From the NCBI GenBank assembly GCA_044236265.1, contig JBIIGV010000041.1:1-23310 (forward strand): a DNA stretch of 23,310 nt. Direction: 5' to 3'. A program made the translations under genes and the position numbers. The first letter of the stretch is position 1, and every line of letters begins with the position of its first letter. Positions 1 to 23,310 of this stretch are shown here, one piece after another. This stretch comes from Oligoflexales bacterium. GTDB taxonomy: Bacteria; Bdellovibrionota_B; Oligoflexia; Oligoflexales; RGVZ01. Below the pieces are notes generated by a model. It was not told the origin of the DNA. It ran no database searches and saw only the letters and a program-made list of their open reading frames with translations.

Positions 1-549
1 TTCACGCTCCTCAGGCTTGAGTTCGAGACGAACGTATGTCCCAATGTCGTATCGAGGATCTCTCAAGTCAAAAGGGACTTTGAACTCCAACGAAACATCT
101 GGAAACCCACCGGTAACCACCGGTACTCCGAGTGATCTAATATTTTCAAACAATAGTTTGGCTCGTTGGGAAAAGTCTGGCGCATTCTCACTAAACATCG
201 CGTCTATGATGATGAGCCGAGGACGACGCTCAGCTATAGCACTTAAAATATCACCCCATAGTTCAAGACTTGGCATTGGCTTGCCAAGCATGGCAAACGT
301 ATCATCATCGATCGCGTAGATTTTAAGACGCTCGTCTTGTTTCGGCGCGTAGCCAAGTAACCTACGAACCTGAAAATTTAATGGATCACTAATTTTTGCA
401 TCGAGGTAGGTGCCTACACTAAAAAAAGCTAAGAGCAAGAAAACGGCAATCCATGATCCTGTCACAAGACTTACGGTTTGGGATTTTAGCCCGTAAGACT
501 TGAGCCAGTGCTGTTGACTGTCGTTTTTTTCAATAGGTTCGAATGACAT
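1..549 (-). CDS. CHASE2-domain membrane sensor protein (N-terminal part; continues beyond window start)
   Basis: Not in the ORF track because it has no stop in the window. Manual translation from ATG 549: MSFEPIEK...WIAVFLLLAFFSVG (TM)...LKIYAIDDDTFAMLGKPMPSLELWGDILSAIAERRPRLIIIDAMFSE, which fits the CHASE2 pattern IxIxAIDDxs...wxxxlxxL....xIxxDxxFxE. The output domain is outside the window. Confidence 0.8.
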   Translation of the reverse strand, partial: MSFEPIEKNDSQQHWLKSYGLKSQTVSLVTGSWIAVFLLLAFFSVGTYLDAKISDPLNFQVRRLLGYAPKQDERLKIYAIDDDTFAMLGKPMPSLELWGDILSAIAERRPRLIIIDAMFSENAPDFSQRAKLLFENIRSLGVPVVTGGFPDVSLEFKVPFDLRDPRYDIGTYVRLELKPEERE

Positions 550-597
550 AATCGATGCTTTGCCTTACTAAGGTCGCCTCAGAGATCCCCCCCTTCT

Positions 598-624
598 TAT
601 TCGGAAAAAATTAGACAGCTGTGA
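598..624 (-). promoter_or_regulatory. putative sigma28 (FliA) promoter for the CHASE2 gene
   Basis: Minus strand TCAC-N15-TCCGAATA. Same -35 tetramer and spacing as the motif upstream of fliD. Confidence 0.5.
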
Positions 625-643
625 CAGGCTCAATTTGGCAGTT

Positions 644-660
644 TGTCAAAAATCCTGACA
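644..660. promoter_or_regulatory. putative enhancer (bEBP binding) palindrome
   Basis: TGTCA-aaaatcc-TGACA, about 90-100 bp upstream of the sigma54 -24 element and followed by an AT-rich, IHF-like tract (683-720). Confidence 0.45.
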
Positions 661-744
661 TTTCCCTCGCCTCGCCTCAGATCTTGTTTTTTATAACACA
701 TTGTATTTACTTGTTTTTTAAGCGCATCCTCTGCTTCCCCCGAG

Positions 745-761
745 TTGGCAAGATCCTTGCT
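745..761 (+). promoter_or_regulatory. sigma54 (-24/-12) promoter
   Basis: TTGGCAAGATCCTTGCT = GG-N10-GC with the TGGCA and TTGC consensus, about 50 bp upstream of ATG 813 (RBS AGGAGG at 800-805). Confidence 0.75.
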
Positions 762-812
762 TAGACTAAGCTACACATAAACACAGCCTAGAGGCATTCA
801 GGAGGACTTAGT

Positions 813-1940
813 ATGAAAACCGGAATTATCGCAGCTCTTATGACAGCAGCTCTCGCAGCATCTTGCTCAATCAATGTAGATGTTAAGAAGGATGCCAAGA
901 ACAGCAAGCTGCAGGGAACGACATCAAGCTCAGCTAACCTAGCCGGTTCTAAAGACTTCCTTAAACAACTCGATGGCCTTCGCACCACAGCTGCTGATCT
1001 GATTGTAAAAGAGTTAGCAAGCCAAGATTATGTCGGCGCATTCCGCAATTCCGTACGTCAGTACCGAAAGTTCATCATTGAAAAATCCTCTCAGCCAGTC
1101 GTTATAACTGACAGTTTCTACAGCGATGCCTCCAAAGACTGCCGCTCCAGCGGACTTAGTCTCAACTTGGATGACAATAACGAAATGCTAGGAATGATTC
1201 TAAAGACTGTTGCTCTCGCAAAACTGAGCGAGGCTGATGTAGGTAAAATTAATGCTGGTTTGGCAAAGGAAATGCAGGCCATTACCCAGTTTATCACGAT
1301 GGAACTAGGCGTAGATATCCAGGGTACAAGCTCTGCAACAGAAGTAAATGGAATGAAAGTCACTAAGGGCAACGTGGCCATCAGATTGAAGCCACTTGCT
1401 GACGAGCAGGTCGATGCAAGCGTTAAGCGTTCTGATGAAGTTGAAGTGTTAAACCTAAACTTTGAACGTGGACTTGCTTCCGATAATACCGGAACATTTG
1501 TTGCTACCATGGATCTTGCATATGAAAAAGCTGGCGTTCTCAGCGAAGCGGCTGGTTCTCTGACTGTATCTCGCGCGAAAGAAGATGACCATCACATCCA
1601 TGACGTTGTCATGAGCATGGGCACTAAAGGCGAAACTCCAGCGTACACTAGAGAAATTATCGTACGCGATGTCAAGGCTGACCCTATGAAGTTCCTCTTC
1701 CTGGACATTATGAACGTCGGCACAGCAAACGAAACCAGGAATGCATCTGTGATTGATTTGAAAGCTGGTACTCAGTGCAAAGGAACATCGATTCCTGACG
1801 CTGAGAAGCCAACTGAAACCTCAGATCCGATAAAGGCAGAGGAGCCAACGATCGCGGAGCCAACCACTCCTGTTCAAAGCCCAAGCCAAACTCCTGTTCA
1901 AAGCAAGAGTAAATCGGCTTCACCGACTCAAATGAAGTAA
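813..1940 (+). CDS. hypothetical lipoprotein with a Pro/Thr/Ser/Gln-rich disordered C-terminal tail
   Basis: Signal peptide with lipobox LAAS-C, strong RBS, 375 aa. The tail EKPTET...PVQSPSQTPVQS includes a 15-bp direct repeat (1866-1880, 1890-1904). Confidence 0.85.
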   Translation: MKTGIIAALMTAALAASCSINVDVKKDAKNSKLQGTTSSSANLAGSKDFLKQLDGLRTTAADLIVKELASQDYVGAFRNSVRQYRKFIIEKSSQPVVITDSFYSDASKDCRSSGLSLNLDDNNEMLGMILKTVALAKLSEADVGKINAGLAKEMQAITQFITMELGVDIQGTSSATEVNGMKVTKGNVAIRLKPLADEQVDASVKRSDEVEVLNLNFERGLASDNTGTFVATMDLAYEKAGVLSEAAGSLTVSRAKEDDHHIHDVVMSMGTKGETPAYTREIIVRDVKADPMKFLFLDIMNVGTANETRNASVIDLKAGTQCKGTSIPDAEKPTETSDPIKAEEPTIAEPTTPVQSPSQTPVQSKSKSASPTQMK

Positions 1941-1976
1941 TGAGCAGTCTCTCCCCCTAATGACTGTGTGTGGTTA

Positions 1977-2015
1977 GGAGCTTTGGCCAAATAGGTCAAA
2001 GCTCCAATTCTTTTT
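1977..2015. terminator. intrinsic terminator between convergent genes, possibly bidirectional
   Basis: GGAGCTTTGGCC-AAATA-GGTCAAAGCTCC 12-bp stem followed by AATTCTTTTT. Confidence 0.75.
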
Positions 2016-2028
2016 AGAAAATATATCT

Positions 2029-2676
2029 TCAAGGTGCCAAACGACGCCAAATCCAGCTGCCGGAATCTTTCGGGAAAGCCTTCAGGCGATCGTGGAGGCG
2101 ATTGGGCCTCCCCTGCCAAAATTCAAAATCAAGCGGCACCAGCCGAAACCCACCCCAGTGCGGAGGTCGAGGAATCGATGCTTCGCCACTGAAGCGGTTC
2201 GCTTGCTCCTCTAGCCGCTGCTCTAACTCCTCCCGTGACGCCAAAAACTGACTCTGAGGAGATGCCCATGCGCCCAACTGACTATCTCTTGGTCTCGAGG
2301 CAAAGTACTGATCGCTTTCCGCTGAGGAAATACGCTCAACACGCCCCCGAACCCGCACCTGCCGCTCAAGCGCTTTCCACAAGAATTGCACCTCAGCTTT
2401 AGGATTTCTGTCTAGTTGACGCCCTTTTGCACTCAAATAGTTAGTAAAAAACGTAATGCCCTCTGTCGAAAGCCCTCGCATCAGCACGATGCGGCTTACA
2501 GGATAACCGTCTTCGTCAAGTGTCGATAAACTCATCGCATTGGCGTCAACCTCGCCGGAGCCAACTGCGGCTTGATACCAGTCTTCAAGTAGCTTACACG
2601 GATCAGAAGGAACTTGATCCTCCAACAGTGTCCCCTTGGCAAAGTCCCGACGCGAATGTTTCATATCCCCAGTCAT
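2029..2676 (-). CDS. pdxH: pyridoxamine 5'-phosphate oxidase
   Basis: Motifs AMSLST, SRIVLMRG, FFTNYLSAKGRQL, RQVRVRG, YFASRPRDSQLGAWASPQS, RPPHWGG, EFWQGRPNRLHDR. Confidence 0.97.
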   Translation of the reverse strand: MTGDMKHSRRDFAKGTLLEDQVPSDPCKLLEDWYQAAVGSGEVDANAMSLSTLDEDGYPVSRIVLMRGLSTEGITFFTNYLSAKGRQLDRNPKAEVQFLWKALERQVRVRGRVERISSAESDQYFASRPRDSQLGAWASPQSQFLASREELEQRLEEQANRFSGEASIPRPPHWGGFRLVPLDFEFWQGRPNRLHDRLKAFPKDSGSWIWRRLAP

Positions 2677-2780
2677 GAGCCATGACCCCCAAAAAAGTAC
2701 CTAGTTGACGCCCTCACCCTTAAAGACAACAATATCATGGGTTGTTGATTCCTATGACTTAATTTTATGAGGCGATCCTA

Positions 2781-3818
2781 ATGACTGCAAAAATCACCAT
2801 CATGCTGCTTACAATGTTGGGATTCATTGGCGTTTCCGGGCCTGTCCAAGCTAAATCTTTTTATGAATATTGCCTACACCCGGCCAACGATGCCGAACGC
2901 GACACCGTTATCGCAATCATGATTGAGATGAAAGTATGGCAGAGGCTAAACGAAGAAAATTGCCAGTTCGCGGCCGAACTTTTGCGACAGAAAACCTATC
3001 TGAATATTTTTCCAGACCCCTTTGATGCCGCGCACAATCCAGCGTCTAATCTCAAACCTTTGGAAGAGGAAACCCAACTCCGAAGCCTTTCACTGGCGCG
3101 CAATGAGATAACTGACATTAGCCCTCTCTCAAAACTCACGGAGTTAAAGCAACTCAACATCAACTACAACCCCATCTCCGACATCTCAACTGTGGCAAAA
3201 TTCAAGCGGCTTGAGGAGCTTGATGCAACTGAAACTCGGGTTGTTGATTTGCGTCCAATTTCAGATCTACCAATGCTGAACACCTTATCCCTGTCAAAAA
3301 CAGGCATTTCGGATCTATCGCCAGTCAGGTCGCTGCGACACCTTAAAAATATTTACCTCAGCCAAAACCTTGTGCGAGATGCCTCACCATTGGACCACCT
3401 TGCACTGGAGTATCTGACGATTGATACAAACCAAATAGAAAGACTTGATATTACACAGTCTCAGGCAACATTAAAAATGCTCGAAGCGTCAAACAACAAG
3501 CTCTCTGAGATTGTCGGGATAGATAAACTATTGAAAATCGATGCTATTAGTATCGCTAGCAATACAATTTCCGACTTGAACCAGATCGCTGGATTGAAAA
3601 CCCTACGATTCCTGAATATAAGACATAATCAGGTACGGTCGATCGAGCCTCTTGGGAATCTTATAGACCTCGAGCATTTATTGCTCGATGGAAACCAGAT
3701 CTGTGAAATTCCTGATTCAGTGAGAGCTCTTCAGCTGGATCATATGAATTCAAAAGGAAAATGGATCACACTTGAAATTGTCGGTGAGAATGACCAAATT
3801 GGATGCTCCCAACAGTGA
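2781..3818 (+). CDS. secreted internalin-type leucine-rich repeat protein
   Basis: Signal peptide (VQA|K) and about 10 22-residue repeats of the form LxxLxLxxNxIxDIxPLxxL. Confidence 0.9.
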   Translation: MTAKITIMLLTMLGFIGVSGPVQAKSFYEYCLHPANDAERDTVIAIMIEMKVWQRLNEENCQFAAELLRQKTYLNIFPDPFDAAHNPASNLKPLEEETQLRSLSLARNEITDISPLSKLTELKQLNINYNPISDISTVAKFKRLEELDATETRVVDLRPISDLPMLNTLSLSKTGISDLSPVRSLRHLKNIYLSQNLVRDASPLDHLALEYLTIDTNQIERLDITQSQATLKMLEASNNKLSEIVGIDKLLKIDAISIASNTISDLNQIAGLKTLRFLNIRHNQVRSIEPLGNLIDLEHLLLDGNQICEIPDSVRALQLDHMNSKGKWITLEIVGENDQIGCSQQ

Positions 3819-5014
3819 CGTCTAAATCGGAATTTCGCCTCAAAGTAGTCGGACTTAGCGCCTCGGATCTTGATGTTATAAGATCTTTGAGACGTAGCAT
3901 GAGCGCGCAGATACCTGCGATCGTCGACTCTTTTTACTTGGAAATGACGCAACACTCTGACCTGAGAGAAATCATCTCACAACACACAACGACCGACCGA
4001 TTAAAGAAAACGTTTACCATGTATATTGAGCGTTTGTTTAAAGGTGAGATTGACCCAGTTTACGACGAGGAAAGAATTCAGATCGGCAAAACGCATTACC
4101 GTGTCGGACTTCCACTAAAATGGTACCTTGGAATGTTTTCCATTTTAGAGCACAGGATTCTAAACGCTCTTGAATCCACACGTGCTGCAATGAACCCTGA
4201 TAATTGGGTGCAAACTTATACTGCGATTTCTCGTCTAATGAAGTACGACCAACTACTCGCGGTCGACGCCTATGTCGACGCTCATACGACCGAATTGCGA
4301 CGTCAAACAGAAGAGGCAGAGCGATCACGCGAGGCAAAAAGCCTTTTTCTCGCCCAAGTCAGCCACGAGCTCAGGACGCCACTTTCTTCAATCCTGGGGT
4401 ACACGGACCTAATTTTAGATACCGCGAAAGAAATCTCTCCATCAACAAGACAACATCTGTCGGTGCTGCATCGTAACGCAACGAATCTGCTTTCGTTGAT
4501 CAACGGTTTGATTGAAATCGGTCAGGCGGATAGTGGCAGATGGAAGACTGAAGAGACTTTTGCACAAATCAATGACCTATTTGACGATATAGCGACCAAC
4601 GCGGAGGGCTTGTTAGCCGGAAAACCGGTCCAATTCATTCGAGACTATAATAAACGCGGCAAATTCAAGGCTGTACTTGATTTTTCCAAACTTAGACAAA
4701 TTCTCCTGAACTTGGTCAGCAACGCCTGTAAATTCACTGATTCAGGATATGTCGCACTTGATTTCGAAAAAGTAGATCAACGCCTGGTGATCAGGGTTCG
4801 AGACTCAGGCCCAGGAATTCCAGACGTCTATCGTGATCAAATATTTGAGGAGTTTTTCAGAATTCCATCGGAAAGCTCAAAAAAGCCTGGCAGCGGACTA
4901 GGGCTAACGTTGGTAAAAAGTCTCGCCAGCTCCATGGGTGGCTCAGTCGACGTCTCCCCAGAAAGCCCCAAGGGAACAATCTTCACAGTTAAACTTCCGC
5001 TGAAGTCAGTCTAG
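3803..5014 (+). CDS. globin-coupled sensor histidine kinase (protoglobin/sensor globin + HisKA + HATPase_c)
   Basis: Globin motifs IVDSFY (B10 Tyr) and RIQIGKTHYRVGLPLKWY (proximal His); H-box FLAQVSHELRTPL; N box QILLNLVSNACKFT; G1 DSGPGI; G2 GSGLGL. The true start may be GTG 3815, overlapping the LRR stop codon. Confidence 0.92.
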   Translation: MLPTVTSKSEFRLKVVGLSASDLDVIRSLRRSMSAQIPAIVDSFYLEMTQHSDLREIISQHTTTDRLKKTFTMYIERLFKGEIDPVYDEERIQIGKTHYRVGLPLKWYLGMFSILEHRILNALESTRAAMNPDNWVQTYTAISRLMKYDQLLAVDAYVDAHTTELRRQTEEAERSREAKSLFLAQVSHELRTPLSSILGYTDLILDTAKEISPSTRQHLSVLHRNATNLLSLINGLIEIGQADSGRWKTEETFAQINDLFDDIATNAEGLLAGKPVQFIRDYNKRGKFKAVLDFSKLRQILLNLVSNACKFTDSGYVALDFEKVDQRLVIRVRDSGPGIPDVYRDQIFEEFFRIPSESSKKPGSGLGLTLVKSLASSMGGSVDVSPESPKGTIFTVKLPLKSV

Positions 5015-5082
5015 ATGTTCCAAACAAAGAAATGGACCAAAAGGCACCTATTTGAAGCCATTTCATCGTAGTGCACGTCGTT

Positions 5083-6237
5083 TCAAAGTGCGGGAGCGTC
5101 ACTTTCCGCAGCAATGGCAGCTTCATAGATTTTCGACAGTTCACTCCATTTAATGATAGCTCCACCAGCTCTGTTATTTGATACATCCTCAAATTTAGGC
5201 GTGGAGTTCGTCCACAAAAAATCAGGACGCTGCTCACTAAGCCACGCGCCGCCGATAATCATCCCGCGACGGTTGATTTCAAGTCTATAACTGTAGGTTC
5301 TTGTCATCATTTTACTGCCTACCGATGCCCATTCTGGGCTAATCTCAGCACCATACTGAATCGTAGTTTCCACTGTGACCTCACGCACCGTCCAAAACGA
5401 GGCACCTCGAGACCTACCGCGGGATTCACTTAAAACTTTTGTGGAGAAGCTCGCAATTGGTTGATTCCAAACTTCGATGTCACGAGTCAAATCGGCAATA
5501 AAACCCTTTTTTTGGATACCAATTAAATTGGCCAAGACAAGATGAAAAGCTCCAGCGTTCGTATCACGACATCCCGGTTTATTTGCTGCCTCCGGATTTT
5601 TTGAAAAATCATCATTGCAGCGCGCTGCGATCATCCGACTTTCAACACGGGCGTAATCTGCAGAGTAAAGACTTAAAAGCGCTTTGATATCGGACGACCC
5701 GAAAGGAATCGCTAGTCCATTCGCTCCAGTCAACGTGATTGCCTTTGGCTCTTTGAAAGCAAGAGACGCAGGGGCCCAACCATGGCAAATCCCGAACCAC
5801 GCTTCATCATCCGGACTTGTACGTTTGATCTCGCTATTGAAGAGAGTAAAAGAATCGTCACCAACAAAAAGATCAAACTTCTCCGCAGGTGATAAGCGGG
5901 ACAACTGCGCAGGATCCATCAATTTAGCTTGATCAAACGTCACGGGATTGACATCGTGGCCACTGATGTCATCTCGCCACCGGACAGCGAGTCCACCGCG
6001 ATAGCTCGGCCAGTAGGAATCAGTCCAAGGCTGGCGATCAAGCTGACCTGAAAGTGGCAGTGACTGAAACACAACTTCATAATCGGAAGGCAACATGCGG
6101 ATCGGTTCATTTGCCTGATCCCACCGCTCTTTAAGCCTCGCAACATTTTCATGACGTAAATCTGTGGATGCGCCGCAGCTTGTGATGATCAGCAAAAAAA
6201 ACATCAAACCCGCTTTTCGAAACATAGATGCCCCCAT
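5083..6237 (-). CDS. lipoprotein of the transglutaminase-elicitor (Phytophthora GP42-like) family
   Basis: Lipobox ITS-C. Family motifs WTDSYWP, LSPAEKFD, WFGICHGWA (catalytic Cys-His), FGSSDIKAL (Asp), DTNAGAFH, EVWNQP, YSYRLE..IIGGAW...PDFLW. Confidence 0.85.
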   Translation of the reverse strand: MGASMFRKAGLMFFLLIITSCGASTDLRHENVARLKERWDQANEPIRMLPSDYEVVFQSLPLSGQLDRQPWTDSYWPSYRGGLAVRWRDDISGHDVNPVTFDQAKLMDPAQLSRLSPAEKFDLFVGDDSFTLFNSEIKRTSPDDEAWFGICHGWAPASLAFKEPKAITLTGANGLAIPFGSSDIKALLSLYSADYARVESRMIAARCNDDFSKNPEAANKPGCRDTNAGAFHLVLANLIGIQKKGFIADLTRDIEVWNQPIASFSTKVLSESRGRSRGASFWTVREVTVETTIQYGAEISPEWASVGSKMMTRTYSYRLEINRRGMIIGGAWLSEQRPDFLWTNSTPKFEDVSNNRAGGAIIKWSELSKIYEAAIAAESDAPAL

Positions 6238-6361
6238 GTGTGTCGTTGAATTGGGACCTTTAAATCCCTGTCAAATTATTAATTCGACGGATTTTTTAAC
6301 AGATTCTTAAAACAAGGCAAGGTTATTTTAGGCTTTTTAAAAAATCGGCCAACCAATCAAC

Positions 6362-6391
6362 TTGCACTGGGATAGCGTCCATTGCTACGTT
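6362..6391 (+). promoter_or_regulatory. possible sigma70 promoter
   Basis: TTGCAC-N18-TACGTT with an extended -10 TG, upstream of ATG 6419. Confidence 0.3.
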
Positions 6392-6418
6392 TACCCCCTC
6401 AAACTCGAGGGAACCTAA

Positions 6419-7603
6419 ATGCCCGGTCCAATTGCAAAATCTGAAAACAGCGTTCTCATTGTCGATGACAATGAGGATAACCTCCAGCTGTTACAGGCTA
6501 TTTTTGATTCGGCCGGCTTCCGGACTCTCAAAGCCAGCTCGGTAGCCGAGGCCAAGGCAGTACTAGCTAAGGGCCCTCCCGAGGTCGACTTGGTGCTCTC
6601 CGATATCAGCATGCCTGGTGAAACGGGCTTTGATCTCCTCCGCTGGATTCGAGATCCGGGTAACCAAGTCCATCAAATTCCAGTTTTATTGATTACAGCC
6701 GCGCTACCAGAGGACGTCCATCGTATTAAGGGACTTTCCATGGGGGCCGTTGACTACATTGTGCGACCCATCAACAATCAAGAGCTCGTCCTTCGGGTAA
6801 AAAATGCCCTCGATCACTTTAAGCAATTCAGGTCTTTGCAGCGTTCTTTGGAAAACTCCGAAGACATGGCTAACACCGGGCGCATCTTGGCCGCATCCAA
6901 TCATGAAATTAGAAACATCGTTGGATTGATCAATATTTGTACGGAGCAGGCGCTGATCGGCGCTGAGCGCGGCGAATCAATGAGTCCAGGAACCACAGGA
7001 TTTCAATCACTCTCGTCACTATCAAAAATGACAAAAATGCTGACTGATATTGCAAAGGATCTAAATTCACACATCCACACAGAGCGAGTTCGAACAAACA
7101 TTTGTAGTGTCCGCGACATCATCGATAATATGCTCTCGCTTACTGAGCAAAAGCTACGAGGCATTCAGATAGCTAGACCAATTGTCAGCGACCAATACTA
7201 CGTTCGAGCCGATGCCACCCGTGTACTCCAGATTTTACTGAACTTTTCTCTTAATGCACTAGACGCCATTGAGGAAAAGGGCGCACGTTCGAAAGGTCGT
7301 CTTGAGATCAAAGTAACCGAAAGTTCCCATGATATTCTTCAAATCCGCGTTAGTGATAATGGGATCGGTCTGGTAACTGCAGCAAAAAAAATTGAGTTTC
7401 AGCCCTTTGAAACCACTAAAGCGGTCAAAGGCGGCAAGGGGCTCGGCCTCTGGCTTTGCTCACGACTGGCAAATGCGATGGACGGTTCGATTTTTCTCGA
7501 AAGCAAGGGCCCCGGTTTCGGAACAACCGCAGTTTTAGAACTTAAAAGAGCAACGCCAAATCGAGACACCGATTTAAATCTCACAGAGTATTTTATTGAT
7601 TAG
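6419..7603 (+). CDS. hybrid receiver-histidine kinase (REC-HisKA-HATPase_c) without a sensor domain
   Basis: REC: VLIVDD, DLVLSDISMPGETG, VLLIT, GAVDYIVRP (the usual Lys is Arg). H-box ASNHEIRN; QILLNFSLNALDA; DNGIG; TTK...GKGLGL. Confidence 0.9.
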   Translation: MPGPIAKSENSVLIVDDNEDNLQLLQAIFDSAGFRTLKASSVAEAKAVLAKGPPEVDLVLSDISMPGETGFDLLRWIRDPGNQVHQIPVLLITAALPEDVHRIKGLSMGAVDYIVRPINNQELVLRVKNALDHFKQFRSLQRSLENSEDMANTGRILAASNHEIRNIVGLINICTEQALIGAERGESMSPGTTGFQSLSSLSKMTKMLTDIAKDLNSHIHTERVRTNICSVRDIIDNMLSLTEQKLRGIQIARPIVSDQYYVRADATRVLQILLNFSLNALDAIEEKGARSKGRLEIKVTESSHDILQIRVSDNGIGLVTAAKKIEFQPFETTKAVKGGKGLGLWLCSRLANAMDGSIFLESKGPGFGTTAVLELKRATPNRDTDLNLTEYFID

Positions 7604-8927
7604 CCGTGGCAAAGCGAGTGGACAAAAAATGTCCTTGTGATTCAAGACCGGCAACTTTTGCATCTAAATTGCCAAGCGTTTTTTCCAGCTGCGTCCGCCG
7701 CTCAGCTAGGCGCTGCTCTTTTTTCTGAATATCTAGATCTTGGTTCCTGATTCTCTGCTCTAAACCTCGAAGTCTACCACCAACTCCACCGGCAGCTTTG
7801 TCTTTCATAGACTTAATGGCATCACTTAATCGTGACGCCAGTCCAGGCCCATCATCAGTTGAGGCAAAAATTTTCATGACGCCATCGTAGTTGTTGGATA
7901 GAGCCTCTTTTAATTTACCTTCATCAAGTCGCAACTCACCAGTCTTGGCATTCGTTGTGATGCCGACATCAGCAAGGTTTGAAGACATGAGAGCATTTTG
8001 CAACGATCGATTGACTTGCCGAACAGCGCTATCACCCACAATGGCGACTGGGGCATCAGTTGGATTCTCCTTAGCAACCGTGCCTTTTGCGAACTGGTGA
8101 ACGCCATTGTACTGACTGACAAATTCTTTTATTGAGCCAGCTGTCTTTTCAACGTCATGCTTAACATTTACGGTTATCTCTTGGCCCGGAGCTGATTTAC
8201 CAGCGCGCAGAGTTAAACCTCCTACGAGCTCATCGATTTGACTACCGTTGCGACGAAAATCGACTCCCTCGAACTTGCCAGTGAGATCCTGTCCAGATAC
8301 CTTATCTCCGAAATCCATGAACGTCGTATCTGGATCGATTTCAACACGCGCATCAGCACCCGGGGACATCGCAGAAACCATAAGGCGATAGGGATCGTCT
8401 TTGCTTCCCGTATTAACGATCGTAGCCCTTACACCGCCTACCGTGTCGTTAATACGTCTTGCGACGTCGTTCAAAGTTTCATTGGGTTCTACGACAATCT
8501 CATGCGATTGATCACCCGATATAACGTTCATAAAACCAAAACCAACGGGTGTTTTATCCCGATCAGGAAACCCCATAGCTAAGGCCTTCTGGGAGCGAGG
8601 CATAGATGCAATTTCTAGGGTATGACTTCCGATTTCAATCGGCCCCGTGATTTCGCCTGTAAGAATTTCTGGATTTGACGATTCGACTGTCAATTTGCGA
8701 AATCCGGACGGTAATTTCATATCGTCAGCAGATGCTTGAAGTTTTCCCAGTAATGAGTCGAGAGTTGCAAATCCGTTTTTCTTGGCGACAGTCTGATCTT
8801 TTTTTCCTTTGGCCGTCGTCACCTGGGAGGCTTCAATTGCAAGCATTTCATCAATCATCGCTCCACGCGACGATTGACTTGCCACTGAATTCGCCATTGC
8901 ATTTGCCGGGATCCCGGTAATACGCAT
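7593..8927 (-). CDS. fliD: flagellar filament cap protein FliD (standalone copy)
   Basis: N-terminal coiled coil, VESSNPEIL, TLNDVARRIN..GVRATIVN, IKEFVSQYN, GDSAVR, LADVGITT..TGELRLDEGKLKEAL, and a C-terminal coiled coil. RBS GGAGG. The 3' end overlaps the convergent HK by 11 bp. Confidence 0.9.
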   Translation of the reverse strand: MRITGIPANAMANSVASQSSRGAMIDEMLAIEASQVTTAKGKKDQTVAKKNGFATLDSLLGKLQASADDMKLPSGFRKLTVESSNPEILTGEITGPIEIGSHTLEIASMPRSQKALAMGFPDRDKTPVGFGFMNVISGDQSHEIVVEPNETLNDVARRINDTVGGVRATIVNTGSKDDPYRLMVSAMSPGADARVEIDPDTTFMDFGDKVSGQDLTGKFEGVDFRRNGSQIDELVGGLTLRAGKSAPGQEITVNVKHDVEKTAGSIKEFVSQYNGVHQFAKGTVAKENPTDAPVAIVGDSAVRQVNRSLQNALMSSNLADVGITTNAKTGELRLDEGKLKEALSNNYDGVMKIFASTDDGPGLASRLSDAIKSMKDKAAGGVGGRLRGLEQRIRNQDLDIQKKEQRLAERRTQLEKTLGNLDAKVAGLESQGHFLSTRFATANQ

Positions 8928-8943
8928 AAGCCCTCCAACTCAT

Positions 8944-8970
8944 GGATCGGCGGGATCTCATCAAGAGTGA
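8944..8970 (-). promoter_or_regulatory. putative sigma28 (FliA) promoter for fliD
   Basis: Minus strand TCAC-N15-GCCGATCC. fliD is a classical sigma28 target. Confidence 0.65.
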
Positions 8971-9012
8971 GGACTGTGATTTAAGGATTTTATAAAAATG
9001 TCAATTTTAGGC

Positions 9013-9660
9013 TTATAGCGCGCGGCCTTGCGACGCAACCGCCGACAAACGGTCAAGCCAAGCCTTCATTGGGACAAAGCGGCGAGCAAATTTACTTTCT
9101 TGCTCGGGATAAAAATAGCTCATTGTGCTGCGGATTAACTCGCGATCATAACTCGCCAAACCAAAGCGCTCTGCATTCGCAAGCTCGTAGCGATAGGCCT
9201 CACGCTCTGCCATACCTGTTCCATCAAAACCAGCAAGATTTTGAAGATGAATAGCCAGAAAGTTTTGTCGGCAATGAACTTCAATCTCGTGCGCCAATGT
9301 GCTGCCCAACATACCCCAACTAGAAAACGCCTCTCGCCCAATAAGCACAAGAGGGTCAGAGGCTAAGCCCTGGCGAAGGGTCAAACCACGATCTTCAAGC
9401 TTAGGATCAAAAAATGGACCATTAATATTTTTCGGAAGACGAATACCGAAGTTCTTCACGGCTAGTGCAATGGACGCTTGAGTCACTGTTGGTGCACCTG
9501 ACGGTAGATCTAGTGTTGTGTCGACTGAAATTCCAGACAACTCTTTAGCACGGGAATCTGCCTGAGACAGGCCGTGAGCAATAATCGCCCCTGCGGTTGC
9601 AAACGAAACAAGCAAACCGAGAGTGATACCTCTAAAAAGATTAGTCAAAGATGTCTTCAT
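9013..9660 (-). CDS. exported hypothetical protein, zincin-like (HExxxH motif)
   Basis: N-terminal hydrophobic helix; LGSTLAHEIEVHCRQ followed by AEREAY. Confidence 0.7.
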   Translation of the reverse strand: MKTSLTNLFRGITLGLLVSFATAGAIIAHGLSQADSRAKELSGISVDTTLDLPSGAPTVTQASIALAVKNFGIRLPKNINGPFFDPKLEDRGLTLRQGLASDPLVLIGREAFSSWGMLGSTLAHEIEVHCRQNFLAIHLQNLAGFDGTGMAEREAYRYELANAERFGLASYDRELIRSTMSYFYPEQESKFARRFVPMKAWLDRLSAVASQGRAL

Positions 9661-9733
9661 AACCGTCCCTCAGAATCAACAGGATCCACTGCAGCAATTG
9701 GCCCTAGAGTCACCAGACCCTAGGCTCTGCCTT

Positions 9734-9770
9734 TAAAAAGCAAGACCAGGGCCACCGGAGCCCTGGTCTT
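9734..9770 (-). terminator. 11-bp perfect hairpin, possible terminator of the 9869-10573 gene
   Basis: Minus strand AAGACCAGGGC-tccggtg-GCCCTGGTCTT followed by GCTTTTT. Confidence 0.5.
9739..9754 (-). promoter_or_regulatory. sigma54 (-24/-12) promoter
   Basis: Minus strand TGGCCCTGGTCTTGCT (GG-N10-GC), about 80 bp upstream of ATG 9660, with an AT-rich tract and TGTCAAAAAAGACA (9830-9843) further upstream. Confidence 0.6.
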
Positions 9771-9868
9771 AACCTGCTGTAATTTTTGATTTTTCAAAAG
9801 GTACTAGACGTTTACAAACCACCCAGTGTTGTCTTTTTTGACAGTTTAGGGCGAAACCCATTCCAAAC

Positions 9869-10573
9869 TTAGCAGCCTGATTTAACCCCTCTTGGCCCTT
9901 CTAAGAGATCGCCCGTGGAGAGATTTACATAGACTAAAGCCCGACTTCCACAACTGTCACCAACAACCATGAGCCATGGATCCTTCGCCATTCCTGGAAC
10001 GGCAGGGCTCAGTAATGATAGACCAACAATCCCGCTCATCTTGGAGTATTTTTGACGAATTTTTTTCAAAGCGTCGTTTGCTCCGAGCTTTAGCCCATTA
10101 AACGCCTCAAATTCATTTTCAAAATTACGGGTATCATTCACGAGCACGCTAACGTCTGAGGCAGTTTTAACAGACGACGCTGTCTCATAACCACAGTTAC
10201 CAAAACCATTCACCCGAGGATTTAGAGTCACCATCGCGTAGGGACGCGCAGCACTATGTTCAAGATCACCGTTTGCATAAATAATCCGCGCACCGAGAAC
10301 GCCGGAACAAGGTCCTTGATCCATCAGGTTATCAAACGCAATAAGATGCAAAAAACCCTTTGCAGCAAACATAGCTTGGGCGTCAGCGCGACCATACTCA
10401 GCAATACGTTTAACCATCTCGACGTCAAGAGTCTCAAACTTCAATAGTGGAAGGTCCCGCATTTCAGTCTGGGAATCGGACGCTAACGCTGCGGATTTCG
10501 GCGACGTCGTCTTACACCCGGCAATAGATCCACAAAAAAGCACAACGCTAGACACAAAGGCTAGAGGCTTCAT
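9869..10573 (-). CDS. hypothetical lipoprotein
   Basis: Lipobox IAG-C-KTT, RBS AGGAG, 234 aa with four additional Cys. No family recognised. Confidence 0.8.
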   Translation of the reverse strand: MKPLAFVSSVVLFCGSIAGCKTTSPKSAALASDSQTEMRDLPLLKFETLDVEMVKRIAEYGRADAQAMFAAKGFLHLIAFDNLMDQGPCSGVLGARIIYANGDLEHSAARPYAMVTLNPRVNGFGNCGYETASSVKTASDVSVLVNDTRNFENEFEAFNGLKLGANDALKKIRQKYSKMSGIVGLSLLSPAVPGMAKDPWLMVVGDSCGSRALVYVNLSTGDLLEGPRGVKSGC

Positions 10574-10645
10574 TCCACACTCCTGGGCGATGATTTTGAC
10601 GTCAGTTTAACTTATTTTGAAAAAACATGGCAGAAATAAGCGGCT

Positions 10646-11068
10646 CTATTTCTTGAGTGACTTTGCCATATCCAGAAGATTGGCACGCTCCTCAGGGCTC
10701 AAACTATCGTACATATCCTTTATTTTCTTCAGTTGATCCGGAGACATCGACTGCATCATAGCGCTAGCTTGGCGCATCATTTCGTCTGTACTCATGTTAG
10801 AGAAGTCCATGTCTTTCAAACGATCCATTGAAAATGCTTCTGCACCGGGTTGCTGTCTCTCAAAAAAAATAATCTTCTCTGAATTTTTTTCGTTTGCAAT
10901 ACCAAGAATTTCAAGTTCGGCCAGAACCTTATTGAAATTCAATCCATCACGATGGGCAGATTCATATAAACGCTCCATTGGAAGCGCCACGCGATTCCCA
11001 GGAAATCCGTTTTTGGCTAAGATTGTACGGATATTTTCCACCATATCTGCAACAGTCTTCGTCGTCAT
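10646..11068 (-). CDS. hypothetical protein with a Met-rich helical C-terminus
   Basis: RBS AGGAG favours ATG 11068 over 11098. C-terminus MMRQASAMMQSMSPDQLKKIKDMYDSLSPEERANLLDMAK. Confidence 0.75.
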   Translation of the reverse strand: MTTKTVADMVENIRTILAKNGFPGNRVALPMERLYESAHRDGLNFNKVLAELEILGIANEKNSEKIIFFERQQPGAEAFSMDRLKDMDFSNMSTDEMMRQASAMMQSMSPDQLKKIKDMYDSLSPEERANLLDMAKSLKK

Positions 11069-11101
11069 CAAAAGACTCCTAGTTTCAGGGACGATCAATC
11101 A

Positions 11102-11869
11102 TCAAACTTCGAATGCAAAGCGTTCTTTCGGCAACCTCATACGCGGCCCATAGACGCCGCCCGGCGCCCTGCGTCCCACTGCAATCACCATATTAACTTC
11201 TGCCCCACACCCAAGACCCAAGATCTTTTTCACGCGAGCAGAATCATGACCCTCCATGGGGCATGTGTCAAAATCTTGTGCGCTAATAGCAAGCATAAAG
11301 TTTTCGGCAGCCAATGCCGCGGACTTATGCGCCCAAACCCGAATGTCGGCAAATGATTTCGGTTCGCGCGGTGTCGGGGCGGAGATACCTTTTAATCTAA
11401 ATACGACTCGTTTCACTAAACCAAATAGCCCGAGTGGACCATTGTTATAGGCAAGAGGCACTATTTTTTCGTAGTACTTCAGCGCAGACTTAGGTGCCCC
11501 TGATGTCCGTAACTGGGCCAAAACATCAGCAGCATTTCGCCTCCAAGTATTCGTTCTGGCAATAACGACAACCAGCTCTTGTGCCGTCTTGGCCGCCGGT
11601 TGATTAAGACAAGCTTGAATCAGTTGAGCTTTTTTTTCCCCGGATCTAACCCAATAAAATTCAGTCTGCTGCAAATTACTGGACGTTGGTGCGATCAGAC
11701 CTGCATTAATGGCATTACGGATGACACCCTCTGGAACCGCTGTCGAGTCGTAGAGCCTAACACTTCGGCGGGAGGTGATCACCTTGTGAAACTCATCCCA
11801 CGAACAATGCAAAGCTTTCTCTTCGTAATTTGCGGGCTTTGCGCCCTCAAGAACATCCTTAAAACTCAT
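11102..11869 (-). CDS. nitroreductase family flavoprotein
   Basis: SRRSVRLY, APTSSNLQ, LAAENFMLA, DTCPMEG, MVIAVG. Confidence 0.92.
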   Translation of the reverse strand: MSFKDVLEGAKPANYEEKALHCSWDEFHKVITSRRSVRLYDSTAVPEGVIRNAINAGLIAPTSSNLQQTEFYWVRSGEKKAQLIQACLNQPAAKTAQELVVVIARTNTWRRNAADVLAQLRTSGAPKSALKYYEKIVPLAYNNGPLGLFGLVKRVVFRLKGISAPTPREPKSFADIRVWAHKSAALAAENFMLAISAQDFDTCPMEGHDSARVKKILGLGCGAEVNMVIAVGRRAPGGVYGPRMRLPKERFAFEV

Positions 11870-11896
11870 ATAGCTAATATTTCCCTGTGAATAACA

Positions 11897-12904
11897 TTAA
11901 GACTCAGATCGCGTGCGTCTGCGAGGGCGCGCCCCAGACGACGAGCGCCGAGTGCCTCGTACTGACTTCGATTCCTGAACTGTTGACTCTTCTGTGTCCT
12001 CACTAACCGCTGTCGCCTTTACAACTCGGGGCGTACTGCGAACTGGAGATTTGGAGGACGTGGCCGCTACTGGTTCTTCCTGTTTGGGAGAACTGACATC
12101 AACGGACTCAGTCTTGACGTTGCTAGCCATCTTCATTTCATCACCAAATCTAGCTACGATCCACGTTCCAGTCCTTTGGTGAAGGGCTAGCTCTAAAAGA
12201 CCGTCTTTCTGAGCATCCTGCAGAAGACCTGTAAAACTGCGGTAACCAAATTGACGTTCGCTAAATCCCGGGTGCATGCGGCAAATCGTATTCTTGATTA
12301 ACGCGGCACCCAAAAACTCTTTGTCCTCACGACGTAAGGCGGTCAATGCTTCAAACAGCAAATTGAACGCGTCACGCTTCGAGCCAGAGACCGCAGGGGG
12401 CATAACAATGGCGCTTGGCGCATCAGCCACCGGAACCAGATCTTCATAATAAATAAACTCATCACAGTTATCCCGCAGCAAGGCCGACGTGCTGGCATTC
12501 ATACCGATTCCAATCACGTGTTTACCTAGCTCTTTAAGCTTACTTACCAACGGGGAAAAATCACTGTCGCCTGAAACAACGACAAACGTATCAATATGAT
12601 CTTTGCTGTACGCAAGATCCATCGCATCCACGCACAAGCGAATGTCTGCGCTATTTTTACCTGATTGCGCGCGCTTAGGAATCTCTATCAACTCGATTGC
12701 AGACTCATGCAATGACGCTGTATATGCATGGAAGCGATTCCAGTCGCAATAAGCCCGCTTCGCAACGATCTTGCCTTTTTCAAGCAGGCGTTTTAGCACA
12801 AACTTAATTTCAAACCTTCCAGATCTGTCCTTAAATCCCAGTGCCAAATTCTCAAAATCTATAAATACCGCGATCGAGCGGCTACTTACCTGTAAATTAC
12901 TCAA
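11897..12904 (-). CDS. NYN (LabA/DUF88) domain protein with OST-HTH/LOTUS domain
   Basis: AVFIDFENL, RAYCDW, GKNSADIRLCVDAM, VSGDSDFSPLV, CDEFIYYEDL; LOTUS PGFSERQFGYRSFTGLL; basic disordered tail; TTG start. Confidence 0.92.
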   Translation of the reverse strand: MSNLQVSSRSIAVFIDFENLALGFKDRSGRFEIKFVLKRLLEKGKIVAKRAYCDWNRFHAYTASLHESAIELIEIPKRAQSGKNSADIRLCVDAMDLAYSKDHIDTFVVVSGDSDFSPLVSKLKELGKHVIGIGMNASTSALLRDNCDEFIYYEDLVPVADAPSAIVMPPAVSGSKRDAFNLLFEALTALRREDKEFLGAALIKNTICRMHPGFSERQFGYRSFTGLLQDAQKDGLLELALHQRTGTWIVARFGDEMKMASNVKTESVDVSSPKQEEPVAATSSKSPVRSTPRVVKATAVSEDTEESTVQESKSVRGTRRSSSGARPRRRTRSES

Positions 12905-12945
12905 TTGAAACTACTTTCCGAGAGACCAATGTCTCTCATTTTAAA

Positions 12946-14457
12946 TTAAATCCAAACCAACCCGTGGCGCTCATGCAACGGATTAGCGACGCTGACGGTC
13001 TTCATTTCGGAGAAGAAATCCAAACTGTATTGCCCTCCCTCGCGACCGACCCCGCTATGCTTCATGCCGCCGAATGCGGTATGAAGATTTCTGATAAACC
13101 AACTATTAATCCAAACTAATCCGGTCCGAATTTTGTTGGCTGCATGATTGGCCTTATCAATATCCTTTGTCCAGACCGAGCAGCTTAGACCGTATTTCGT
13201 GCCGTTGACCATTGAGATCGCCTCATCAAAAGTCTTAAAGGTCTGTACCGTTAAAACTGGGCCAAAGATCTCTTCTTGAATGAGTCGCGACTCTTGGGGA
13301 ACATTCGTGATCAGGGTCGGTTCAAGGAATGCTCCCTTTTGGTTCACGCTGGCTGGCACGTTACCACCGCACTCAATCTTTACACCGGCCAAGGACTTTG
13401 CATGGTCGATAAATGACAAAACCTTGTTACGATGCTCAACGCCGCATAAAGCTCCCAAAGTCGTCTCGGGGTCTAAGGGGTCGCCAATCTTAATCTTGGA
13501 GATCTCCTGTTTAACGAGTTCGATCACCTTGGATGCTACAGACTCTTCCACCAGTAGGCGCGATCCCGCCAAACAAACCTGCCCCTGATTGCGCATAGCA
13601 GCGCGCGTTGCTACCTTTGCGGCCTTTTCTAGGTCAGCATCTGCAAATATGATGCTGGCACCCTTACCACCCAATTCAAAACTCATCTTTTTCAGGGTGG
13701 GCGCACCAGCCGCCATAATCGCAGCCCCGGTGACTGTTTCGCCCGTAAAAGAGATGGCCTTCACACCTGGATGTTTAACTAAGGCCTCTCCAGCACTATC
13801 AGGACCAAAGCCTTGAACGATATTCACAACTCCGGCCGGAACACCTGCTTTGAGCAAAACCTCATGAAGAGCGTACGCTGTTAGCGGCGTGAGTTCGGCA
13901 GGCTTCAACACGACGGCGTTACCTTGGGCCAAAGCGGGTGCCAACTTCCAGGTCGCGAGGTATAGGGGCAAATTCCATGGAGTAATCAAACCCACAACCC
14001 CGAGAGGCTCTCTGATCGTTGTATGGTGACTACCATCATCACTGCGAAAGCTAGGGCTAACCTGATGGTGGCAAAGATCTGCGTAGAAGTGAAAATTAAA
14101 CGCAGCCCGCGGGATGTCGCCATTCATCGTCTCCTGCAGAGGTTTGCCGCTATCCAAAGATTCTAATTCGGCGAATTCTTGCTTCCTGGCCAAGATCTCA
14201 TCGCCAATTCGCCTCAAAATCGCAGCTCTCTCGGATGGCGTAGTCTTAGACCATGGGCCCTCGCGCCAGGCTTTCTCTGCAGCCGCAACGGCTGCATTGA
14301 TCTCCGCAGCTCCTCCAAGAGCCACCTTGCATATGACGTCACCTGTAGACGGATTCACAGAATCAAAGGTCGCCCCGTTGGCTGAGGCCGTGAGCTCCCC
14401 ATTGATAAAATGTAGTGCTGTATTGGACTTTAAACTTCCAAGTAGAGGATTACGCAT
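12946..14457 (-). CDS. aldehyde dehydrogenase, 2-hydroxy/2-aminomuconic semialdehyde dehydrogenase (ALDH8/HMSADH) type
   Basis: ITPWNLPLYLATWKLAPALAQGN, SFTGET, SFELGGK, NQGQVCLAGSR, EEIFGP, WINSWFIRNLHTAFGGMKHSGVGREGG. Confidence 0.88.
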   Translation of the reverse strand: MRNPLLGSLKSNTALHFINGELTASANGATFDSVNPSTGDVICKVALGGAAEINAAVAAAEKAWREGPWSKTTPSERAAILRRIGDEILARKQEFAELESLDSGKPLQETMNGDIPRAAFNFHFYADLCHHQVSPSFRSDDGSHHTTIREPLGVVGLITPWNLPLYLATWKLAPALAQGNAVVLKPAELTPLTAYALHEVLLKAGVPAGVVNIVQGFGPDSAGEALVKHPGVKAISFTGETVTGAAIMAAGAPTLKKMSFELGGKGASIIFADADLEKAAKVATRAAMRNQGQVCLAGSRLLVEESVASKVIELVKQEISKIKIGDPLDPETTLGALCGVEHRNKVLSFIDHAKSLAGVKIECGGNVPASVNQKGAFLEPTLITNVPQESRLIQEEIFGPVLTVQTFKTFDEAISMVNGTKYGLSCSVWTKDIDKANHAANKIRTGLVWINSWFIRNLHTAFGGMKHSGVGREGGQYSLDFFSEMKTVSVANPLHERHGLVWI

Positions 14458-14571
14458 AAATTGGCCTCACAAATAAAGGGCAAGCCATTCAGCCTTAAGC
14501 CCATAAAATGTCGACCAAAAGGTTCTAACATGCCTATCAAAGATCTGCCAATGCTATCGAAGCCAACTTTA

Positions 14572-14604
14572 AGGCCCCCAGAGCAACAATCGCTCGGGGG
14601 GCCT
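14572..14604 (-). terminator. GC-rich hairpin downstream of the 14632-15858 gene
   Basis: AGGCCCCC.GAGC-loop-GCTC.GGGGGCCT; the U-tract is weak on the minus strand. Confidence 0.55.
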
Positions 14605-14631
14605 GTTTTATCCAGTGAGGAGCGTAAATAT

Positions 14632-15858
14632 TTACCGTCCACCCAATAGATTTTGGAACATACTAATAAGACCGCCTCCGGCACCGCCAAGTAAGTTTCC
14701 AATACCGCCGGCCGCTCCACCTAAAAGCCTTCCTGCGCCTCCAATTAAGCCCGCGCCACCTCGAAGCAGCCCTCCTCCGAGGCCTACGACACCCCGACCA
14801 AGACCGCCGATCCCTTTCAGAAGACCACCGCCTAATCCACCAATTCCTTTCGCAATGCCGCCCAGCCCCCGGAAAAGGAATCCAAAAATACCGAGCTTTA
14901 ACGCCCCCTCTGACTCGGATGAAAGTTCAGAGCCGGCCAGTTTGAATTGTTCGTTACGAGCCGAGTTACTTGCCGCGCTCTCCTCAAACACCCGAACCTG
15001 ACTCAACTGGTTATCCATTTGAACAAAAAGTGCATAGGTCTTTGGGAACTCGTCAGCGCGAGCCATTGATTGTCTGAGGGCTGAATTACAGTAAAAAGAG
15101 TCGAAGGATTCAGCGAACGCAAAATACTTAAATTGCTCAGACTTAACCAATGATTCGTTCACACCAAGATTATACTTACTACCCGGGCGTTTGATATCTG
15201 CGATAACCGCCGTCGCGATTTCATCCATCAGCTTCTCAAACTCCGCATTACTTTGAGCCACCACGACATCATTTTCAACGCCAATTTTTGTAAGAATTTG
15301 AGAGAGAATGTATCCAAATACACGAACTGTTGAGTGCTGAATGCTTTCAACTGATGGGTTCATCAAAACGACGACATCAGAGGTTTTCGTGTCGATGGTC
15401 CAACAAGCATCCACTCGCCCTGTACCTTCACTCGTAAACAAGTCATTGGCGGCAGAACGCTGGCAGGTCAAGTCAGACGATGACTTCGCAGGCTCATTCA
15501 GTTTGGACGAGAACACAATTTTTCCACCAAGCCCAAAGTACAAGTGCTGTAGGTTTTCGGGAACTGCCGACAGAGCTCTTGAAAGTGCGGCTTTGAGTTC
15601 AGGAACTTTATCAGCTGCGACAGCTGAAAAATCAACATGATCCCACTCTTGGCGAATGCCGAGGACAATTTGTTGATTACCTGAACAATCGTTGCGCGAA
15701 ACGTCTCCTGAATTACGAGCAAAGTTGTTTAAGGATTTAGTTTTCGCGGCATCTCCCAGATCGCGACACGAGCTGAGGAACGATAATGCAACCATGAGCA
15801 GCGGCGCAGCAATCGTCGCTGAACCACATAACTTAGAACTGCTGGACTTTATCCCCAT
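14632..15858 (-). CDS. lipoprotein with an anthrax-lethal-factor-N-terminal-like (ATLF) domain and a glycine-rich cationic C-terminal tail
   Basis: Lipobox LSS-C and RBS GGGAGG. LSAVPENLQHLYFGLGGKIVF, STVRVFGYILSQILTKI and FAFAESFDSFY...R....FPKTYALF resemble ATLF-fold motifs. The last 86 aa contain 38 Gly. Confidence 0.7.
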   Translation of the reverse strand: MGIKSSSSKLCGSATIAAPLLMVALSFLSSCRDLGDAAKTKSLNNFARNSGDVSRNDCSGNQQIVLGIRQEWDHVDFSAVAADKVPELKAALSRALSAVPENLQHLYFGLGGKIVFSSKLNEPAKSSSDLTCQRSAANDLFTSEGTGRVDACWTIDTKTSDVVVLMNPSVESIQHSTVRVFGYILSQILTKIGVENDVVVAQSNAEFEKLMDEIATAVIADIKRPGSKYNLGVNESLVKSEQFKYFAFAESFDSFYCNSALRQSMARADEFPKTYALFVQMDNQLSQVRVFEESAASNSARNEQFKLAGSELSSESEGALKLGIFGFLFRGLGGIAKGIGGLGGGLLKGIGGLGRGVVGLGGGLLRGGAGLIGGAGRLLGGAAGGIGNLLGGAGGGLISMFQNLLGGR

Positions 15859-15880
15859 GACGCACCTCCCAGTAAGAAGG

Positions 15881-15907
15881 GCATCGGCTCATCAATTAGA
15901 AAACTTA
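15881..15907 (-). promoter_or_regulatory. putative sigma28 (FliA) promoter
   Basis: Minus strand TAAG-ttttctaattgatga(N15)-GCCGATGC, 22 bp upstream of ATG 15858. Confidence 0.7.
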
Positions 15908-15972
15908 AGAGAGGCTATTTTTTATTATATTTTCAGCTAGTTAGGCAGCTCTTCAAAACGCCGGCTCTAGCC

Positions 15973-16776
15973 TCAACGCCCCATGAGCGCGTCATCAAAG
16001 ATCGCAACGGCGCGGGTCCACCCCGCTGAGGCACCACGAATCTTGTGAGGGAAACAGCTGATGTAAAACCCTTTAGGCGGCAAACTCTCCAGATTATGCA
16101 GTTTCTCGAGATGACAATAGCCGATATCACGACCAGCTTTATGGCCCTCCCATATCAAAGACGCGTCGCGGCTATCTTTGTACTTCTTTGCAGTGTGAGA
16201 AAAGGGCGCGTCCCAGCTCCAGGCATCAGTCCCAGTTAATCGGATACCGTGCTCCAGTAAATACATAGTCGCCTCATAACCCATACCACAGCCGCTCGAC
16301 ACATAGTCCTCAAAGCCATAGCGAAGGCCCGCGCGCGTGTTGATCACGACGATCTCCAGTGGACTCAGCGTGTGATCAATCCGCTTTAGCTCACTGGCAA
16401 CATCATCAGCGGTGACCACATATCCATCCGCAAAATGTCGAAAGTCCAGCTTGACGGCAGGTTGAAAGCACCACTCAAGCGGAACGTCATGAATTGCGAT
16501 GGCCGGCTTCTTCTGCCCAAGAGCGTTGTCCATGGTGGAGTGAAAATGAAAGGGAGCGTCCAAGTGTGTGCCATTGTGTGTTGAAAGTTGAACCATCTCT
16601 ATGGCCCAACCTTCGCCATCAGGTAAGTCTTGCTTTTTAAGACCTGGGAAGAATGGCTCAATTTGATCAAAGGTATTTTCGTGACTGAAATACTGTATTT
16701 TTGGCGCGAAGGCCGGGGGATCACTCAGAACGTCGTTTTCCAGAAAGATTGAAAGATCAACGAAGCGACGTGGCAT
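15973..16776 (-). CDS. cyclase family metal-dependent hydrolase (kynurenine formamidase/isatin hydrolase superfamily)
   Basis: STHNGTHLDAPFH (HxGTHxDxPxH), GTDAWSWD, HLEKLHNL, GASAGWTRAVA. RBS AGGAG supports ATG 16776. Confidence 0.9.
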   Translation of the reverse strand: MPRRFVDLSIFLENDVLSDPPAFAPKIQYFSHENTFDQIEPFFPGLKKQDLPDGEGWAIEMVQLSTHNGTHLDAPFHFHSTMDNALGQKKPAIAIHDVPLEWCFQPAVKLDFRHFADGYVVTADDVASELKRIDHTLSPLEIVVINTRAGLRYGFEDYVSSGCGMGYEATMYLLEHGIRLTGTDAWSWDAPFSHTAKKYKDSRDASLIWEGHKAGRDIGYCHLEKLHNLESLPPKGFYISCFPHKIRGASAGWTRAVAIFDDALMGR

Positions 16777-16843
16777 CTGCTTACTCCTGAATATAGAGCT
16801 GATGAAAACTTTGTGTGTCGCCTGCGATACTTTGGACACCAAA

Positions 16844-18121
16844 TCACTGCTTTGTGAAATAGACCGGATCCAATGCCACCGGTCGATGACCAGGACTTAA
16901 TCCGTCAGTTGACGTCCCTGCATCCCCAGTCAGACCCCATTGCAGTCTTGTTCCATCTACCTTGACTACATCGTAATTCGTATTAAAGAAAGGGGAATAG
17001 TTTGCGTCAGATATGCAGTCATCGGCCGTAAAGGACTTCATCACATCAATTACAAATCCGCCTCCGCATGCTGCAGGAGGACCCGACGGTACCAAGCCAT
17101 TCAACTCATTAACCGCGTCAGCGGACCTTGGAATGATATCAAGAGTGGACGGGGTAAACATCAGATCATAGGCACCAGCGACAGTTGATGATCTCGAACC
17201 TAACGTGGCAATGACGACATGCTCAAATTTATAATATACGTCCTGACATAAATTATCCGTGAAATAGCGAGTAATGATTTTCCAGCTTGAACCGGTCACG
17301 ATTATATTTTGCTTGAAGTTCCAACCAGAACTGTCAGTCGTACACGAACCAAGCCAAGTTCCCTGATACAAATTTATGGATGCTACGCTCCCATCTCCAG
17401 GATCTGTCGTGCCACCGCCAGTCGAGCCACCACCGGTCGGATTTTCATCCATCCCTTTGGTGAAAAATGTCTCCTCGAAATCTATAGGTCGCATAGAAAC
17501 AGAAGTACCATCATGGGCTCTATCCATTTTACCAATGAAAAGTTTGTCGCCATCAATTTTAAAAATGGAGTAACTAACAGCAAAATACCTAGCATAAAGA
17601 AGATCAGATGCGCAGTTGGTCTTATTTAACTCTCTTGCTTGATTGACTACAAAACCACCTCCACAAATTGCAGGAATATCAAATGAGCTAATACCGGAGT
17701 TGGCAACCAATACTGCGGAATCAGTCTTGAATGTGAGCATAATTTTAGAGGCTGTGAAGTTGAACGCCGTCGCGCCAGGAGGTGATGTTAATGCATTCTC
17801 GAAAACAACATCGACGCTCGCGATACTCAGTGATCTTTCGTTTAAACAGGAAACATCGGAAAAACCCCTCTCTATCATTTCAGCTTTGTTTCCAGAAAAC
17901 TTATAGGACTTCCTGGAAGATCCCGTGTCGGAAGACTGACAAGGACCAACCCATGCTCCATCTAAAGGAAAGGACGCTGACGCAGCCGCCTTATTGTTCG
18001 ATTTAAATTTTTCCAATGGAAGGTTTCCGCAACCTATCACTAAGAAAGTTGAGGCTATCATTGCCATTAGCAAAAATTGTCTAGTCGCGGATGCGTGCTC
18101 ATAACCAAACGAAACTGACAT
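16844..18121 (-). CDS. lipoprotein with two tandem APCDD1-like beta-barrel domains
   Basis: Lipobox VIG-C. Two ~170-aa repeats (GAWVGPC...FSDVSC...CGGGFVV...C...DG.S...RP...FFTK and GTWLGSC...FTDNLC...CGGGFVI...C...DG.SP.HRP...YFTK) joined by a Gly/Thr/Pro linker. Confidence 0.72.
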   Translation of the reverse strand: MSVSFGYEHASATRQFLLMAMIASTFLVIGCGNLPLEKFKSNNKAAASASFPLDGAWVGPCQSSDTGSSRKSYKFSGNKAEMIERGFSDVSCLNERSLSIASVDVVFENALTSPPGATAFNFTASKIMLTFKTDSAVLVANSGISSFDIPAICGGGFVVNQARELNKTNCASDLLYARYFAVSYSIFKIDGDKLFIGKMDRAHDGTSVSMRPIDFEETFFTKGMDENPTGGGSTGGGTTDPGDGSVASINLYQGTWLGSCTTDSSGWNFKQNIIVTGSSWKIITRYFTDNLCQDVYYKFEHVVIATLGSRSSTVAGAYDLMFTPSTLDIIPRSADAVNELNGLVPSGPPAACGGGFVIDVMKSFTADDCISDANYSPFFNTNYDVVKVDGTRLQWGLTGDAGTSTDGLSPGHRPVALDPVYFTKQ

Positions 18122-18307
18122 TGATCCCCCTTCACCAGTAACGTGGGCATGGGTTCGGTAATCCGTCGGAGTGAATTGAGGGTGATTTTATAATCGCCCG
18201 AAAGGATTGAGGTTTCAGGGGAATTTCAGCAGGGTAACAGGCAACTCGGACGAGCCATGAATTGACGGAAAACAGCGTTATTAAGCGTAGAATTCGTCCG
18301 ACCAAAC

Positions 18308-19360
18308 CTAGGCTTTGAACTGATAGCCCACAGTCCGAGCCCACTGATCAGGCCGCCCCATGGAAAGCAAATAGGGATCTTTATCCTGACGTGCGGAGAA
18401 GTCACTCTTCGAGCGAATAGATTGCCATTGGTTTTTAATCAAGATTTGGCCGATCGAACCGCCTAAGGATGCGCCCGGACCAAGTAACACCAATCGATCC
18501 GGTGCAAATTCTTTCAAAGCCACCGACACCGCGGTCGTAAAATCGTAGGCGGCCGTCACTTGATGCCCCAACGTATAATTAAGAAGCTCGCTAGAGTCCG
18601 TACTGTAAGGTTGCCAGATCTTACCGCGACCATCAATCATCGGGATTTGTGGTGCTCGGAAAAGATTGGATCCAAGGACCTCGAATGCTTTCCGCGATAC
18701 ATCGTCCAAAACAGGTGTATGAAACGCTGCGTGATTGATCAATTTGAAAGGATATCTCTCGTCAACCACGGGCAGAAGCTTCATCAACTTGCGAATTCCG
18801 GCCTCGTCGCCACCCATGACACGGTAGCCGCCCAAGTAAATACTTGAATAGACCCGCCCCTCACCCGACTGATTCACGTCGCTGAGAGCTTTTTCAACAA
18901 GACGTTCTTTTTCTGGATCTTGTACCCAGTTTTCATCGACCACAGGGTAAATCACCTGGCCGCCGACCACACCACCGCGCATCATTGAACCCATGGTATT
19001 AATCAACGTAAACGCCGCATCCTCATCCATTGCCCCCGCAGCAGCAAGTGTCAAATACCAGCCGAGGGAGTTGCCAGTTACCGCAACGATTTCGTAACGC
19101 TCGCGATCAATCGCCATGAAATCCAACATGGCACAGGTATGAATCAAGATGGATGCATTTTCACCGGGTGTGTGGAAATTCACTTGAAACTGCGTTGCAC
19201 CATCCAACTCAGACACGGTGGGTTCATTCAAACGCCGCCTTCGCGCATCCATGCGATCGATAAATCCGCCAAAGTGCTGACGATATTTCGCAAAATAATT
19301 TAGTTCGTCACGAGTGTAACTGCCCCGACCAGGACAGATGGCAACAATACGCTCTTTCAT
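18308..19360 (-). CDS. FabD-like (ACP S-malonyltransferase fold) acyltransferase, atypical
   Basis: CPGRGS (cf. FPGQGS), GNSLG nucleophile elbow, AFHT, LGHQV, LLGPG. Start overlaps the E1 stop (ATGA). Confidence 0.85.
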   Translation of the reverse strand: MKERIVAICPGRGSYTRDELNYFAKYRQHFGGFIDRMDARRRRLNEPTVSELDGATQFQVNFHTPGENASILIHTCAMLDFMAIDRERYEIVAVTGNSLGWYLTLAAAGAMDEDAAFTLINTMGSMMRGGVVGGQVIYPVVDENWVQDPEKERLVEKALSDVNQSGEGRVYSSIYLGGYRVMGGDEAGIRKLMKLLPVVDERYPFKLINHAAFHTPVLDDVSRKAFEVLGSNLFRAPQIPMIDGRGKIWQPYSTDSSELLNYTLGHQVTAAYDFTTAVSVALKEFAPDRLVLLGPGASLGGSIGQILIKNQWQSIRSKSDFSARQDKDPYLLSMGRPDQWARTVGYQFKA

Positions 19361-21606
19361 GACCGACCTCGTGTCATCGGCTTCACCACAGTGCCGCGAG
19401 ACTTTTTCACCAATGAAAGTGCATTCTCAACGATTGACTCACGACTTGGAAGTGTCACGGTGGCTGTAGCTCCCAGCGGAATAAAGCTATCTTCAGCTGC
19501 ATGAACCCGCAGCGCCGGTAACGGCGACAATTTATCTACAAGTAGTGTCACCAGCTGTTCACTCAAAGAGCCAGTTTTGCGGCATTCGTCGACAATCAGG
19601 ACTGACTGACAACCCTCAAGTTCCTTTAGAAGAGCCTCCTCAGGAAGCGGCAACATCCAATGAAGATCAATGACCCTGCAATCGACACCGTGCTCTTCGC
19701 GCAGTATTTGCTCTGCCTGACGAGACAGATAATAGCCATTGCCATACGTAACAATGGCAAGATCTTTTCCGTCACCAAATCGGGAGACCTCACCAAGATT
19801 TATCTCTTCGCCTAAGGCTGGATATTCATATTGCCATCCACCATCACCGTCTTTATGGAGATCTTTGGTCATGTAGAGTGCAATGGGCTCAATAAACACA
19901 ACGACTCGACCATCTTCATGAGCCAAGCGCACGCACTGCCTAAATATCTTCACAGCATCACTGCCATTAGACGGGATCGCGACAACCAACCCAGGAATAT
20001 CGCGGAACACATTGAACGAATTATCGTTGTGAAAATGGCCACCAAAGCCCTTTTGATAAGCCAAGCCAGCAATCCTGATCACCATCGGATTTTGATATTT
20101 CCCGGATGAGAAAAAGGACAGCGTGGCTGCCTCACCACGAATTTGATCCTCAGCATTGTGTACATAAGCGAGGAATTGAATTTCAGGAATCGGAAGAAAT
20201 CCATTGTGCGCCATACCAATGGCATTACCAAGGATGCTTGTCTCGTCGAGATGGGAGTTGAACACGCGTTTTGGTCCAAAGAGATCCAAAAGCCCTGTCG
20301 TCACATTGTAGACCCCGCCCTTCTTGGCAACGTCTTCACCAAACACCAACGTATTGGGATACTGCAGCATCACGTCGGCTAATCCAAGATTGTGTAGCCG
20401 CGCAAAGTGAAACTTCTGACCGGGACGCACACGCTGGCCAAGTTTTGCAAGGCGTGTCGCCTCATCGGGAGTGGGCATTGCAGGACGCAGCCCTTTTGGC
20501 GGAACGATGCTTCTCATAACATCTGCTGCCGTCTCAAGCTTAGGTCTCAGCACAGCCTGTTCACCCACGAAATCCACGCGTTTTCGAATCGACTGATAAA
20601 TCTCAACAATATCTTTACCAGATACAAAGCCGTGCTCGATGGCGATACGTGCCGAGTGCAGCAATGGATCTTGCCTCTCGGTCGCTTGAATTTGGTCAAG
20701 GGAGCGGTAAGTCGTTTCCACATCTGATCCTGCATGGCCCAACAGTCGCACCGTCCGCATATGTAGGAACACCGGCCTGCGGGTACGCCTTGCAAAGTCT
20801 TCAACCTGTTTAGATACGGCGTATGAATCGACAAGGTTTAAGCCATCACACTTCAAGTAACGAATGCCTGGGCGCGTGGAGAAATTCTGCTCCACCCAAC
20901 CATGGGGTGATGGCACGGAGATACCGATACCATTGTCTTCGCAAACGAAGACCAGCGGGACAGGAAGACCCTGAAATGCACACAGTCCCGCCGCATTAAT
21001 GGCGGCCAGCGCAGTCGCATGATTGGAGGACGCGTCACCAAACGAGCAAAGAACGACACCATCATGCGGAATGCTTGCGACAATCCCCATGTCTTTCGCA
21101 CGCCCCACCGATAAAGCAGCCCCGACCGCCTTAGGCAGATGCGAAGCAATCGTCGACGTTTGGGGCGGAATATTCAACTCAACGCTACCAAAAACCTTGT
21201 GCCGCCCCTCAGAAATAGGATCTTCAGCGGAGGCTGAGAGTGATAAAAGCCCGTCGTAGATCGGCGTAGACCCCGGGCGCTGCTTAGAGCGCTGGATAAA
21301 AAACGCACCGCTTCGGTAATGAAGAAATGCCATATCGGTCAGGCGAAACGCGTGACCATGAACCGCATTGCCCTCATGCCCCGAGCTTCCAATTGTATAG
21401 AAGGTCAGATTTCTCGCTCGGAAACGACGTGCCGCCAAGTCAAGATGACGGCTGATCATCTGGGATTCAAAAATATCCATAAACGCTGCTGGTGTTAATC
21501 CAGAGCTGGCAAAATTGACGGGGTTATGGGCTTGAGGAAGGTCACCAGATCCGACCCAATTTACAAAATTCTGGTCAATCACTTCCGCGCGATTTGGATT
21601 TGTCAT
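19357..21606 (-). CDS. fused 2-oxoacid dehydrogenase E1 alpha/beta subunit (ThDP-dependent)
   Basis: alpha: YTIGSSGHE, LHYRS, FGDASSN...VCEDN (ThDP motif), GHAGSD. beta: VFGEDV..GGVY, LDETSILG, EIQFLAY, GGHFH, FIEP, VIDL, LIVDE. No lipoyl domain. Confidence 0.92.
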   Translation of the reverse strand: MTNPNRAEVIDQNFVNWVGSGDLPQAHNPVNFASSGLTPAAFMDIFESQMISRHLDLAARRFRARNLTFYTIGSSGHEGNAVHGHAFRLTDMAFLHYRSGAFFIQRSKQRPGSTPIYDGLLSLSASAEDPISEGRHKVFGSVELNIPPQTSTIASHLPKAVGAALSVGRAKDMGIVASIPHDGVVLCSFGDASSNHATALAAINAAGLCAFQGLPVPLVFVCEDNGIGISVPSPHGWVEQNFSTRPGIRYLKCDGLNLVDSYAVSKQVEDFARRTRRPVFLHMRTVRLLGHAGSDVETTYRSLDQIQATERQDPLLHSARIAIEHGFVSGKDIVEIYQSIRKRVDFVGEQAVLRPKLETAADVMRSIVPPKGLRPAMPTPDEATRLAKLGQRVRPGQKFHFARLHNLGLADVMLQYPNTLVFGEDVAKKGGVYNVTTGLLDLFGPKRVFNSHLDETSILGNAIGMAHNGFLPIPEIQFLAYVHNAEDQIRGEAATLSFFSSGKYQNPMVIRIAGLAYQKGFGGHFHNDNSFNVFRDIPGLVVAIPSNGSDAVKIFRQCVRLAHEDGRVVVFIEPIALYMTKDLHKDGDGGWQYEYPALGEEINLGEVSRFGDGKDLAIVTYGNGYYLSRQAEQILREEHGVDCRVIDLHWMLPLPEEALLKELEGCQSVLIVDECRKTGSLSEQLVTLLVDKLSPLPALRVHAAEDSFIPLGATATVTLPSRESIVENALSLVKKSRGTVVKPMTRGRS

Positions 21607-21772
21607 CGGTATCCATCTCTCTAGAGGATCATTACATCAGGACCCAATCTTTTACTGTAATTCCGGGCCGCTGGCTACTCTCTTTGACACTAAACGACAG
21701 GGGCCTTACTGCGCCTCATCACGCTCGAAAACCCGCACCAGAGTTGGACTTGCCTGACATCATGACGCTACT

Positions 21773-21801
21773 AAAAACCCCCGACAGAACTGCCAGGGGT
21801 T
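21773..21801 (-). terminator. intrinsic terminator of the nuclease gene
   Basis: Minus strand AACCCCTGGCAG-TT-CTGTCGGGGGTTTTT; G-U pairs indicate the minus strand. Confidence 0.8.
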
Positions 21802-21835
21802 ATCAGATTCAAATAAAATTCAGCTCGCTTTACGG

Positions 21836-22741
21836 TTAGTTGTGAGCCATCGGAATCCACTCGGGATCCACGGCGTTCACATTCTTAATAGGCAATTTCT
21901 GTGTTCCAGCCACCGTGAAAGCTACATCCCAGATCTTACCAAGCAAGGCAGAAGCGCGGGCAATCCTTGGAGTTAGGTCCTTCGTTAGCCACTGGTCATC
22001 CGGGGATGAGGCTTCAAACTTGTCGTATACAGCCGCCAAAGCATTGAACGCATCCTCAGCTTCGCCCCAAGACACTCTTTGTAATTCAGTGTTCTCAAGA
22101 TCATTGCCGATCGAGCGCTCAAGTCCACTGCGTCTTTCACCTGCAATCTTCTGCGCCGTGTCAAAAAGGTGGTTGTCATCGATGCGATCCACCAGTGTCG
22201 TTTCATAGTACTTGTGAACGCCTGGCTTATTGATGGATTGTCCATCATAGTCGGTCGTCGCATGCATTGGCTGGGTCATATCGCCCACGTAATGTCCCAT
22301 CACGCCTGCAATCTGAACAGCACGCTTAAAGTCTCCCTTTTTCAGGGCTGCAACCAGCTGCAGATAGAAATCACTGACGCGCCACATGGCGAATCCGTGT
22401 TTGTTAACGAAGTCTTGCCCAAGCTCATCTCGTGCTCGTCCTACCGTCAAATCAGCAAGACTGTCGCCAAGGCGACTCTGTCCGTATCCATCCATCTCAA
22501 ACCAGTGCATTGGTTTTTCCAAGTTGGCATTCGGTCCAGACTTCCACTTGACGTCGGGAGTGTTGGAGAACTTGATGACTTGTTCGCTATTTGCGTCGAG
22601 AAACTTTTTGGCCTGAGGGTTAGCTACCATCGAGATAGCAATGCGGTTGACAGTCGCATGGCCTTTTCCGCCCCAAGCAAAAGCTTTGGGAGTCAGAATT
22701 GCTACAAAAAACAGCACTGAACAGACTGATACTAGTCTCAT
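21836..22741 (-). CDS. secreted S1/P1 nuclease / Zn-dependent phospholipase C superfamily protein
   Basis: Signal peptide AFA|WGGKGH (mature Trp1/His6), PD, HWFEMD, GHYVGDMTQPMH and GVHKYYE provide the trinuclear Zn ligands. SD GGGAG lies 5 nt before ATG 22741. Confidence 0.9.
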   Translation of the reverse strand: MRLVSVCSVLFFVAILTPKAFAWGGKGHATVNRIAISMVANPQAKKFLDANSEQVIKFSNTPDVKWKSGPNANLEKPMHWFEMDGYGQSRLGDSLADLTVGRARDELGQDFVNKHGFAMWRVSDFYLQLVAALKKGDFKRAVQIAGVMGHYVGDMTQPMHATTDYDGQSINKPGVHKYYETTLVDRIDDNHLFDTAQKIAGERRSGLERSIGNDLENTELQRVSWGEAEDAFNALAAVYDKFEASSPDDQWLTKDLTPRIARASALLGKIWDVAFTVAGTQKLPIKNVNAVDPEWIPMAHN

Positions 22742-22748
22742 TACAACT

Positions 22749-22811
22749 CCCATAGTCAAACATTATACGGTGTTTGGTAGAAACGCCGGCCCAATTGCCG
22801 GTTTATATGGG
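22749..22811 (-). ncRNA. purine riboswitch aptamer (guanine-type, C74)
   Basis: Minus strand CCCAUA-UAA-ACCGGC-AAUUGG-GCCGGC-GUUUCUAC-CAAACA-CCGUAUAA-UGUUUG-AC-UAUGGG. It has P1/P2/P3, canonical J1/2, J2/3 and J3/1, and the GG/CC loop-loop pair. Confidence 0.92.
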
Positions 22812-22840
22812 TACACCAATAATTCATTGGCGACGGGGAG

Positions 22841-22869
22841 AGACTATATGTCGTCAGCTGACAAGTCAA
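22841..22869 (-). promoter_or_regulatory. sigma70 promoter for the riboswitch-nuclease transcript
   Basis: Minus strand TTGACT-N17-TAGTCT. Predicted TSS near 22834, about 23 nt before P1. Confidence 0.7.
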
Positions 22870-22903
22870 ACGGATTCTAAGGATTTTAAAGTAAAGATCA
22901 GAT

Positions 22904-22967
22904 AAAGAAAGGGGTTAACGCCCCGGTTTCCTTCAGAAGAAACTAATGCTGAACCCGTAAACGAGGC
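22904..22967 (-). other. candidate structured RNA element (unassigned)
   Basis: GCCUCG/CGGGGC stem enclosing a GUUUCUU/AGGAAAC hairpin, a possible GGGUU/AACCC pseudoknot, and an alternative GGGG/CCCC hairpin followed by UUUCUUU. Confidence 0.3.
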
Positions 22968-23121
22968 AGGCAAAATGAGAAAAATCAGGTACCAGTTGTC
23001 AACCCCCTTTAAAGCACCTACAGTCTCCCTATCCAGCTGTAATTAAAAGACTTTTATCACTGTCCATTTAGACCTAAAGCTAGCGCCCATCCCGCCGATC
23101 ACATAACGGGAGAATGGGGGC

Positions 23122-23310
23122 TTACATGCGGCATTCAGCGGAATTTAAGAGATTATTTCTCGTAGCTTCGATGACACTTTTAGGCACGATCAAGCTTCTG
23201 ACTTCATGCTCCGCCATCACCACAGAAGAAATGCCGAAGCGCATGCTTGGAGACCGGAAACAGTCATCAACCTCCAGCGGAAACTTCTCATATGCTGCCG
23301 ATGTCGTAAA
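23122..23310 (-). CDS. C-terminal fragment of an unknown protein (starts beyond window end)
   Basis: Open frame FTTSAAYEKFPLEVDDCFRSPSMRFGISSVVMAEHEVRSLIVPKSVIEATRNNLLNSAECRM* ending in TAA at 23122-23124. Confidence 0.55.
   Translation of the reverse strand, partial: FTTSAAYEKFPLEVDDCFRSPSMRFGISSVVMAEHEVRSLIVPKSVIEATRNNLLNSAECRM

Follow-up and report, generated by a model that had tools for sequence, protein, structure and literature searches.

The gene for an exported zinc phosphodiesterase in an Oligoflexales bacterium probably carries a canonical guanine-class riboswitch on its translation start, which is likely to act as a translational OFF switch in a feedback on purine scavenging. The unit is located on the minus strand of contig JBIIGV010000041.1 (assembly GCA_044236265.1, positions 1-23,310; this whole stretch of 23,310 nt is called the window below). 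It is monocistronic and has its own strong terminator (Table 1). All coordinates given for the aptamer, the Shine-Dalgarno (SD) sequence, the start and the stop in an initial annotation of the window agreed with the sequence.

Table 1. Positions of the elements of the unit in the window
Feature	Positions	Strand	Description
Promoter-like element	22841..22869	-	-35 TTGACT 22869-22864, 17-nt spacer, -10 TAGTCT 22846-22841
Inverted repeat TGTC-N7-GACA	22849..22863	-	within promoter spacer; conserved half-sites
5' hairpin, 8 bp + 3-nt loop	22814..22832	-	predicted fold; ends 2 nt before P1
Guanine-type purine aptamer, P1 to P1	22749..22811	-	RF00167 match, fold, covariation
Shine-Dalgarno GGGAG	22747..22751	-	sequence; 5-nt spacer to ATG
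CDS	21836..22741	-	301 aa + stop; ATG 22741-22739, stop 21838-21836
Predicted signal peptide, residues 1-22, MRLVSVCSVLFFVAILTPKAFA	22676..22741	-	sequence, AF2 model, structural alignments
Intrinsic terminator	21773..21801	-	11-bp stem, 4-nt loop, U5; 35 nt after stop codon

The purine aptamer proposed earlier was recovered by the covariance model RF00167 (Rfam Purine): the match covered positions 22733-22830 of the minus strand and the complete model (1-102), with a score of 56.6 bits (E 1.7e-7) against a gathering cut-off of 37. No other Rfam family exceeded its threshold in the 23.3 kb of the window. The aptamer is composed of P1 (CCCAUA 22811-22806 / UAUGGG 22754-22749), P2 (22801-22797 / 22790-22786) and P3 (22776-22771 / 22762-22757), with J2-3 GUUUCUAC at 22784-22777 and a J3-1 of two nucleotides, AC. 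The ligand-contact nucleotides of the guanine riboswitch are given as U22, U51 and C74 in PMC9295807, and according to PMC6847200 and PMC8872408, position 51 distinguishes binders of nucleobases (U) from those of 2'-dG (C). Here U22 corresponds to 22805, U51 to 22779 and C74 to 22755, and U22, U47-U51 and C74 were all canonical. Since U22, U51 and C74 are present, the aptamer is predicted to be of the guanine type and neither 2'-dG nor adenine, in agreement with the specificity that had been proposed from C74. An adenine riboswitch needs U74, but C was found at 22755. A 2'-dG-II identity, described as having an insertion of 2 nt in J3-1 together with C51 (PMC6847200), was rejected because the aptamer had U51, a J3-1 without the insertion and, in a scan of the window's genome at E values as high as 10, no match to the 2'-dG-II model RF03165.

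The structure was conserved across the order. Among 31 distinct aptamers, 91.6% of the cells in the helices were paired (shuffles, 77.4%), and double changes occurred at 16 of 20 pairs. The covariation score was 0.548 versus 0.268 in shuffles, none of the 500 shuffles reaching the observed value; only 25-45% were paired in the slid controls. U51 did not vary in this alignment, and the single deviation in the C74 column was L017, where a 1-nt insertion causes a shift; C74 was invariant in the 11 orthologous leaders. The L2 GG and L3 CC were invariant in all 31 aptamers, and we take them to form the G37-C61/G38-C60 loop-loop tertiary pairs known from the xpt structure. The minimum free energy (MFE) fold of the window's leader consisted of the 5' hairpin and the aptamer, and the fold of the whole leader was not unusually stable (z -1.17, 25/200 shuffles as good). 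At all ten close homologue loci (54-84% identity) the aptamer was present and ended inside the ORF start, while a distant Acidobacteria homologue was without an aptamer at its locus. The full-length model match, the invariant contact bases, the covariation and the conservation at 10/10 loci point to selection on the aptamer.

The 3' strand of P1 overlapped the SD sequence 5 nt before ATG 22741, as the initial annotation had described. The three G's of the SD form the final three pairs of this strand, 3/5 SD bases being inside P1, and the last P1 pair is separated from the ATG by approximately 7-8 nt. An overlap of at least 3 nt between the SD 5-mer and the contiguous P1 3' strand was found in 26 of the 31 leaders of the order, and this overlap was the one feature common to six unrelated target families. 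The P1 pairs involving SD purines also co-varied among the 31 aptamers (CG17/UA6/AU5, UA14/CG11 and CG21/UG8). There was no terminator-like site between the aptamer and the ATG, and no competing fold, anti-sequestor or alternative SD partner was found in the window's leader. In two other leaders (L020 and L024), the coding region contains a copy of the P1 3' strand that is able to pair with the 5' strand of P1; such a copy was absent from the window. The covariance model match, the placement at 10/10 loci, the covariation of the SD pairs and the absence of a terminator platform support the compact translational OFF switch that had been suggested. An in-frame AUG at 22753 had also been pointed out and does exist, but it lies within the conserved P1 strand and was in frame in only 7/11 orthologues, and thus it is not a conserved start. 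As the true start it was rejected, being out of frame in the other 4/11.

In the proposed mechanism, guanine or hypoxanthine would bind the three-way junction and lock P1. The locked P1 would hold the GGG of the SD at the outer end of its 3' strand and keep the 30S subunit off, whereas under purine scarcity fraying of the 6-bp P1 would allow synthesis of the enzyme. A Sec-type signal peptide would then export the enzyme, its cleavage creating the N-terminal Trp required by the zinc site, and outside the cytoplasm the enzyme would most likely break down nucleotides or nucleic acids. In this way, purine scavenging would be subject to product feedback. In this scheme, the ligand that is bound, the sign and magnitude of its effect, passage of the enzyme beyond the periplasm and its substrate are points that we infer.

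A nearest-neighbour model without ligand had P1 formed in 84% of its ensemble and left the SD unpaired with a mean probability of 0.39. With 3/5 SD bases in P1 and P1 mostly pre-formed, the size of any switch is therefore not predictable. The same two properties would also suit control exerted mainly after initiation, through mRNA decay or Rho-dependent termination, and the conserved 5' hairpin suggests a role for the stability of the mRNA. Similarly, the natural ligand might be hypoxanthine or xanthine rather than guanine, as xpt-type aptamers are reported to bind hypoxanthine as well (PMC6847200). However, such post-initiation effects would be additions to SD occlusion and not alternatives to it, the leader showed no element that would serve them, a terminator ahead of the ATG included, and the SD/P1 overlap was kept across the six target families. 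We consider this group of explanations quite unlikely. A relic aptamer, or one that works as an ON switch and has no repressing role at this gene, appears very improbable. The evidence for selection speaks against it, as do the location of the SD within the 3' strand of P1 and the lack of an alternative partner for the SD in the apo fold. A translational OFF switch that occludes the SD is the likeliest mechanism.

The target had been regarded as unusual for this riboswitch class, but it was not a one-off and belonged to an order-wide set of exported nuclease-like proteins. All 76 aptamers detected, in 56 of the 94 genomes of the order, preceded exported proteins of six families, as judged from the first downstream ORF only; the genomes are related MAGs, so these counts are not independent events. 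The targets comprised 19 S1/P1-like proteins, two Endonuclease I (87.7 and 98.5 bits), one Exo_endo_phos_3 protein (EEP, 82.4 bits), 42 HNH-like proteins and 12 others, namely six DUF3465-like proteins and six of a family without a Pfam match. None of the 76 first downstream ORFs was a gene of purine synthesis, salvage or uptake. Fifty-four of the 76 targets belonged to families that are not firmly assigned as nucleases. Among these, the HNH-like family could not be given a firm HNH assignment, because Pfam scores were 13-18 bits (below cut-off), the profile gave E 0.61 against the PDB, Foldseek gave E 0.059 or worse and VIA-align gave Z of at most 4.2; the HNH reading rests on a D-H...N...N motif and on the observation that the weak matches were mostly to HNH domains. 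Outside the order, the aptamer was found in one of the 36 genomes of the phylum set. The order-wide regulon is the main support for the proposed reading.

The window's own genome encoded two complete aptamers, both located before genes of these exported families. A third, incomplete leader copy was present at the edge of contig C56, and no second gene copy was found behind this fragment. The genes purF (506 bits) and purH (357 bits) and an HGPRT gene were identified elsewhere in the genome. Purine auxotrophy was rejected as an explanation since purF and purH are present. No Xan_ur_permease was found in this genome, which is 88.7% complete.

The assignment of the gene to the S1/P1 superfamily was supported by a PF02265 match of 32.6 bits (cut-off 29.5), covering profile positions 1-156 of 258 only. 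PF00882 (Zn_dep_PLPC) scored 37.9 bits against a cut-off of 26.8, and no NCBIfam family matched the protein. Among homologues, 52/55 carried PF02265 according to precomputed hits. Residues W23, H28, D63, H79, H150, D154, H160, H176 and E180 were invariant in 30 sequences, and we take them to be the zinc ligands on the basis of the S1/P1 ligand list; as judged from the alignment, the nine trinuclear-zinc positions are complete. The AF2 model had a pLDDT of 89.6, with a helical region of low pLDDT at the signal peptide. The signal peptide claimed earlier was reproduced, with a predicted cleavage between AFA and W after residue 22, and the structural alignments to the mature chains of P1, PLC and alpha-toxin began at model residue 23, equivalent to their residue 1. 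Cleavage would leave Trp23 as the mature N-terminus. The description of the protein as secreted held only as far as export past the inner membrane. By its sequence, the protein is an exported trinuclear-zinc phosphodiesterase of the S1/P1-nuclease/Zn-PLC superfamily.

The earlier caveat about the substrate was well founded, as the protein is a mosaic between S1/P1 nucleases and zinc phospholipases C (Zn-PLCs). In profile comparisons with the PDB, residues 25-86 were S1-like and residues 132-191 PLC-like. The riboswitch could be as described above and the enzyme a PLC or another phosphodiesterase not directed at nucleic acids, for instance of membrane-attacking or phosphate-scavenging function, with guanine only as a general nutrient signal. 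The PF00882 score was higher than that of PF02265, two relatives are named 'zinc dependent phospholipase C family protein' by NCBI, and B. cereus PLC gave the best PDB sequence matches, those of the central block, with E 1.6e-4 and 2.5e-4 (S1 nuclease, 3.2e-3; P1, 0.06-0.74). However, the N-terminal 62 profile positions, about the first third, matched S1 nuclease residues 1-65 and not PLC. The last ligand motif, H176-x3-E180, is PLC-like, the nucleases having H-x3-D, whereas the mature sequence starts W-G-G-K-G-H, a W-x4-H spacing that we take to be of the P1/S1 type. The PLC-type N-terminal segment has a Trp1 ... His14 spacing, and it was rejected here because the His is at mature position 6 and the N-terminus matches S1 instead.

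Structural comparison gave a similar picture. Identity to any solved member was 13-20%, and Foldseek ranked PLCs and nucleases alike. In VIA-align, ranks 1-10 were all S1/P1 nucleases (Z 20.2-21.0, the highest to S1 nuclease), B. cereus PLC had Z 18.6, both over about 220 residues, and the next unrelated fold Z 3.9. The gap between nucleases and PLCs was at most 2.4 Z, and given this gap, the mixed Foldseek ranking and the mosaic profile, homology did not decide between them. The divergent riboswitch-linked relatives L041, L075 and L056 had PF00882 scores of 13-21 bits, below cut-off; L041 and L075, distant S1/P1-like members, carried PF02265 only, as did 7/55 homologues. Moreover, the same aptamer precedes Endonuclease I and EEP nucleases in the order, and there is no obvious reason to place a lipid enzyme under a guanine sensor. 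We regard a PLC or another enzyme not acting on nucleic acids as unlikely, and the protein likely acts as a nuclease. Because of the S1/PLC mosaic, this identity is likely rather than proven. The protein appears to form a separate branch, here found only in Oligoflexales-type MAGs.

The leader resembles the Guanine-I riboswitches (RF00167), of which we take B. subtilis xpt-pbuX to be the type example, in its three-way junction, U22/U51/C74, J2-3 sequence, L2 GG and L3 CC. As with Guanine-I, expression is predicted to fall when guanine is plentiful (PMC9295807). It differs from the typical Guanine-I association in its targets, none of the 76 belonging to purine synthesis, salvage or uptake, in its platform, an SD built into P1 without a terminator, and in its host, an Oligoflexales (Bdellovibrionota) member and not one of the Bacillota. 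The 2'-dG-II riboswitches (RF03165) are of the same structural family; they are rare, are reported from Bacteroidetes and sense a nucleoside. Their reported gene associations include phospholipase D and two proteins with DNA as their substrate, endonuclease I and ComEC (PMC8872408, citing Weinberg 2017). The occurrence of 2'-dG-II before endonuclease I is a published precedent and therefore lowers the surprise of a nuclease target, and no long-standing question is opened by the present finding.

A ribosome-binding site inside the aptamer has been described for SAM-I (on the P1 3' side), preQ1 and TPP riboswitches (Barrick & Breaker 2007, PMC2258182). The design proposed here would be similar, with the SD sequestered by a ligand-stabilized aptamer helix and no separate platform. 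The purine class is not named among such designs in that survey, whereas the arrangement was the rule in all leaders examined here. Our literature searches, outside of which lay the possibly relevant Singh & Sengupta 2012 (PMC3499989) and Weinberg 2017 (PMC5358364), found no paper that connects canonical guanine/purine riboswitches with Bdellovibrionota or with genes for nucleases.

With the S1/P1 nucleases (P1, S1, TBN1, AtBFN2 and SmNuc1) and the zinc PLCs (B. cereus PC-PLC, Listeria PLC and the alpha-toxin N-domain), the enzyme shares an all-helical fold, Z being 18.6-21.0 over both groups. All nine positions of the trinuclear-zinc site are present in it, the last being Glu as in PLC, and an N-terminal Trp is predicted for the mature chain. 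A P1-class 3'-nucleotidase/nuclease on the surface of Leishmania is stimulated by purine deprivation (PMC8554303). By analogy, this class I enzyme of Leishmania/Crithidia, an externally facing member of the P1 superfamily, may follow the same physiological logic. However, it is eukaryotic, is regulated otherwise than by a riboswitch and belongs to a purine auxotroph, whereas purF and purH are present in the genome here.

A more far-reaching reading, to which we give somewhat less than even credence, is that Oligoflexales have turned the guanine riboswitch entirely to a new use. At all 76 sites, before at least six unrelated exported nucleic-acid-degrading families and with the ribosome-binding site in P1, it would serve as a purine-satiety sensor that throttles the digestion of extracellular or prey nucleic acids and not purine metabolism, and the S1/P1-PLC mosaic would be a third branch of trinuclear-zinc phosphodiesterases. 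If so, a textbook riboswitch class would be wired to extracellular nutrient acquisition in place of the synthesis or transport of its ligand, with a minimal platform in which the SD lies inside P1. Leads on function by association would follow for families that lack a firm annotation, namely the HNH-like lipoproteins, the DUF3465-like family, the family without a Pfam match and the S1/P1-PLC mosaic, and a Gram-negative lineage would provide a natural translational OFF module that is compact and responds to guanine.

The promoter assigned in the initial annotation stood in part. In 11 aligned orthologous leaders TTGAC was invariant and T-A-n-n-n-T of the -10 element invariant or nearly so, but the -10 hexamer agreed with the consensus at only 3/6 positions and no minus-strand promoter site was reported by the consensus scan. 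Another possible -10 is TATAGT 22848-22843, with a 15-nt spacer. The terminator annotated after the gene was strongly folded (-21.3 kcal/mol, z -4.57, 0/200 shuffles as good) and was absent from the list of the consensus scan. The 5' hairpin (-7.1 kcal/mol, z -2.96) is located at or near the predicted mRNA 5' end. A hairpin of differing sequence was predicted at the same place in 11/11 orthologous leaders (z +0.6 to -3.1), and it may stabilize the mRNA or stack on P1. In the spacer of the promoter-like element, the half-sites of TGTC-N7-GACA were conserved in the alignment of orthologous leaders and the N7 was variable. TTGAC-N2-GTC-N7-GAC was found in 10/19 S1/P1-type leaders versus 0/56 leaders of the other target families, and the repeat may be a candidate operator of some regulator.

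The Rfam Purine model RF00167 (gathering cut-off 37) matched the minus strand at 22733-22830 over its full length with 56.6 bits (E 1.7e-7), and was the sole Rfam family over threshold within the window. The guanine-type purine aptamer proposed in the initial annotation was thereby recovered, and the coordinates given there for the minus-strand unit, in the last 1.1 kb of the window, agreed exactly with the sequence. The bases contacting guanine are U22, U51 and C74, according to an excerpt of PMC9295807. Position 51 is U in nucleobase binders and C in 2'-deoxyguanosine binders, and the 2'-dG-II variant carries a 2-nt insertion in J3-1 (excerpts of PMC6847200 and PMC8872408). The window aptamer displayed U51 and no J3-1 insertion, and the 2dG-II model RF03165, run on the window's genome, gave no match at this aptamer; a 2'-dG-II reading was therefore rejected, while C74 ruled out the adenine class. 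Together with U22, every sequence criterion thus identified a canonical guanine-I aptamer.

Features of the riboswitch unit and of the second aptamer in the same genome
Feature	Position	Strand	Sequence or size	Basis or remark
P1	22811-22806 with 22754-22749	-	CCCAUA with UAUGGG	sequence
J1-2	begins at 22805	-	begins with U22 (22805)	sequence
J2-3		-	GUUUCUAC; U51 = 22779	sequence
J3-1		-	AC; C74 = 22755	sequence
Shine-Dalgarno (SD)	22751-22747	-	GGGAG; its three G's are also P1 bases; ATG 22741 after 5 nt	sequence
Promoter-like element		-	TTGACT, 17-nt spacer, TAGTCT	call of the initial annotation; weak by consensus
Inverted repeat between -35 and -10	22849-22863	-	TGTC-N7-GACA	half-sites conserved, N7 varies
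Hairpin 2 nt before P1, near predicted mRNA 5' end	22814-22832	-	8 bp	fold prediction
ORF	21836-22741	-	301 aa	sequence
Second aptamer (locus L002, contig C130)	1501-1597			49.2 bits; on the start of ORF 1590-2180

Ten close relatives of the protein (54-84% identity) were found among species-representative genomes, whose labels read Oligoflexales, Bdellovibrio-like or unclassified MAG in every case; the best-named was Pseudobacteriovorax (Bdellovibrionota; Oligoflexia; Oligoflexales). The aptamer was conserved at all 10 of these loci, where the RF00167 match (47-63 bits) extended slightly into the start of the ORF. The locus of a remote Acidobacteria match (29% identity) had no RF00167 match. 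Two MAG records with this Oligoflexales-type gene and aptamer (loci L009 and L011) bore the label 'uncultured Polynucleobacter sp.', probably through a mistake in binning or labelling.

Covariation was analyzed by counting the Rfam structure in an alignment of 31 distinct aptamers of the order. Paired cells amounted to 91.6%, compared with 77.4% in shuffles, both sides had changed in 16 of 20 pairs, and none of 500 shuffles reached the observed covariation score. Control structures slid by 1-3 columns were only 25-45% paired. All three P1 pairs that include SD purines co-varied (CG17/UA6/AU5; UA14/CG11; CG21/UG8); selection therefore acts on these bases for pairing as well as for ribosome binding.

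Only 7 nt separate the last P1 pair from the ATG, and no terminator-like site was found between aptamer and ATG. The minimum-free-energy fold of the leader consisted of the 5' hairpin and the aptamer, and neither the SD nor the P1 5' strand had another partner available. The overlap of SD and P1 described in the initial annotation was conserved: the best SD-like 5-mer shared at least 3 nt with the contiguous P1 3' strand in 26 of 31 leaders, and the other five had a P1 mismatch or bulge at which the strict contiguity count halts. Thus, the platform design is one of an SD inside P1. In the nearest-neighbour model P1 was formed in 84% of the ligand-free ensemble, with the SD's A and G left unpaired, and the whole-leader fold was unexceptional against shuffles (z -1.17). 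An OFF direction of the switch is well supported by this architecture, from which its amplitude is not predictable. Similar sequestration of the SD within an aptamer is described for SAM-I, preQ1 and TPP riboswitches, in an excerpt of a survey whose list there does not include the purine class (PMC2258182).

Some leaders of the order differed in detail. In loci L020 and L024 the P1 3' strand recurred in the coding region at about +20 (UAUGGG or CUGGG). The predicted minimum-free-energy fold paired this second copy with the P1 5' strand, and it could act as an anti-sequestor; the window contained no such coding-region copy. A divergent S1/P1-type subgroup (L086 1300-1380, minus strand; L093 100-190, plus strand; L094) showed a P1 with an internal loop (UA/UA, followed by mismatches and by the CCC/GGG of the SD). 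Pairing of the SD with the 5' strand is retained in it. The Rfam alignment of L093 and L094 covered model positions 24-82 only.

The encoded protein matched Zn_dep_PLPC (37.9 bits) and S1-P1_nuclease (32.6 bits) in Pfam, both over cut-off, and no family in NCBIfam. Nine positions were invariant in a 30-member alignment (W23, H28, D63, H79, H150, D154, H160, H176, E180); these are the positions at which P1 and PLC structures lead one to expect the superfamily's trinuclear zinc site. The initial annotation had noted a signal peptide, and residues 1-22 resemble one of the Sec type that ends in AFA; with cleavage predicted after AFA, Trp23 would become the mature N-terminus, as superfamily enzymes require. 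When the model was structurally aligned with the mature chains of P1, PLC and alpha-toxin, every alignment began at model residue 23, corresponding to their residue 1.

The AlphaFold model (pLDDT 89.6, pTM 0.87) gave query-normalised Foldseek TM-scores within 0.46-0.59 both for S1/P1 nucleases and for Zn-PLCs with alpha-toxins. VIA-align Z-scores were 21.0 for S1, 20.9 for SmNuc1, 20.3 for TBN1 and 20.0 for P1, against 19.6-20.1 for alpha-toxin N-domains and 18.6-19.0 for stand-alone PLCs; the next unrelated fold reached 3.9. In the comparison of the family profile with PDB, residues 1-65 of S1 nuclease matched profile positions 25-86 (E 3e-3) and B. cereus PLC matched 132-191 (E 2.5e-4). These results suggest that the family is a mosaic third branch of the nuclease/PLC superfamily, for which homology does not name the substrate. 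The initial assignment to the S1/P1 superfamily, made with a PLC-like caveat, is in agreement with this. The more divergent riboswitch-linked relatives scored for S1-P1 only, and this, along with the company in the regulon, favours a nucleic-acid or nucleotide substrate.

Of 94 genomes from the window's order, 56 had RF00167 over threshold, with one or two sites each, and in only one of 36 genomes of the phylum set outside it; the 76 sites come from related MAGs and are thus not independent events. All 76 were fetched and the first downstream ORF was read at each. At every site a start codon lay just past the 3' strand of P1, and a signal-peptide-like or lipoprotein-like segment opened the product. 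Single-linkage blastp clustering with two manual corrections yielded six target families: HNH-like lipoproteins (42 sites; HNH matches of 13-18 bits, under cut-off), S1/P1-PLC-like proteins (19 sites; the window protein and several relatives over the Pfam cut-off, L056 under it), a family with no Pfam match and a D...E-V-K motif by eye (6), DUF3465-like proteins (6; 23.9-24.5 bits, just under the 25-bit cut-off), Endonuclease I (2; 98.5 and 87.7 bits) and Exo_endo_phos_3 (1; 82.4 bits). Purine synthesis, salvage or uptake genes, which an excerpt of PMC9295807 gives as the usual guanine-riboswitch targets, were found at none of the 76 first downstream ORFs.

The HNH-like family, the commonest target, shared an invariant D-H...N...N motif. 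HNH domains dominated its weak Foldseek matches (E 0.059 or worse), VIA Z did not exceed 4.2 and the profile search against PDB gave E 0.61. The HNH reading is weak, and therefore only 22 of the 76 targets could be firmly assigned to nuclease superfamilies. One of the two complete aptamers in the window's genome preceded such a lipoprotein-like gene (196 aa, with the motif, at L002); purF, purH and HGPRT were present elsewhere in this genome. The family without a Pfam match, predicted to be exported and about 180-220 aa long (L014, L017, L028, L031, L042, L061, L044), contained the segment '...GELDvVVF...AEVKCW', resembling by eye a PD-(D/E)xK nuclease motif, and was always located behind the guanine aptamer. 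The DUF3465-like family, also predicted to be exported, lay behind the aptamer at L078, L080 and L088-L091, an association that suggests a nucleic-acid-related role for DUF3465.

We infer all steps of the following circuit beyond the SD/P1 overlap. At high cytoplasmic guanine or hypoxanthine, the ligand would occupy the junction and lock P1. The 30S subunit would then lose access to the SD GGG and to the whole compact aptamer, which lies 8 nt from the AUG, and enzyme synthesis would fall. At low purine P1 would open, and the exported enzyme would attack nucleic acid in the periplasm or outside the cell, freeing nucleotides; once these had been dephosphorylated and their bases released, HGPRT would bring the purines back and so complete the cycle. 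In Leishmania, a P1-class 3'-nucleotidase/nuclease that is stimulated by purine deprivation (excerpt of PMC8554303) follows the same purine-scarcity logic without a riboswitch. The aptamer itself is an ordinary guanine-I member; what is unusual is the class of target, the lineage of the host and the use of an SD-in-P1 platform throughout. A precedent within the purine family is the rare variant 2'-dG-II, reported from Bacteroidetes, which lies in front of genes for endonuclease I, ComEC and phospholipase D (excerpt of PMC8872408, citing Weinberg 2017). Literature searches returned no paper tying canonical guanine riboswitches either to Bdellovibrionota or to genes for nucleases.

The sigma70 promoter of the initial annotation stood in part: its TTGAC and T-A-n-n-n-T positions were conserved among 11 aligned orthologous leaders, although it is weak against consensus and was not reported by the promoter scan. 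The transcription start of the unit is a putative one. The pattern TTGAC-N2-GTC-N7-GAC was detected in 10 of 19 S1/P1-type leaders versus none of the 56 leaders of other riboswitch-controlled families, and the inverted repeat could be the operator of a second control layer that relies on a protein. A hairpin directly 5' of P1 was predicted in all 11 orthologous leaders, keeping its position and not its sequence; it may stabilise the mRNA or stack on P1. The gene's own intrinsic terminator proved strong (-21.3 kcal/mol, z -4.57) and lies 35 nt past the ORF, and the unit is therefore monocistronic; the next downstream gene encodes an unrelated E1 dehydrogenase fusion.

A 154-nt copy of window positions 22776-22929 (90.9% identical) was located at the edge of contig C56 of the same genome (L045 1-154). 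It comprised the promoter, the 5' hairpin and the 5' half of the aptamer before running off the contig end, and the DNA upstream of it was unrelated to the window. No second copy of the protein gene was found behind this leader in the assembly, which holds one assembled copy; the locus is either a strain variant or a paralogue whose gene is missing from the assembly. Three window genes unlinked to the riboswitch unit, at 3803-5014 (plus strand), 11897-12904 (minus) and 5083-6237 (minus), comprised a protoglobin-histidine kinase fusion, a 335-aa NYN-domain protein and a match to the 'transglutaminase elicitor' family.
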